A stretch of 64,000 bases of DNA from Polyangiaceae bacterium. GTDB lineage: Bacteria > Myxococcota_A > Polyangia > Polyangiales > Polyangiaceae. The stretch spans positions 32,001 through 96,000 of the forward strand of contig JBNKBE010000009.1 in NCBI GenBank assembly GCA_050287085.1, read 5' to 3'. The first letter of the stretch is position 1, and each line of letters begins with the position of its first letter. Under the pieces are notes generated by a model. The model was not told the DNA's origin. It did no database searches and saw only the letters and a list, made by a program, of their open reading frames with translations. Of this stretch, positions 1-64,000 are shown piece by piece. A program made the translations under genes and the position numbers.

Positions 1-579
1 AGGAGGTCCCTCGAACGGCTGGAGCGGAGGAGTACCCCCCAGCTGCTCGTCGTTCAGCGTCTGGATAAGGTGACATCGGGAGTGATGGTGTTTGCTCGTA
101 CGAGCCTGGCAGAGGAAGATCTGGCTGAGCAGTTTCGCTCCCACACCACCGGACGAACCTATCGGGGTGTAGCTCACGGCCAGGTGCGCTCACAGACCTT
201 CAGGGGACGGCTAGTGAAGGACCGCGGTGATGGCTTTCGCGGAGTTACGACTGACGCAAACGAGGGCTATCACGCTGTCACCCATGTTACAGCCAAGGTC
301 GCCTACGAACACTGCACACTCGTTGAATGCCAGCTGGAAACGGGTCGTACCCATCAGATCCGCATCCATCTAGCGGACGCCGGACATCCCCTCGTCGGCG
401 ATCCGCTGTATACCCGTGACTATCGCGGAACTCTGCTCGAGTCGGCCACGACCTTGCTACATGCTGCGACGCTCAGCTTTGCGCATCCAGTGTTTCGGAC
501 GCCTTGCCGCTTCTCAGTCCCCCCCCCTGAGGCCTTCGAAGACTTTCTGAAGGGCCAGCGAGCGCGTTCCAGAGGGTAG
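1..579 (+). CDS. RluA-family pseudouridine synthase (5'-partial, runs off window)
   Basis: Frame 1 is open from base 1 and reads VVQRLDKVTSG (xRLD catalytic motif), then LETGRTHQIRIHL, GHPLVGDPLY and LHAATLSFAHP. Confidence 0.92.
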   Translation, partial: RRSLERLERRSTPQLLVVQRLDKVTSGVMVFARTSLAEEDLAEQFRSHTTGRTYRGVAHGQVRSQTFRGRLVKDRGDGFRGVTTDANEGYHAVTHVTAKVAYEHCTLVECQLETGRTHQIRIHLADAGHPLVGDPLYTRDYRGTLLESATTLLHAATLSFAHPVFRTPCRFSVPPPEAFEDFLKGQRARSRG

Positions 580-924
580 CCTTCCCGATACCGGCCTGTG
601 CGAAGACGGATTCAGCGCGTCGTCGCACCGCCCTTGCGACCGCCGACTCGGCGCCAACTCGGCGTTTTCGCTCGTCCCACGGCCGCAGCGGAACGCACCG
701 AGCCCTCATCCACGCGTACGGCGCTCGAAACGGTCAGATACCTCGATGGCCCTTGCCGCTTTCTCTTCGCGGTCTAGTTGTACGTCCTTGCTGCGACGCA
801 CGGTGGGTGGCTCCGGCATAGATGGCAACAATGACTCAAATGCCCTATGCCGAGAGTCCGTTCAGCGCGCCCACTCCGGGGGAACCGAAACAGTCGGTTC
901 GCGCTTGCCCATGAAGGAGCCACC

Positions 925-2544
925 ATGAAGGCCGACGTTGTTCGTCCGCGTTGCCACGTTCTATGCAAGAACGCCCTGTTCTTGGGAGCCGCCCTCGGCG
1001 TACCCCAGCTTCAGGGCTGCCAGGAGTCCTCCCCGGTGCAGCCAATGACCGTAGCCGAGGGTGGCAGTGCCGGCGCCGGTGGGGCTGCTGGGTCAGGCGG
1101 CTCCACCGCCGGTTCGCCCCCAATCGGAGGCTCGAATTCAGCCAGCGGCGGCGTTCCAACGCAGCCGCCCCCGACAGAAAACCTGGGCGGCACGGACCAG
1201 GCCGGAGGTGAGGCGGCGGGCGGCACTGAATCGAACGCGGCTAGCGGCGCGGCGGGCGCCGCTGCGGCGGGCACCGCTGCGGCCGGCACCGCCGGAAGCG
1301 CAGGCAACACAGCGCTAGACGAGCCCGTGACGCGCGATACCCTGTTCACGATAGAAGCCCACTTGGCGAGCGACGAGGCCGCCACCGCACCCGGCACCGT
1401 GGGCGTGGTGGTCTGGTCGGTGAGCGAAGGCGAGCTCACGGACGGATTCGTCGAGTTTGGCCCAGATGAGAGCTACGGCACTCGCGCGCCGCTTGGCAGC
1501 ACCGACAAGGAGCAGCGAACATTGTTGCTCGGCCTCAAACCGAACAGCGAATACCACTACCGCGTCGTGGTGACGACTGAAGGCGGCAACTTTGCGAGCG
1601 ACGACCGCTCATTGCAGACCAGTGCCGCCGCAAGCGGGGTGAACATAGCGACGTTTGACATCCTGGACGAGAGCGCCCGGGAAGGCGGCTTCATCGTCAC
1701 CTCCTACTGGCGCGGCGAAGGCTCATCGATCGTGTTCATTCTCGACGCAGACGGCGACATCGTATGGTGGTACGATACCGGCGCTAACGGGATCGCTCGC
1801 GCCCGCCTATCCGAAGACGGGCAGACGATGTGGATGATAAGCCCCGACAACAGCGGTGGCCCACTGCAGCGCGTCAGCCTGGACACGTTGGACGCAGAGA
1901 CTTACTCCAATGCCATCGGCTCTCACGATATCACCCCGGTTGAGGGCGACCGGATGGCTTTCCTGGAATACGGAGAAGCCGACTGCAACAGCATTTTCGA
2001 AATCACCCCGAGTGAGGCGCCGCGCGAGATCTTCGAAACTGACGGCCTCTTCGGTGCAGACGCCGCACGGTGTCATGCCAACGCTCTGCGCTATTCGAGC
2101 AAAGAAGATCAGTACACGCTGTCCGACGTCAGCACCGACATCTACATGATCGACCGCGACGGTACGTTGGATTGGAGCCTAGCAGACACGGTGGCGGGTG
2201 GAGTGCAAGCCTGGGGGGGACGCAACCATGGTCACCAGCTCCTCGACGAGAGCATCATCATATTCGCCAATGATGGTGGCAACGGGGCGTCGGCCGTCAT
2301 CGAATACGACCTGGAAGGCAACGAAATCTTCCGCTACGACAGCGGCGAAGCCAGCGCGAATCTCGGAGACGTCCAACGCCTCCCGGAGGGCAATACGCTC
2401 ATAACCTATTCGAACGCCGGAATAATCCACGAGGTCGACGAGAGCGGTACTCCGGTGCTCAAGATAAACAGCGGTGGGCCGTCCTTTGGCTACAGTCTGT
2501 GGCGCAAGACCCTTTACGGGCGGCCGCCGGACCTCGACCTCTAG
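925..2544 (+). CDS. Arylsulfotransferase (ASST)-like beta-propeller lipoprotein with Gly/Ala linker and FN3-like domain
   Basis: AAGGAG RBS before ATG 925; lipobox-like LQGC; LLGLKPNSEYHYRV FN3-like motif; DADGDIVWW, SHD, CHANAL, NHGH, GDVQRLPEGNTLI; paralog of 52013-53671. Confidence 0.7.
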   Translation: MKADVVRPRCHVLCKNALFLGAALGVPQLQGCQESSPVQPMTVAEGGSAGAGGAAGSGGSTAGSPPIGGSNSASGGVPTQPPPTENLGGTDQAGGEAAGGTESNAASGAAGAAAAGTAAAGTAGSAGNTALDEPVTRDTLFTIEAHLASDEAATAPGTVGVVVWSVSEGELTDGFVEFGPDESYGTRAPLGSTDKEQRTLLLGLKPNSEYHYRVVVTTEGGNFASDDRSLQTSAAASGVNIATFDILDESAREGGFIVTSYWRGEGSSIVFILDADGDIVWWYDTGANGIARARLSEDGQTMWMISPDNSGGPLQRVSLDTLDAETYSNAIGSHDITPVEGDRMAFLEYGEADCNSIFEITPSEAPREIFETDGLFGADAARCHANALRYSSKEDQYTLSDVSTDIYMIDRDGTLDWSLADTVAGGVQAWGGRNHGHQLLDESIIIFANDGGNGASAVIEYDLEGNEIFRYDSGEASANLGDVQRLPEGNTLITYSNAGIIHEVDESGTPVLKINSGGPSFGYSLWRKTLYGRPPDLDL

Positions 2545-2608
2545 CTCCCAATTGAGCGCACTGCGGGCGCGCGTCGCGGGGGGCGACAAGGTCTGCCACG
2601 CGCGCCCG

Positions 2609-5600
2609 TCACTGCGGAACCGCGCTCCGCATCGGACAACGATTGGGAGCGGTTCGGCCGCACGTGCCCGCCACAGGACATTCTCCACACTCCACGATAT
2701 CGCCGCAGCCGTCGCCGATTGCGCCGCACTCTGCTTCGACGTCATCACACGTGCGTGGCACACACGCGGCTGGACTGCCGCACCGGAAGGGCATCTGTCC
2801 GCCGCAGACCTCGCCGTCGGGGCAAGCGCCACAGTCGATCGTTTCGCCGCAGCCGTCACCGGCAAGTCCGCACTCGATTCCCTGAGCGCCGCACCCCAGA
2901 GGCTCACACGCGGGTCCCTCAGCGCATCTATTGGGTCCGAGCGCGCCACATAGGAGGCCCTCCGGGCATCCGCCGCAGTCGAGTTGTCCCCCGCAGCCAT
3001 CGCCGATAATACCGCACTGAGCGTCAGCATCGCCGCAGGTGCGCGGAACGCAGCCGCCACAGCGATTGGGCTCGTGTAGTCCGCAGACAGTGTTGTCCGC
3101 GCAGGCCCCGCAATTTCGACTGCCACCGCAGCCGTCGCCCACTAGGCCGCATTCCGCATTCTGCTCTTCGCACGTGAGCGGCACGCACGCTGGCTCGCCG
3201 CACACGTTCGGTACGCCCGCGCCCCCGCAGATCTCGGGCAAAGTGCAGGTATCGCCGCAGTCCAACTCACCGGAGCAACCGTCGCTAATGCGCCCGCACT
3301 CCGCCGCCACCGGGCACTCGGTGAGCGGGACACAACTCTGTTCCACGCACTCGCCCTGACGACAGGCAAAACCTGCCTGACAGTCACCACAGGGGATCAC
3401 GTCGTCGCAACCGTTTGACACGTAGCCACAAACGTCCGCCCCGCAAACGTCACCGGCGAGCAGCGGCTCGCAACTTGCACTGCATCGGTTCGGTTCAGCG
3501 ATGCCGCACTCGCTGCCCAGAGCACAGGAGCCGCACGACAGCAGCTCGCCGCACCCATCCGAGATGGTTCCGCACTCTGCCCCAAGTGACGTGCACGTCG
3601 CTGGCTTGCACTCCGGTTCAGCACATATCCCCCCCGGAGTGCATACAAGCCCACCTCCGCAACCGCCACACGTGATATACCCGCCGCAACCATCAGCAAT
3701 TGCTCCACAGCGACCGCTACACGCGGCGGAGGTCAGTGGAGTGCACTCCGGTGGGGCCGCTTGCTCATTGGAGACGCAGGCGCCCAAATCAAATAGCATA
3801 TAGAGCAGAACCTTCTCCTGCTCGGATAGAGGCCCAGAACAATGCTCCGGGAAGATGGCCGCGGCATAGTCCTTGCCAGCCTCTGACACAACATGGAATC
3901 CGCTGTAGGCAACACGCCCGCAGATGTTTTCTTCTGGTGCCCCATAGGGAGTGTTGAATGAAAACTGCTGCACGGTCGACCCCGCCCAGCCACACTGGTC
4001 GCGTGCTAGGCAAGTGTCGATCTGATTCTTGTCGACGTCGCCAGAATCACAATCCGTCTTGAATGAACACGACCCGCTCCATTGACACTGTGGGTCCAAG
4101 ACACACGCTGACTCGGTCTTAGTATTGCAGTCGTTGACGAACGTGCATGCGTTGTCTCGCCACTCGCAGTTCGGATTCACGCTGCACATCTCGTCCGATA
4201 GCGCCGAGCACGGTCGGCAGAAGTCGCTCGCCCCGGATAGGTCGTCCAGCAATCGGTACACGAACTCTTCTGAGTGGTCGCCCACACTGGATGCCAGATC
4301 GCGAGGGTCGGTGATCTCAAAAGCGTAGCGCCCTTGAGCATCGATGGTGGCCGCTTGTTCGTTGACCGCCCACTGGGCAAAGGCCCCCGCCTTATCGAGG
4401 TTGGCACCGGGTCGCTGAAGCGATATGTAGCCCACGTCGACGCTTTGTGTGCCTAGTCCCGAGATCCAGGTCGCAGCTGAGGAAAGTCCGGTCGACAGCG
4501 GGGTCATCGCGTCATACGCCAGGTTTCCGTTGTCGTAGATCCAGGTGTAGCTCCAATGACTCGCGAATAGTCTTCCCCCCCGATTGACGAACTCACGAAT
4601 ATTGGGGTCGCTCGCGGGATGTTCAACGGCCGTCGACTGGCAGTCGAAGACCACCATATCGTACGAGAACAGTCGATCCAAGTTAGCGTGCAGCTCGGCG
4701 TCGCTGGCCGTGCCGCCCGCCATCTGGGCACCTCCCTGCACGTCCGCCCGATACATGTGAATGCGTGCGACATCAGCCCCGCCGGCGCCCGGCAAAGCGA
4801 ATTCTCCGTCGCTAACCCCCAGCTTGCTGAACACGCATTCCATGGCATCAACGCGCCCGGTCGACACGGCAACGCGGGGAATGTTAGCCCCCAAACCATC
4901 GTTCATCGAGCGCGGCAAGCGTGTCTGCTCGAGGGGCAGCGAAGTTGCGGCACAAGCGGCCGATGACGGCAAGGTGATCCGCTGAGCACGACGCCACTTG
5001 CCCGTCTTGACGACGAGAATGAACTCCTCCTCGACCGGAATGCTGCCCCGAAGAACGAACTGTCCCAACGCATCGGTCGTCGTGCTCACGAGTACGGGAC
5101 CAAGGTCTTGATCTTCACAGCGCTCGCAAGCGGTTGCTGGCTGTCCCCCGACGTCCGGAATTCCCGCGTCCACGCTGGGAAGCGCCGAGAGATCGTCGAC
5201 TTGCAAGATATAGACGAAAGCATTCGGAATACCCACCTGGTTGACCACGTCCTGCGCATGACGACCTGGCGTCTGCACGCGACCGGCAAGCGTCGTGACC
5301 TGCTGCTGACCAAAGCAATTCGGAATTGCGTCGCATAGGGGGCACTCACCTTGGCTGTCGGTTTCGTACGCAGCCAAACAGCGTGCCGGTCCGTTGATAC
5401 CCCCGATGCAGGTTTCCTGCTCTGGGTTGCACCCGATACCTTCTGCTGCGCAGTCAAAAACGTTGCCGCACTCGTCTACAGCAAGCCCACACTCCCACCC
5501 GAGTTCGCGACAGCTGCTGGCCTGAACACAGCCCGCCATGGGGTCGTCACATTGGTAGGCTGCGCCCACACCACACGCCTCACCGGCACCGCAGCCGCCA

Positions 5601-6853
5601 GTCAGGGCGTCACAATCGATCAGCGATGCTGCGTCCGTGCCGCATCCATCGCTCGTCACCCCACACTCCTTGTCGGCGCAAGCCTCCGCTGGTGTCATCG
5701 GTTGGCATCCGTCGATTCGAACACCACATTGGTAAGCCTCGGTTGCGCCGCAGGTTTCCCCACTGGGGCAGCTCCCGCAGTCTATGGTGCCCCCGCAACC
5801 GTCGGTGGTAACCCCACACCCCTTGTCCGCACACGCGTCGGTGGCAGAAAGCGGACTGCAGTCGAGCTCACAGCTCCCTTCCCGGCACGTGGTGCCGGCG
5901 GCACAGGTCCCGCAGCCAACGCTCCCACTGCAACCATCGCTTACAGCGCCGCACTGCTTGTCCTCACAGGCCTGTTGAGCCGTGATAGGCGAGCAGACCT
6001 CGGCCGTGGTGGCACATTCGTTGGCCACGCCCGCGCCCCCACATATTTCGTCATCGGCGCAGCCGAACCCCAGCGCAGAGCAGTCGATGAGGCCCCCGTC
6101 GACCTCCACGCCGCAGCCGTTGGACACGAATCCACAGCGCCCGTCACACGCCTCGGCCGCCGACAAGGGCAAGCAGTCCGGCGGGAGCCCGCACCTGCCG
6201 ACCGTCTCGGCGCCGCACACTTCGTCGGCCAAGCACCCGCCGACCTCCTGATTGCAATCGATAACCTCCCCACAGCCGTTGCCCGCGAAGCCGCACTCAA
6301 CCCCTTGCTCTTCGCAATTGCCAAGCTCAGCCGGACAGCTCTGCGCCGAGAACTCTGGCGCCGGAGCACACTCGAATGGCGTCACCAAGCCACACACCTC
6401 ATCGTCTGCGCACGAGCCGCAATCGATAGTTCCACCGCAACCGTCACCCGCCGCACCACAGGACTTGTCGACACACGCCTCGTCAGGGGTCAGCGGTGCA
6501 CAAAGCTCGCTGGCACTGGCACAACGACTTGGTTTCAAAACGCCACAGAACTGCCCCGCGCCACAGGCTCCACAATCGACAACGCCGCCACAACCGTCCC
6601 CGATGAGGCCACACTCAGCGCGTGCTTGCTCGCATGTCAGCGCTCGGCAGGACGCGGCGGACGCGTCCGCACCGAGCAGCGTGTCGTCCGGTTGCTCCGG
6701 TCCACCGTCGCGTCCCAAGCTGTGCTTTTCCGGATCTCCCGGTGAGTCTACAGCGGGGTTATTGCTACACGCCAGCGGAGCGCAGACAAGACACAACAAG
6801 ACGAGAGAGCGACAAGCGACAAGCAAAGTCGGGCGGCGGCGCACTGAAATCAT
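2609..6853 (-). CDS. Giant Cys-rich repeat lipoprotein with central carboxypeptidase-regulatory-like domain plus an alpha/beta domain
   Basis: Signal peptide with APLAC lipobox after ATG 6853 (alternative start 6907); 16 CGxxx[DN]GCGxxxxCGxC repeats; central non-repetitive region TTTDALGQFVL...IPRVAVSTGRVDAMEC...GGRLFASHW. Confidence 0.85.
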   Translation of the reverse strand: MISVRRRPTLLVACRSLVLLCLVCAPLACSNNPAVDSPGDPEKHSLGRDGGPEQPDDTLLGADASAASCRALTCEQARAECGLIGDGCGGVVDCGACGAGQFCGVLKPSRCASASELCAPLTPDEACVDKSCGAAGDGCGGTIDCGSCADDEVCGLVTPFECAPAPEFSAQSCPAELGNCEEQGVECGFAGNGCGEVIDCNQEVGGCLADEVCGAETVGRCGLPPDCLPLSAAEACDGRCGFVSNGCGVEVDGGLIDCSALGFGCADDEICGGAGVANECATTAEVCSPITAQQACEDKQCGAVSDGCSGSVGCGTCAAGTTCREGSCELDCSPLSATDACADKGCGVTTDGCGGTIDCGSCPSGETCGATEAYQCGVRIDGCQPMTPAEACADKECGVTSDGCGTDAASLIDCDALTGGCGAGEACGVGAAYQCDDPMAGCVQASSCRELGWECGLAVDECGNVFDCAAEGIGCNPEQETCIGGINGPARCLAAYETDSQGECPLCDAIPNCFGQQQVTTLAGRVQTPGRHAQDVVNQVGIPNAFVYILQVDDLSALPSVDAGIPDVGGQPATACERCEDQDLGPVLVSTTTDALGQFVLRGSIPVEEEFILVVKTGKWRRAQRITLPSSAACAATSLPLEQTRLPRSMNDGLGANIPRVAVSTGRVDAMECVFSKLGVSDGEFALPGAGGADVARIHMYRADVQGGAQMAGGTASDAELHANLDRLFSYDMVVFDCQSTAVEHPASDPNIREFVNRGGRLFASHWSYTWIYDNGNLAYDAMTPLSTGLSSAATWISGLGTQSVDVGYISLQRPGANLDKAGAFAQWAVNEQAATIDAQGRYAFEITDPRDLASSVGDHSEEFVYRLLDDLSGASDFCRPCSALSDEMCSVNPNCEWRDNACTFVNDCNTKTESACVLDPQCQWSGSCSFKTDCDSGDVDKNQIDTCLARDQCGWAGSTVQQFSFNTPYGAPEENICGRVAYSGFHVVSEAGKDYAAAIFPEHCSGPLSEQEKVLLYMLFDLGACVSNEQAAPPECTPLTSAACSGRCGAIADGCGGYITCGGCGGGLVCTPGGICAEPECKPATCTSLGAECGTISDGCGELLSCGSCALGSECGIAEPNRCSASCEPLLAGDVCGADVCGYVSNGCDDVIPCGDCQAGFACRQGECVEQSCVPLTECPVAAECGRISDGCSGELDCGDTCTLPEICGGAGVPNVCGEPACVPLTCEEQNAECGLVGDGCGGSRNCGACADNTVCGLHEPNRCGGCVPRTCGDADAQCGIIGDGCGGQLDCGGCPEGLLCGALGPNRCAEGPACEPLGCGAQGIECGLAGDGCGETIDCGACPDGEVCGGQMPFRCGSPAACVPRTCDDVEAECGAIGDGCGDIVECGECPVAGTCGRTAPNRCPMRSAVPQ

Positions 6854-7190
6854 TCTGTACCGAGAACGACAAGAAGCCACCGAAACCAAAGCACAAAAAG
6901 AACTCATGGCGGACCTCCCCGGAGGCTGTCTCAGGACCGAGTGCAAGCCCCTACACGACCGGACATGGCTCCGGGACCCCGAACTCGGTGGGGATGACCC
7001 AGGCTCGCGACGCACCCTCGCGACCGCTCGCCCCCGGCACGACCTGCCTCTTGGCGAAACACCGCAGTCGGACCGCACGACAAAAGTGCTGCATCTCACC
7101 GCCGGATCGCGATAGAAAGAGGAAACTGGGCCGGAACCGACGTATCATGAAGCGGTCGCGCGAGGCGGTTTCACGGGGCGTAGCGAAATA

Positions 7191-8840
7191 GTGTCACAAC
7201 AAGCACCAGTTCGGGTCGGCGACGTTATCGACGGCAAGTATCAAGTGACGCGCATTCTCGGCGCCGGTGGCATGGGTGTGGTCGTGGCCGCCCAGCATCT
7301 GCACCTGGCGCAGCCCGTCGCGCTGAAATTTCTGCTCGAGTCGCTGCTGCAACGGCCCGATCTCGTTGAGAGATTTCTGCGGGAGGCACGCAACTGCGTC
7401 AGCATCAATAGCGAACATGTGGTGCGCGTGATGGACGTCGGCCGCCTCCCCAGTGGGGCGCCTTTCATGGTGATGGAGTTCCTGCAGGGGCAGGACCTCG
7501 AGGCCGAAGTGCAACTGGACGGTGCGTTGGTCCCCGGGCGCGCCGTCGACTACGCCCTACAAGCCTGCGTGGGACTGGCGGAAGCCCACGTTAGACGTCT
7601 CATCCATCGCGATCTGAAGCCGGCCAATCTGTTTCTGACAACGCGAAGCGACGGCTACAAGCTCCTAAAAATACTCGATTTTGGAATCTCGAAGTCGCTC
7701 GCTGGCGGGGCCGACCACGCCTTGACGCAGACCAACCAATCGATGGGCACCCCGTATTACATGTCGCCCGAACAGATCCGCGCGGCAGCTGATGTGGATG
7801 GTAGGACCGACATCTGGTCGCTCGGGGCCATCCTGTACGAGATCATGGCGGGCGCTCCCCCTTTCTCCGCCAATACCGCAGCAGCCGTATGCGCTGCGGT
7901 ATTGGAGTCGTCGCCTCCGCCCCTGACGAGCCTGAGGCCCGACGTCCCCCCGGGGCTTTGGGAGGTCATCGCTTGGTGCTTGCGCAAGCGGCCCGAGGAC
8001 CGCCCTGCCAATGTTGCTGAACTCGCGGCGGCACTGGCTCCCTACGCCCAAGTAGAGCGCAACACCCATCAGCGGGTAGCCCGCATCCTCGGCTACGAAG
8101 CGCCCCCTAGCTCCGCGGCGCCGCACTCGAACGTCGCCAACATGTACGCGGCGGGGAGTGCACCGAATCGCTCGGCTTCCGGCGGCGTGGCGCGCCTCTC
8201 CTCAAGTCAACCCACGGTCGCGGCCGACCCGGCCAGGAGCTGGCCGGCACCCGTGCCGGCCGCGCCATCCCCTGGACTGAGAACGGACGCACCGTTCTCC
8301 CTGACCGACCACACTCGCCCGCCGCCCAGTCGCGGAGGTGCCGTCAAGTGGTTCGCTATCGCCGGCGCGAGCCTCGCATTTCTTGGCGCTCTCGCCTTTG
8401 CGATGACCCGCCTTGGCCGCGAAGAGCCCTCTGGTCCGCAATTGTCGGCAACCCAAGAAGTTCCAAGCCACCCAACGCCCACAAAGCCCCGGGCATTGGC
8501 CGCCGCCGTGGAGCCGGCGCCTGTCGCCGCCGCGAGCGCGCGCCCCGCTCAAGGGGCCGAGACCACGCCTGTGACAGCAGCTCCGACGACGATTGCCCCG
8601 CCTGCCCAGAACGCCCCGGCGACCCCAACTTCGTCGGCCACGCCCGTCTCGGACACGCGGCGGTCCAGGCCAAAGCACCGAATTCAGCGGCAGAAGCCGC
8701 CGGCTCCGCAGCCGAAAGATCCACCTCAGCAGTCCCCAAGCTACCGCTCAACGCCCGAACCCGCTTCGCCTTCCCAGACCACACCCCCGCGACCGGCAGC
8801 CCAGCCCGTCGCGCAGCCTGACCCGCTTGACGGCCTATAG
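7191..8840 (+). CDS. Membrane-anchored Hanks-type Ser/Thr protein kinase
   Basis: GAGGMG, VALK, HRDLKPAN, DFG, GTPYYMSPE, DIWSLG; TM helix WFAIAGASLAFLGALAFAM; Pro-rich tail ending DPLDGL. Confidence 0.96.
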   Translation: MSQQAPVRVGDVIDGKYQVTRILGAGGMGVVVAAQHLHLAQPVALKFLLESLLQRPDLVERFLREARNCVSINSEHVVRVMDVGRLPSGAPFMVMEFLQGQDLEAEVQLDGALVPGRAVDYALQACVGLAEAHVRRLIHRDLKPANLFLTTRSDGYKLLKILDFGISKSLAGGADHALTQTNQSMGTPYYMSPEQIRAAADVDGRTDIWSLGAILYEIMAGAPPFSANTAAAVCAAVLESSPPPLTSLRPDVPPGLWEVIAWCLRKRPEDRPANVAELAAALAPYAQVERNTHQRVARILGYEAPPSSAAPHSNVANMYAAGSAPNRSASGGVARLSSSQPTVAADPARSWPAPVPAAPSPGLRTDAPFSLTDHTRPPPSRGGAVKWFAIAGASLAFLGALAFAMTRLGREEPSGPQLSATQEVPSHPTPTKPRALAAAVEPAPVAAASARPAQGAETTPVTAAPTTIAPPAQNAPATPTSSATPVSDTRRSRPKHRIQRQKPPAPQPKDPPQQSPSYRSTPEPASPSQTTPPRPAAQPVAQPDPLDGL

Positions 8841-8979
8841 CCAGGCACGGCATTCCAGCGGTCTCTCCCTGCCTGCTTGAGGGAGTGCAGCCCTTTCTCC
8901 CATGCCGATCCCGAGATCCCACCGCGATAGCATAGCCCGACGTTGGCTGGCCCGACGCTGGCCACTGCGCGGTATAGCA

Positions 8980-10233
8980 ATGCTGCGCTGCATTGCAGTG
9001 CTGGCGACGACCACCCTCTGGCTGTCTTCCCCGAATCCCGTACTGGCGCAAGACGCCGTGGCGCAGTCACTCTTCGACGAAGGAAAGCGACTCCTGAAGG
9101 CGGGCAAGACGGCTGCCGCTTGTGAGAAATTTGCAGCCAGTGAGGCCGCCAAGGCGAGCACCGGGGCGCTCCTGAACCTGGCATCCTGTCACTTGAAGCT
9201 CGGCAAGACGGCCACGGCATGGGCGGAGTTCAAGCGCGCTATCCCACGAGCCCGTGCCGACGGCAGGCAAGACCGCATCGACTACGCCGAAGAGCAGGTC
9301 GCCGCCTTAGAGCCACTGCTCTCCAGGGTGACCCTGATCGCTCCCGAAGCGTTGACCCGCGTAGACGGATTACAGGTCGCCCTCGATGATGCCGTAGTCC
9401 CCCAGGTATCATTCGGACTCGAGCTGCCCATCGATCCAGGAAGCCACGCCATCCGCGTGTCCGCGTCTCGGCACAAGACTTGGTCGCGAACGTTCACCAT
9501 AACCGGCAATCGGCAACGCGAGACGGTCAGGCTACCGCTTCTGCAACGCCTCAAAGAAACCGTCGCCATCCGCATCGGGCGTTTGCCCGTCGTCAGCGGA
9601 CTCGTTGTGCGTATCGACGGAACGGTGCTCGACGCGGCGGCGCTACGCGATCCCATCGAAGTAGCTCCGGGAACCCATACCATCACCGCTGCAGCCCCGG
9701 ATCACGGTACGTGGAGCAAACGGCTGACGCTTGACGAAGCAGGAGAGAGTCTCTCGGTCGACGTGCCGGACCTGCGCGAAGGACAGACAACCCCGCCCGC
9801 CAGTGGCGATAGCTACCTCGACAGCCACAGCTCCCCCGCTCTCGCCCCCCGCAATGCTAGCCGGCGTCGAGGATCTACCACAAACTACGTCGCCATCGCC
9901 GGACTGGGACTCGCCCTCGTCGGGGCGGGCTCAGCGGCAGGTGGCATCGTGGCGGGTGTGGTCGCTCGCAACCGCGCCCAACAGGCGGTCAGTGGCACCG
10001 ATCTGTGCCCCAGCTACCAATGCTCGGAGCGGGGTTGGGACTACGTGGTGGCGGCCAAGAAAAACGCGCTGCTCGCCGACATCCTAATCCCATCTGGCAG
10101 CGCGCTCTTTGTCGTTGGCGTGGGCATGATGGTGCTCAGCGGTGGCTCCTCCGGCAGTTCGGGGACGCACGAGCTACCCACAGTATACTACGCCGGTGAT
10201 GAGTTCGGAGTGAGCTACGAGACTCAGTTCTAG
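8980..10233 (+). CDS. Secreted TPR + tandem PEGA-like domain protein
   Basis: Signal peptide ending VLA-Q; TPR-like AQSLFDEGKRL...GALLNLASCH; two PEGA-like repeats (IDPGSHAIRVSA, VAPGTHTITAAA); two hydrophobic helices and C-terminal GVSYETQF. Start could be 8902. Confidence 0.8.
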   Translation: MLRCIAVLATTTLWLSSPNPVLAQDAVAQSLFDEGKRLLKAGKTAAACEKFAASEAAKASTGALLNLASCHLKLGKTATAWAEFKRAIPRARADGRQDRIDYAEEQVAALEPLLSRVTLIAPEALTRVDGLQVALDDAVVPQVSFGLELPIDPGSHAIRVSASRHKTWSRTFTITGNRQRETVRLPLLQRLKETVAIRIGRLPVVSGLVVRIDGTVLDAAALRDPIEVAPGTHTITAAAPDHGTWSKRLTLDEAGESLSVDVPDLREGQTTPPASGDSYLDSHSSPALAPRNASRRRGSTTNYVAIAGLGLALVGAGSAAGGIVAGVVARNRAQQAVSGTDLCPSYQCSERGWDYVVAAKKNALLADILIPSGSALFVVGVGMMVLSGGSSGSSGTHELPTVYYAGDEFGVSYETQF

Positions 10234-10262
10234 CCGGCACACATCCAAGAAGGCCCAACCTG

Positions 10263-10460
10263 ATGCACAATACCACTATCTTGTTGCTGCTCTGCTCCAG
10301 TGTCGCGCTGGGCGGATGTGAACAGCTGATCAATCTCGATCAATTTGAGAAAGCGCCCAAAGCCAAGGACGATGGCTCCGGGGGTTCCGGGGTGAACGCT
10401 TCCAGGCTCGAGCCAATAGTGCCGTCCGTCGATGGTGGCATCCCACTGGGCCCGCGCTAA
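10263..10460 (+). CDS. Small (65 aa) lipoprotein
   Basis: AAGAAGG RBS-like sequence; hydrophobic stretch and LGGC lipobox; 29 bp after the PEGA gene. Confidence 0.7.
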   Translation: MHNTTILLLLCSSVALGGCEQLINLDQFEKAPKAKDDGSGGSGVNASRLEPIVPSVDGGIPLGPR

Positions 10461-10559
10461 GGGCCCGCGGGCGGGAAGGGAGCACAGCGACGAGCCCGCT
10501 CTGCGCAGCGCGAGCCCGAGGGCTGAGACGTGGCGCTTCACCCACGCCTTCTTTGCGTG

Positions 10560-11675
10560 CTACTGCTTCGCGTCCAGGATGATTCGCATCGTGCGGCGGA
10601 GCGGCTCCGCGGCACCCCAAAGCAGTTGATCGCCCACGGTGAAGGCACTCAAGTACTCGGGTCCGAGGCTTAGCTTTCTCAGTCGGCCGATCGCCACCCG
10701 GAGAGTGCCCGACACGGCCGCCGGAGACAGTCGCTTCAGCGTGCTTTGGTGCTCGTTGGGAACGAGGTCCACCCACGCATTGGAGGCGCTGATCGCCTGC
10801 TCGATGTCGGCGAGGGGAATGTCCTTCTTGAGCTTGATGGTGAGCGACTGAGAGTGCGAGCGCATAGCTCCAACGCGAACGCAGCAACCGTCCACGTGAA
10901 CACGCGGGTCGAGGCCCAAGATCTTGTTGGTCTCGTTCTCTCCCTTGCGTTCCTCATCCGTTTGCCCTGCTTGGAAAGCAGCTCCGCACCATGGAATCAG
11001 ACTCGCTGCGAGCGGCGCGCCCCACGCGGCGATCGGTCCGCCATCAGCCCGCATGGCGTCCTGAACCTTACGGTCTATCGCCAGAATATTCGACGCAGAA
11101 TCGTCCAACTCAGCCGCGGCTGCACCGGAATAGGTCCGCATCTGCTCCACCAGTTCACGCATGTTCTGAGCGCCCGCTCCAGACGCCGCCTGGTACGTCG
11201 CGACGTTGATCCATTCGACCCATTCGCGCTCAAAGAGGGCGTGAATGGCCATCAGCATGAGACTGACTGTACAATTGCCCCCAATATAGTCGCGCACACC
11301 CGCGGCCAGCGCCTCGTCGATGCGGTGGCGATTGACGGGATCGAGCACAATGACGGCATTGTCGGACAGGCGCAGAGTGGATGCCGCATCGATCCAATAG
11401 CCGTCGTATCCTGAAGCGCGAAGCTTGGAATGCATGGCCTTGGTATAGGCGCCGCCCTGACAGCTGATCACCATATCCAGTCCAGCGAACGCAGCCGGAT
11501 CATTGGCGTCCAGCAACGGCTGCGCGCCAGCCCCCACATCCGGACCCAGCTCACCCGCTTGCGACGTCGAAAAGAACCGGGGCTCGATGAGCTTGAAGTC
11601 CCCTTCTGCGCGCATGCGTTCAAGCAGAACCGACCCCACCATGCCACGCCAACCTACGATGCCTACGGTCTTCAT
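10560..11675 (-). CDS. asd: Aspartate-semialdehyde dehydrogenase (E. coli-type clade)
   Basis: MKTVGIVGWRGMVGSVL, YWIDAAS, GGNCTVS catalytic Cys, YQAASGAGA, GDQLLWGAAEPL. Confidence 0.96.
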   Translation of the reverse strand: MKTVGIVGWRGMVGSVLLERMRAEGDFKLIEPRFFSTSQAGELGPDVGAGAQPLLDANDPAAFAGLDMVISCQGGAYTKAMHSKLRASGYDGYWIDAASTLRLSDNAVIVLDPVNRHRIDEALAAGVRDYIGGNCTVSLMLMAIHALFEREWVEWINVATYQAASGAGAQNMRELVEQMRTYSGAAAAELDDSASNILAIDRKVQDAMRADGGPIAAWGAPLAASLIPWCGAAFQAGQTDEERKGENETNKILGLDPRVHVDGCCVRVGAMRSHSQSLTIKLKKDIPLADIEQAISASNAWVDLVPNEHQSTLKRLSPAAVSGTLRVAIGRLRKLSLGPEYLSAFTVGDQLLWGAAEPLRRTMRIILDAKQ

Positions 11676-12158
11676 CTGATCTATCCTTGCAACCTTCACG
11701 CTCAACGACCCACGCCCAGCGCGCCTCAAACTCAGACGACGCAGCAAGGCAGAGGGCTCAATTCTATCGGCGGCGGAGCTAGTTAGTGACTACTCGAGCT
11801 TTTGAAAAGCAAGTCCTGCGTGTCGCGCGCTGCCAAGGTGGCAAAAAGGTGTCCGTGGCCCTGCCGCCCGCCATAAAATCCAGCGTTGCTGTTGTCCCTA
11901 GGCGGTGACGACGCACGCGGGCCCCCTCGAGCCATCTCCCCGGACGAGCAATTCCCAGACCCAAAAGACACGGCCTCGAAGTGAAATAGACTCAGACTGC
12001 AAACTGGTGAAAGTCGACCCCTGCTCCAGAGCCGTTTTCCGGTGCACACGAGGCCGGCGCCGTGTGACTGCAAAACGCACAGCACCCGGTAGGCGCTGGC
12101 TCCGGGTCAGCGGTGAACGGCGTTGACAACCCTCCGGCACGCTCGGAGGCTACCGGTC

Positions 12159-13142
12159 ATGACTTCGTCAGCATCATCGGATCGGGATCGGGGCAGCGAG
12201 CCGCAACAGGAACGTCGCGATAGTGGGTTTCAGCCCGCGGCGCGACCCCCTGCAGCAGACACGGAGTCGGGGCTAAGCCCCCTGCCGGTGGACGACCGAA
12301 TTCGAAGCGCCAACGACATGCTCGATCGGGAGACCGCGGGCTCACTGCGTCACCCGATCGAGGTGCTGTTCGCCCAGAGAAACGCAGCCATCGAACGCCT
12401 CGCTCGGCTGGAGCTGGAATACCATCGTGCGAAGGCCCCCGCCCCACGCGGCACACTTGCGAACCTCGCACAAGCCACGAGTGCAGATGACGGGGCATGC
12501 CACGACCTGAGTTCGCCCAGCGCATCACCACCAGCGCCCGGGGCCGTGGATACAGCACCGGCTCTCGAGCGCGGATACCAGGAAGAGCTCACCGCCCTGC
12601 GCGCGGAACTGCGGTCTACGGAAGAGCGACTGGAGTCAGCACTCGCGGAGGTGGAGGAGACGCGACGGGACGCAGCACGCCTTCAGGAGGAGCGAGACGA
12701 AGCGTTGAGCGCATCTGACATGGTGCAACTCGATCTCAAAACCGAGTTGGATGCGGTGCAGCAGCAAGTGGTGGACGGAAGGCTTCAGTTAGACCACGTG
12801 CGACGCCTATGGGAAGACGACCAAGAGCGCACCCACGAGGAGCTCGAGACTCTCACCGAACGCCTGAGCGCAGCGCAACAGGAACACGCCGCCTATCGCC
12901 ACCGGCGTGAGAGCGAGATCGTTTCGCTCACCGAGCAGTTGCTGGGCGCGCAAAAAGGGGCCGCGATGCAAGCTCAAGAACAGGAGGTAGCAATCCAGCG
13001 CCTGCAGGACGAAAACGCGCTGCTGCGCCAAGCGTTGACCGCTCGCGAAAACGGGGGGCCGAGCTCTTCGGCTCCTGCTACCGTTGAGAGCGGAGCCACG
13101 TCGGAAGTGAACACAACCGGTGGCGGGCCAGCGGAAAGCTAA
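12159..13142 (+). CDS. Hypothetical coiled-coil protein
   Basis: Long ORF rich in E/L/Q/R heptads (ELTALRAELRSTEERLESALAEVEE); start uncertain (12123 or 12159). Confidence 0.7.
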   Translation: MTSSASSDRDRGSEPQQERRDSGFQPAARPPAADTESGLSPLPVDDRIRSANDMLDRETAGSLRHPIEVLFAQRNAAIERLARLELEYHRAKAPAPRGTLANLAQATSADDGACHDLSSPSASPPAPGAVDTAPALERGYQEELTALRAELRSTEERLESALAEVEETRRDAARLQEERDEALSASDMVQLDLKTELDAVQQQVVDGRLQLDHVRRLWEDDQERTHEELETLTERLSAAQQEHAAYRHRRESEIVSLTEQLLGAQKGAAMQAQEQEVAIQRLQDENALLRQALTARENGGPSSSAPATVESGATSEVNTTGGGPAES

Positions 13143-13214
13143 GAACCCCGCCACAGCCAGAGGCTCGGCCGCCGCTGTATGACTTTCCTTCGCGGGCCCC
13201 AAAAAGACCGAGCT

Positions 13215-13787
13215 TCATGCCCCGCTGCGAGCTGGGCCATCCCCGTCGGTGGCTTCCACCGCGGCCAGAAATGCCGTAACCGTCGGTCCCGCAATGACGC
13301 GGCGCTCGCCTAGCGAGCGAGCCGCGCCGCCATGCACGAGTTCCAGCTCAACGGTCCCGGCCTTTCGACAGGGCGCGGGACAAAGCGATACCACCAACTC
13401 GACGCATTCTGCTGCGGGTTCTTTTGCGGGGCAACCCGCCAGAGACCGGGGCAAGCGCCCGGCGTCTTCGCTGGAGACGGCCAGCTCCAACTGCGCCAAC
13501 TGTTCAACAGCGAAGCGACGTCCATGGCGGCAGAGCTGCGAGCGGCAGAAGCGACATCGCTCGCGGCCCTGAGCCAACAACACGCTCGCCAGTACGCCAA
13601 CGAGGAGCAGGGCTATCAGGGCCGGGAACCAGCCACGCCCGACCGTTAGGGGGCCAACACTGAGAGTGCGCGCCGTAAACAATCCGAGCACCGCGAGCGC
13701 CAGTGCAGCGGCGCTGAGCAGTGCGATGACCACCTTACCACCAGCCCCTATGGGTCGCTCGACGGGAAGCATACGGTCATCTACCAC
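13215..13787 (-). CDS. Hypothetical membrane protein with Cys-rich (possible Zn-binding) C-terminal part
   Basis: Two TM helices, then CRFC...LC...CPAPC. Confidence 0.6.
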   Translation of the reverse strand: MVDDRMLPVERPIGAGGKVVIALLSAAALALAVLGLFTARTLSVGPLTVGRGWFPALIALLLVGVLASVLLAQGRERCRFCRSQLCRHGRRFAVEQLAQLELAVSSEDAGRLPRSLAGCPAKEPAAECVELVVSLCPAPCRKAGTVELELVHGGAARSLGERRVIAGPTVTAFLAAVEATDGDGPARSGA

Positions 13788-13853
13788 AGCCCCCTGAGCC
13801 GCACCGCTGCCAATTCAGGCCACGGCTCGCCCTCGTAAGCGGGTGGTCAGCGC

Positions 13854-14933
13854 TCAAATGATGCGGCGCGACGCACCGTATACGGCAACACGATTGCGCC
13901 CCGTATGCTTCGCTTCATACAGTGCTTGATCCGCTCGATCCACCAGGCCCGAGGCCGCGCTGAGCGAGGGAAAGTTGCTGGCCACGCCAAGCGACGCCGA
14001 CACGGCTAAGCGTTGCCCTTGGAAGAACACGGGGGTTTGGGAAATGATAGTGCGGAGCCGCTCCGCGACGAGGGCAGCCTCGGAAGGGAGCGTATCGCGA
14101 GCCAAAACGACGAACTCTTCACCCCCGTAGCGGGCGACGAGGTCCTCAACACGTAGCGTCGCCACCAACTCCCGGGCAACCGCCCGCAGCGCTTCATCCC
14201 CGGCGGGATGGCCATGCTCGTCGTTGAAGCGCTTGAAATGGTCGACATCCAGCATGATCAACGACAGCGGGCGTGCGTGGCGTTCAGCAAAGGCAAACTC
14301 CATCTCCAAACGGTCGTCGAAAACCCGCCGGTTGTACACGCCAGTTAGACCGTCTTTGAGCGCCGAATCGTGCAGCTGCAGAGTGGCCTGCTCCTCCAGC
14401 GCGTCCTGTACCGAGAACCGTGCCACGGTACGCTTTCCCAGGCTTATGCGCACGCCATCGGTGAGGAAGGTCGGCTTTGAAATCTCCTGACCACCGACGA
14501 AGCTACCGTTGGTACTATTGAGATCGTTGATCAGAAATCCGACCGCAGGCCCGTGGCCAACCAACGTGAAGCGGGCGTGAAGTCGGGAAAGCCCTGGATC
14601 GGGGATGGTAATGTCTGCCTCGTCGGCGCGCCCGATTGTAAGAACTTCCTTGTCCAGCTTGAATACGGAACCCTTGGCTGGCCCCGTCATTACAGTAAGC
14701 AGGAACCGGTCCTTTTCGACCGAGGGCAGTTCCGCCGCCTCCACTCGGAGGTCTTCATCGTGCAGTGTGCGTTGCTGCGCGCGGTAGGTGCCGCTTGGCG
14801 AGTTTCCCAATCGCGGATCGAGCCGGGGGTCACGCGCTACACTGGAATGTGCGCGAGACGCTCGCCCTCCAGACTGCGGCGTTCCCTCAACCTGAGATGA
14901 CAACGCCTGCGCTGGCGGAACATGAGTGGACAT
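13854..14933 (-). CDS. FHA-domain diguanylate cyclase
   Basis: FHA motifs IGR, LSRLHA, DLNSTNGSF; GGDEF domain DVDHFKRFND...GHPAGD...RVEDLVARYGGEEF; start uncertain. Confidence 0.93.
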   Translation of the reverse strand: MSTHVPPAQALSSQVEGTPQSGGRASRAHSSVARDPRLDPRLGNSPSGTYRAQQRTLHDEDLRVEAAELPSVEKDRFLLTVMTGPAKGSVFKLDKEVLTIGRADEADITIPDPGLSRLHARFTLVGHGPAVGFLINDLNSTNGSFVGGQEISKPTFLTDGVRISLGKRTVARFSVQDALEEQATLQLHDSALKDGLTGVYNRRVFDDRLEMEFAFAERHARPLSLIMLDVDHFKRFNDEHGHPAGDEALRAVARELVATLRVEDLVARYGGEEFVVLARDTLPSEAALVAERLRTIISQTPVFFQGQRLAVSASLGVASNFPSLSAASGLVDRADQALYEAKHTGRNRVAVYGASRRII

Positions 14934-15337
14934 ACCGTGTGGGGTTTTGAGTGTGGATGCCAATGCAACTCCCTGATGAGTAGGGGTAGCGCATGGGTCT
15001 GGCCATCGCCAGCCTCTCGCTCCGCTCCCCCTCGCCCTGGTGACGAGTCTCGCACAACTCGTTTCATCATGCTGCAACGCAATGGCCGAATACATGGGGA
15101 GGTTGTTGGGTTTTCGACCTCGCGTACAATTGCGGCCCACTACGGAACGGACCCACCAGCTTCGAACTGAACCACTCTCCCAAACCGCGCCCCGGCGGCT
15201 CGGGGCTGCGCGCACGCTCTCCGCGTCAATACGCCCCAGGGCCGCGCAGCGATTGCGGCAGGCACCCGCGTCGTCGGCGTGCGAGGCGGAAGGGGCTCGG
15301 CGGTCGGCCCGGAAAGTGTGACGGGGTCAGGGGAGGC

Positions 15338-15365
15338 TTGGCTTTTTTGAGGCTTCTGCTATGAC
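15338..15365 (+). promoter_or_regulatory. Candidate sigma70-type promoter for the tRNA
   Basis: TTGGCT-16 nt-TATGAC with a TG extension, followed by a GC-rich stretch 10 nt before the tRNA. Confidence 0.35.
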
Positions 15366-15375
15366 GTCGCGCCCC

Positions 15376-15465
15376 GGAGAGATGACCGAGTGGTCGAAGG
15401 TGCATGATTGGAAATCATGTGTACTCGCAAGGGTACCGTGGGTTCGAATCCCACTCTCTCCGCCA
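15376..15465 (+). tRNA. tRNA-Ser(GGA)
   Basis: GGAGAGA acceptor stem pairing with TCTCTCC-G-CCA; anticodon arm CATGA-TTGGAAA-TCATG; long variable arm; GGTTCGAATCC T-arm; CCA encoded. Confidence 0.97.
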
Positions 15466-15466
15466 G

Positions 15467-15496
15467 GCGTGGCAGGGCCTCCGGGCTCTGCCACGC
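15467..15496 (+). terminator. Strong hairpin directly after the tRNA (terminator or processing signal)
   Basis: GCGTGGCAGGGCC-TCCG-GGCTCTGCCACGC, 13-bp stem with C(UCCG)G tetraloop; no U-tract. Confidence 0.5.
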
Positions 15497-15683
15497 GCAT
15501 CCTAAGGAGCGCTCGCGGCGCGGGTCCAATTCCGGCGTAGCGCGCAGACTCTGACGTCACCGGAAATGGCCGATCGAAGGTCCCTTTGCCGCCGGCTCGC
15601 GTGGCAGGGCACGTGACGCCCGAGAGCCTTCACCGACGCCGCGACCATAGCAGTGAAGCTCGGATCGTGATATTTCTTCGCTG

Positions 15684-16106
15684 ATGAGGGCCGTGGCAGT
15701 TTGTTGCACAGCAGCACTCTTGCTGCCCGCTTGCGATCTGAACCCCTGGGGTGAAGATCCAAGCTACTCCCCCGCAAGTGCACCGGCGGGTATCGCCGAT
15801 CCCACGGGGCACGCCCCGTCGGTCTCTGTCGACTCCGCGAAGGGTGGGAGCGGACTGGACGACTCTGCGTCGGGCGCAGGTGGAAGCGATGTGGTTATCA
15901 CAGACGTCGCAGGTGACACGACCTCCGGCGGTCCGTCTGAGCTGGTGCCCGGCGCCCCAGCAGAAGACCTTGACGAAGCGACTCGGCCACCAACCCCAGA
16001 GCCCGCCTTTGCGGCAGATGCCGGCGCACCGCCCCCTCTCGACGCCGGGAACGCCGAAGCTTCTGCAGCAGACTCCGGTCCGGCATCCGGCGTCCGTGAG
16101 CAGTAG
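15684..16106 (+). CDS. Low-complexity acidic lipoprotein
   Basis: MRAVAVCCTAALLLPAC lipobox followed by a D/A/G/S/P-rich disordered chain. Confidence 0.55.
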   Translation: MRAVAVCCTAALLLPACDLNPWGEDPSYSPASAPAGIADPTGHAPSVSVDSAKGGSGLDDSASGAGGSDVVITDVAGDTTSGGPSELVPGAPAEDLDEATRPPTPEPAFAADAGAPPPLDAGNAEASAADSGPASGVREQ

Positions 16107-16181
16107 CTCCACGGCGCGAACTCGGAGAGAGGAGGACGGACGCGGAGACGGGCGACCCGCGTCTCCTCATAGGAAGTCACG

Positions 16182-17402
16182 ATGACCCAGAACTACGACG
16201 TCCTAAACGCCGATGGGACCCCGATCAAAGCCTGGGTGCGCGGGGTAGCCCTGGACGAAGGGGCGGTGTTGCAGCTAACCCATATCGCGAACCTACCCTT
16301 CATCTACAAATGGGTCGCAGCCATGCCTGACGTACACGTCGGCAAGGGAGCGACGATCGGCTCGGTCATCGCGACTCGCAATGCCATCATCCCCGCCGCT
16401 GTGGGTGTGGACATCGGCTGCGGCATGATGGCAGTCCGCACCAGCCTCTGTTCTCGGGACTTGCCCGATCATCTGGAGCGTATTCGAGCGGCCATCGAAC
16501 GCGCTGTGCCGCACGGGCGCACCGGCGGGCGCCATCGAGACGCGGGCGCATGGGACGAAATACCCAGTGCCATTGGCTCGCGCTGGGCAGAGCTAGAGCC
16601 GCGCTTCGCTGAGCTCTGTGCCAGATATCCGCAGCTAAAGAACGCCAATACGGTCAGTCACCTGGGAACGCTCGGTACCGGCAACCACTTCATCGAGCTT
16701 TGCCTGGACGAGGCGGACCGCCTGTGGGTGATGTTGCATAGCGGCTCTCGGGGAGTGGGCAACCGCATCGGGAGTCATTTCATTGCGCTGGCCAAGAAGG
16801 AAATGGAGCGCTGGTTCATCCACCTGCCCGACCGCGACCTAGCTTACCTCAGCGAGGGCTCCAACCACTTCAACGACTATTGCTCCGCTGTAGAGTGGGC
16901 CCAGGACTACGCGCGGCTCAATCGAGAAGAGATGATGGCATCCGTGCTGCGCGCGCTCAGGGACAGTCGCAACTTGCCTCCCTTCACCGTGCAGGAAAGC
17001 GCGGTCAACTGCCATCACAATTACATATCGCGCGAAAGTCATTTCGGCGAGAACGTATGGATAACCCGGAAGGGCGCGGTTCGCGCCCGACGCGGAGAGC
17101 TCGGGATCATTCCTGGCAGCATGGGAGCTCACTCATTTATCGTACGAGGCAAGGGCCATCCCGAAAGCTTCTGCAGCTGCAGTCATGGCGCAGGCAGAGC
17201 CATGACGCGCACGGAAGCGCGCAAACGCTTTACGGTGGAGGACCATATGGCCGCCACGGCGGGTATCGAATGCCGCAAAGACGAGGCCGTAATCGACGAG
17301 ACCCCGATGGCATACAAGCCGATCGACGCCGTTATGGCCGCCCAACGTGACCTAGTGGACGTTGTCCATACACTGAACCAAGTCGTCTGCGTCAAGGGCT
17401 AA
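16182..17402 (+). CDS. rtcB: RtcB RNA ligase (3'-phosphate/5'-OH)
   Basis: PDVHVGKG, VGVDIGCGM, LGTLGTGNHFIE, LHSGSRG, CHHNY, SCSHGAGR, C-terminal VCVKG. Confidence 0.97.
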   Translation: MTQNYDVLNADGTPIKAWVRGVALDEGAVLQLTHIANLPFIYKWVAAMPDVHVGKGATIGSVIATRNAIIPAAVGVDIGCGMMAVRTSLCSRDLPDHLERIRAAIERAVPHGRTGGRHRDAGAWDEIPSAIGSRWAELEPRFAELCARYPQLKNANTVSHLGTLGTGNHFIELCLDEADRLWVMLHSGSRGVGNRIGSHFIALAKKEMERWFIHLPDRDLAYLSEGSNHFNDYCSAVEWAQDYARLNREEMMASVLRALRDSRNLPPFTVQESAVNCHHNYISRESHFGENVWITRKGAVRARRGELGIIPGSMGAHSFIVRGKGHPESFCSCSHGAGRAMTRTEARKRFTVEDHMAATAGIECRKDEAVIDETPMAYKPIDAVMAAQRDLVDVVHTLNQVVCVKG

Positions 17403-17418
17403 CGGACACCGTCGAGAG

Positions 17419-19449
17419 CTAGGAGCACCCGCCATGGCGTCGCTTGACTCGAGCCATCGCAAGAAACGCCATCGCTACGCACCAAGGGACCCGCCCCATG
17501 CCTCCACGAAGGGTCCGCGGTGTCAACCTACCGCCTGCGGCCACAGCTGAACAGTCACACCCCGCGTCTTGCGCCACGCCGTCACAGATGACAGTCTCAC
17601 TTTCCACCTCGGTCAACTGCAAGTGGCCGTCCCCATCCTGATCGACGCCGCCCAACACGATGGCTCCTCCGCCGCGACAAGATGCGTGGGCTGGGACCCG
17701 CTCGGTACGGACCAACCAAGGACCGTGAGTGCCGGCGTCGCTGCTCCGCGGCGAAACGCCAGCATCCGGCTCCGGATTGCACAGTCGAAACAAGACCCCG
17801 GCGCCGCCATCATCCCCAGGGGTTGTGCTCACCAGCAACCATCCTCCAGCGGGGCAGTCTTCATCTCCTACTGGAAGGGGCTCCGCGCGCCATGCATCAG
17901 CGGACAGGCCGTCACAGACCGGCAGCTCCGACTCGATTTCCTCCGACGCCAACTGGCCATCGCCATCCTCGTCGGTGCCAACCCGAACCCAAGTGCCGCC
18001 AGCGGCACACAGCTTTCCCGGAGCGACCGCGTCTGTTTCGACGAGGACACCGCGCGAGGCCGTACATAGTAACTCACGCTGCTGATACTCGAACTCGTCG
18101 AGTTCGCCGTCGCGGTCGATGTCAACACCCGCGCTCAACCAATACCCCTCCGGGCACTCAGATGAGCGAGCCGCCTGCAACGCGACCAACTCAGCACACT
18201 CACTCTCATCCTCTCGGTCGAAACACGCCCGTCTGCCGTCGCAGCGTTCACCGGGGCGGACGCGAGTGCCTCCATCACAGACCAGATCCAGCGCACACAA
18301 TCGCGGATCTTCGTCACTCCCTCCGGCGCAATCGTCGTGGCCGTCGCAGACGAAAGCCCGAGACGTATGCGTGCCGTCGAGGCAGAACCACGAACCACAA
18401 TACGCCTCGGACTCGTCCTCCCCCCCGGAACAATCGGGATAGTAGTCGCATAGGTACGATCCAGGAATCGAATCCCCGTCCTCGCACAAGAAGGGGCACG
18501 TAAAAGGCGATTCGTCCGCCCCATCCGCGCAGTCCACTTGGCCGTCGCAAGCAGCCCCGAGGGCAATTCGCTCACCGTCGCTGCACGGCACCTCCTCCAG
18601 CGTCGAGCATCTGCCGCCGGTAGTGCACGCGCTTAGCCAATCTCCAACCTGCGGCAGGGCCGCAACGCGCGAGTAGATACCGGGGATTCCAGCACGACCG
18701 CAGCCAATGCCGTAGCTGGTAATGCCGAGCAGCTCCGGCCCCGACGCACCCAAAGCCAGGAGCGGCCCGCCGCTATCGCCGGAACACGTGTCGGCTCCCC
18801 CCTCCGGGACGCCAGCGCAGAGCGTCGAGGCATCCGCTGCGCCCAAACCAACTGACTGCCGAACCAGACTACAACTCCATGCGTCCAGAAGGTCGAGCTC
18901 CACCTGTCGAAGCTCGGAGCTCGTATATCCCCCTTCAGAGGTCGCTCCGAAACCGAGTGCAAGCACCCGATCGCCCTGCACGAGATCACTTACCACGGCA
19001 ATGGGTTCCGCGTCCGCGTTCTCCGTCAGCTGCAGTAGCGCCAGGTCAAACGCTAGAGTCGTGGGATCGTGTTCCGGATGGAGGTACACCCCTTGAACAG
19101 ACATCCTCGTGACCTTGGTGTCCAGTCTGCCAAGCCCTAGGGCCAGCTGGATGTCCTCGGGCCGCACGATGTTAGGCAACGAAAAGACACAGTGTGCCGC
19201 CGTCAAGACCCAGTCCTGCGCCACCAGAACGCCCCCGCAGAAGGCGGCCTCTTTGGTATCGCTAATACTTGGATTGAGCAGAGTCGCAAGCCACGGGTAC
19301 GCGCCCTCTGGCGCTGGACCGCCACCAACGATTCGCGGCTGGGACACCGCGACGTCCGAAATCCCGAGAAGCGCCACTACCAAAGCAGCCGATAGCCGTC
19401 CTCGTGAGCCCCACGGGCCCGTCGTCGGACCGCCCCTTGTCCGAGTCAT
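17419..19449 (-). CDS. Trypsin-like (S1) serine protease with LDLa-like repeats, myxobacterial CxxGG/DxDxDG repeats and MYXO-CTERM-like anchor
   Basis: QPR-IVGG, LTAAHC, FDLALL, DTCSGDSGGP; four CD(G/Y)xx(D/A)CxxxxDE modules; GCDC then hydrophobic stretch then RVKRR at the C-terminus. Confidence 0.9.
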   Translation of the reverse strand: MTRTRGGPTTGPWGSRGRLSAALVVALLGISDVAVSQPRIVGGGPAPEGAYPWLATLLNPSISDTKEAAFCGGVLVAQDWVLTAAHCVFSLPNIVRPEDIQLALGLGRLDTKVTRMSVQGVYLHPEHDPTTLAFDLALLQLTENADAEPIAVVSDLVQGDRVLALGFGATSEGGYTSSELRQVELDLLDAWSCSLVRQSVGLGAADASTLCAGVPEGGADTCSGDSGGPLLALGASGPELLGITSYGIGCGRAGIPGIYSRVAALPQVGDWLSACTTGGRCSTLEEVPCSDGERIALGAACDGQVDCADGADESPFTCPFLCEDGDSIPGSYLCDYYPDCSGGEDESEAYCGSWFCLDGTHTSRAFVCDGHDDCAGGSDEDPRLCALDLVCDGGTRVRPGERCDGRRACFDREDESECAELVALQAARSSECPEGYWLSAGVDIDRDGELDEFEYQQRELLCTASRGVLVETDAVAPGKLCAAGGTWVRVGTDEDGDGQLASEEIESELPVCDGLSADAWRAEPLPVGDEDCPAGGWLLVSTTPGDDGGAGVLFRLCNPEPDAGVSPRSSDAGTHGPWLVRTERVPAHASCRGGGAIVLGGVDQDGDGHLQLTEVESETVICDGVAQDAGCDCSAVAAGGRLTPRTLRGGMGRVPWCVAMAFLAMARVKRRHGGCS

Positions 19450-19498
19450 ACACGTGCTCTCATCGCAGCGGCCTCGCTTGGAACGCCCGTCACCGCCG

Positions 19499-19945
19499 CT
19501 ACTCCGCCTGCAGCGAAACATGACGAATGCGGACCTTGGCCTCATTCAGCATTTCCATGCTGAGCGCGAAGTCCTCAGCCCACCTCTCTGGAATATCCGT
19601 TCCCTCGGGATAGACCACCTCGGAAACCCCGGCCTGTACCAGGGAACGTGCACACCGCGTACAAGGAGGCCACGTCACGTAGGCTGTGCACCCTCGCAGA
19701 CTGACGCCGATGCGCGCTGCATGCATGATGGCGTTTTCCTCAGCGTGACAGATCAGCGGGTACTTCTTGGCGCGGTCCGCTAGACGCTCAACACTGTCCT
19801 CAATCCCCCGCGGGAACCCGTTGAAGCCGGTACTCCGGATCTCTCGATCCGGTCCTACCACCACGCACCCCACTTTGCTCGAGGGGTCTTTGCTCCACGC
19901 AGAGATGTGCTGAGCCAAACGAAGGAATCTTCGATCCCACTTCAT
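19499..19945 (-). CDS. dCMP deaminase-family protein
   Basis: KWDRRFL, SKDPSSKVGC, TGFNG, HAEENA, PCTRC zinc motifs. Confidence 0.93.
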   Translation of the reverse strand: MKWDRRFLRLAQHISAWSKDPSSKVGCVVVGPDREIRSTGFNGFPRGIEDSVERLADRAKKYPLICHAEENAIMHAARIGVSLRGCTAYVTWPPCTRCARSLVQAGVSEVVYPEGTDIPERWAEDFALSMEMLNEAKVRIRHVSLQAE

Positions 19946-20042
19946 TGCCGCCAGCATGCCCCAAGCGTCGTCTGCTGCCCAGAGACAACTGCGCCGCCCC
20001 CTTCAATGGCCCGCCACGCCCTCACCTCGCTCCCGGAAAACG

Positions 20043-20786
20043 TCACGGCATCACTCGGCCGTCTATGCCCCCGTCGGGCGGCAATTGCCTCGCCCCGCCA
20101 TCGTCACCCCCAGCATCCGGTGCACCCCCTTCGGATGGGGGGTGCGCGACGCTCACCATGCCGGCATCGTCGACCACCGTCTCGATCTGCGTTTCCTCCT
20201 CCCGTAGGAAACCTCGCAGCGTGCCGCTGGCGCGCGCGCCGTCTTCGTTCCGAACGGTGACGAAGACATCCACGTGCAAGCCGTCCCATTGCGAACGGGG
20301 CGCAATGCCACCAAGAGGCACGAAAATGGGCGCAATCTCACAGATATGCCGCTCAGCGTCGCAAGCCATCGGTCGTGAGCGCGGCAATTCACCCAGACTG
20401 ACCTGTCCCGGACCATCCAGATTCACGATCTGCACCGAGAAGTAGCTGCGCGAACCAAATCCTGCGACCTGGACAGCGAGCAGAGCGTGGGAACTGCCTT
20501 GTCCTCCCTCCTGCACGGGAATACCCGCCTGGGCTTCTACCAAACGAAACGCCAGGCCATCGGCGTCGTCGACTGTCCCCACCTTGACCCACGGCTCTCG
20601 CGGTGGCTTCTCGCTGACTCCGGCTTCGGAGTGGTTGCTGCTTTCGCCCGAATCTCCTCCGTCGCGCAGGCGCGGACTCCCCGCGTCGTTCTCAATCGCG
20701 TGACGACTGTTGCACCCCGCTAATAGCGCGCATGCAAACACGCTCAAGCGCTTGCGCAAGACACGACAAACGGCCCCATAGGTCAT
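20043..20786 (-). CDS. Hypothetical lipoprotein
   Basis: LLAGC lipobox; DAG/DGG linkers; GGQGSSHALLAV core. Confidence 0.7.
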   Translation of the reverse strand: MTYGAVCRVLRKRLSVFACALLAGCNSRHAIENDAGSPRLRDGGDSGESSNHSEAGVSEKPPREPWVKVGTVDDADGLAFRLVEAQAGIPVQEGGQGSSHALLAVQVAGFGSRSYFSVQIVNLDGPGQVSLGELPRSRPMACDAERHICEIAPIFVPLGGIAPRSQWDGLHVDVFVTVRNEDGARASGTLRGFLREEETQIETVVDDAGMVSVAHPPSEGGAPDAGGDDGGARQLPPDGGIDGRVMP

Positions 20787-21020
20787 AAGAGGAACTTGTC
20801 CCGGCGCACTCCGAATGTCATCGGCAAAAAGGGGCGCGACGCGTCAAGCACCAGACCTGCCGTCCAACGAACGCCCGGCCATCGAACATTTCACCGTGCC
20901 TGACGCCGTCCTGCGGCCCTTCATTGAGCGGAGTACGCCGCCCGGAATGTCTAGGACGAGGTGGCGTCGCGCGGCCGTGATGAAGAAGTGCTCCGCGGCA
21001 TCGACGACTTGCTTGTTCAC

Positions 21021-21968
21021 CTACAGCAAATTCGCCACGTCAGACGTCAACCAACCGCCATATTCTGCGCCGAGCCCGATAGGCGTATGGGGACGACCGA
21101 GAATGCTGAGCTCTCCGACGAACCAGGCCAGATCCGCACGCTCCTGACCGTGGCAGTCGGCCTTGGCACTCAAATAGTCGCAGAAGCGGTCGAGCGATAG
21201 CGGCGCTACCTTGTAGCGAAACGCAGTTGCTAACAAGTGCAGATAGGTGGCCCTTACCATGCCGTCGCGGTCATGATCGCGACGCAGAAACTGCCTCGAC
21301 ATGTACGTCGGGAAGCGGATGAACATCTTCACTACCCGATCGCAGATCCGGTATCGGAGCAACTCCGTCGAGCCCGAAAGCAAGAGACGTTCGGTTGCGA
21401 TCATCCGAAAGACGTACTCGTAAAGCGGCAAGTTGTCTGCCGTGGCGCCCAACAGTTCCGCAAACACGTCGTCTTCGGACGCAGCCAGTGCTTGCCCTCG
21501 CTCCACCCAGTCGTAGATATAGGGCGCCGCGGCGCCCGAGTCGCGCAGTGCGCGCCGCCGTTCGCCGCTCAAGTCCTCCCAATAGGTAACGATGTCGTCC
21601 GGCCGACGCCAAACTTCGGCGGCATAGGCTCCAAGCTTCCACTGGTAGGCCACAGTGGGCTGGGGATTTTGCTGCAGCCACTTGTGCAATAGCTGGAGCT
21701 CAACGCGGAGCGTGCCCTCCGCGCAGGCGTCGAGCTCCGCCAGCGGTCCGTGAACGAAGCTCGATTTTTCGCATACCTTGAGCATCAAAGGCTCTGCAAC
21801 CACCAGCTCAGACGCGCGCAAATGCTGGCAGACGAAGCGAGGTGTCTGCTCGTCCACGCACAGCTCGGGAACGTCGGCTGCGAAGAAATCTGCCGGCCGC
21901 ACGCCAACTCCCGGCTCGATGCCAAGGAGAAAGAATACGAGAACATTTGAGTCGTCAGCGTTCAACAT
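21021..21968 (-). CDS. Hypothetical cytoplasmic protein
   Basis: About 315-aa ORF with protein-like composition filling the gap; no motif recognised; start 21968 or 22052. Confidence 0.65.
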   Translation of the reverse strand: MLNADDSNVLVFFLLGIEPGVGVRPADFFAADVPELCVDEQTPRFVCQHLRASELVVAEPLMLKVCEKSSFVHGPLAELDACAEGTLRVELQLLHKWLQQNPQPTVAYQWKLGAYAAEVWRRPDDIVTYWEDLSGERRRALRDSGAAAPYIYDWVERGQALAASEDDVFAELLGATADNLPLYEYVFRMIATERLLLSGSTELLRYRICDRVVKMFIRFPTYMSRQFLRRDHDRDGMVRATYLHLLATAFRYKVAPLSLDRFCDYLSAKADCHGQERADLAWFVGELSILGRPHTPIGLGAEYGGWLTSDVANLL

Positions 21969-22137
21969 GGGCAACCCCCGTTCGGCGTGCGGTGCCGAGA
22001 CACTGAGTAAAACGGCCCCGCACGCGGCCCCTGAAACACTTTTGCCCCGCACGCATCAGGCTCGCCGTTTAGGGGCGGCACATTGCAGATGTGACGCCCT
22101 CAACGGGCCGGATCGGCACCACAAATGTTCGATATTG

Positions 22138-25100
22138 CTAGGGAACGATATCCGAGGACAATGCGCCGATCAGAAACGGGCGAATCGACTTGGCATCGAT
22201 GATGCCCTCCAGGGATCCCACACGCTGCGCCCGGTCTACGCTGTGAATCGCGTCGAACTCGGCAGCCAACTCGGCCTGCTTCTCGAGACGCACGTCTTCG
22301 GTGAGCTTTTCCAGCGCGTCGCGTCCACGCTGCGTGGGACGCGCCATCCATTGCTGTCGCGCGGCGATCACTCGCTCATCCCTCGCAACGCGGTCGCTCA
22401 CCTCTCGCGGGAACACAACCGCAGCCGCGGGTCCACCGCCGATAACGGACGCGTAGGACCCTTCAACCGCAAATGCTCGAAGCCCCGAATTGAGTTCGCG
22501 AGAAAAGACGACATACGCCCCGCCGTGGTAGCGCGACACCACCAAAAACACGAGCGGACCCTCGAAGTTGACCACGGCGCGGGCGATCTCCGCGCCATAC
22601 TCCAACTGTAGCTTCCGCATCGACTCGGGCGAGCCATCAAAACCCGATAGATTGGCCAGCACTACGGCAGGACGGTTGCCGCTACAGGCGTTCAGAGCAC
22701 GCGCCACCTTCTTCGACGAAGTTGGAAACAGCGTTCCTCCGTTCCACTCGGCGGGACCGTCCATCGGACGATATCCCCAGCGCGCAACATTCTGACTTTC
22801 GATGCCGATCAGACTGACGGCATGACCCCCCAGATGGCTGTCCCAAACGATGGCGGTCTCGCCCCCGGTCTGAGCCGGCCACCGCTCCAAGTAGGGGCTG
22901 TCAGCATCAGCCACGGCGCGCATGAGGGCACGCATCGAGAAGGGCCGCTTTCGTCCCGGATTTGCCTCCAGATCGAAGATCTCCCCAATGGTGCCAAACT
23001 CGGACCCCGCCTCGTAGGAACTGAGCAACACATCCCGCGCCGGGTTATCGGTCGTCGCAAACGGACGGGGTCGGCTTTCGCCTGGTACAACGTAGGTGAA
23101 GTCGTAGTGCTGGTAGAGGATGCGATAGGCCTCGCCAAGGTCTTCCGCGTAGTACTGGGCCTGCCCGTTGGGCCCCATGACGCGCTCGTAGCCGCCGATC
23201 GCGAGCTCATCTTCAGCCGACACCGAGCCGCTTGCGGCAAGCGCGGCGCGCCCCGTCAACACCATCGACCCCCGCGGCGTCATGATTAGGATTCCGCGCG
23301 TATGACCCAGCATCGTCGCGAGCGAATCCCAATAGCTCTGGGCGCCAACATTGACGCCCGCTACGATGATATGAATAGCGCCACGGTTTTGGGTGAAGGT
23401 TACAATTCTCCGGACGACGCGCGCTGTGGCGTCCAGATTCTCCGTGCCGCTATCCATCGCAATTCGTGCGCCGCTGGACACGGGTAGCCATTCAACCGGC
23501 ACTCCCAATCTTTCGGCCAGGTCGATGGCTGCCATGACGCGATCGCATTCCGCCGCCGCAAGCGCCCCCATGCCCCGCGTCGGATCCGAGAGCAACAGCA
23601 CGCGCTTCATTCCCTCGGGGACCTTCGCCGTCTGCGTCGTGATCACCCCGAAGACCACAGAACTCACGTTCTGCCCTGGTGGGCGCCCAGCCACGCTGAC
23701 AGCCTCACCACTGCTCGGGTCGAGATCGTATTCCTCGAATCGTCCCGGGGGGAGATTCGAAGTTTGCGCCACGCCCACATGCTCAGGCGTCACTTCGGGT
23801 GCCAGCATGCTGATGATCTCATAGGGGTAGAGCAGCCCCCGGCGCCGGGCCGCAACCACGCTTCTTTGGTAGGCTTCTACCGGCACCAGCGGCTGCCGAT
23901 GCGGAGATCGGCGCTGAATCTCGACGCGACTCCCCGTGGTATCGGTGATCACAAATTCCGTGGGCAGAACGCCGTCGGGCGTGACCAATGGCAATTGAAC
24001 GCTGACGCGTTCGAGGCCCAAGTGACGCGTTGCCGGATACAACGTTTGCGCCATCTTCTCCTCGAGGCCCTCATCGAGTTCGAGCGCTTGAGCAATGAAG
24101 AGCCCAAGGCGATTCCATTGCAGTCGCCTGCGCGGATCTCTGAGCCCCAGATATAGGCGCATGGTCTGGGCCGCTTCGTGAAACACTCTCTCGAAGGCTG
24201 GCAGATATGCAGAAGCGCTCGAAACCCCTGGCATCAGGGGGTCCCGCACCTCGGCGAGCACGAAAAGTCGCTCGTCGTCGGGAACGGCTCGCGCTTTGCC
24301 ATGAAAGCAATAGACCCCTTCCGGAGCGGGGAGACGTTCAAGAGTAAAACTCTCATAGCGCCCGAGATCGACACGCTCCGCCGCCTCCGGATGCATCTCG
24401 TAGAGCGCAAGCGGTCGCACTTCGCCATCGACCCGATGATAGGAGTAGTGAGTCAGCCCCTTCTCGCTGTCGACTAGCGTCACGGTAAGGCGTCCCGCTC
24501 GCAACGCTTGAGCCCCCGTCTCGATCTCCGAGAGCAACTCTGATGCGTCTCGCTCACCTGAAAGCGGCACAAACACTTCACTGGCGAACGAATCGGCGCG
24601 ACAGCTCCCCAGGAACCCGCTCAGGTCACGAGCAAGCTTGGACGCCCCGAGCACGGCGGCACATACGGTTCCGAGCCCGTCAAAGACCAATTGCTCGGCA
24701 TCTGCCCCCCCAATAGGGGTTGCTGACGGAACGCGCGGCCCGTATAGCCGGCGAAGCGTCGTACTGAGCGCTATCGCGCGGCGTCGTGGGTCGGACGCCG
24801 AAAACCACTGGTATATGCGCGCAAACCAGCGGTTCGGTGCCTGCGCGAGCTCCGCCACGCTCGGCGCGGTGCGCAAGTCAGCGTGTTCGTCGAGCAACCA
24901 CTCTTCGAGCTTCTGCTGAGTACGAGCCGCCGCAGCGTCCAGCAGCGGGCGCTGAAAGACGACATAGCTCGCCTCGACGCACGCGTCGGCCAAGGAATGT
25001 GGTACGTGGCCGCGCAACGAGATCAGGCCCTGCAACGTGGCCTTGAGCTCACTGTCACCGGACAAATCAACGCGACGACTGAGCGCCACGACGCGGCGCA

Positions 25101-27690
25101 CAATCGCTCGAATGAGCGAGAAGCGGTGTTCCGGCTCCAGCTGCGAAGCAAACATTCGAACAACCGCACGTTCCATGGCTGGAGAGTAGTTGAGCGCCAC
25201 GACACCGTCGTAGTGCGCTACGGCAAGTTTTAGAACGTCGAGGAAGCGCTCTGGCAATCCGCTTCCGTTGGCGCGCAGGCGCCGCACGAACAGGCGCATC
25301 AACGCGTTGTTGCTCAACTGATCGAGCTCACCTGAGCCCAGCCGGTGCCGAGTCGAGCGGGTAAACGGCCTTTCGATGTCGAGAAAGACACCGAGCTGAG
25401 CGCGCACGCTGGCGAGCTCTCCGCAGACTTCATCGCTTAGCTCCTCCGGGAGATCAGCTTCCAGCAATGACGTCAAGCGCTTGATTCGAGGCTCAAAGAT
25501 ATCGTAACCCAGAATGCAGCGACGCACTTCTTCGACGACCAACGCCTGAGTCCGCCGGCGCTCAGCCGGCTCCAGCGCGGCAAAGCTCTCCACGTCCGGA
25601 AGGTCATCTGCGCCAAAGAAGAGTTCCAATCGGTCCTCGACCTCGGGCAGCACTAGCTGACTTACGACGCTGTCTTGAGACGGTTCTTCCTCCGAGCTCG
25701 GATCGATGTTGAGGATGATTTCACCGGCCGCGACCTGCTGCCCTTTCCGAACCCGAATCTCGGTAACCACGCCCCCAATCGGCGCATCAAAGCCGATTTC
25801 CATCTTCATGGCCTCGAGCAATCCCAAGGACTGCCCGGCCTGAACCTTCTGTCCCACGCTGACGTGAAGCGCCACGACCATCGACGGCGCCTTGGCCCGG
25901 ACTTGCCCCGCCATTTGGCGCCCGAATTGATGCACCGTGCCTTCAACCTCGATGCGAATGCTCGCCTCGGTTACATCGTATAGCGCCCGCAGGTCGTGCT
26001 CCCCGAACTTCAGGCGCACCGCATGGGCGCCCGAGACGGCGAGCTGAACGGCGGCAATGCGCCCGCCAAGATGAACGCGAAAGCGATCAGCGCCAGAGGC
26101 GTAAACCGCCACTCGATAGGGCTTGTTGAGGTAGGTGAGGTCGAATTCCAGTCCCCCACTCTTTGGCGTCTTGTCTTGCGTTATGCTACCCGCGTCAGCA
26201 AAGAAGCTGTCGAGCAATGCCCTTCGGGCCGCTCGAAACGATAGGATGGCGGCGAGCATCAGCGCCTCAGCCGCATACTCTCGCGTCGGCTTGCGTCCTT
26301 CGTTGTAGCGATCGAGCCAAGTGGTGTTTACGTTGCCCTGACGGTAGTCCTGAGCTTCGAGCAATTCGAGCAGGTATCCCTTATTGGTCGCACCACCCTC
26401 GATCACGAGATCAAAGTCCCGCAGCGCCCCCACCAGGCGGGCACGCGCCTCCTCACGCGTGTCGCCAGTAGCGATAACCTTGGCGATCAGAGAGTCGAAG
26501 TCCGCCGGCACAGTCGACCCGACGGCCACGCCGGTGTCGATCCGCAGCCGCGGCCCAAGCGCTGGGTCGAAACGACCGATGCGCCCTGGAGCCGGCAAGA
26601 AGCCAGCGTCGGGGTCCTCAGCGCAGACGCGTGCTTCGATCGAAAACCCCCGCTCTCGGAACTCGAGGGCAGGCAGATGCTCGCCTCGCGCCACGCGAAT
26701 CTGCAGCTGCACCAGGTCGCTGCTGGTGATTTCTTCGGTGATGCCGTGTTCAACCTGAAGCCGGGGATTCATCTCGAGAAAGAAGAAATCCGGACCATCA
26801 ACGAGAAACTCCACCGTGCCGGCGCCCGAGTAGCCCACTTCGCGAGCAAGCGCGACGGCGGACTCCTTCAGGGCTTGAAACATGAGCGGTGGCAATCCGC
26901 TCGGCGGCGCTTCCTCGAGGACCTTCTGGTGCCGACGCTGTACCGAGCAATCACGACACCCGAGCGCCACGACGTTCCCGTGGGTGTCGGCGATGATCTG
27001 CACCTCGATGTGCCGTCCTCCTTGCACCATCGCTTCGACGAACATGCGACCGTCGCCAAACGCCGAAATGGCTTCGGACTGAGCCGACGTGAAGTTCGCT
27101 TCGAAGTCCTTCTCGGCACGCACCACGCGGATGCCGCGACCTCCGCCGCCCGCCGAGGCCTTGATCACAACCGGAAAGCCAATGCGCTTGGCGTGCGCGA
27201 GCGCATCGGCGCAACCGTCCACCTCGCCGCCGCTCCATTCTGTAACCGGAACGTCGACGCGCTCAGCCAGCAGCTTCGAAGCAATCTTGTCCCCCAGCGC
27301 TCGCATGGTACCCGCCTTGGGTCCCAGAAAGCGGATCCCCGCAGCCTCGAGCTTGTCGACAAAGGTCGGCGACTCAGCCACGAACCCCCAGCCCGGCCAC
27401 ACCGCATCCGCCCCGACATCCCGCAGCGCGGCCAGCAGCAAGTCATGGTCGAGATAGGCGCCGACCGGAGTGGTGCGCACCACGAGCTCCCGCGCAACGT
27501 CTGCGTGCCGGACGAAAGGCGCATCCTTGTCCACGGGCGTATACAGCGCGACGACACGGATTTCGGCTCCTTCAAGCGCTCGAAGCGACTTGACGGCACG
27601 AATGCAACGCATGGCGGCTTCCCCGCGATTGACGATCGCCAAACACCGGATCGGGCGGAGCTCGCTCGAGACACTCTCTTCGCTGGTCAT
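22138..27690 (-). CDS. Single-chain biotin-dependent acyl-CoA carboxylase (BC-BCCP-central-CT fusion)
   Basis: NRGEAA, GWGFVAE, GGGGRG, RDCSVQRRHQK, EMNPRLQVEH (BC); EAMKME (biotin Lys); SSGARI, NLSGFDGSPES, YHGGAYVV (CT). Confidence 0.95.
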   Translation of the reverse strand: MTSEESVSSELRPIRCLAIVNRGEAAMRCIRAVKSLRALEGAEIRVVALYTPVDKDAPFVRHADVARELVVRTTPVGAYLDHDLLLAALRDVGADAVWPGWGFVAESPTFVDKLEAAGIRFLGPKAGTMRALGDKIASKLLAERVDVPVTEWSGGEVDGCADALAHAKRIGFPVVIKASAGGGGRGIRVVRAEKDFEANFTSAQSEAISAFGDGRMFVEAMVQGGRHIEVQIIADTHGNVVALGCRDCSVQRRHQKVLEEAPPSGLPPLMFQALKESAVALAREVGYSGAGTVEFLVDGPDFFFLEMNPRLQVEHGITEEITSSDLVQLQIRVARGEHLPALEFRERGFSIEARVCAEDPDAGFLPAPGRIGRFDPALGPRLRIDTGVAVGSTVPADFDSLIAKVIATGDTREEARARLVGALRDFDLVIEGGATNKGYLLELLEAQDYRQGNVNTTWLDRYNEGRKPTREYAAEALMLAAILSFRAARRALLDSFFADAGSITQDKTPKSGGLEFDLTYLNKPYRVAVYASGADRFRVHLGGRIAAVQLAVSGAHAVRLKFGEHDLRALYDVTEASIRIEVEGTVHQFGRQMAGQVRAKAPSMVVALHVSVGQKVQAGQSLGLLEAMKMEIGFDAPIGGVVTEIRVRKGQQVAAGEIILNIDPSSEEEPSQDSVVSQLVLPEVEDRLELFFGADDLPDVESFAALEPAERRRTQALVVEEVRRCILGYDIFEPRIKRLTSLLEADLPEELSDEVCGELASVRAQLGVFLDIERPFTRSTRHRLGSGELDQLSNNALMRLFVRRLRANGSGLPERFLDVLKLAVAHYDGVVALNYSPAMERAVVRMFASQLEPEHRFSLIRAIVRRVVALSRRVDLSGDSELKATLQGLISLRGHVPHSLADACVEASYVVFQRPLLDAAAARTQQKLEEWLLDEHADLRTAPSVAELAQAPNRWFARIYQWFSASDPRRRAIALSTTLRRLYGPRVPSATPIGGADAEQLVFDGLGTVCAAVLGASKLARDLSGFLGSCRADSFASEVFVPLSGERDASELLSEIETGAQALRAGRLTVTLVDSEKGLTHYSYHRVDGEVRPLALYEMHPEAAERVDLGRYESFTLERLPAPEGVYCFHGKARAVPDDERLFVLAEVRDPLMPGVSSASAYLPAFERVFHEAAQTMRLYLGLRDPRRRLQWNRLGLFIAQALELDEGLEEKMAQTLYPATRHLGLERVSVQLPLVTPDGVLPTEFVITDTTGSRVEIQRRSPHRQPLVPVEAYQRSVVAARRRGLLYPYEIISMLAPEVTPEHVGVAQTSNLPPGRFEEYDLDPSSGEAVSVAGRPPGQNVSSVVFGVITTQTAKVPEGMKRVLLLSDPTRGMGALAAAECDRVMAAIDLAERLGVPVEWLPVSSGARIAMDSGTENLDATARVVRRIVTFTQNRGAIHIIVAGVNVGAQSYWDSLATMLGHTRGILIMTPRGSMVLTGRAALAASGSVSAEDELAIGGYERVMGPNGQAQYYAEDLGEAYRILYQHYDFTYVVPGESRPRPFATTDNPARDVLLSSYEAGSEFGTIGEIFDLEANPGRKRPFSMRALMRAVADADSPYLERWPAQTGGETAIVWDSHLGGHAVSLIGIESQNVARWGYRPMDGPAEWNGGTLFPTSSKKVARALNACSGNRPAVVLANLSGFDGSPESMRKLQLEYGAEIARAVVNFEGPLVFLVVSRYHGGAYVVFSRELNSGLRAFAVEGSYASVIGGGPAAAVVFPREVSDRVARDERVIAARQQWMARPTQRGRDALEKLTEDVRLEKQAELAAEFDAIHSVDRAQRVGSLEGIIDAKSIRPFLIGALSSDIVP

Positions 27691-27844
27691 GAGGGGTCTC
27701 CTCTACAACTGCAGCTGCGGCCTGACCACACCAGAAATGGCGGAAAGGCCATGAAAAAATCGTCGGTTCGGTGCAACGGCGATGGCGCGCTGCGTCATCC
27801 CGACCTGGCACGGTGCGCCCCGTTTCGGCCTCAACGGAAGGCCG

Positions 27845-28534
27845 CTAGACCTCCGGGGAACCGACAAAACGATAGCCAACGCCACGCACTGTCTCGATGT
27901 AGCGGCGGGCGCTCCGAAGCTTCTCGCGCAGTCGCTTGACGTGAGTATCGACCGTTCGGGTCGTCACATCGGCGGTCACGCCCCAGACGGAGTCCAGGAG
28001 TGCGCTGCGCGACTGCACCCGGTCGCGCCGCTCATACAAGAGCGTCAGCAGCTTGAACTCCAAAGCCGAGAGCTCGACCTCTTCCCCCGCGACCCAAGCG
28101 CGATGAGCGTCCGGATCGACGCGCAGCTCGCCAAAAACGAACTCAGCGCCCTCTGCTCGCGCGCCCGAGTGGCGCCTCAGCACCAAGGAGACGCGCAGCA
28201 TCAGCTCCCGAACGCTAAAAGGCTTGGTGACATAGTCGTCCGCACCCATCTCCAAGCCGGCCACACGATCACGCTCCTCACCGCGGGCCGTGAGCATGAT
28301 GATGGGCACCGATTGCGTCTTCGCGTTGGCGCGCAACGCCCGACAGACTTCCGTCCCCAGAATGTCCGGAAGCATAAGATCAAGCAAAACGAGGTCTGGC
28401 ACCTGCTCTGCAGCCAATCGGATCGCTTCGCTCCCAGAGCCCGCCAGAACGGCGCTATGCCCCGCCTGCTCCAAGTTGAACATCAGGACCTGGCGTAGAT
28501 CCGGCTCATCTTCAACCACCAGTACCGAAGCCAT
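27845..28534 (-). CDS. OmpR/PhoB-family response regulator
   Basis: VLVVEDE, LLDLMLP, MLTARG, GADDYVTKPFS, RTVDTHVKRLREKL, TVRGVGY. Confidence 0.95.
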   Translation of the reverse strand: MASVLVVEDEPDLRQVLMFNLEQAGHSAVLAGSGSEAIRLAAEQVPDLVLLDLMLPDILGTEVCRALRANAKTQSVPIIMLTARGEERDRVAGLEMGADDYVTKPFSVRELMLRVSLVLRRHSGARAEGAEFVFGELRVDPDAHRAWVAGEEVELSALEFKLLTLLYERRDRVQSRSALLDSVWGVTADVTTRTVDTHVKRLREKLRSARRYIETVRGVGYRFVGSPEV

Positions 28535-28554
28535 TGCGCCGATTCTGTCACAGT

Positions 28555-28672
28555 ATCCTCCGCGCCCGAGTACAAAACCGCGCTTGAACCAGGCGCACGG
28601 TCGACCGTACCAAATCCTCCGCGCCCGAGTACAAAACCGCGCTTGAACCAGGCGCACGGTCGACCGTACCAA
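28555..28672. repeat. Perfect 59-bp tandem duplication (2 copies)
   Basis: ATCCTCCGCGCCCGAGTACAAAACCGCGCTTGAACCAGGCGCACGGTCGACCGTACCAA at 28555-28613 and 28614-28672. Confidence 0.95.
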
Positions 28673-28706
28673 GCTGGTTGATCCCGCCAGCGCGGCGCAA
28701 ACCGCT

Positions 28707-29408
28707 ATGCTCCGCCACGTGCATCCCGTCGTGCTCGCCCCTGGCCAACGCACCCCCTTCCCGGATCCCACTCGCTACGACGATGAAGGTCTTGTCGCGG
28801 TGGGCGGGGACCTCTCTCCCGAGCGCTTGATGGCCGCCTATCGCGCCGGGATCTTTCCCTGGTACAGCGACGGACACCCTCCGCTCTGGTGGTGTCCCAA
28901 CCCGCGCGCCGTCATCGACCCCAGCGCAGTGCACGTAGCCCGCAGCATGCGCCGGAGACTCCGAGATCGCACCCTGAGGATCACGTGGAACGCAGCATTT
29001 TCGCTTGTGGTCTCCGAATGTGCGTCGGAGCGGGACGATGGGACGTGGATTCTTCCCGAAGTGATGGCGGCCTACACGCAACTACACAAGCTGGGGCACG
29101 CGCATTCGATCGAGGTGTGGCGGGGCGAGGCGCTGATCGGCGGCCTCTACGGCGTTGGGATTGGCGCCATTTTCGCGGCTGAAAGCATGTTTCACAGAGA
29201 ACGGGACGGCTCCAAGGTAGCCCTATTGTATGCGGCGGCCAGTCTCTACGGTGCAGGTGTTCAGCTCATAGACGTACAGTTTCTCACACCTCACCTGAGC
29301 TCGCTGGGAGCCCATGAGATCGAACGCTCCGTCTACCTGCGTCGGTTGGCTGCGAGCAAAAACACGAATATTTCGCTCTTCGACATAGACCTCTTGGCCC
29401 CGGTATGA
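28707..29408 (+). CDS. aat: Leucyl/phenylalanyl-tRNA--protein transferase
   Basis: GLVAVGGDL, AYRAGIFPW, WWCPNPR, AHSIEVW, GGLYG, AESMF, SKVA. Confidence 0.96.
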   Translation: MLRHVHPVVLAPGQRTPFPDPTRYDDEGLVAVGGDLSPERLMAAYRAGIFPWYSDGHPPLWWCPNPRAVIDPSAVHVARSMRRRLRDRTLRITWNAAFSLVVSECASERDDGTWILPEVMAAYTQLHKLGHAHSIEVWRGEALIGGLYGVGIGAIFAAESMFHRERDGSKVALLYAAASLYGAGVQLIDVQFLTPHLSSLGAHEIERSVYLRRLAASKNTNISLFDIDLLAPV

Positions 29409-29503
29409 CATGACAGCAAAAAGGAAGGCATTGTTCCTCTAGAGCTGCAATCATCCAGCCAATCCGTGCTGCGGCTTCGACTTGGCTGGAAATCAGGACT
29501 CCG

Positions 29504-31447
29504 ATGAGCGCCCCCGAATCGCCCCCGCCCCTAGCTGATTATCAACGGCAAGCCCACGAGTTCATCAAGGCCGAACGGTGGAATGCGGCCTTGCAACTGC
29601 TCCGGCGAGCGATCGCACACTACCCAGACAGTGCGGACTTGTTCAGCGATCTAGCCGCTGCAGAACGTGCTTCGGGCAACTTGGATGCTGCGATCAAGTT
29701 CTCCCAGGAGGCGTTGAGGCTCGACCCCAAACTGGCCTTCGTCCACAACAACCTCGGCAGCGCGTTGGCCGAGAGAAACGACACGCGAGAAGCCATCGAT
29801 TGCTTTCATCGTGCCTTGGTCTTGCAGCCCCGTTATCCGGCTGCGATCAACAATCTGGCCGCGGCTTTGATCAAGGAGTCGCGCCTTGATGAGGCGCGTA
29901 AAATGCTGGAACGATTGTTCGCGATCACACGTGACCATGTCCCGGCGTTCGAAACCCTCGCCGCGCTGAATGAGCGCCAGGGCAATACCCAAGAAGCGCT
30001 CAAGCACTACAGCTCGCTCGCACAGCATCACCTCAAGGAGAACAAGCCGCTGGACGCATTGCGTGCCATGGACGCCTGCCAGCGCCTCGGACTGCGAACG
30101 GCTGGACTCCAAACCAACCGCAGTGCCGCGTTGCTCCAACTGGGCCGCCCTGCGGAAGCCAAGACGGCGGCCCAGCTGGCGCTGCAAATCGATCCCAACC
30201 ATGCCAACGCGCACGTGAACCTAGCGGCGTCATTCGTGGCCATGGGGGACAACCGTTCCGCTATCCCTTGCCTGAAGCGAGCCACCGACCTAGCCCCCAA
30301 CCTGGCGGCAGCTTTTGTACGGCTGGGAAACGCCTATGCAGAGTTGGGCGAGTTCTCAGAAGCTCGACGGGCGCAGGAACGAGCACTTGAGCTCGCTCCC
30401 GATGCCCCGCAAGCGTTGGTCGGCCTCGCCGCCGCCCTGAAGGCAGAGGGTCACGACGGCGAGGCCATGAATCTCTTTCGCAAGGCATTGGGCTTGGCCC
30501 CCAACTTTGCCGATGCGCACACTCGCTATGGCAACCTGCTGCTGCAGCACGGAGATGTCCGAGAGGGCTTCAAGGAAAGAGAGTGGCGACGCTTCGACCC
30601 GCCGCTGTCCAATCAGTTGATGCGTTATGCTGGCACGCCCTACGGCGGAGAGTCGCTGGAAGGCAAGCGGCTCGTCGTCTGTGCCGAAGGCGACGACAGC
30701 GCTGTAATCCAATTTGTGCGCTTCCTACCGGCCTTGAAGGCCGCGGGCGCGGAGATCACCCTCGACTGCTCGTTGTCGCTGTTTTCTTTGCTCCGCGGAC
30801 AATCGTTCATCGATCACCTGGTGTCATCAGCTGATACGGATGCTCCGGGTGACTTCTTCGTGCCGCTTCTCAGCCTCCCGTATTATGCAGAGTCGACGCT
30901 CGATACACTGCCGAGCAAGGTACCGTATCTCGAACTGCCCCAAACCCCGCACCTTCCGGCGGAACTCCAGGCAGGACAGCCCAAAATCGGGCTGATCTGG
31001 ACCCGCAATACGTCCAACGGAACCGATGCACGCAGCTCACTCACATTGGGTCAGCTCGACGTTCTTGGAACCCAAGGCGGCTGCACTTGGTACTCGCTAC
31101 AGGTCGGGGCAGGTAGAGAACAGATCACGACCGCTCCGAGGTTGATGCCTCAGGACTTGGCCCCCTACCTGGCCGATCTGGCCGACGCGGCCACCGTGTT
31201 GTCTCAGTTGGATCTGTTGATAACGGTCGACACAACTCTGGCGCACCTCGCGGGGGCATTGGGAGTTCCTACCTGGGTGCTCCTGCCGAAGAACGCATCG
31301 TGGACGTGGTTTCGAGGGCGGGAGGACAGTCCTTGGTATCCACACACGCGCCTATTTCGCCAGCAAGAGTCTGGCAACTGGGCACCCGTGATCGCCAATC
31401 TGTCTAGCGCCCTCGGCGACTGGCTGTCACAGCGCGCGGCACCGTAG
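29504..31447 (+). CDS. TPR-repeat protein with C-terminal GT-B (GT9-like) glycosyltransferase domain
   Basis: About 10 TPRs (HNNLG, NNLA, HVNLA); IQFVRFLP, PLLSLP, LDLLITVDTTLAHLAGALG, SPWYP..RLFRQ. Confidence 0.9.
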   Translation: MSAPESPPPLADYQRQAHEFIKAERWNAALQLLRRAIAHYPDSADLFSDLAAAERASGNLDAAIKFSQEALRLDPKLAFVHNNLGSALAERNDTREAIDCFHRALVLQPRYPAAINNLAAALIKESRLDEARKMLERLFAITRDHVPAFETLAALNERQGNTQEALKHYSSLAQHHLKENKPLDALRAMDACQRLGLRTAGLQTNRSAALLQLGRPAEAKTAAQLALQIDPNHANAHVNLAASFVAMGDNRSAIPCLKRATDLAPNLAAAFVRLGNAYAELGEFSEARRAQERALELAPDAPQALVGLAAALKAEGHDGEAMNLFRKALGLAPNFADAHTRYGNLLLQHGDVREGFKEREWRRFDPPLSNQLMRYAGTPYGGESLEGKRLVVCAEGDDSAVIQFVRFLPALKAAGAEITLDCSLSLFSLLRGQSFIDHLVSSADTDAPGDFFVPLLSLPYYAESTLDTLPSKVPYLELPQTPHLPAELQAGQPKIGLIWTRNTSNGTDARSSLTLGQLDVLGTQGGCTWYSLQVGAGREQITTAPRLMPQDLAPYLADLADAATVLSQLDLLITVDTTLAHLAGALGVPTWVLLPKNASWTWFRGREDSPWYPHTRLFRQQESGNWAPVIANLSSALGDWLSQRAAP

Positions 31448-31460
31448 TCGCAAGCAATCA

Positions 31461-31545
31461 CAGCGCTGCCTCGTGCGCAGCGCTGCCTCGTGCGCAGCCC
31501 TGCCTCGTGCGCAGCCCTGCCTCGTGCGCAGCCCTGCCTCGTACA
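31461..31545. repeat. 17-bp tandem repeat, 5 copies
   Basis: CAGCGCTGCCTCGTGCG x2, CAGCCCTGCCTCGTGCG x2, CAGCCCTGCCTCGTACA. Confidence 0.95.
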
Positions 31546-31961
31546 CAGCGCAGTACTGCGACGGCGTTGGCCTACCCGCGCCCCGCCCCAAAACGCAACG
31601 GTGGCTCCGCCAATACGGAATGCTGTCCTGGGCGCCGACGCTCGTCAGGTGCTGACAACGACTATGTAGACACCGTGGCTCCAAAGTAGGCGTCTGCCTG
31701 GCCACGTTGTGAACGTGTCCAAGACGCGGCGCAATAGCCCGCGAGCCCGCGCCTATTGCACCGCGCCGGTCCGGGCCAAGACCTCAACCCGACACGCGCG
31801 CACACGCCCTCACCAACTTGGGTACCGAAGAATTTTCCGTTTAGGAGAAGGGAGCGGCAGACGTTCCGGTGTGCAGAACAAGCTGAAGGAGGCGCGCGTT
31901 GTGCCGACTACGGCGCAACACTCCCGAACACTCAACGCACGGACAAGGGGTTAACAGAAAA

Positions 31962-34900
31962 ATGATACGCACGAAGTACTTCAAGATTGGTAGCCTGGCG
32001 CTCGCGTTGGTCGGCCTCACTAGCTGCGCACCCGACGAAGCGGAACTGGACGCCGCTCAAGAGGGCAACGTCGACCCCATTCTCGGTGTAGTGCTCGATG
32101 GCCTGGGCGAGACGGTCGCCAGTTGCAACGATGGTACCGGCAAGTCGACCGTCGCAAACTACGATACCAGAACCTTCACCTTGACGCTTACTGGCGGCTC
32201 CAGCGTGATCAGCGTCGTTGGCGGCGCGATCAGCGTGAACGGCTGGGCCTGCTACGACAACAGCGCCACCCCAGTTGCTCTGACCACGTCCAATGTCGAC
32301 AAGATGAACATCATCACCGACACGTCCAGCACGGACAAAGTAGTGATCGACATGCTTCCCGGCGCGTTTGGGACACTGTTCACCAATAAGGGTGGTGTCA
32401 CAATCAACATGAAGAACGCCGGCGACACCTTCGCTCTTCGCGGCAGCGACGCGGCAAACAACATGAAGATCGGCGAGTACGACGACGGTACAAACAAGAC
32501 GCTCTACGTTGAAGCCTCCGGTGACAAGTACGCCGACATCAAGATCTTCAAAGATAGCGCCAGCACACCGGACACCAACCCCTACACCTTCTTACTGGCA
32601 GGTGGAAAGGATACGTTCACCGGTGTCCCCTCAAATATCGAAGCCAAACACATTGACGCAGTAGTCACTGCACTGGACCCAGTGAGCGCAACCTACGAGC
32701 TCCACGTCTACGGCGGCGCGGATGACGATACGCTTCAGGGTGGCTTGGGCAACGACGACTTGTACGGTGGCCCCGGCAACGACACCTTCAACTCGGCTGC
32801 GACCGCCGACGGCGCCGACAACTACTACGGCGGTGCCGATTCGGACACGGTGAGCTACGCCCTTCGCACTGGCAACGTGACCGCGGACATCAACCCCGGC
32901 GTCGCGACGCTCGAGGGTGCTGTCAACATCTTCACCCATACCAGCATGGCCACCACTGCGGAGAACCTGACGCTGGACTGCAACGGAAGCGGCGACGTTA
33001 CGGCTTCCTTTGACTACTCAGATCCGCGCACCGCCATCACCACCATCAACGGTGGAAGCCACGGCTGTACCGTCTTCGCGAACCCCCTGGGCTTCCTCGT
33101 GGTTAAGGCAACCGATCCCGCAGAGGACATCGTCAACGTTGCGGGTGCCGCCGCCACGACCCTGGGCTTCACCGCCACGGCGAAGACCGCCACCACCACG
33201 ACCGACGCCGATGACGGTGAAGCGAGCGAGACAGACGATATCAGCAGCGATGTCGAAAATATCACCGGAGGCGCCGGTGACGACGTGCTGATCGGAAGCA
33301 AGTCGACCAACGTGCTCAGCGGTGGTGACGGAGCGGACACCATCAGCGGCGGACTGGGTGCGTCCGTCTGCGATGCAAGCGACACCGACACCCTCAATGG
33401 CGACGCAGGCGATGACGTCTTCATGATGGGCTCTGGTGTCGATTGCTCCGACATCGTAAACGGTGGCCTGGGCAAAGACCGAGTCGACTACCAATACCGC
33501 AACCAAATCTTGACGATTTCTCTCGGCAACGTGGCTGACGATGGGGAGGCTCTGGAGAAAGATAACATCAAGAGCGACGTCGAGGTCATCTACGGCGGCT
33601 CCAACAACGACAAGATCACCGGTGGTACGGGAGATGAAGAGCTATACGGCGGCTCCGGCAACGACGAACTCCTGGGAGGAGGAGGCGCTGACATTCTGGC
33701 TGGCATGGCGGGCAACGACGTTCTGAATGGCGACGCCGGTGACGACACGTTCAAGGCCGAGGGCAATGCACCCGCTACCATTCTTGCTGTCGATGTCACG
33801 GCCGCGGCCAACAACATGGGCGCCGGAAACGACGTCATGAACGGCGGCGATGGCTCGGATAAGGTGACCTATGCGGGTCGCACTGCGGCGCTCGGGATAA
33901 CCCTTTGCGTCGACACAGTGAACAAGCAGGGCGCTTCCAGCAGCGCAACGCATGCGCAATGTGGTGATGCCGACGGCACCATGGCAGGTGTTACCCTGGA
34001 AGGTAGTATCGACGTCAGCAGCGGCATCAACCTCGCCGGTGAGACGATCGACGTAGTCTTCAAGAGCGTCACCTATACGACTGCAGCGCTCACGGGAACT
34101 CCTGTGGCCGCAAGTGCGATTGCCACCGCCCTAGAGAATGCCGTCGACGGCTCGAGCAATAAGCTCATCACGGCTCTGGGCACTGGCGCCACCATCGCCG
34201 CCAACGCCGACAACCACATGCAGATCGCCTCGGGACTACTCCCGGGCGCTTTGACCCTCAGTGTTTCTGGAGCTGGCGCAGATCTGGTCTTCGGGACCAG
34301 TACCGCGGCGACCACCGCTAGCAACGCATACACGGACCCGGCTTCGGTGGTCACCGACGACCTAACGTCTTTCCCGGCGGTGGGCGTCAAGACACTAACA
34401 GTCGACGTAAACGGAACAACGTACACCGCCGATCTCAGCAGCACAACCGATGCCGCCTCTCTCAAGACGGCAATCGAAGGCGCTACCGATGGCTCGACCA
34501 CTCTTGCCACACTCGGCTTCACCGTAGCCAATGCTTCGAACGTCCTGACTGTGAAGGCACCGGTTGACCGAAACGCGCTTTGGGACTTCACCTTCGGCGG
34601 AACCTATGCAGCTGACATCTTCTCGGGGGCGGTGACCGGCGACAACCGCTCCACCTTGGAGACCGACTCCGTCATCAACATCGAATGGGTCACGGCAGGT
34701 GATGGAGATGACACGGTAACGGGTCACACCGCAGCCGAAACCCTCGAAGGTGGAGCTGGTGCCGATACGCTTAGCGGCGGCGACGGCGACGATACCCTAT
34801 TCGGCGACGGCGGTGCCGACACACTCATCGGCGGCGCAGATGACGACGTGCTCAACGGCGGTGGCGGCGACGATGACTTCGACGCTGGAGCTGGAGACGG

Positions 34901-34970
34901 AGACATTTGCAGCCTGGATGCCACCGACACGCAGGACGCAAATAGCCCGCTTGCCTGCGAAATCCAATAA
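31962..34970 (+). CDS. RTX (hemolysin-type Ca-binding) repeat surface lipoprotein
   Basis: MIRTKYFK...LVGLTSC lipobox; many GGxGxDxL nonapeptides; T/A/D/G-rich. Confidence 0.9.
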   Translation: MIRTKYFKIGSLALALVGLTSCAPDEAELDAAQEGNVDPILGVVLDGLGETVASCNDGTGKSTVANYDTRTFTLTLTGGSSVISVVGGAISVNGWACYDNSATPVALTTSNVDKMNIITDTSSTDKVVIDMLPGAFGTLFTNKGGVTINMKNAGDTFALRGSDAANNMKIGEYDDGTNKTLYVEASGDKYADIKIFKDSASTPDTNPYTFLLAGGKDTFTGVPSNIEAKHIDAVVTALDPVSATYELHVYGGADDDTLQGGLGNDDLYGGPGNDTFNSAATADGADNYYGGADSDTVSYALRTGNVTADINPGVATLEGAVNIFTHTSMATTAENLTLDCNGSGDVTASFDYSDPRTAITTINGGSHGCTVFANPLGFLVVKATDPAEDIVNVAGAAATTLGFTATAKTATTTTDADDGEASETDDISSDVENITGGAGDDVLIGSKSTNVLSGGDGADTISGGLGASVCDASDTDTLNGDAGDDVFMMGSGVDCSDIVNGGLGKDRVDYQYRNQILTISLGNVADDGEALEKDNIKSDVEVIYGGSNNDKITGGTGDEELYGGSGNDELLGGGGADILAGMAGNDVLNGDAGDDTFKAEGNAPATILAVDVTAAANNMGAGNDVMNGGDGSDKVTYAGRTAALGITLCVDTVNKQGASSSATHAQCGDADGTMAGVTLEGSIDVSSGINLAGETIDVVFKSVTYTTAALTGTPVAASAIATALENAVDGSSNKLITALGTGATIAANADNHMQIASGLLPGALTLSVSGAGADLVFGTSTAATTASNAYTDPASVVTDDLTSFPAVGVKTLTVDVNGTTYTADLSSTTDAASLKTAIEGATDGSTTLATLGFTVANASNVLTVKAPVDRNALWDFTFGGTYAADIFSGAVTGDNRSTLETDSVINIEWVTAGDGDDTVTGHTAAETLEGGAGADTLSGGDGDDTLFGDGGADTLIGGADDDVLNGGGGDDDFDAGAGDGDICSLDATDTQDANSPLACEIQ

Positions 34971-34992
34971 CCGAGAAACACTTCTCTAGCGC

Positions 34993-35030
34993 GAGACGGT
35001 CGGCAACTTCGCCGGCCGTCTCCTTTTTGT
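34993..35030 (+). terminator. Rho-independent terminator
   Basis: GAGACGGTCGGC-AACTTC-GCCGGCCGTCTC followed by CTTTTTGT. Confidence 0.85.
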
Positions 35031-35045
35031 GTTTCTCCTAGCGCC

Positions 35046-37037
35046 TCAGTCCTTCCGCTTCGACTTTGCGCTGGACTTCCGCTGCGGCGCGTGGCGACGA
35101 CTGCGGGCGCGCTTCAGTCGCTTGCGCTCCCGAGGCGAGTAGTGCGTGGAATAGACGGCGTACCGACCGCCGAGCTCGCGTACGAGTTTGAGGCTGCCGG
35201 ACCTGATCTCGCCTTCGATAGCACGCTTCTCATCACCGCTACCGCGCTGCCACAACAGGAAGTCTGCGTCGTAGCGGCGTTCACGCAATAGAATGCTTGG
35301 GCAGCGGCCAAGATGGGGAAGCAAAGTGCTTCCGGCGGCTACCACCTGGTCTGAAGACACGCTCCGGCAAAACTCGTCCAAACGCGCGGAGGCCGCTCGT
35401 TTGGACGAGGAGGGTGAACGCTTCAAAGCTCGGAACCCAGCTTTGAACGTGCGATTGGGAACAAGTCCACCGAACTTGGCCGAAGCCACAGACGAGGTCA
35501 CCACCATGGCCGCCAACAGTGCTGGCACCAGAGCACGCCCTGATACCGAGCCCCAACGCAGCGTCTTCAAACGCCCAAGTCCGCCCGCGGTCAGCGCGAA
35601 TACAAAGGGGATAAGCAGCGACGTGTAGTGAAAATGGACGGTCGGCACAAACTCACGCGTTGCTAGCAAACAGAACAGCAACCCATAAACCAGCTGCAAA
35701 CGGCCCGAACGTGCCACGAGAGGCACGAACAGAACAGGCATTGCAAGGAGCAATAGGAATAGGGTCTTCTGCTCAGTCAGCGCGGTTGTTAGCAACACTT
35801 CTGGATTCGTGAAGACCGAGGTGATTAGCTCGGCCGTGCCCCCGCCTTTCGGGACCAAGCTAGAGTAGTAGTAGGCGTAGCCGGTCCCCTTCCCGGGACG
35901 CAACGGATCGGCGCCTTCCATCAGCGCTACCTTGACGAGAACGAAGTAGCCGAGCGCCAGCGACATCGTCAGTGCGCCTCTTGTCGCCGACCCCGGTCGC
36001 TTCGACATGAACACCGAAGCCCCAACTGCGATGGCTAGGAGCGCCACGTCCTCCCGCGTCAGCAGCATCAAAGCGAATATGACCCAGTACAAGCGCTTTC
36101 GGTCCCGCTCAAACGCCCACAGCCACCACAGGGCAATCGGGATCATCAGCGTTAGCGAGTGAAAGTCGTAGAGGTTCGCGCCGTGAAGGGCTGGGTAGAC
36201 GCAAAACAAGGCCGCAAGAACAACGCCTTCCCAGGACCTGAGGCCGTAGTGCAAGCACAACAGACACAGCGGAACCAAACTGCTCGCGAGCCACGCGGAC
36301 TGCAACACCAGCAGCGTCTCGGCTTTTGGATAAAGCAGATAGAGAGGCGACAGCAGCACGAGCAGAGGGTCGAAATGCCCGCTCAGGTGATTGCCACCGC
36401 CACATAAGCTGCAGCCGAGCCAGTCCCCCAAACTCGACCGGCGAAAGATGCTCACGTAGAAGCCGAGATCTGCGCGCCGCGTGTTGAAGCTCAGATGATT
36501 GCCAATGGCAAGCCAAGATAGTAGCGTCGCATAGGCCGCCCCAAGTAGTCCGATGCCCAGCCACGCGGCAGGATGGACGCTAGAGCGCTGGGACTCAGGA
36601 GGTGCCCCTTCAGTTCTTGCTTGCGCAAGGCGCCACGTCGTTGCCGCTACGGGAACGGCTGATGCGAGCCCGAGCGCCAGCACGCGAAATGCGTGCTTGT
36701 CCTCATTTTCCGCGAAAGCAGCTATCAATAGCGGTACGGACAGTCCCCACCCGAGGCGCCATCCAAGCCAGCGACTGGTGTCGAACCAAGCCAGGGTCGG
36801 ATCACGGGAGCCGCGACGGCGATGCACAGCGCAGAACCCCGCGACGGTGCTCAAGAAGGCAGCCAACACCAAGAGGATGCCGCCGTAGCGCGGGTGTAAG
36901 CTCGCTCCTAGATTGGGAAACAACTCGGAGGCGGTGGCCGCCAGGGCCCAACCAAAGCCCAATGGAATGACGTAGGCCGCGTAGCCAGCCTCAGCAAGTC
37001 GTGTGAGGGCTCGCTCAACGCGGGCCGCGGGTTTCAT
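35046..37037 (-). CDS. DUF2079-like polytopic membrane protein
   Basis: DLGFY, HLSGHFDPLL, PKAETLLVLQ, YDFH, TREDVAL, HFHYT; many TM helices; ATGA overlap with lolA. Confidence 0.75.
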   Translation of the reverse strand: MKPAARVERALTRLAEAGYAAYVIPLGFGWALAATASELFPNLGASLHPRYGGILLVLAAFLSTVAGFCAVHRRRGSRDPTLAWFDTSRWLGWRLGWGLSVPLLIAAFAENEDKHAFRVLALGLASAVPVAATTWRLAQARTEGAPPESQRSSVHPAAWLGIGLLGAAYATLLSWLAIGNHLSFNTRRADLGFYVSIFRRSSLGDWLGCSLCGGGNHLSGHFDPLLVLLSPLYLLYPKAETLLVLQSAWLASSLVPLCLLCLHYGLRSWEGVVLAALFCVYPALHGANLYDFHSLTLMIPIALWWLWAFERDRKRLYWVIFALMLLTREDVALLAIAVGASVFMSKRPGSATRGALTMSLALGYFVLVKVALMEGADPLRPGKGTGYAYYYSSLVPKGGGTAELITSVFTNPEVLLTTALTEQKTLFLLLLAMPVLFVPLVARSGRLQLVYGLLFCLLATREFVPTVHFHYTSLLIPFVFALTAGGLGRLKTLRWGSVSGRALVPALLAAMVVTSSVASAKFGGLVPNRTFKAGFRALKRSPSSSKRAASARLDEFCRSVSSDQVVAAGSTLLPHLGRCPSILLRERRYDADFLLWQRGSGDEKRAIEGEIRSGSLKLVRELGGRYAVYSTHYSPRERKRLKRARSRRHAPQRKSSAKSKRKD

Positions 37038-37726
37038 GGCTTGATAATACGTGTTCCGACCGGCGGCGTGTATGCGAATAGCTTCGCATCAACCGGCTGG
37101 TTCACGACCGGCGACACGAAGTCAAAGCGATTCCGGTTCTTCTGGGCGTCGAGCAGCAAAACGCGTCGAACCTGAAAGGTCTCAGCGTCCACATAGAACA
37201 ATATCTTCTGATAGGCAGGAGTTGGACTCTTGGGAGTGCCGAGCAACACATACCCGCTCGGAAACTTCAGCTTGGCCGAGTCCAACTTCTGCAGATCAAA
37301 CGACTCCGCCAAGCGGCCTTCGCCGACCAAGAAGCTCAGTGCCGCGGGGTACTGCGTCTTGTCTACGGTCTGCAGATACATCTGCTGATTCTCTTGCTCG
37401 TACACCTTGAGCTTTGCGCCGTCAGAGACCACGACGTTGCCATTGTTGGTGTACGTCCACCGCATCTTGCCCGGCTTCTGAAAGACAACCTCGCCGCTGC
37501 TATCCTTCGTCTTGTTGTAGGCGTAGATGGTGTAGCGCTGCTTGAACTGAGCCTTGTACGTCTTGGCCGTGTCGTAGAAGCGCTGCACTCGCAGCGCTAT
37601 CTCCGCGGCGGGAATGGCTCCTTGAGCACTAGCCACTGGCTGCGGCTCTGTCGTGGGGGCTGCTGCAACGCGCCACGCAGCGGCAAGAGTGGCGACAACG
37701 ACGGCAATGCTGAACGGACGGATCAT
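37034..37726 (-). CDS. lolA: Outer-membrane lipoprotein carrier LolA
   Basis: Signal peptide; AQFKQ, FQKPGKMRWTY, VVSDG, FAYTPPVGT. Confidence 0.88.
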   Translation of the reverse strand: MIRPFSIAVVVATLAAAWRVAAAPTTEPQPVASAQGAIPAAEIALRVQRFYDTAKTYKAQFKQRYTIYAYNKTKDSSGEVVFQKPGKMRWTYTNNGNVVVSDGAKLKVYEQENQQMYLQTVDKTQYPAALSFLVGEGRLAESFDLQKLDSAKLKFPSGYVLLGTPKSPTPAYQKILFYVDAETFQVRRVLLLDAQKNRNRFDFVSPVVNQPVDAKLFAYTPPVGTRIIKP

Positions 37727-37967
37727 AGGGTTGCTACTAACTACGTGTGGTAGCGCACAGCGTTCCTCAAAAAAAGCCAAAGGCCCTTCCGAAGCGCGTC
37801 GTCCGCAGCCGGAACAACTCATCAGTTAACAGGGGAGCCGTGCGACCTCCCAGTGCAACTTCGGCTGGGCGCGACCGATTTCCCAGCCGACCCAACGGTC
37901 GACCCGCAGCTCCGTGGCGGCGTCGCAGCCCGTCAGAAGGCGTTGAACGCCGGCCAGATCGCTACCT

Positions 37968-38534
37968 TCAGAGGCCACGCCGAGGACGACGACGGGCTTC
38001 CCCAAGCACCTTGAGCAGCTCCGTGTTCCGCTCTCGCCCCGGGTCATCGCGGAGCAACTGCCGCGCGACCGGGGCTCGTCGTACGTGCGTGACCGCGATG
38101 GCAAGAGCATCGGCAGCATCCGCGGGCGGTATTTCCTCCAACCCCAAGAGCATCGAAACCATCCGCGCCACCTGCCCCTTCTCGGCTCGCCCCGAGCCAG
38201 TAACCATGCTCTTGACGCGCGCCGGCGCATACTCGGCCATGGGCACCGCAAAACGCTCCAGCGTGAGAAGCACGACTCCACGGGCGTGACCCAACTTCGC
38301 CGCTGCCTGGGCGTCCTTGTGAAAGAACAGGGATTCGACCGCTCCGACGTCTGGTCTGTAGCATTCAATGACCGAGGCCAACTCATTCGACAGCACCAAA
38401 AGACGCGACGAAAGCGGCCTCTTCTCCCCTGCGCGAATGACCCCGTGACCGATATGGATCATTCGCCGACCCGTCACCCTCACAACGCCCCACCCGAGTA
38501 GGCGAGTGCCCGGATCGATGCCGAGAACGAGCAT
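37968..38534 (-). CDS. ruvC: Holliday junction resolvase RuvC
   Basis: LGIDPG, AVESLF, KLGHARG, GRAEKGQV, DAADALAIA. Confidence 0.96.
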   Translation of the reverse strand: MLVLGIDPGTRLLGWGVVRVTGRRMIHIGHGVIRAGEKRPLSSRLLVLSNELASVIECYRPDVGAVESLFFHKDAQAAAKLGHARGVVLLTLERFAVPMAEYAPARVKSMVTGSGRAEKGQVARMVSMLLGLEEIPPADAADALAIAVTHVRRAPVARQLLRDDPGRERNTELLKVLGEARRRPRRGL

Positions 38535-38707
38535 GTGGGTTTCATACCCCAGGCTCGGAACAAGTACCAAGATTTTGTTCAGTAGCCGCTGCACGTAAGG
38601 CATCGCTCAAGTGGCTCAGGTCTACCGCTCTGGCGTCCCGAGCTGAATGAGGCTACAGGGCGGTATTGCGTCACTCCTGTGGTGGCGACGCGCAACACGA
38701 ATTCCCA

Positions 38708-39010
38708 ATGAGTCAGCTTTCGCCCAAGCAACGTCAATTTCTCAAAGCCCTGGCCCACGCGCTCAAGCCCGTGGTGCAGATAGGCAACAAAGGCCTCTCC
38801 GACACGTTGGTTGAGCAGATCCGTGCCCAATTGGCGGCCCATGAATTGATCAAGATCCGCTTCAACACGGAGTCGAGTGTGGAGCCCGCAGACGCTACAG
38901 CAGACATAGTGACGCAGACCCGTTCGCAACTGGTGCAACTCACCGGCAGAATGCTAACCGTGTACCGGCGTCACGACGTCAAACCGAAGATCGCGCTCCC
39001 CAGAAGCTAA
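38708..39010 (+). CDS. yhbY: YhbY/CRM-domain RNA-binding protein
   Basis: LKALAHALKPVVQIGNKG, HELIKI, LVQLTG..L.VYR. Confidence 0.93.
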   Translation: MSQLSPKQRQFLKALAHALKPVVQIGNKGLSDTLVEQIRAQLAAHELIKIRFNTESSVEPADATADIVTQTRSQLVQLTGRMLTVYRRHDVKPKIALPRS

Positions 39011-39016
39011 CTTCGC

Positions 39017-39586
39017 ATGACTACTCCTCGTCCCATTCAAGACGCAGACAACCTGGTTTGGCTTGACCTGGAGATGACCGGGCTCGAAGTAGAGCGCCAG
39101 GTGATACTCCAAGCGGCAGTGATCATTACTAACAGCCAGCTTGAACCGCTTGCTGAACTGGCCGTGGACGTCTGGCAGCCGCCGACAGCATTTGAACACA
39201 TGTCTCCCTTTGTTCAGCAGATGCACGAGGCGACCGGCTTGCTTGCACGGGTGAAGACCTCCACCGTAGACCTTGCCGAGGCCGAGCAGCGACTGCTCAG
39301 GCTCGTGGCTTCGTATTGCCCGATGGGCGCTGTCTTATGCGGCAATAGCATCGGTCAGGATCGCCGTTTCGTCGATCGCTACATGCCGGGCCTGGCGGCG
39401 TATCTCGGCTACCGCATGGTCGACGTAAGCTCCCTCAAAGTGCTCGCCGGCCGCTGGTATGGCGACGCTGCCGTATACCCTAAAAGCAAGACCGGCGCGC
39501 ACGATGCCTTGGTCGACATCAACAACTCGATCAAAGAGCTACGGCACTACCGCGATACGCTCTTCGTAGCGGCTCCGCGCTCGTGA
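39017..39586 (+). CDS. orn: Oligoribonuclease
   Basis: LVWLDLEMTGL, LCGNSIGQDRRF, YRMVDVSSLK, HDALVDI. Confidence 0.96.
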   Translation: MTTPRPIQDADNLVWLDLEMTGLEVERQVILQAAVIITNSQLEPLAELAVDVWQPPTAFEHMSPFVQQMHEATGLLARVKTSTVDLAEAEQRLLRLVASYCPMGAVLCGNSIGQDRRFVDRYMPGLAAYLGYRMVDVSSLKVLAGRWYGDAAVYPKSKTGAHDALVDINNSIKELRHYRDTLFVAAPRS

Positions 39587-39670
39587 AGAGCGCATACCGC
39601 CGCTGGGGTCTCCCGCAGCGTAGCTCCGCGGAACTGCACCCCCTCTGCACCCCAGAGCCAACGGCTCATC

Positions 39671-39928
39671 TCAGCTCACTCGAGCCACACTTCGGGCAAA
39701 TAGGTTGAGCTGTGCGCTCATCCCGTTACGCTCTCCTGCGCACTTGCGCAGTCCTGGACCGGGACGCGCAGCGGCTCGCGGCGACTTGAGCGCCGGGCGC
39801 GCGAGCTCCGCGATGACGTCCGAACGCAGCGGCTCGGGCAGCTCGAGAACCAACTGAGCTGCGAACTCGGGATTGCGACGTGCGGTCGCCAGGATGGTCT
39901 TGAGTCGCGTCGAAGAACAAGCAGACAT
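39671..39928 (-). CDS. Small hypothetical protein with QLNLF motif
   Basis: Short ORF co-oriented downstream of tcdA; start 39928 or 39940. Confidence 0.35.
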   Translation of the reverse strand: MSACSSTRLKTILATARRNPEFAAQLVLELPEPLRSDVIAELARPALKSPRAAARPGPGLRKCAGERNGMSAQLNLFARSVARVS

Positions 39929-39994
39929 CTTGGGCCTCACCTTGACACGCGCGAGACGGCGCGGCCAAGTCCTCGACGGCAGACGAAGCTCCCC

Positions 39995-40918
39995 TCATCC
40001 GCGCTGACGAGGATCGGTCGCGATGAGGGCTTTGATCGCAACGCTGGCCGCAGCAAGGCCGAACGCGCCCGTTACGAAAGACGCCGTCCCATCGATTCGA
40101 GCACGACGATCGCAATCGTGCAGACCGTTCTTGCCGCCAGGACAGACGCAACGAAAGCCCCCTTCGTCGTAGCTGAGTTCGTGGGGAGCGATCGGTTCTT
40201 CTACGCTGAACACTGCCGAGACGCCGATCGGGGCGCCACGGGTCGCTTCGATTCCGTGCTGTTGACGCAGGATCTTGCGCAAGGCTCGAGCAAAGGGGTC
40301 CTTGATCGTATTGCTGAGATCGTCGATTCGAATTCGGGTTGGATCCAAGCGGGCGGCAGCCCCCATACAAGAGACGACCGGAATTGCGCGCGACAGACAC
40401 GTCGCAACCAGATGCCCCTTTGCCGTCAAGTTGTCGATCGCGTCGACAACAAAGTCGATCTTCCCCGACAAGATCTCAGCGCTCGTCTCGGCATTGTAGA
40501 ACTTCACCACCGGCTCGATCCGCCCGGTGGGGTGAACCAAACGCAAGCGCTCTGCCATGACTTCGACTTTGCGCCGTCCGACGGTGCCCTTCATCGCGTG
40601 CAGCTGACGGTTGCTATTGGTCACGCACACCTTGTCGAAGTCGACCAGATCAATGTGTCCGACCCCACTGCGAGCCAATGCTTCAGCAGCGAACGACCCG
40701 ACGCCCCCGACCCCCACCACCACGACGCGCGAACGCATCAAGGCATGTAGTCCAGGCTCTGTAAACAGACGCGCGGCTCGATCGAAACGGCGATGGGTCT
40801 TGAGGGGGGTCTCTTCGTCAAAGGCGTCGGTAAGAACGTCCTCGACGAGAGGCAAGCCGCGACCCGCTGCACCAGAGACAGCGGACCGGGTATCAGAAGT
40901 GAGCGGAAGTTGCGCCAA
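39995..40918 (-). CDS. tcdA: tRNA threonylcarbamoyladenosine dehydratase (ThiF family)
   Basis: VGVGGVGS, DFDKVCVTNSNRQ, VVDAID, SCMGAA.RLDP, DPFARALRK.L. Confidence 0.88.
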   Translation of the reverse strand: MAQLPLTSDTRSAVSGAAGRGLPLVEDVLTDAFDEETPLKTHRRFDRAARLFTEPGLHALMRSRVVVVGVGGVGSFAAEALARSGVGHIDLVDFDKVCVTNSNRQLHAMKGTVGRRKVEVMAERLRLVHPTGRIEPVVKFYNAETSAEILSGKIDFVVDAIDNLTAKGHLVATCLSRAIPVVSCMGAAARLDPTRIRIDDLSNTIKDPFARALRKILRQQHGIEATRGAPIGVSAVFSVEEPIAPHELSYDEGGFRCVCPGGKNGLHDCDRRARIDGTASFVTGAFGLAAASVAIKALIATDPRQRG

Positions 40919-40993
40919 GAGTGTCTGCCTTTGTAGCCGCTCAGACCAACCGCTGGTGATGGGTCAACCCGAGAAGGAGCGGCTCGGAAAGTC

Positions 40994-41773
40994 CTATGCT
41001 TTGGCCTTCTTACGCAACGGTGGCAGCTCGCGCTCAGTTGCGATCGAATGCAAGAAATCGCGATTCATGCGAGCGATGAAGCTCACCGGAATACCCTTTG
41101 GGCAAGCCGCCTCGCACTCGTTGTGGTTGGTACAATGCCCAAACCCCTCGACCTCCATCTGACTGGCCATCTTGAGGACCCGCGTACTCCGTTCGATCTG
41201 TCCTTGCGGCATCAAGCCCAGGTGACCGATCTTGGCTGCGGTGAACAAGCTCGCCGAGGCATTGGGACACGCGGCGACACACGCCCCACAGCCGATACAG
41301 GCCGCCGCATCCATCGCTAGATCGGCGTCCGCTTTCGCAATAAGCTGCTCGTTGGCGTCCTGCGCGCTGCCGGTCCGCGCCGAGATATAGCCTCCCGCCT
41401 GAATGATCGCATCGAAAGAACTGCGATCCACAATCAGGTCTTTGATCACGGGAAAGGCTGCGGCGCGCCACGGCTCCAGATAGAGCTCATCGCCGTCCTT
41501 GAACTTGCGCATGTGCAACTGACACGTCGTGGTGAGCTTCTGGGGTCCATGGGGCTCCCCATTGATCACCATCCCGCAAGCGCCACAGATCCCCTCACGG
41601 CAGTCGTGATCGAAGGCTATGGGCTCCTTGCCCTCTGTGATCAGCCCCTCGTTGACGACGTCGAGCATTTCCAAGAACGACATGTGCTCAGAAACGTTCG
41701 ACGCAATGTAGGTTTCAAAGCGCCCGCTGTCTGTGGGCCCGCTTTGGCGCCAGACGTGCAGGGTGAGCTTCAT
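40994..41773 (-). CDS. sdhB: Succinate dehydrogenase/fumarate reductase Fe-S subunit
   Basis: [17 protein letters not shown]...[14 protein letters not shown]. Confidence 0.96.
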
Positions 41774-41784
41774 GAGGCGCTCGC

Positions 41785-43712
<1,928 letters not shown>

Positions 43713-43713
<1 letters not shown>

Positions 43714-44378
43714 TATTCAATCACCCCCAACAAGACGGCTACCGGCATCGAGATGTTGCCGACAATAACCAGAAGCGCCAAGGACTGGGGAATGACCTGA
43801 CGCCACATGTTGTAGCGGGGGTGGCTGAGTCCCAGGGTCTGAAACAGACTCCACGCCCCATGGTAGATATGAAAGCCGAGCAGCACCTGGGCGATCACGT
43901 AGATGCCCGTTACCCAGGGGATCTGAAAGCTAGCGACGAAAGCCGCGTACACGTCGTGATGGTCGTGAACGTAGTCCCCCATCGGCACACCAGGGAACGT
44001 GAAGTGGACCAGATGGTACAGTATGAACGCTGCGAGCATGGGCCCGGTGAGCTTCATGGTTCGGGCCGCATAGGTCGTGACCGCGCTGGTCTGCACGCGG
44101 TACGCATGCGGTCGCGCCGCCTGGGCCTGACGAACCAGGAGGATGGTGAAATAGGCATGAAGAGCCACCGAGCCCAAGACGATGAGGCGCATCACCCAAA
44201 GGATGGGCCCCAGAGATTGCATCGTTTCGGCGTAGTGGTTGTAGACTTCGGGTCCGAGAAAGATCTGAAGATTGCCGATCATGTGGGCAATCACGAAACC
44301 GAAGAGCACCAGTCCGGTGACGGCGACAATCGCCTTTTTACCGATGCTGGTATCGGTAAGCGTTAGCGTGCGTTGCAT
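43713..44378 (-). CDS. sdhC: Succinate dehydrogenase cytochrome b subunit
   Basis: SIGKK..AVTG, HMIGNL, five TM helices with His ligands, HIYHG.WS.FQTLG; TAATG overlap with sdhA. Confidence 0.95.
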
Positions 44379-44499
44379 GGCGACGCGACCTTAGTCAGAA
44401 GCTTCGCGGGCGCCCAGATCTTTCCGGCTTTTGCCTGCGCGAGTTCCCGCGAGCCGGTAGCGGACGCAGCTCCCTTCCGCGCGACCTACCGGCCGTCTG

Positions 44500-45315
44500 T
44501 CAGGAAGCCTCCTCGAGCGCGAACAATCCGCGCGCGTTTTGCGTAGATTGGGCCGCGAGCGTCGCAGGAGCCACCCCTCGGAGAGCGGCGATCGAATGGG
44601 CCACCTGCAACACCGTTGCGGGTTCGTTTCGCACGCCTCGCCCCTCCGGGGCCTGGTCGGGCGCGTCGGTCTCCAGAAGCAGGCGGCCATCTTGGATTCG
44701 GCTGGCGGCCGCTCGCATTCTACGCGCCCGCTCGTCCAATACGCCGGCCCCAAAACCACAATAGAAGCCCACCCGCTGCAATCGCTGCATCGACTCGATC
44801 GACCCGGAAAACGCGTGTAGGACGCCACCACGACGGGGGCGAATGCGCTCCAGAAGAGCCAGCACCTCCCCGAGCCCGCGTACGGCGTGCACAATGAGCG
44901 GCAGCTGAACTCGCTCCGCCAGCTCCACTTGGAACTGCAGGGCGCGGCGCTGAAGCGCCACGGAAGCCACATAGCGGGGCCGGCGATCGAGACCACACTC
45001 CCCGATGGCAACTGGCCGCTCCCGGGCCACCCGCTCGGGCAACGCTCGGAGCGCACTCAGGACCTCCGCTTCGCTCGCCGAGGCAACCCAATGCGGATGC
45101 AGCCCGACCGCGGTGCTCAGCCGAATCCGAGAATGGAAAGGCAAGCGGAGAGGCTCCGGCCCACAGCCGGGCACAACGATCCATTCGACCCCCGCTGCAG
45201 CGGCCCGATCCAACACCCGAGCCCGGTCGGAATTGAACTCCGGGAAGTCCAGATGACAGTGGGTGTCCACTAAGGGAAGAGCCGAGCGATTGAAAACCCG
45301 CGGCCCCTGCCCCAA
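44500..45315 (-). CDS. TatD-family hydrolase/DNase
   Basis: DTHCHLD, GLHP, AIGECGLD, VLHAFSG, LLETDAP; start uncertain (TTG 45315 or GTG 45270). Confidence 0.92.
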   Translation of the reverse strand: MGQGPRVFNRSALPLVDTHCHLDFPEFNSDRARVLDRAAAAGVEWIVVPGCGPEPLRLPFHSRIRLSTAVGLHPHWVASASEAEVLSALRALPERVARERPVAIGECGLDRRPRYVASVALQRRALQFQVELAERVQLPLIVHAVRGLGEVLALLERIRPRRGGVLHAFSGSIESMQRLQRVGFYCGFGAGVLDERARRMRAAASRIQDGRLLLETDAPDQAPEGRGVRNEPATVLQVAHSIAALRGVAPATLAAQSTQNARGLFALEEAS

Positions 45316-45328
45316 CGCGCGGCTCAGC

Positions 45329-46762
45329 TCAACAGGCACCGTGGTGGCCGGGCCTCGAGAAGATCTTGCCTGGATTGAGCAACCAACCAGGATCAAACGT
45401 GCCCTTGAGTCGCTGTTGCAGCGCGATCAGTGCCGCGGACTGTTCGATTGGCAGGTAGGGCGCCTTGGTCAGACCGATGCCATGCTCCCCGCTCAAGGTG
45501 CCGCCGAGCCGTACCGTGATGCGGAACAGCTCCTCTACCGCTTGGTCTACCCGCCTCTTCTCATCGTCGTCGTCGTAGAGGAAGTTGAAATGCAGGTTGC
45601 CATCCCCCGCATGACCGTACGCAAGGGAACGCACCTGGTGCCGCTCCGCGCTGGCTTCAGCCGCCTCGAGCAACGCTCCCAATTGGCGGCGCGGCACTGC
45701 GACGTCTTCACTGACCTTGGCGCGGGCAAGTCGGCGCACAGCATGACTCATCTCTCGCCGCGCTGCCCATAGCCGGGCGCGCTGTGCCTCATCCTGAGCC
45801 ACCAGCACTTCAAAGGCGCCGGCCGCGTCAAGCGCAGCGCCAATGCGCTCCATCTCGCGATCGACGGTGACTGTATCGCCGTCGACTTCGACCACCAGCA
45901 TAGCGGCAGCTCGCTCGTCGATCGCGTTGCCGGCCCTCCGCACCGCAGCCAGGGTCAAGGCGTCCAAGAACTCGATGCAGCGCGGCGTCAGCCCCGTCGC
46001 AAGAACCGCTTCGGTGGCGTTTGCAATGGCGCGAGGCTCGGAGAAAAGCGCCAGCAGGGTCCGCACTTGCTCGGGCCGTGGAACGAGCCGCAACGTCAGC
46101 TCGGTCGTAACGGCAAGCGTTCCCTCACTGCCCACCAAGAGCCCGGCCATATCGTAGCCAGTAACGCCCTTGGTGGTGCGACGCCCCGCGAAGATCGCGT
46201 CGCCGCCGATCAGACAAGCCGAAAGCCCCAGAACGTAGTCGCGAGTCACGCCATACTTGAGCGCACGGGGACCCCCGGCGTTGGTAGCCGCATTTCCCCC
46301 GATCGTACACGTCGCTTGAGAGTTGGGATCCGGAGGATAAAAGAGCCCCGCCGCTTCGGCTGCGCGATGCAGCTCCCCAAGCACCACCCCCGGCTCGACA
46401 ACAGCGATCCGCTCCACCGGATCAAGCTCTTTGATAGCGTTCATCCCCGTGGTCACCAGCACCAACCCGCCTGCAACCGCCACGGCCCCGCCGACCCGGC
46501 TGGTGCCAGCCGCGCGCGGCGTCACGGGAAGCTCAAAACGCTGACAGATGGCCAGCGTCTTGGCGACCACCGTCGGATCCTGCGCCAACACCACGCCACA
46601 TGGCAGCGGCCCGTCGAGCCCCGAGTCGTCAGTGCGCAGAGCTTCACGCGCTTCCTCGTGAGTGAGCACGGACGAAGCGCCGAGCTGGCGATGTAGCTCG
46701 ATCAAAGCACGCTCGGCGCGCCGCGCCGAGCCCGCCTCCGTCGCCGCGCGGGGATCGCCCAC
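45329..46762 (-). CDS. FAD-linked oxidase, GlcD / D-2-hydroxyacid dehydrogenase family
   Basis: YPPDPNS, GGNAATNAGG, GSEGTL, GHAGDGNLH, SGEHGIG, LNPGKIF. Confidence 0.92.
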   Translation of the reverse strand: MGDPRAATEAGSARRAERALIELHRQLGASSVLTHEEAREALRTDDSGLDGPLPCGVVLAQDPTVVAKTLAICQRFELPVTPRAAGTSRVGGAVAVAGGLVLVTTGMNAIKELDPVERIAVVEPGVVLGELHRAAEAAGLFYPPDPNSQATCTIGGNAATNAGGPRALKYGVTRDYVLGLSACLIGGDAIFAGRRTTKGVTGYDMAGLLVGSEGTLAVTTELTLRLVPRPEQVRTLLALFSEPRAIANATEAVLATGLTPRCIEFLDALTLAAVRRAGNAIDERAAAMLVVEVDGDTVTVDREMERIGAALDAAGAFEVLVAQDEAQRARLWAARREMSHAVRRLARAKVSEDVAVPRRQLGALLEAAEASAERHQVRSLAYGHAGDGNLHFNFLYDDDDEKRRVDQAVEELFRITVRLGGTLSGEHGIGLTKAPYLPIEQSAALIALQQRLKGTFDPGWLLNPGKIFSRPGHHGAC

Positions 46763-46939
46763 TCAGCGTCGCCCCTTGAAGCCCATCATCTGTTGGATCG
46801 CCGCCTCGCTATCCCGCGCCATCTGCTCGTCCTGTTCAGCTTGTTCTGCGCAGTCCTCACAGACCCGCTGGCGCCGCCCATCGATAGTCACCGTCACGAG
46901 CTCGTCTACCTCTTCTTGGCATGCCTTACAGATGGCCAT
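46763..46939 (-). CDS. Small CxxC-CxxC zinc-ribbon protein (58 aa)
   Basis: MAICKAC...VCEDC; stop abuts the GTG start of the oxidase gene. Confidence 0.7.
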   Translation of the reverse strand: MAICKACQEEVDELVTVTIDGRRQRVCEDCAEQAEQDEQMARDSEAAIQQMMGFKGRR

Positions 46940-47092
46940 GCGGACATAATAGTCGCCGAAGCCTCCGAGCGAAAGCGGGCTGGAGCCGCTCGACTCACGA
47001 CCGTGTCGGTTCACGGGACTCAAGACAGCCGTGGGGAATGTCGCCGATTGCGCTTGGTCGGCCAGTGAAGGTGCCCTATCGTGCGCGGCCCT

Positions 47093-48406
47093 ATGACGAC
47101 GGACGTGGCGGCGGACGCAACAACTCGAAACGACGGCCTCATGAAGGCCCTGGGCCCCGGTTTGGTGTTTGCCGCAGCCGCAGTGGGCGTCTCGCATCTG
47201 GTTCAGAGCACCCGGGCAGGAGCCCAATACGGCCTAGCCTTGCTCGGCTTCGTCGCGATCGCCAACGCGACAAAGTACCCGGCTTTTCGCTTCGGTCCGG
47301 AATACGCCGCCGCCACGGGTACCTCGTTGCTCGAAGGCTACCGCAAACAAGGTCGTTGGGCGCTAGCGCTCTACGCCCTGGTCACCGTGGCCACGATGTT
47401 TACGGTTCAGGCGGCGGTCACCGTGGTGACCGCCGGCCTCGCGCTCGCGACCTTCGGCCTGACCATCTCTCCGCTTGCCATCTCCGCGGTACTGATGGTG
47501 CTGTGTCTCGGACTGCTTGCCCTAGGCAACTACCGCTGGTTGGACCTGGCCACGAAGGTGCTAGTGGTGGTGTTCACAATCGCTACTCTCACCGCAACGC
47601 TGATGGTGCTTGGACGCATCGCGTGGACGGGCCCGTGGTGGCCAACGCTCACGACCACTGCCAGCGACGGAGCAAGCCATCTAGACGTCGCGGGGCTGAT
47701 GTTCATCGCTGCATTTGTCGGCTGGATGCCCGCGCCAATCGACATCGCAGTCTGGCAAAGCCTGTGGACTCTCGCCCGAGAAAAGGACACTGCGCACCCG
47801 CCAACGCTACGGGAAGCGCGCGTCGACTTCCATGTCGGATACCTGGGCAGCGTAGTGCTCGCCGTCTGTTTCGTGCTGATGGGAGCCGGTGTGATGTACG
47901 GCTCGGGCCGGGAATTCTCGAGCTCGGCAAGCCAGTTCGCCGCGGACGTCATTGGCCTCTATACGGAGACGCTCGGCCCCGCGAGCGGGATCATCATCGG
48001 CATAGCGGCCTTCGCGGTGATGTTCTCAACGACTCTAACCGTCATCGACGGCTTTCCACGGGCCCTCTCGACGCTCTACGCCCGGATGCGCAGTGCCGAA
48101 GAGCCCCACACAAGTGTCGACGCGGCCTCCACCCGCAGCTACTGGGTCAGCGCCCTTGTACTTCTGCTCGGTGCGCTGGCGGTCTTGGCGCTTTTCATGA
48201 CCAGCTTGAAAGCCTTTGTCGATCTCGCGACGACCCTTTCCTTCCTCACGGCTCCTGCGCTAGCGGGACTCAACCATCGCGTGATCACCGCACCTGAAGT
48301 GCCAGCCGAAGCTCGCCCAACCGGCCGCCTGCGTGCCTTCAGCTTGGCGTGCATCGTATTTCACACGTTATTCGCTCTTGGCTACCTGTACGTGCGCTTC
48401 GGATGA
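47093..48406 (+). CDS. NRAMP-like divalent metal transporter
   Basis: LGPGLVFAAAAVGVSHLVQSTRAGA, GWMPAPID, FSTTLTVIDG; about 11 TM helices. Confidence 0.85.
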   Translation: MTTDVAADATTRNDGLMKALGPGLVFAAAAVGVSHLVQSTRAGAQYGLALLGFVAIANATKYPAFRFGPEYAAATGTSLLEGYRKQGRWALALYALVTVATMFTVQAAVTVVTAGLALATFGLTISPLAISAVLMVLCLGLLALGNYRWLDLATKVLVVVFTIATLTATLMVLGRIAWTGPWWPTLTTTASDGASHLDVAGLMFIAAFVGWMPAPIDIAVWQSLWTLAREKDTAHPPTLREARVDFHVGYLGSVVLAVCFVLMGAGVMYGSGREFSSSASQFAADVIGLYTETLGPASGIIIGIAAFAVMFSTTLTVIDGFPRALSTLYARMRSAEEPHTSVDAASTRSYWVSALVLLLGALAVLALFMTSLKAFVDLATTLSFLTAPALAGLNHRVITAPEVPAEARPTGRLRAFSLACIVFHTLFALGYLYVRFG

Positions 48407-49644
48407 GCTGGCTTCCCATCACTAGCGGCGAGCGCGGAGCGCCCACCAGCGGCCCCGCCGACGCCCAACCCCCAAACGCGGTCTCCCTGGAACCCACGGC
48501 GAGAGCGCGCTGCTACCGCTGCTTCCGTCCGCAAGCGCTCTGCTACTGCGCTGACGTTCCGCAAATAGATAACGAGACGCCGATTATCATCCTGCAGCAT
48601 CCGCGCGAACGCTTCCATCCCATTGGTACGGCCCGCCTGGCCGCGCTCAGCCTCAAGCGCTGTGAGATCATCGTCAACAGTGACAGTCGCTTCGCGCGCG
48701 AGCCACTTCCTTTGCCGCAGGGCGCGGGACTGCTCTTTCCCGACGCGCACGCCCTGCCGCTGAGCCGCTTGCCCCCCAGCGCACGCCCCAGTGCGCTGGT
48801 CGTCTTGGATGGCACTTGGCATCACGCAAAAACGCTATTTCGCGACATCGACGCACTGCGCTCGCTGCCGCGCTACGCCTTTGTACCCCCACGACCCAGC
48901 CGCTATCGACTGCGCAAAGAGCCGCGAAGCGACTTCGTGTCTACGATCGAAGCCATCGCCTACGCCCTAACGGCCCTGGAACCCCAGACCCCAGGGCTCG
49001 ACAGACTGCTCGACGTATTTGAGCTCATGATCAATCGCCAGATCGAAGCTCAACCCACTGCTCTCGAAGGACGCAAGCGCAAGGCTGCGCGCCCCACCGC
49101 ACTGCGACGCCTTCCGCGCGCGTTTGCTGAGGACTTCTCTCGAGTGGTCGTCGCCTACGGCGAGGGGATCCGCGTCCCCACGGAGATGGGTGGCAGCCGC
49201 GGCGCTCGACGTCTGGTTCATTGGGTCGCCCGTCGACTCCGAGACGGTGCGGCTTTTGACGCACTGCTCGCCGACGGCGTGCAGTGCGGCGGAGACAGGC
49301 TGCGGTATCTGGGGCTCAGCCAGTCCGATCGCGCCAATGCCCTATCGCACCAGACCTTCCAGAACGCGTGGCAATCGTTCCTTCACCCGGACGACATTCT
49401 CGTGGGGTGGAACCAGGGCACCCTAGAGTTGCTCGACGACGTCGCGCCTTGGCGCGGGTCCTTGGCTTACCTCAAAGCGGCCTATCATGCAGTTCAGACC
49501 GTCCCCCCTGAACACGCAGGTGCGCCCGAGGACTTGGTCGCCTTTGAGCGCCTTACGCTTGAGAGCAGCGCGGTGCGGGGGCGAGCTGGCCTGCGCCTCG
49601 CAAACGCCGAGGCTCTGACGCGCTTCCTCGCGAAACGCGTCTGA
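48403..49644 (+). CDS. DTW-domain tRNA-uridine aminocarboxypropyltransferase-like protein with C-terminal extension
   Basis: RCYRC...CYC, LQHPRE, GTARL, LDGTW, YRLRKEP, STIEA; ATGA overlap with the transporter. Confidence 0.88.
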   Translation: MSWLPITSGERGAPTSGPADAQPPNAVSLEPTARARCYRCFRPQALCYCADVPQIDNETPIIILQHPRERFHPIGTARLAALSLKRCEIIVNSDSRFAREPLPLPQGAGLLFPDAHALPLSRLPPSARPSALVVLDGTWHHAKTLFRDIDALRSLPRYAFVPPRPSRYRLRKEPRSDFVSTIEAIAYALTALEPQTPGLDRLLDVFELMINRQIEAQPTALEGRKRKAARPTALRRLPRAFAEDFSRVVVAYGEGIRVPTEMGGSRGARRLVHWVARRLRDGAAFDALLADGVQCGGDRLRYLGLSQSDRANALSHQTFQNAWQSFLHPDDILVGWNQGTLELLDDVAPWRGSLAYLKAAYHAVQTVPPEHAGAPEDLVAFERLTLESSAVRGRAGLRLANAEALTRFLAKRV

Positions 49645-49669
49645 AGGCACATGGCACGTCCCGTAGCGG

Positions 49670-50269
49670 CTAGCGACAGCTAAGCATGCCCGGCGCCAGG
49701 TGGCAGACGCCGTTGTAGCTCTGCAGGATGGCCCGACCCTTGACCACAACAAAGGTCGTGATGCCACAGTGATGCGTGCCTAGCCGCATCCACGTCGTAC
49801 GTGGGGCGCCCAAATTGCGAGCCACAAGATATCGAATCAGGTTTCCATGGCAGACTACAACGTCGTGCCGAACTCCGCGCACTCCCGATAAGAACGCTCT
49901 TTCGGCACGGAGCACCGACTCTTCACCCGCTTTTCTATCCTTGAGGGGCACCTTGAGGTACGGCACGCGAGTGGGCACGACTTCCCGAAGGAAGCGATGC
50001 GCCCTAGGGCGCTCGGTCTTCAGGAACGTGGGATCCAAGTGCTGCAAGAGCAGGGCCGCAGTCTCGCGAGCTCGCCCGAAATCGCTACAATGGACGTGAG
50101 CTACGGGCCAACGCGCCAGAAAACGCCCGGTGGCGTGGGCTTGCTTTTGGCCCAGTCGCGTCAGTTGTCCTCCCAGAACGCCCTCCTGATGCTCGTACTG
50201 GCCGTGCCGCACCCAGTGCACAACCCGCCCCCACTGAAACGGATCAATCGGCTTTGACGTCTGTGACAT
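49670..50269 (-). CDS. Histidine phosphatase (PGAM5-like)
   Basis: VRHGQY, LT.LG.KQA, SDF.RA.ETA, VCHGNLIRY. Confidence 0.88.
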   Translation of the reverse strand: MSQTSKPIDPFQWGRVVHWVRHGQYEHQEGVLGGQLTRLGQKQAHATGRFLARWPVAHVHCSDFGRARETAALLLQHLDPTFLKTERPRAHRFLREVVPTRVPYLKVPLKDRKAGEESVLRAERAFLSGVRGVRHDVVVCHGNLIRYLVARNLGAPRTTWMRLGTHHCGITTFVVVKGRAILQSYNGVCHLAPGMLSCR

Positions 50270-50364
50270 GGGTGCTGAAGCCTACCATTGCTATCGTGGC
50301 AACCAGGGCTTGGTTTGTGACGTCCAAAAAGAACGGTGGCAAGGCGGTCAAGGCGGTCCCTACG

Positions 50365-51690
50365 CTAACCACCGGCACCGCTCGCCGGCGCTTCGAGTCG
50401 CCGTCCCAAGAATCGTTCCATGACGACGCAGGCGGTTTGATCCCCCGTCACATTGACCACTGTTCGACACATGTCAAGCAAACGGTCAACGCCGAAGATG
50501 AGGGCAATACCGCTCCCCGGAACACCGTTCGACTCCAAAATGCCGGCCAGCACAACGATGCCCACGCCGGGGGTTCCGGGTGTCCCAATCGAGGCCAGAA
50601 TAGCGGTTCCGAGTATCGATAGAACTGCAATTAACGAGGTTTCCACGCCAAAGACCTGCATCAGGAATATCGCCGCCACGGCCTGATAGGCCGCGGTACC
50701 ATCCATGTTCACCGTCGCGCCGAGCGGAACAATAAAACGGCTCACACCTGGACTGACGTTGAGCTTCAGCTCAGCGGTTCGAATGCTGAGTGGCATGACC
50801 GCAGCCGACGAAGATGTCGAGAAAGCCATGAGCTGAAGCTCCCGCACCGCCTTGAAGAACTCGAGCGCGGAACGGCGGGCAAGCCCCAGCAAAACGGCCG
50901 CGTAGAAAAGCACTATCGCCACCAGGGCCAACAAGACGACGCCACTATAGGCGGCGACGCTTATCAGAGCATCGATTCCTACCTGCATCGTGACGTTGGC
51001 CATCATGCCCATCACGCCGAGCGGTGCTAGCTTGAGCGCCCAGCCCACGATCGTCATGATCACTTCCTGGCAAAACTCCAAAGTGGCAATCGACGCCCTA
51101 GCTTGCTCTCCAATACCGTCTTGCCGTTCCTTCAACACGAGAATCGAAGCACCAAAGAAAGCCGCAAGGACTACGATCTGCAACATGTTGGCATGCGTCA
51201 AATCGAAGAATAAACCCGTCGGCAGCAGCCCCTTGATCTGTTGTCTCAAAGACAACTCGACACTGTCGAACGGCACCGCTTCCGCGGTGGCCATGACATG
51301 GTCTCGATAGGCTGGATCGATCTGTGCCCCGGGTTCCAGCAGCAGAGCGAGTCCGGAGCCAATGCTCACTGCCACTGCGGTAGTCATCAGAAAGTAGACA
51401 ACAATCGAGAAGCCAATGCGTCGAACCACGTCCAGGTTGTCGTTGCCCGCGATGCCCAGGGTCACGGCGATGAGCACCAGTGGAACCACCACCATCTTGA
51501 TCCCCCCGATGAAGACATCGCCGGGAATAGCCAAAGCGTCGGCGAGGGGGGGCGGAGCCCCAGCAGAACGCAGCGCAAGACCCACGAGCACGCCGAGTAT
51601 CATGCCAACCAAGACGAACAAGCCGAGACGATTGCCGGACGAGCCGCGCGCGTCACGTGGGGGCGCACCCCGGGTACCGCTCTGAACCAT
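50365..51690 (-). CDS. Dicarboxylate/amino acid:cation symporter (DAACS)
   Basis: KMVVVPLV, AFSTSSSAA, GATVNMDGT, GVDRLLDMCRTVVNVTGD. Confidence 0.95.
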   Translation of the reverse strand: MVQSGTRGAPPRDARGSSGNRLGLFVLVGMILGVLVGLALRSAGAPPPLADALAIPGDVFIGGIKMVVVPLVLIAVTLGIAGNDNLDVVRRIGFSIVVYFLMTTAVAVSIGSGLALLLEPGAQIDPAYRDHVMATAEAVPFDSVELSLRQQIKGLLPTGLFFDLTHANMLQIVVLAAFFGASILVLKERQDGIGEQARASIATLEFCQEVIMTIVGWALKLAPLGVMGMMANVTMQVGIDALISVAAYSGVVLLALVAIVLFYAAVLLGLARRSALEFFKAVRELQLMAFSTSSSAAVMPLSIRTAELKLNVSPGVSRFIVPLGATVNMDGTAAYQAVAAIFLMQVFGVETSLIAVLSILGTAILASIGTPGTPGVGIVVLAGILESNGVPGSGIALIFGVDRLLDMCRTVVNVTGDQTACVVMERFLGRRLEAPASGAGG

Positions 51691-52012
51691 GTCGGCACCT
51701 TAGCCGAGGTGGGCCTAGCTTCCCACCAGGCGCTGCCCCCGGAGCGAGGCGTTTCCGGTCGGCTACCGATTAGGTCGTATGATTCGCGACCGAAGTGACA
51801 AGTCGGCCCATGGGGCGAGAACCCATCGATTCGCCATCGCTTCACCCCAACGGTGAGAATTGTTGATTCGCCGACCGGGAAAAAATTCCAACCAGCTGCC
51901 CGCGCGTCGATAGCCTGCTGAAGTTTGTTTCATTGGATGTGCCGGTCGCTTTGCGCGTTAGCTAGTGTACTGCAGCAGCGTCTGTTTCGGACGTTGAGGA
52001 GCTGAACCTGGA

Positions 52013-53671
52013 ATGAACACCCACCGCACCCTGACCTCCGTTGCTCTTTCGTCGCTCACAACTGTTCTGCCGTTAGCGGTTGTCGTGCCCTTTGCGCTGC
52101 TCGCATGCGGCGGCGCTGAGTCTTCGGCACCGGCTACCTCCGCTGGAGAAACGGGCGTTGGGGCCTCTACCGCGGGCACCGAGGCAACCGCCGGCACTGG
52201 TGGGACCCCCACGGCGGGTGGCACTGCCGGAGCAAATCCCATCGCGGGCGCCGGCGGTACACCCGACAGCGGCACTGGCGGAAACGCTCCAGTGGCAGGA
52301 GCCGGCGGCGTTGGGCCCGACTCGGGTGGAGAGCCCGCCAATGTAGCGGGTGGGTCTGGCCCCGTCACAGAAGGTGGCGCGGGCGGTGGAGCGGTACCCG
52401 GGGAATGCATGATCCTCCCGACGCACGAATTGAGCGAGGCCATTAGCAGCGTGGGTATCGTGACCTTCACGACTGATCTTGCAGCAGTCGAAGAAGGAAG
52501 GATTGAGTTTTGGCTCGACGGGGATGATGACAACAAGCTGGTTGCACCCGTCAATCTAGACGCCGCCAACTACCGCACGCTCCTGCTCGGAATGAAAGGC
52601 GACCGCTACGACTATCACTACCGCGTGGTACTCACGGGTGGCGGCATCACGTGCACCAGCGAAGAAGAGACGATCACGACGGGTGACATCCCGCAAGGGC
52701 TGCCTTTCATCACCGCTACCGCACCCCAGCGGGGAGAGCCCGCAAAGGGCTTCATTCTGACGTCCGGTGGCTTGGGTGGTGGCTTCGGTCCCAGCCAAGG
52801 CGGTGGCGCACCCATCTACATATTCGATACCGATGGCGACCTCGTGTGGTGGGGTTCTGGCGCTCCCCAAGCAGGACGCGCTCACATGGACTGGGACGGC
52901 GAGTGGGTCTATTCGATGACGCTCAACTTTCCGGAGGCGCAGGGCAAGATGGAGCGCCTTTCCATCGACGGCACGGTCAAGGAAGACCTCAACAACATCA
53001 CGCGCGGCCACCACGACTTCACGGTGGCCCCTGGAGGAGTCGTAACGGTTCTGACATGGACGGACACCTGCTGTGCAGTCGTCGAGCGCGCCGCCGACGG
53101 TACGCTGTCTACCGTCGTGCCTGACGTTTCCGCTATCTACGCACCGGCGGGCGGAGGATTCGGCGGCAACGACTGTCACACCAACGCGATCAGCTACCAG
53201 GCGGGGGACGATACCTACGTACTATCGGACAGAAATCCGAACCTCTATGTCAGGATATCGCGTCAGGGCGAATTGCTCTGGCAGCTCGGCGGAAACAATC
53301 CGAAGGGAGAGCACATTGAGGCTACGTGGCAGGTAAATCACGGCCACCACCTCACCCAGAGCGGCCTCATGCTGATCTTCAACAACGGCAATATGGGCGC
53401 CTCTCCCGCCCTTGGGTTCATGCTTGATCAGGAGAACTACACGGCCCAGGAGGTCTTCCGCTACACGTCGAACCAGAACAGCGGCACATTGGGCGACGTT
53501 CAACGCCTGCCCAACGGCAACACGCTCATCACCTATTCGAACCAGGGGATCATGCACGAGGTGGATGCGAATCAGGAACTGATCCGCACCTTCAGCACTG
53601 ATACCGCGTCGTTTGGCTATGCCGAATACCGCGAGACCCTCTACGGTCCTCCCCTCAAGGCCCGCATGTAG
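52013..53671 (+). CDS. Arylsulfotransferase (ASST)-like lipoprotein, second paralog
   Basis: GAGGAG RBS; LLAC lipobox; Gly/Ala linker; RTLLLGMK..YHYRV; HHD, CHTNAI, SDRN, NHGHH, GDVQRLPNGNTLI. Confidence 0.72.
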   Translation: MNTHRTLTSVALSSLTTVLPLAVVVPFALLACGGAESSAPATSAGETGVGASTAGTEATAGTGGTPTAGGTAGANPIAGAGGTPDSGTGGNAPVAGAGGVGPDSGGEPANVAGGSGPVTEGGAGGGAVPGECMILPTHELSEAISSVGIVTFTTDLAAVEEGRIEFWLDGDDDNKLVAPVNLDAANYRTLLLGMKGDRYDYHYRVVLTGGGITCTSEEETITTGDIPQGLPFITATAPQRGEPAKGFILTSGGLGGGFGPSQGGGAPIYIFDTDGDLVWWGSGAPQAGRAHMDWDGEWVYSMTLNFPEAQGKMERLSIDGTVKEDLNNITRGHHDFTVAPGGVVTVLTWTDTCCAVVERAADGTLSTVVPDVSAIYAPAGGGFGGNDCHTNAISYQAGDDTYVLSDRNPNLYVRISRQGELLWQLGGNNPKGEHIEATWQVNHGHHLTQSGLMLIFNNGNMGASPALGFMLDQENYTAQEVFRYTSNQNSGTLGDVQRLPNGNTLITYSNQGIMHEVDANQELIRTFSTDTASFGYAEYRETLYGPPLKARM

Positions 53672-53900
53672 GAGTCGAGCTTGGGCACAACGCCAGCTCG
53701 CATGCAAACGCCGCTTCGCTTTCGGATGCGTCCGCCGCAGCAATACTTGCTAACAGCGGGATCTCGCTGCGGATGCCTCGATCCGCCCTGGTTCGGGGCG
53801 CGGCAATCCTGCATGGCCTTCGTGCGCCGCGCCTGCTAGATTCGTTGCACGGTCTGCACCCAAGTTTCTTCTTTTCTTCCCCTTAGCTCCTAGTCGACTC

Positions 53901-55055
53901 ATGCGCAAAGCGTTCACCCTCCTAGCCTGCTTCCCTCTGTCTCTTGCGTTCGTCACAGCGTGTGGTCCCGAGGATACGCAACAGCCGAACGACACGACCG
54001 GCGGGATGGGCGGGGGCGCTCCAACGACCACGGCCGGCACCGGCGGCGCGGCGGGCTCGGGCGTAGCAGGCTCGGATGCGGCGGGCGCGGGTGGCACGTC
54101 TACCGCTGGCAGCTGCTTAGCGCCGGACGAAACAGGCAAGCTCACGCTCGATGCCCTCGCGGAGAACAACTACTACTTCGTCAGCGATCTCACGGTGGCC
54201 TCCGTCGACGTGATGCCCAACTCCGATCTCACGGTGGATTGGTCAGGCCTGACCAAGGACTTCAACGGCAGGCCCTTGGATCCGATGGCAGACATTCAAA
54301 GCGTCGGACTCTTGGTTTGGAATATGCCGGCGGACGAGTTCCACATGAAACTCAACCAAGATGCGTTGCAGGGCCAGTTCACCTATACCACGCCCCTATT
54401 GGCCTTCACGATGGGCTCCGTGACCTCGGCCAACGTCTTTTCCTTCGTGCCACCCACCGCGATGGACGGAAGCGAAATGCTCGATCCAGAGCAGATTCTG
54501 CCCTTCCTGAGCGCCGAGGACGTAGACCAAGATGCCGTTACCTATACCGTCATGCCGATGGGAGGCACCGCCATTGGACGCGACGTCAAGGCGATCATGC
54601 GCTTCCGCCTCAACCCGGATTCGACCAATACCACAATCAACGTCAGCGATGACTCGACGAGTCTGACCTGGGAAGCTGACCTCGATCGCGGCGCCCCCGT
54701 TCATATCCCTGCAGGCACCAGCAACATCTTGGTCAACTGGCGCCGCACGATGGAAAAGAACGTGCTCGGCAACGATTGGGTTCGTGGCAAGATTTCCGAA
54801 GTGGTCGTGGGCAAGTACCTGATGACTCCGGCCGAGTTGAGCCAGCGCTTTCTGGAGGTTGAAACCCTCGGCGACAAGTTCTTCACGGGAGAGGTCACCG
54901 CCGGAGACGAACTCGAACTGAGCACGCTGACCGACGCCGCAGGCGCGCCCTTTGGCGGAATCGACAGCGAGGGGACGTGGATCCTGGCCCTGCGCTGCGG
55001 GACCTGCGGAAACCCGGCACCCTGGTACGTGTCGGTCCTCAAACCCTGCGAGTAG
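53901..55055 (+). CDS. Hypothetical lipoprotein with C-terminal CxxC
   Basis: FVTAC lipobox; Gly/Ala linker; ends LRCGTCGNPAPWYVSVLKPCE. Confidence 0.8.
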   Translation: MRKAFTLLACFPLSLAFVTACGPEDTQQPNDTTGGMGGGAPTTTAGTGGAAGSGVAGSDAAGAGGTSTAGSCLAPDETGKLTLDALAENNYYFVSDLTVASVDVMPNSDLTVDWSGLTKDFNGRPLDPMADIQSVGLLVWNMPADEFHMKLNQDALQGQFTYTTPLLAFTMGSVTSANVFSFVPPTAMDGSEMLDPEQILPFLSAEDVDQDAVTYTVMPMGGTAIGRDVKAIMRFRLNPDSTNTTINVSDDSTSLTWEADLDRGAPVHIPAGTSNILVNWRRTMEKNVLGNDWVRGKISEVVVGKYLMTPAELSQRFLEVETLGDKFFTGEVTAGDELELSTLTDAAGAPFGGIDSEGTWILALRCGTCGNPAPWYVSVLKPCE

Positions 55056-55260
55056 CCCCAGGCGCTCGCCGTGCGCCCGGGGCGCAACGCGGCTGCCGGG
55101 TGCCCCCTGCCGCCTGCGCCTTCAGCTGACAAACTGCCGAGCCTTGCTTGCGGCCACGCTCGCCGCGCGCTATGCCTTTGCTCGTCGCAAGTGCCCCTAG
55201 TGCGGGTGTGAGCGACGCGAGGTCGGGTGTATCCGTCCCGCAACGCGAAAGGAAAACATA

Positions 55261-57276
55261 ATGATATCCGTGCATCTCCCGGACGGTAGCGTCCGGCAGC
55301 TTGAGGTTGGTGCGTCCGCTCTGGACCTTGCGAGTGCTATCGGTCCCGGCTTGGCAAAAGCCGCTGTAGCCGCAAAGGTCAACGGACAAGTTTGTGATCT
55401 TCGTCAGCCGCTCGCTGACGGCGCCGACGTGGCGCTCCTGACGAAAAAGGACGCCGAAGCGCTGGATGTCCTCCGTCACTCCGCCGCTCACATGATGGCC
55501 GACGCCATCTTGCGCCTATTCCCCAAAGCACAGCTGACGATTGGTCCTGCGATCGAAGATGGCTTCTACTACGACATCTTCCTTCCGGACGGCGAGAAGA
55601 TCACCCCTGATGACTTCCCCAAGCTGGAAGAGGAAATGCGGCGCATCGCCAAAGCCAGCCTGCCCTTCGAGCGCTCCATCGCGACCAGCACGAGCGATGA
55701 AATCTACGCGCGCTACCGCGCCATCGACGGGGGCAACAACCCGTTCAAGGCCGAGCTAGTAGGCGACATTCAGAGCCGCGGAGAGGCGCTGTCGTTCTAC
55801 CGCCACGGCGAGTTCGTAGATTTGTGTCGCGGCCCTCACGTGCCAGATACGGGCTGGCTCAAGCACACCAAACTGACGAAGGTTTCGGGCGCCTATTGGC
55901 GGGCGGACGCCTCGCGCGAACAGCTCGTGCGCGTCTACGGCACGTCCTTCTTTTCGAAGAACGAGCTGCAGGACTATCTGCATGCCGTCGAAGAAGCCAA
56001 GAAGCGCGACCATCGAGTCCTAGGTGAGCAGCTAGGTCTGTTCGTCTTTCGAGAAGACGCGCCTGGCTTTCCCTTCTTCCTGCCGAAAGGCACGGTGCTG
56101 TTCAATCAACTGGCGGATTACATGAGAGGGCTGCTGCGCCGACGTGGCTACCAGGAAGTGAAGACGCCGCTCATCATGAGCGAACAGCTCTGGCATACCT
56201 CGGGTCACTACGACAACTACCTGGAGAATATGTTCTTCACGAAGCTCAAGCTTCGCGATGAACAAGATCCAACTCAGATCAACGACAACGTGCCCGAAGA
56301 GAGGCCCATGGCGGTCAAGCCGATGAACTGCCCGGGCCATCTCATGGTGTACCGCGCGCGTCTGCATAGCCACAACGAGTTCCCGCTGCGCTTCGCGGAA
56401 ATGGGTTTGGTGCATCGTCGGGAGCTCAGCGGCGTGCGCCACGGTCTCTTCCGCGTCCAGTCCTTCACGCAGGACGACGCCCATCACTTCTGCACGCCAG
56501 AGCAGATAGCGAGCGAGGTTGAGATGCTGATCGCCTTCTTCAAGGAGGTGTATGGCGCGTTCGACCTGCACGACGTGCGGGTCGAGTTGTCGACTCGCCC
56601 AGCCAAGAGCATCGGTAGCGACGAGATGTGGGAGCGTGCCGAAGGCGCACTCCGCGAAGCGCTAGAAGGGGTCGGTCTACAATACGTCGTCAATCCGGGT
56701 GATGGCGCCTTCTACGGACCCAAGATCGACTTTCACATCCGGGACGTTCTCAAGCGCTCGTGGCAATGTGGTACAATTCAGCTCGATTTCTCCATGCCGG
56801 AGCGATTTGGGCTGACCTATGTTGGAGCTGACGGCGAACGGCATACGCCCGTGATGTTGCACCGGGCCTGCTATGGCAGCCTCGAACGCTTCATGGGGAT
56901 CATCATAGAAAACTACGCCGGGGCCTTTCCACTCTGGCTCGCTCCAGTTCAGGTCGAGGTGATTCCCGTAAGCGAGAAGTTCGCAGCCTACGCGGAGCAA
57001 GTGACCGGACGCTTGCTCGACGCGGGACTACGTGCCGAAGCCAATCTGGGACCCGACCGCGTAGGCTACAAGATTCGACAGAGCAGCCTACAGAAGATCC
57101 CCTACAGCGTCGTGGTTGGAGAGAAGGAGCAAGCGGCAAATACGCTCGCTGTGCGCTCTCACGCGCGAGGTGAAGTCGGCTCAATGCCCCTGGAAACCTT
57201 TCTGGAGGCACTCGCGGCCGAGCGTCAACCTGGGGGGCGTCCGACGCTGGAGGCAGAAGCCGAACGTTCGAACTAG
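55261..57276 (+). CDS. thrS: Threonine--tRNA ligase
   Basis: TGS domain, RHSAAH, DLCRGPH, RDHR, KPMNCPGH, FTQDDAH, GAFYGPKID, GSLERF. Confidence 0.98.
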   Translation: MISVHLPDGSVRQLEVGASALDLASAIGPGLAKAAVAAKVNGQVCDLRQPLADGADVALLTKKDAEALDVLRHSAAHMMADAILRLFPKAQLTIGPAIEDGFYYDIFLPDGEKITPDDFPKLEEEMRRIAKASLPFERSIATSTSDEIYARYRAIDGGNNPFKAELVGDIQSRGEALSFYRHGEFVDLCRGPHVPDTGWLKHTKLTKVSGAYWRADASREQLVRVYGTSFFSKNELQDYLHAVEEAKKRDHRVLGEQLGLFVFREDAPGFPFFLPKGTVLFNQLADYMRGLLRRRGYQEVKTPLIMSEQLWHTSGHYDNYLENMFFTKLKLRDEQDPTQINDNVPEERPMAVKPMNCPGHLMVYRARLHSHNEFPLRFAEMGLVHRRELSGVRHGLFRVQSFTQDDAHHFCTPEQIASEVEMLIAFFKEVYGAFDLHDVRVELSTRPAKSIGSDEMWERAEGALREALEGVGLQYVVNPGDGAFYGPKIDFHIRDVLKRSWQCGTIQLDFSMPERFGLTYVGADGERHTPVMLHRACYGSLERFMGIIIENYAGAFPLWLAPVQVEVIPVSEKFAAYAEQVTGRLLDAGLRAEANLGPDRVGYKIRQSSLQKIPYSVVVGEKEQAANTLAVRSHARGEVGSMPLETFLEALAAERQPGGRPTLEAEAERSN

Positions 57277-57429
57277 CCGTCGAGCGAGGTCTGGCCGTCC
57301 CGTGGGGCGGCCCCTCCGGACGGTCATGGGGTGTGGGCGCAAGGGCTCGCGACGCTGGCAATGCCCGGTCGAACGGGATACGATGCCGCCCCCGGCCCAC
57401 CGTCCTGCGAACGGTGCCGGTGACACCCC

Positions 57430-59613
57430 ATGAACAACGTTAAGGATAGCCGGCGCGATCCGCGGGCCAAGGTGTTGAGTATGACCGTGCGCTACAAGAG
57501 CGCAACGGTCATGGACTTCGTGGAGAATCACTCCCACGACATCAGCCGCGGCGGCATGTTCATCAAGACGCCGTCGCCATTTCCCCCCGGAACGCTGCTG
57601 AAATTTGAGGTGCGACTCGCGTCCGATCAGCGTGTGCTGATGGGTGTGGGCCGCGTCGCGTGGAAGCGGGAAACTGAGCTCGGCGAGGAGCGTCCCGCAG
57701 GCATGGGCGTCAAGTTCATCAAACTCAACGGAGAAACAGCGGCGCTCATCGACGAATTGCTCGCAGGGCGCGCTGATGAATCCTCAGCGTACGAGCGGGG
57801 CGCTCGTGAACTGGGCGTTCGCTTGTCGCGTCCCCCATCTCTCATGCCTCCGTCCCTCAGCCTGACGCCGGGGCGCTTGAGCCTTCGCCCAAGCGTGCCC
57901 CCCCCTGCCGCTCAGAAGAGCGCTTCCACGCGCCCGGCTGGAGCCACTCGCAGTCAGCCCCCGGGCGTTCCAACCCGCCCTGACGACGAAACACTGATGG
58001 GAGTAGCTCCTCCGCCGGTCGAAACAGCTTCGACCCCTCCCGTGGCGTCAAGGAACAAGACGCTGATGGGACTTCAGTCGGCTCCCGTTCCGCCCCTCGC
58101 TGCCTCACCCTCCGACAGCGCCGGACACACTTTGCTAGGGATAGCCACTGCCGGCATGTTGCCGGCTACGGGGGGCAGCTCGGCCCAAGGCGGCTCTCCG
58201 CAGCCTCCCCGGGACGGGAACGCGCGCTCTGAGCCTGCGCCCTCGCCGTTCGAAGCGGCGGCGCGAAACGCGCCCCCCGAAGAGCCGGCTCGGGCCGATA
58301 GCAACGACGCAGCGGACGATCGGCACGCCCTGGCACCCGCCGAGACGGCGCGTGCTCTGGCGACCAGAGCTCGGGACACGATGCAGCCCGGCAACGAAGC
58401 TGACAACAGCCTCGATGACCAAGCCCCGCTCCGAAGCAGCACACGAGGCTCGGCCGAACAAGCCGAGCCGAAGATGCAGAGCGCAACGGCCGATGACGGT
58501 GCAGCGGCCGATGACAGCGCAACGGCCGATGACAGCGCAACGCTGCAAACGCTTGCGGACGACAGCGCCCCGGAAGAACGAGCGACGCTCCCCACGGGCA
58601 GGCGCGCCGAGACCTTGTTGTCCGAGGCCTCACAGGTAGAGGGCGGACGAAGCAACAAGGGTAAGGGCAAACGGAAGAGCAAGAAGGGCAACAAGCGTCG
58701 CAAACCCAAGTACAACACTCAGGTGCGCGTGGCGGTACGCGCTTCCGATCCTCCCACGCCGGCGCCGGCGCCCAAAGCGCGCAAGGGCGAACCCGACGCA
58801 GTGGTCAGCACGGCGTCCACCAGCCCGCCCCATCGCCTCAAGACTGAAGCCTCCACAAAGCGGGGCCGGCAAGTCAACCAGCCCGCCAAGCAGGAGCGTA
58901 AATCCTCCAAGCTACCCGCCATTGCCCTGGTCGCACTCGTTGCGTTGATTGGCTACGCAATTCTGCGCAGCGGCAAGGAACCCCCGCTCTCCCGCGAGCC
59001 CTCCCCCGCAGCAAAGCCAGCGACACCCCAATCTCCCAATGCGGTCCAGCCACGCGATCCGCCCACAAGGGCCGAGCCAGCGGTCGTAGATCCCAACCCC
59101 GCACCCTCAGAAAACCCCTCCCCGAGCAGCAGCCCGGTCGGGACGGTCGCGGCGCCCAGTGATACCCTTGAGGCCATCCAACCAGCGACCGACGATGCCG
59201 CAACGCAGGCGCCTGTCCCCGGCGATGACGTGGCGAATGCATCCGACGACCTGGCCGGAGGAGAGCCGTCCGATGGGGCAGAGCCTTCGACGCTGGAAGC
59301 GCAGGCAGCGGCTGAACGCGCAGAAGCCAGAGCTCGCTATCGACATTGGAAAGCGCGTCGTGAGGCGGCTGAAGTTGCGCAACGCGAAGCTGAAGCCGCG
59401 CAGGCCGCAGCCAACGCTCAAGATACGGCCGCCGCCGCGACCACAACGGGCGCTCCCACGGCCAGCGATGTCGCAACTGGCGAAGTGCGCAATGCCGCAC
59501 CCCACGGGAGCATGGCAACGGCGCCGAGCGCCGCAACAAGCCCGACAGCCGCACCCCCGCAAGACAGCGTCGCACCTGCACCTGCACCTGCGCCAAGCGC
59601 CGGCACACCCTAG
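57430..59613 (+). CDS. TIGR02266-type PilZ-domain membrane protein
   Basis: RRDPR, DISRGGMFI, GMGVKF; long disordered region; single TM helix AIALVALVALIGYAIL. Confidence 0.88.
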   Translation: MNNVKDSRRDPRAKVLSMTVRYKSATVMDFVENHSHDISRGGMFIKTPSPFPPGTLLKFEVRLASDQRVLMGVGRVAWKRETELGEERPAGMGVKFIKLNGETAALIDELLAGRADESSAYERGARELGVRLSRPPSLMPPSLSLTPGRLSLRPSVPPPAAQKSASTRPAGATRSQPPGVPTRPDDETLMGVAPPPVETASTPPVASRNKTLMGLQSAPVPPLAASPSDSAGHTLLGIATAGMLPATGGSSAQGGSPQPPRDGNARSEPAPSPFEAAARNAPPEEPARADSNDAADDRHALAPAETARALATRARDTMQPGNEADNSLDDQAPLRSSTRGSAEQAEPKMQSATADDGAAADDSATADDSATLQTLADDSAPEERATLPTGRRAETLLSEASQVEGGRSNKGKGKRKSKKGNKRRKPKYNTQVRVAVRASDPPTPAPAPKARKGEPDAVVSTASTSPPHRLKTEASTKRGRQVNQPAKQERKSSKLPAIALVALVALIGYAILRSGKEPPLSREPSPAAKPATPQSPNAVQPRDPPTRAEPAVVDPNPAPSENPSPSSSPVGTVAAPSDTLEAIQPATDDAATQAPVPGDDVANASDDLAGGEPSDGAEPSTLEAQAAAERAEARARYRHWKARREAAEVAQREAEAAQAAANAQDTAAAATTTGAPTASDVATGEVRNAAPHGSMATAPSAATSPTAAPPQDSVAPAPAPAPSAGTP
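58480..58542 (+). repeat. In-frame 18-bp tandem repeat (about 3.5 copies; SATADD/GAAADD)
   Basis: AGCGCAACGGCCGATGAC, GGTGCAGCGGCCGATGAC, AGCGCAACGGCCGATGAC, AGCGCAACG. Confidence 0.85.
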
Positions 59614-59780
59614 AGGCATGGCCCCAGCAGGCCTCACGTCCACTCATCAACACCGCCGCCGTTGTGGCGACGGCCGGTGCGCTGACGCTTGACGTCAGAA
59701 GCTGCCACCGAGAACCTCAGCCGTTCTCACCGGCCCTAGGCTTCTCGCCTACCCCCAACACGGCGCCGCGCTCGACTTGT

Positions 59781-61589
59781 CTAGCGCGCTTGTTCCAACA
59801 CCCCCGCGTCAACGCAACTCAAGCAGCCCTGCGGGCATTGCGTGCTAGTGACCAGCGCGTTGATGACACGCTCCAGCCGGTCATCCTTGGGCAGCGGCTG
59901 TGCACTCAACACGCGACGGCGCTCTCGACAACCGCTCGCGACCACAAGCGCTGCGCCAAGTTGAGTTGCTGCAGTTGCGCGCTTCACAAACTCCGGTGAG
60001 TCGAGCCATGCGCGCGCGCGGCGCGCCGTCGCCGGAGGAACACCCGCAGTCGTAGCCAGATCGAGCGCGATGTCAGGGCCGATCGCGCCCGTCTTGTCCG
60101 AGCTGAGAAGGGCAAATCCAGCTTCGGCTTCAGCGCCTTGAGTCATGAACCACAACGCGCTCTTCATATGCGGACTGCCCACGGCCCCGGGGTCCGTCGT
60201 AAGAGCATCGGTCAGAGTATCTAACGCCAATCGCTCTTTGCCGGCCTTCTGCTGCAAGCGCGCCTGAGCCGCGCGAACCGCCCCATCCCGAGGAAAGCGC
60301 GCCGCCAGCGCGTCGAGGGCCAACGCGCCGGCCTTCTGTGCCTCGCGAATCGCGCTCGCCGACGCCCGCGCCTCCCCGGGCAGGGGCGCTCTAGCGTCGC
60401 TTGCCACTACCTTCGGCGCGGATTCGTCCGGCGCCGGCTGATTCACCTCCGGCCCATCCAATCCCACCAGCAAGCCAGCAATCCCGCCAAGCAAGACCAC
60501 GGGCACAGCGATCAGCCCCCAAAGCGGAACCGCATCGAGTAGTTTCCAAAGCCCCTTGGGCGTCACGGCTCGCAGTCTCCGCGCACGCTCCGCCTCACGC
60601 CGGCTCTGAGCTAACGCCTCAGAAGCATTGAGCGCCGACCGCGGTCCGCCTTGCTCCCGCCGATACTCTTCAGCCAGTGCCTCCGCGACCGCCGCGGCCG
60701 GTCCCAGTCGGGCCGAAGCCTCGTTAACCAAGAGCAGTCTAACAATCTGCTCCACCGACGAGCTGACCTGCACTTGGGGACACTTCTCCGCAAGTGCTGG
60801 AAGCTTGCCAGCAAGCTGTTGTCCAAGCACCCCGAGCTCTTTGCCTCCGACGAAAGGCCGCTTCCCTGAGAGCATTTCAAATAGAATGACCCCAAGAGAG
60901 TACAAGTCGGCACGGGCGTCTACCGACTGTCCAAGCGCCTGCTCCGGTGCCATGTAGTCCGGCGTGCCAAACACCATGCCCGCTTTGGTGATGGTCTCCC
61001 CCGTGTCCTTACCTGTATCGACCGCGGTCATACCTCCAGCCGCGATCTCGACGGGCACTTTGGCAACGCCGAAATCCAACACCTTGACGAAATCGGGATC
61101 CGAACCGCGCTGGACGAGCATCACGTTCTCGGGCTTCAGATCCCGATGGACGATGTCGAGAGCATGGGCCGCAGCCAGCGCCGACGCGATCTGACCTGCG
61201 ATATGAAGGGCCCTGGCTTCCGAAAGCGGCCCTTCATTGAGCACACTGCGAAGGGTCCGCCCTTCGACATACTCCAATATCAGGTATACCGAACCGTCAG
61301 AAAGCTTACCAAAGTCGGTCGCCGCCGCGACGTTGGGGTGCTCGATGTGCGCGGCCGCCAGCGCTTCCCGTTCAAAGCGTGCCAATACCTCCGGAACCCG
61401 AGTGAGTTCCCGCCGCAAGACCTTGATTGCCACCGCCTTGCGCATGTGCACGTGTTCCCCAAGGAACACCCGTCCCATCGCCCCCTCGTCCAGCAACTTG
61501 ACGACTCGGTAGCGCTCCCCCACGAGCATGCCCGCAACAGGAATGCTCGTGGGCGGGGCCGGAGGCAACCGTGCGGACATGGTGCTCAT
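59781..61589 (-). CDS. Membrane-anchored Ser/Thr protein kinase with helical extracytoplasmic domain
   Basis: EGAMG, VAIK, HRDLKPEN, DFG, GTPDYMAPE, DLYSLG; TM helix; ends C..GCLSC; start uncertain. Confidence 0.95.
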   Translation of the reverse strand: MSTMSARLPPAPPTSIPVAGMLVGERYRVVKLLDEGAMGRVFLGEHVHMRKAVAIKVLRRELTRVPEVLARFEREALAAAHIEHPNVAAATDFGKLSDGSVYLILEYVEGRTLRSVLNEGPLSEARALHIAGQIASALAAAHALDIVHRDLKPENVMLVQRGSDPDFVKVLDFGVAKVPVEIAAGGMTAVDTGKDTGETITKAGMVFGTPDYMAPEQALGQSVDARADLYSLGVILFEMLSGKRPFVGGKELGVLGQQLAGKLPALAEKCPQVQVSSSVEQIVRLLLVNEASARLGPAAAVAEALAEEYRREQGGPRSALNASEALAQSRREAERARRLRAVTPKGLWKLLDAVPLWGLIAVPVVLLGGIAGLLVGLDGPEVNQPAPDESAPKVVASDARAPLPGEARASASAIREAQKAGALALDALAARFPRDGAVRAAQARLQQKAGKERLALDTLTDALTTDPGAVGSPHMKSALWFMTQGAEAEAGFALLSSDKTGAIGPDIALDLATTAGVPPATARRARAWLDSPEFVKRATAATQLGAALVVASGCRERRRVLSAQPLPKDDRLERVINALVTSTQCPQGCLSCVDAGVLEQAR

Positions 61590-61756
61590 TGTATCGTCCA
61601 AGGTCACCATTGCGATAGGGGCAGCGCGTATTTTCGCGCTCCTACGCGTTCCGGCGTGGGTCAAGCAAAGAGCCCAACTCCCTAGCGGGAATTGGGCTCA
61701 TTTGCTTGGCGTCAGCTCAGCCTAAACCGAGTTGCGCATCGAGAACGAATCCCGAC

Positions 61757-63691
61757 CTACTTCGCTTCCTTGAGCGCCACCTGTACGAGCTTATCAAAGT
61801 TCTCGTAGGGCTGAGCACCGTTGACGAAGTACCCGTTGATCAGGAACGCCGGGGTCCCCCGAACGCCGGCCTTGCGGGCCGCTTCGACGTCCGCCTCAAC
61901 GTGCTTCTGATGCGTCCGACCATCCAGAGCCGCTTTGAACTTCGCCATGTCGAGGCCTAGCTCGGCTGCGTACTTGTCGAGGTCAGCGCGCTCCAAGGCT
62001 TTCTGGTTGTCGAAGAGCTTGTCGTGCATTGCCCAAAACCCGGTAGCTCCACGCTGCACGAATGCCTCCTGAGCTGCCTCAGCGGCCAAAGGCGCTTGCT
62101 TGTGGAAAGGCAAAGGCATGTTGCGCCAGACCATCTGTATGTCGTTCGGATAGGTCTTGAGCAACTGCGCTACTGTCGGATTAACGCGCGAACAGAAGGG
62201 GCACTGGAAGTCCGAAAACTCCTGAATGACCACCTTGGCGCCGGCTTTGCCCTTGGTCGGGTTTGCCGCCGACACCGGCGGTACGTCACGCTTCTCGGGC
62301 GGGGGTGGCCCCTTAGCGGACTTCATGACCGCGGCGTAAACCTGGGACCGCGGCGTTCCCTTCTCGACCAACGCGCGCGCTACCTTCAGGCGATCATCGA
62401 TCAGCTCCTCGAACTTGGCCAAAGGCTGCGCGCCGCTCAGACGGCGACCGTTGATGAAGAAGTGTGGTGTTCCACGCGCGCCCACGTCGCTGGCGAGCGT
62501 TTGACTCTCCGCTATGCGCGCGGCAATGGCCTTGTCAGCAATGGCCGCGTCGACCTCAGCAGCTGACAAGCCCAACTGGGCGCCAAAGCCCTTCAATGCA
62601 CTCGGGTCGGCAAAGCTCTTCTGGCCGCCGAACAACAAGTCGTGAGCCTTCCAGAAGGCGTCGGAGCCCCCCTTCTTGAAAGCGGCACGAGCGATCGCGG
62701 CTGCCGGTTTGGCGTTCTTGTGGAATGGGAGGGGATTGTCCTTCCACACGACGCGAACGTCCTGACCGTACTTCTCCATGACCGACTTCAAGGTCGGGTT
62801 CACGCGCGAGCAGAACGGACACTCAAAGTCCGAGAACTCGACGATCGTGACCAGCGCGTCAGCTCCGCCCTTGACGGGGTCGTCCTCGCGAACCTCCACC
62901 TTCCACACGGTGGTATCCTCTTTCGGCTCCTCCTGGGCTTTCGGCGCAGTGAAGTTCTTCTTCGTGAGCAGGGCGCTGACTTCCGAAGCCTTCGTACCCT
63001 TCTTGACCAATGCGTCCGCTTCTTTGAGCTGCTCGTCGATCACCGTCTTGAAGCGCTCGAAGGGCTGGGCCCCGGCCAAGGTCACGCCATTGATGCGAAA
63101 CGCGGGCGTGCCCGTCGCTCCGATCTTGCGATTGCCCGCCATGTCCTTCTGGATCGCCGCAACGAGCTTCTTGTTGTCGGCCAATGCTGCCTTAAACTTG
63201 GCAGCGTCCACGCCAGCCTCGGTCGCCCATTTCTCGAAGTTCTCGGGCGTCAAAGCCTTCTGGTTGGCAAATGCCAGGTCGTGGAACTTCCAGAAGGCGT
63301 CGTTGCCGCCCAACTCAAATACGGCCTGCGCGGCTTCGTGAGCGGGTTGCGCCTGCTTGTGGAAGGGAAGGGGGTTGTGCTTCCAGACAAAGCGAACCTT
63401 GTCGCCGTAGGTCTCCTTGATCTGCTTCAGCGTGCCGTTTACACGACTGCAGAAGGGGCACTGAAAGTCGCTGATCTCCACGATGGTGACCAGTGCATCC
63501 GCTTTGCCCCACGTCGGATCGTCCTGCTCGATGGGGATCGGGCCACCGCTAGCCGCGTTGGTGGGGGCTACCTCAGCAGCCGGCTCGGGGCTGACAGCAA
63601 CACCCTCTTTGCTCTTGTTGTAGCCGTACATGACGAAGATCCCGAGCATGAAGCTCACGACCATTCCGACAATGGCTTGTCCTTTTTGCAT
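61757..63691 (-). CDS. DsbA-like protein with three thioredoxin-fold domains
   Basis: N-terminal anchor; three SDF[QE]CPFCSRV motifs, each followed by PLPFHK and GTP.F.ING. Confidence 0.93.
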   Translation of the reverse strand: MQKGQAIVGMVVSFMLGIFVMYGYNKSKEGVAVSPEPAAEVAPTNAASGGPIPIEQDDPTWGKADALVTIVEISDFQCPFCSRVNGTLKQIKETYGDKVRFVWKHNPLPFHKQAQPAHEAAQAVFELGGNDAFWKFHDLAFANQKALTPENFEKWATEAGVDAAKFKAALADNKKLVAAIQKDMAGNRKIGATGTPAFRINGVTLAGAQPFERFKTVIDEQLKEADALVKKGTKASEVSALLTKKNFTAPKAQEEPKEDTTVWKVEVREDDPVKGGADALVTIVEFSDFECPFCSRVNPTLKSVMEKYGQDVRVVWKDNPLPFHKNAKPAAAIARAAFKKGGSDAFWKAHDLLFGGQKSFADPSALKGFGAQLGLSAAEVDAAIADKAIAARIAESQTLASDVGARGTPHFFINGRRLSGAQPLAKFEELIDDRLKVARALVEKGTPRSQVYAAVMKSAKGPPPPEKRDVPPVSAANPTKGKAGAKVVIQEFSDFQCPFCSRVNPTVAQLLKTYPNDIQMVWRNMPLPFHKQAPLAAEAAQEAFVQRGATGFWAMHDKLFDNQKALERADLDKYAAELGLDMAKFKAALDGRTHQKHVEADVEAARKAGVRGTPAFLINGYFVNGAQPYENFDKLVQVALKEAK

Positions 63692-64000
63692 ATTTCTTGG
63701 TTCTCCAGGCCGCAAACGCTGCGGCACACAAATGTCAAACAAACGTCCTGGCGTACTGCTACGCCGACGAGGCAGCGCTCTATGCCGCCGATAAACGCAG
63801 CCCAGTGCGAGAAGCAACAGGCCTCACACCTCTGGTTGCATCATGGGCCGCGGGCACCAGTCCCTCGCCTAAACTGCAGAATGTAGGGGCCGGCTTCAAA
63901 CCGGCTCAGGCCTTGGGCGGGCGAAAAATGCTGTCGGCCAGCCCCTGTTGGGGCCCTGAGGGAGCCGGGACCCATTCGATCCCAACGCTCGCCGCGTCAG

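Follow-up and report, generated by a model that had tools for sequence, protein, structure and literature searches.

A kinase, TPR-PEGA protein and lipoprotein cassette of Polyangiaceae as a candidate receptor split across the cell envelope

The locus and its three genes

The window analysed here is a stretch of 64,000 nucleotides from a Polyangiaceae bacterium (contig JBNKBE010000009.1). An ORF check places three genes of interest on its + strand, separated by intergenic gaps of 61 nt (kinase to partner) and 29 nt (partner to lipoprotein), which confirms the co-oriented, closely spaced arrangement described in a first-pass annotation of this DNA. The features of the locus are as follows.

7191..8840, + strand: Hanks-type Ser/Thr kinase gene, 549 aa, GTG start; kinase domain, one membrane helix and an unstructured extracytoplasmic tail
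7239..8009, + strand: kinase domain, aa 17-273 (Pfam PF00069, E 1.5e-43, 149.6 bits against a cut-off of 31.7)
8352..8408, + strand: predicted transmembrane helix, aa 388-406 (hydropathy 1.92)
8409..8837, + strand: Pro/Ala/Ser/Thr/Gly-rich tether of 143 aa (family median 125), from the composition after the membrane helix
8820..8837, + strand: DPLDGL, a form of the class I tail motif without its Arg (NPLDGRL subtype) and putative TPR ligand, from the tail alignment
8902..10233, + strand: TPR-PEGA-PEGA-helical hairpin-beta protein (the partner), predicted secreted, 443 aa (ORF, Pfam, AlphaFold model)
9046..9318, + strand: TPR domain of five helices, aa 49-139 (AlphaFold model)
9322..9759, + strand: two PEGA-type beta domains, aa 141-286 (model; Pfam PEGA 25.6 bits against a cut-off of 20.8)
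9874..10140, + strand: long helical hairpin with two hydrophobic halves, aa 325-413 (AlphaFold model)
10006-10023, + strand: CPSYQC, Cys pair C369-C374 at the hairpin turn (sequence and model)
10180..10230, + strand: beta-signal-like terminal beta-hairpin ending GVSYETQF, with a final Phe (model, low confidence)
10263..10460, + strand: lipoprotein gene, 65 aa; signal peptide, Cys19, motif variant and Gly/Ser linker, cargo domain absent
10317-10346, + strand: CEQLINLDQF, a variant of the lipoprotein family's N-terminal motif (motif comparison)

The flanking genes encode a Cys-rich lipoprotein without a Pfam match and an aspartate-semialdehyde dehydrogenase, and none of the immediate neighbours is a T6SS, Fha or PppA gene. 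A promoter scan returned 0 sites, while terminators numbered 3 where 2.7 are expected. A public contig, possibly from the same source and so not independent, shows zero differences over positions 7000-10800; the early stop of the lipoprotein gene is therefore uncontradicted.

The catalytic motifs of the kinase (Gly loop, VAxK, HRD and DFG) are intact. No Pfam family besides Pkinase matches the protein at E up to 0.1 and its tail is 62% P/A/S/T/G, in keeping with the original description of a kinase that has no folded sensor domain, only a Pro-rich tether ending in DPLDGL. A search for short or partial relatives of the tail found none. Many other kinases of the Polyangiaceae also lack a folded sensor domain.

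The start of the partner is ambiguous, with a later ATG at 8980 being just as plausible as the start at 8902, and its signal peptide is predicted to end near A49. The AlphaFold model (mean pLDDT 86.6) and Pfam bear out the anatomy that had been read from the letters, namely a secreted protein with a TPR, two PEGA-like domains, a hairpin containing CPSYQC and a strand ending in Phe; a disordered linker separates the PEGA domains from the hairpin. Foldseek with the whole partner gave no informative match, and the single-sequence match to Pfam TPR_16 falls below its cut-off. The TPR fold is supported by Z scores of up to 14.9 with TPR chains and by profile matches to consensus TPRs, and the domain superposes on the peptide-binding TPRs of Sti1, Tah1 and LpoP (Z 13-15). 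Two of its residues, R125 (Arg in 133 of 135 family rows) and N92 (Asn in 31 of 135), stand at what we take to be the carboxylate-clamp positions of Hop-type TPRs.

The cassette family and its kinase tails

The three genes represent a single copy of a cassette that has many paralogues in Polyangiaceae and their relatives. Across this group a kinase lies within 3.5 kb of 136 of the 149 evaluable partner genes, directly upstream on the same strand in 102 cases, and a lipobox gene directly follows the partner in 119 of 187 loci. The recurrent kinase-PEGA-lipoprotein gene order that the first-pass annotation had described as common in Polyangiaceae is thus supported. For 16 of this genome's 73 kinases, one of 29 partner family members is found no more than 3.5 kb away, where rough arithmetic gives an expectation of about 3. 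The cassette occurs in cultured Sorangium. A metagenome scan for close orthologous loci returned 3 distant loci only, and no kinase-partner fusion protein was present among 7991 longer candidates, which is weak evidence. A search of mainly open-access literature found no description of the cassette.

Partner genes are also found apart from kinases: in this genome, 13 of the 29 have none within 3.5 kb. Among 44 partner loci from ten more distant genomes (two rows being one gene), 23 show a lipobox gene behind the partner and 18 a kinase, and the strict tail motif described below is found in 0 of 11 tails. Stand-alone hairpin proteins of 143-153 aa occur in Myxococcota, and RtkS acts on the kinase PpkA through stabilisation (PMC6082577). 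These observations would suit a core unit formed by the partner and the lipoprotein, dedicated to anchoring or to surface display, in which the contact between tail and TPR merely positions or stabilises the kinase and relays no signal. We regard this as improbable, as the distant kinases are undercounted because the flanks there span only 1.5 kb, class I loci keep the kinase in the 136 of 149 cases given above, and the diversity of cargo behind a fixed lipoprotein motif fits receptors with differing inputs.

When loci are compared, the class of the tail motif matches the type of N-terminal domain in the partner. The strict class I motif, hydrophobic-x-x-R-x, ends the tail in 129 of 158 class I loci and in 11 of another 21 that had been held out; an Arg stands within the last two residues in 141 of 158 and 17 of 21, respectively. 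The strict motif occurs in 0 of 22 class II loci, where 14 of 22 tails end P-[YF], and in 0 of 20 class III loci, where all 20 end in a Cys-closed hairpin. Of the 73 kinases in this genome 5 carry the class I motif, and 4 of these 5 lie close to a class I partner. Where kinase tail and partner gene are not adjacent, the motif is still present in 22 of 31 loci. A short motif had been noted at the end of the window kinase, and class I tails do share a conserved one. The reading of DPLDGL as an acidic-hydrophobic motif of its own needs correction, since the window tail is a variant of NPLDGRL-type tails, one residue short and with the Arg absent.

Could the kinases and partners simply be co-inherited and co-regulated, with no contact between tail and TPR? 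The class I kinases fall into a single clade (5 of 6 at 99, quick tree), so the class-level matching is partly co-inheritance, and a phylogeny-controlled independent-pairs test yielded 3 and 2 supported contrasts, too few for significance. We nevertheless judge this explanation very improbable. The last six residues of the tail are a conserved motif, although the otherwise unconserved linker ahead of them has a mean column identity of 15%, and the class II and class III tails interleave in one kinase clade (97), each beside its own partner type. Furthermore, covariation with the last six residues favours one face of the TPR over equally variable PEGA columns. It places 9-11 of its top 20 columns (of 170) in a set of 22 groove positions, against 4-5 for a linker control, the set being drawn from the TPR literature and settled once a first column ranking was known; at one weighting the groove is favoured by the linker control too (p 0.004, small effect). 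The covariation of tail and TPR anticipated in the first-pass annotation therefore does concentrate on the groove columns, while the independent-pairs test had no power to add to it.

Whether position 92 is aromatic or Asn follows tail type (79, 4, 10 and 27 of 120), with N92 accompanying non-FGxRx tails. In a tree built without the groove columns, the nearest rows to the window TPR carry DPL-, NPL- or DPT-type tails, like the window's own. From such sequence patterns, it is quite likely that the end of the tail binds the TPR groove, with R125 holding the terminal carboxylate.

Membrane placement of the partner and the role of the lipoprotein

The final residue of the partner is F, W or Y in 160 of 190 relatives, and hydrophobic residues occupy position -5 in 170 and position -7 in 169 of them; position -3 is mostly Gly (143 of 190) and is Thr in the window copy. 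The terminal, alternating aromatic strand that had been likened to an outer-membrane beta-signal is accordingly a feature of the whole family. Each partner chain has two low-confidence strands in the model, so that a barrel would need an oligomer. Four relatives bear the TPR-PEGA portion on 6-7 amphipathic strands, with 12-24 of 500 shuffles scoring as high.

These features could instead belong to an inner-membrane co-receptor, whose two hydrophobic helices would cross the inner membrane and whose periplasmic TPR would bind the tail of a neighbouring kinase, while the lipoprotein would make contact with the partner on the periplasmic side of either membrane. The hairpin helices (hydrophobicity 1.87 and 2.01) are nearly as hydrophobic as the kinase membrane helices (2.18), a closeness that does not discriminate between the membranes, and the beta-hairpin has low model confidence and taken alone lies within shuffles (54 of 500). 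However, a hairpin crossing the inner membrane would put the Cys pair, present in 173 of 190 relatives, in the cytoplasm. A tether of 125 residues would be superfluous, the terminal strand would not be expected to be kept family-wide, and the barrel-like C-termini of the four relatives also argue against this placement, which we find distinctly unlikely. The partner is probably inserted in the outer membrane by its helical hairpin together with the terminal strands.

The 65-aa lipoprotein is present as first described, with a lipobox (ALGG-C19, found by pattern) and predicted lipidation, but it is not typical: members of the family carry large, variable cargo domains, with a median of 355 mature residues compared with 47 here. 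An N-terminal motif is shared by 83 of 119 family lipoproteins and precedes cargo in 30 clusters. FGE-sulfatase domains, a type also known from TagR, were found in 4 of 47 family lipoproteins scanned. The main cargo family has no match at E up to 0.001. An Atlas assignment of it to BfoA_C (0.88) is a lead only, and a literature search on BfoA_C gave nothing related. As a further candidate for the cognate cargo we considered a divergent 1432-aa Cys-rich lipoprotein, and rejected it, its core being without a homologue in 201 loci or the rest of the genome and the motif being absent. Covariation of the lipoprotein motif with the partner was not localised to the hairpin. On balance we lean towards capture of the N-terminal motif by the partner.

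The window copy itself departs from the family at several points. Its tail has no Arg, its PEGA domain is doubled (two PEGA motifs were seen in only 5 of 190 relatives, most having one) and its lipoprotein has no cargo domain, so this copy may be reduced or decaying. That the family works as proposed while this copy, having lost its cargo and the key tail Arg, is decaying is compatible with our best explanation, and we rate it as a minority possibility. The shortness of the lipoprotein fits decay, as does the lack of a true homologue among 1.84 billion representatives, where the two database matches proved to be an unrelated repeat protein and a cystatin. On the other hand, the kinase and partner are intact, and P0002, a partner homologue of 57% identity, shares the doubled PEGA and the groove residues of the window copy. 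Acidic groove residues have been lost in that copy (Q55, S95 and R112), in keeping with the missing tail Arg. Scored by motif against all 862 lipobox-like ORFs in the genome, the lipoprotein still comes fifth, and other short family lipoproteins exist, with 73 and 91 residues; two further calls shorter than the window copy lack the motif and look false. It is likely that this lipoprotein, having kept anchor, motif and linker, is a cargo-free plug or a remnant.

Proposed mechanism and comparison with known systems

The best overall explanation, to which we give about even weight, is that the cassette encodes a receptor whose parts are divided between the two membranes. From the inner membrane, the kinase would span the periplasm with its unstructured tail, the last residues of which would bind the TPR groove of the partner. 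The prediction for the partner is an outer-membrane oligomer, which would hold the lipoprotein as the sensing part and so place the kinase under the control of cell-surface events. This oligomer would gather several kinases, leading to dimerisation and autophosphorylation. Activation by such clustering is an evenly balanced proposition; dimerisation is the accepted activation route of PpkA (PMC6082577). With tail motifs and partners matched by class, the roughly 16 copies within one genome would be kept from interfering with one another.

If the pairing of tail and reader is true, it would show how signals reach a large fraction of Polyangiaceae kinases and provide a predictive code for pairing orphan kinases with their partners; the oligomeric outer-membrane anchor would probably be of a new kind as well. 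Short peptides and a single small domain would suffice to examine the tail-TPR contact. The numbers of eukaryotic-like kinases in the Polyangiaceae are large, with 353 in Minicystis rosea and 317 in Sorangium cellulosum So ce56 (PMC8436480). More tentatively, and with slightly less confidence than in the split receptor, we envisage a modular two-membrane receptor-kinase system of the Polyangia, made of an exchangeable surface lipoprotein, an outer-membrane oligomer of helical and beta-hairpins on which it docks, and the oligomer's periplasmic reader domain (either of two TPR types or a Cys-rich helical domain), which captures a matching C-terminal address on the kinase tether. At least three lock-and-key address classes would then insulate dozens of paralogous channels, which would explain the input to many sensor-less myxobacterial kinases.

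The kinase resembles the PknB/Stk1 PASTA kinases in having a kinase domain and a single membrane helix. NF033483 is its best NCBIfam match, with 258.5 bits over aa 10-296, the kinase domain only; this lies under the 450-bit cut-off, and the window kinase has no PASTA or other folded sensor domain. The TPR domain shares its five-helix form with the co-chaperone TPRs of Sti1/Hop, Tah1 and RPAP3 (Z 13.4-14.3), but the cassette ligand would be basic near its end, unlike EEVD, and the cassette TPR protein is exported.

The logic of FecA-FecR-FecI is that of an outer-membrane component, a periplasmic contact and an inner-membrane transducer, and the same three-part logic is proposed for the cassette. 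The output would differ in being phosphorylation, and no TonB-dependent receptor, anti-sigma factor or ECF sigma factor was matched in the three proteins at E up to 0.1.

In the threonine-phosphorylation inputs of type VI secretion (T6SS), PpkA with TagQRST in Pseudomonas aeruginosa or with RtkS in Serratia marcescens, a membrane Hanks kinase is governed from the periplasm by a separately encoded partner that binds its extracytoplasmic part (PMC6082577), and a comparable arrangement is proposed for the cassette. An RtkS-PpkA structure (PDB 9k1u) was among the weak matches from Foldseek (TM 0.60 over a 77-residue chain, E 0.013). In place of the periplasmic domain of about 120 residues in PpkA, the window kinase carries a tether of low complexity that ends in a motif; the cassette partner has a membrane hairpin and a beta-signal-like end, no T6SS gene lies next to this locus, and the cassette has many repeats per genome. 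Finally, LpoP (10.1101/2020.08.02.233189; PDB 6w5q) controls PBP1B across the periplasm by means of a small TPR domain and a disordered linker, and its TPR matches that of the partner with a Z of 14.3 and an rmsd of 3.5 over 93 residues. There the TPR is carried on the linker of a lipoprotein that reaches an inner-membrane enzyme, whereas in the cassette the linker is on the kinase and the TPR is on a non-lipidated membrane protein.

Architecture and conservation of the cassette

The three genes of the cassette, and a nearby tRNA gene, are as follows.

7191-8840 (+), membrane Ser/Thr kinase, 549 aa
8902-10233 (+), start alternatively 8980, secreted partner, 443 aa
10263-10460 (+), lipoprotein, 65 aa
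15376-15465, tRNA-Ser(GGA)

All three open reading frames are present as the first-pass annotation described them, and so is the anatomy of the kinase. This has a complete Pkinase domain (Pfam) with intact catalytic motifs, a single membrane helix (aa 388-406) and a low-complexity tail of 143 residues, 62% of them P, A, S, T or G, that ends in DPLDGL. An AlphaFold model of the partner built on a 138-row alignment (mean pLDDT 86.6, pTM 0.58) recovers the proposed domains, with five TPR helices, two PEGA-type domains, a disordered linker, a helical hairpin (two helices of ~40 residues each, CPSYQC at the turn) and a terminal beta-hairpin modelled at low confidence. Structural superposition of the TPR on Sti1, Tah1 and LpoP gives Z 13-15. 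The cassette sequence is identical to one public contig (zero differences), which possibly stems from the same source DNA.

The cassette is flanked by a convergent asd gene on one side and, on the other, by a divergent gene (2609-6907, minus strand) for a Cys-rich probable lipoprotein of 1432 aa with 157 cysteines. This protein has no match in Pfam or NCBIfam, and no homologue of its non-repetitive core was found in the host genome or in 201 cassette loci. Near the tRNA, 16182-19545 holds what we take, from the translations, to be an RtcB-like ORF and a trypsin-like protein with LDL-receptor-like Cys repeats.

The host genome (6.2 Mb, 160 contigs) has 73 kinase matches and 32 matches to the partner profile, the top 29 of which were counted as family members. 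Of the kinases, 16 have a family member within 3.5 kb. Among 31 related genomes, 29 encode relatives of the partner, often with 10-30 matches per genome, and the profile matches 216 of the 301 genomes of the phylum (E <= 1e-10), some matches possibly being TPR-only. The named records are mostly from Polyangiaceae and Polyangiales, Sorangium cellulosum So0157-2 among them.

By N-terminal domain the partners form two TPR classes (I and II) and a third with a Cys-rich helical domain instead. Our census of gene order covered the window, 10 paralogous host-genome regions, 110 regions of relatives drawn from among the matches listed (150 of 403), and 80 further loci chosen via class I peptides, hence biased to FGGRR-type cassettes. 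It yielded 191 non-redundant partner ORFs, 149 of them with room on both sides. The predicted synteny holds: the kinase is immediately upstream on the same strand in 102/149, divergent and adjacent in 8, elsewhere within 3.5 kb in 26, beyond that in 1 and absent in 12, while a lipobox gene directly follows the partner in 119/187 (a few of these calls are false). Of 44 loci from ten genomes further removed, 23 have a lipobox gene behind the partner and 18 show a kinase (1.5 kb flanks); partner and lipoprotein may therefore be the older core.

Matching of kinase tails to partners

A comparison of 162 paired kinases shows no conservation along the tether but a conserved C-terminal end, as the tail motif of the first-pass annotation requires. 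Counting from the C-terminus, 137 have Arg at -2, 142 a hydrophobic residue at -5, and 129 both. This strict motif (hydrophobic-x-x-R-x, with subtypes FGxRx and NPLDGRL) ends 110 of 3129 long ORFs in the background and 5 of the 73 host kinases, four of the five adjoining class I partners. In the alignment, the window's DPLDGL corresponds to an NPLDGRL-type tail minus the Arg, and the TPRs closest to the window's, in a tree built without groove columns (placement not starred), go with DPL/NPL/DPT-type tails.

Kinase C-termini by partner class. Host-genome loci are excluded (class I is 158, four non-class-I host loci having been removed from the 162); classes II and III were each searched in 30 family genomes.
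Class: strict motif; P-[YF] end; Cys-closed hairpin
I: 129/158; 8/158; 1/158
I, held out: 11/21; 2/21; 0/21
II: 0/22; 14/22; 0/22
III: 0/20; 0/20; 20/20

Among 31 loci with a separated, downstream or divergent kinase, 22 keep the strict motif, which is thus independent of the tail abutting the partner gene. A quick tree places the class I kinases in one clade, so common ancestry accounts for part of the match between tail and partner class; tails of classes II and III are intermixed within a single kinase clade. What has been observed directly is the gene order, the anatomy and the matching of motifs.

Class III cassettes (L264, L265 and L266 of the host genome, and L284-L313) have a helical domain with four cysteines in the place of the TPR, and a Cys-closed hairpin mini-domain terminates each of the 20 upstream kinases found in other genomes. 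A profile search with the four-cysteine domain found no meaningful solved relative. The host genome also has 13 partner genes without a nearby kinase and, at L278-L283, several kinases with class II-like ends (NPWD, NPWSK, DFGF, ELGY, NPFR) and no adjacent partner gene; pairing of such orphans in trans is possible.

For 135 kinase-partner pairs, weighted mutual information was computed for the six C-terminal kinase residues against 170 columns of the partner, and the ranking was set against 22 TPR positions presumed, on the basis of the TPR literature, to line the groove. At three weightings these account for 11, 10 and 9 of the 20 highest-ranked columns; a linker control stretch gave 4, 5 and 4, with a small groove lean at one weighting. 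Mean z reached 15-24 in the groove, against 11-16 elsewhere in the TPR and 10-11 in PEGA columns whose entropy is similar, and the p-values are overstated because the groove set was fixed after the first ranking was seen and kin are non-independent. Position 125 is Arg in 133/135 rows, and position 92 is aromatic in 79/83 rows with FGxRx tails and Asn in 27/37 with other tails. The expected covariation was found as a signal concentrated in the groove; an independent-pairs test gave only 3 and 2 supported contrasts, too few to reach significance. Taken together, these sequence patterns suggest that the tail binds the TPR groove, and we consider it very improbable that tail and partner make no contact.

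In the window partner, position 92 is Asn, and positions 55, 95 and 112, acidic in most relatives, are not, which is consistent with an Arg-less kinase tail. Whether the window copy is decaying is a separate question; we think this rather unlikely, and a 57%-identical homologue that retains the same unusual partner speaks against it.

Location of the partner and its lipoproteins

The first-pass annotation placed the partner in the outer membrane. In support, a terminal F, W or Y is family-wide (160/190 ORFs), with hydrophobic residues at -5 in 170 and at -7 in 169. Against it, the hydrophobicity of the hairpin helices (1.87 and 2.01) is close to that of the kinase membrane helices (2.18), as would suit an inner-membrane co-receptor. 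A Cys pair lies near the hairpin turn in 173/190 ORFs. With the signal peptide cleaved, an outer-membrane hairpin would put this pair outside, where disulfides are expected, and an inner-membrane one would leave it in the cytoplasm. We regard the co-receptor as decidedly unlikely. In four relatives (L121, L145, L037 and L388) the TPR-PEGA part is fused to C-termini of 6-7 amphipathic strands that replace the helical hairpin and look like small beta-barrels; 12-24 of 500 shuffles scored as high. Since each chain contributes just two strands, too few for a closed barrel, an outer-membrane partner would have to be an oligomer. ESM Atlas clusters contain stand-alone Myxococcota proteins of 143-153 aa that are similar to just the hairpin-plus-strand region (score 0.96).

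Family lipoproteins carry a motif right behind the lipidated Cys in 83 of 119, most commonly C-Q-S-I-A-G-I-E-D-R, and diverge past it. The 113 complete ones fall into 30 clusters, the largest, inflated by sampling, having 70 members and a confident modelled Cys-rich helical fold (pLDDT 88.9) for which no solved-structure match was found. A domain scan of 47 gave FGE-sulfatase in 4, lamin-tail in 2, ThuA in 1 and no match in 40. The commonest cargo lipoprotein (L031:2854-3963, minus strand; alignment A7) has Cys-rich helical repeats with a conserved His, and an Atlas lead to BfoA_C at 0.88. Covariation of the motif with the partner did not reveal its binding place.

On a motif profile trained without the host genome, the window lipoprotein ranks 5 of 862 lipobox-like host ORFs. 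Its mature length is 47 residues versus a family median of 355, and a homologue search found no true homologue; judged by its sequence it is anchor, motif and linker only. A 9-nt direct repeat either side of its stop codon (10448-10469), spotted by eye and absent from repeat-finder output, may be a deletion scar or chance.

Proposed mechanism and known systems

The most likely reading, to which we give roughly even credence, is that the lipoprotein would act as a variable sensor, the partner as an oligomeric adaptor in the outer membrane, and the kinase, tethered through its terminal motif, would be switched by clustering. Tail binding, location, lipoprotein capture and relay are the steps that we infer. 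Tethering or display with no signal relay is an unlikely alternative to this sensor-adaptor reading.

The cassette is real and conserved, and apparently undescribed in print: no description was found in the literature searched, and PMC7159879 and PMC13749626, in the portions available, mention PEGA in other contexts. Domain matches in Pfam and NCBIfam led us to reject membership of PASTA kinase or FecIRA signalling. In the systems that pair PpkA with TagQRST or RtkS, the membrane kinase is bound by a partner in the periplasm that stabilises or activates it (PMC6082577); the cassette would work alike. With LpoP-PBP1B it would share the use of a TPR plus disordered linker (10.1101/2020.08.02.233189). 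We rejected it as a member of either system. The cassette reads as a variation on signalling by membrane kinases under the control of a partner, and its proposed address code is open to testing.
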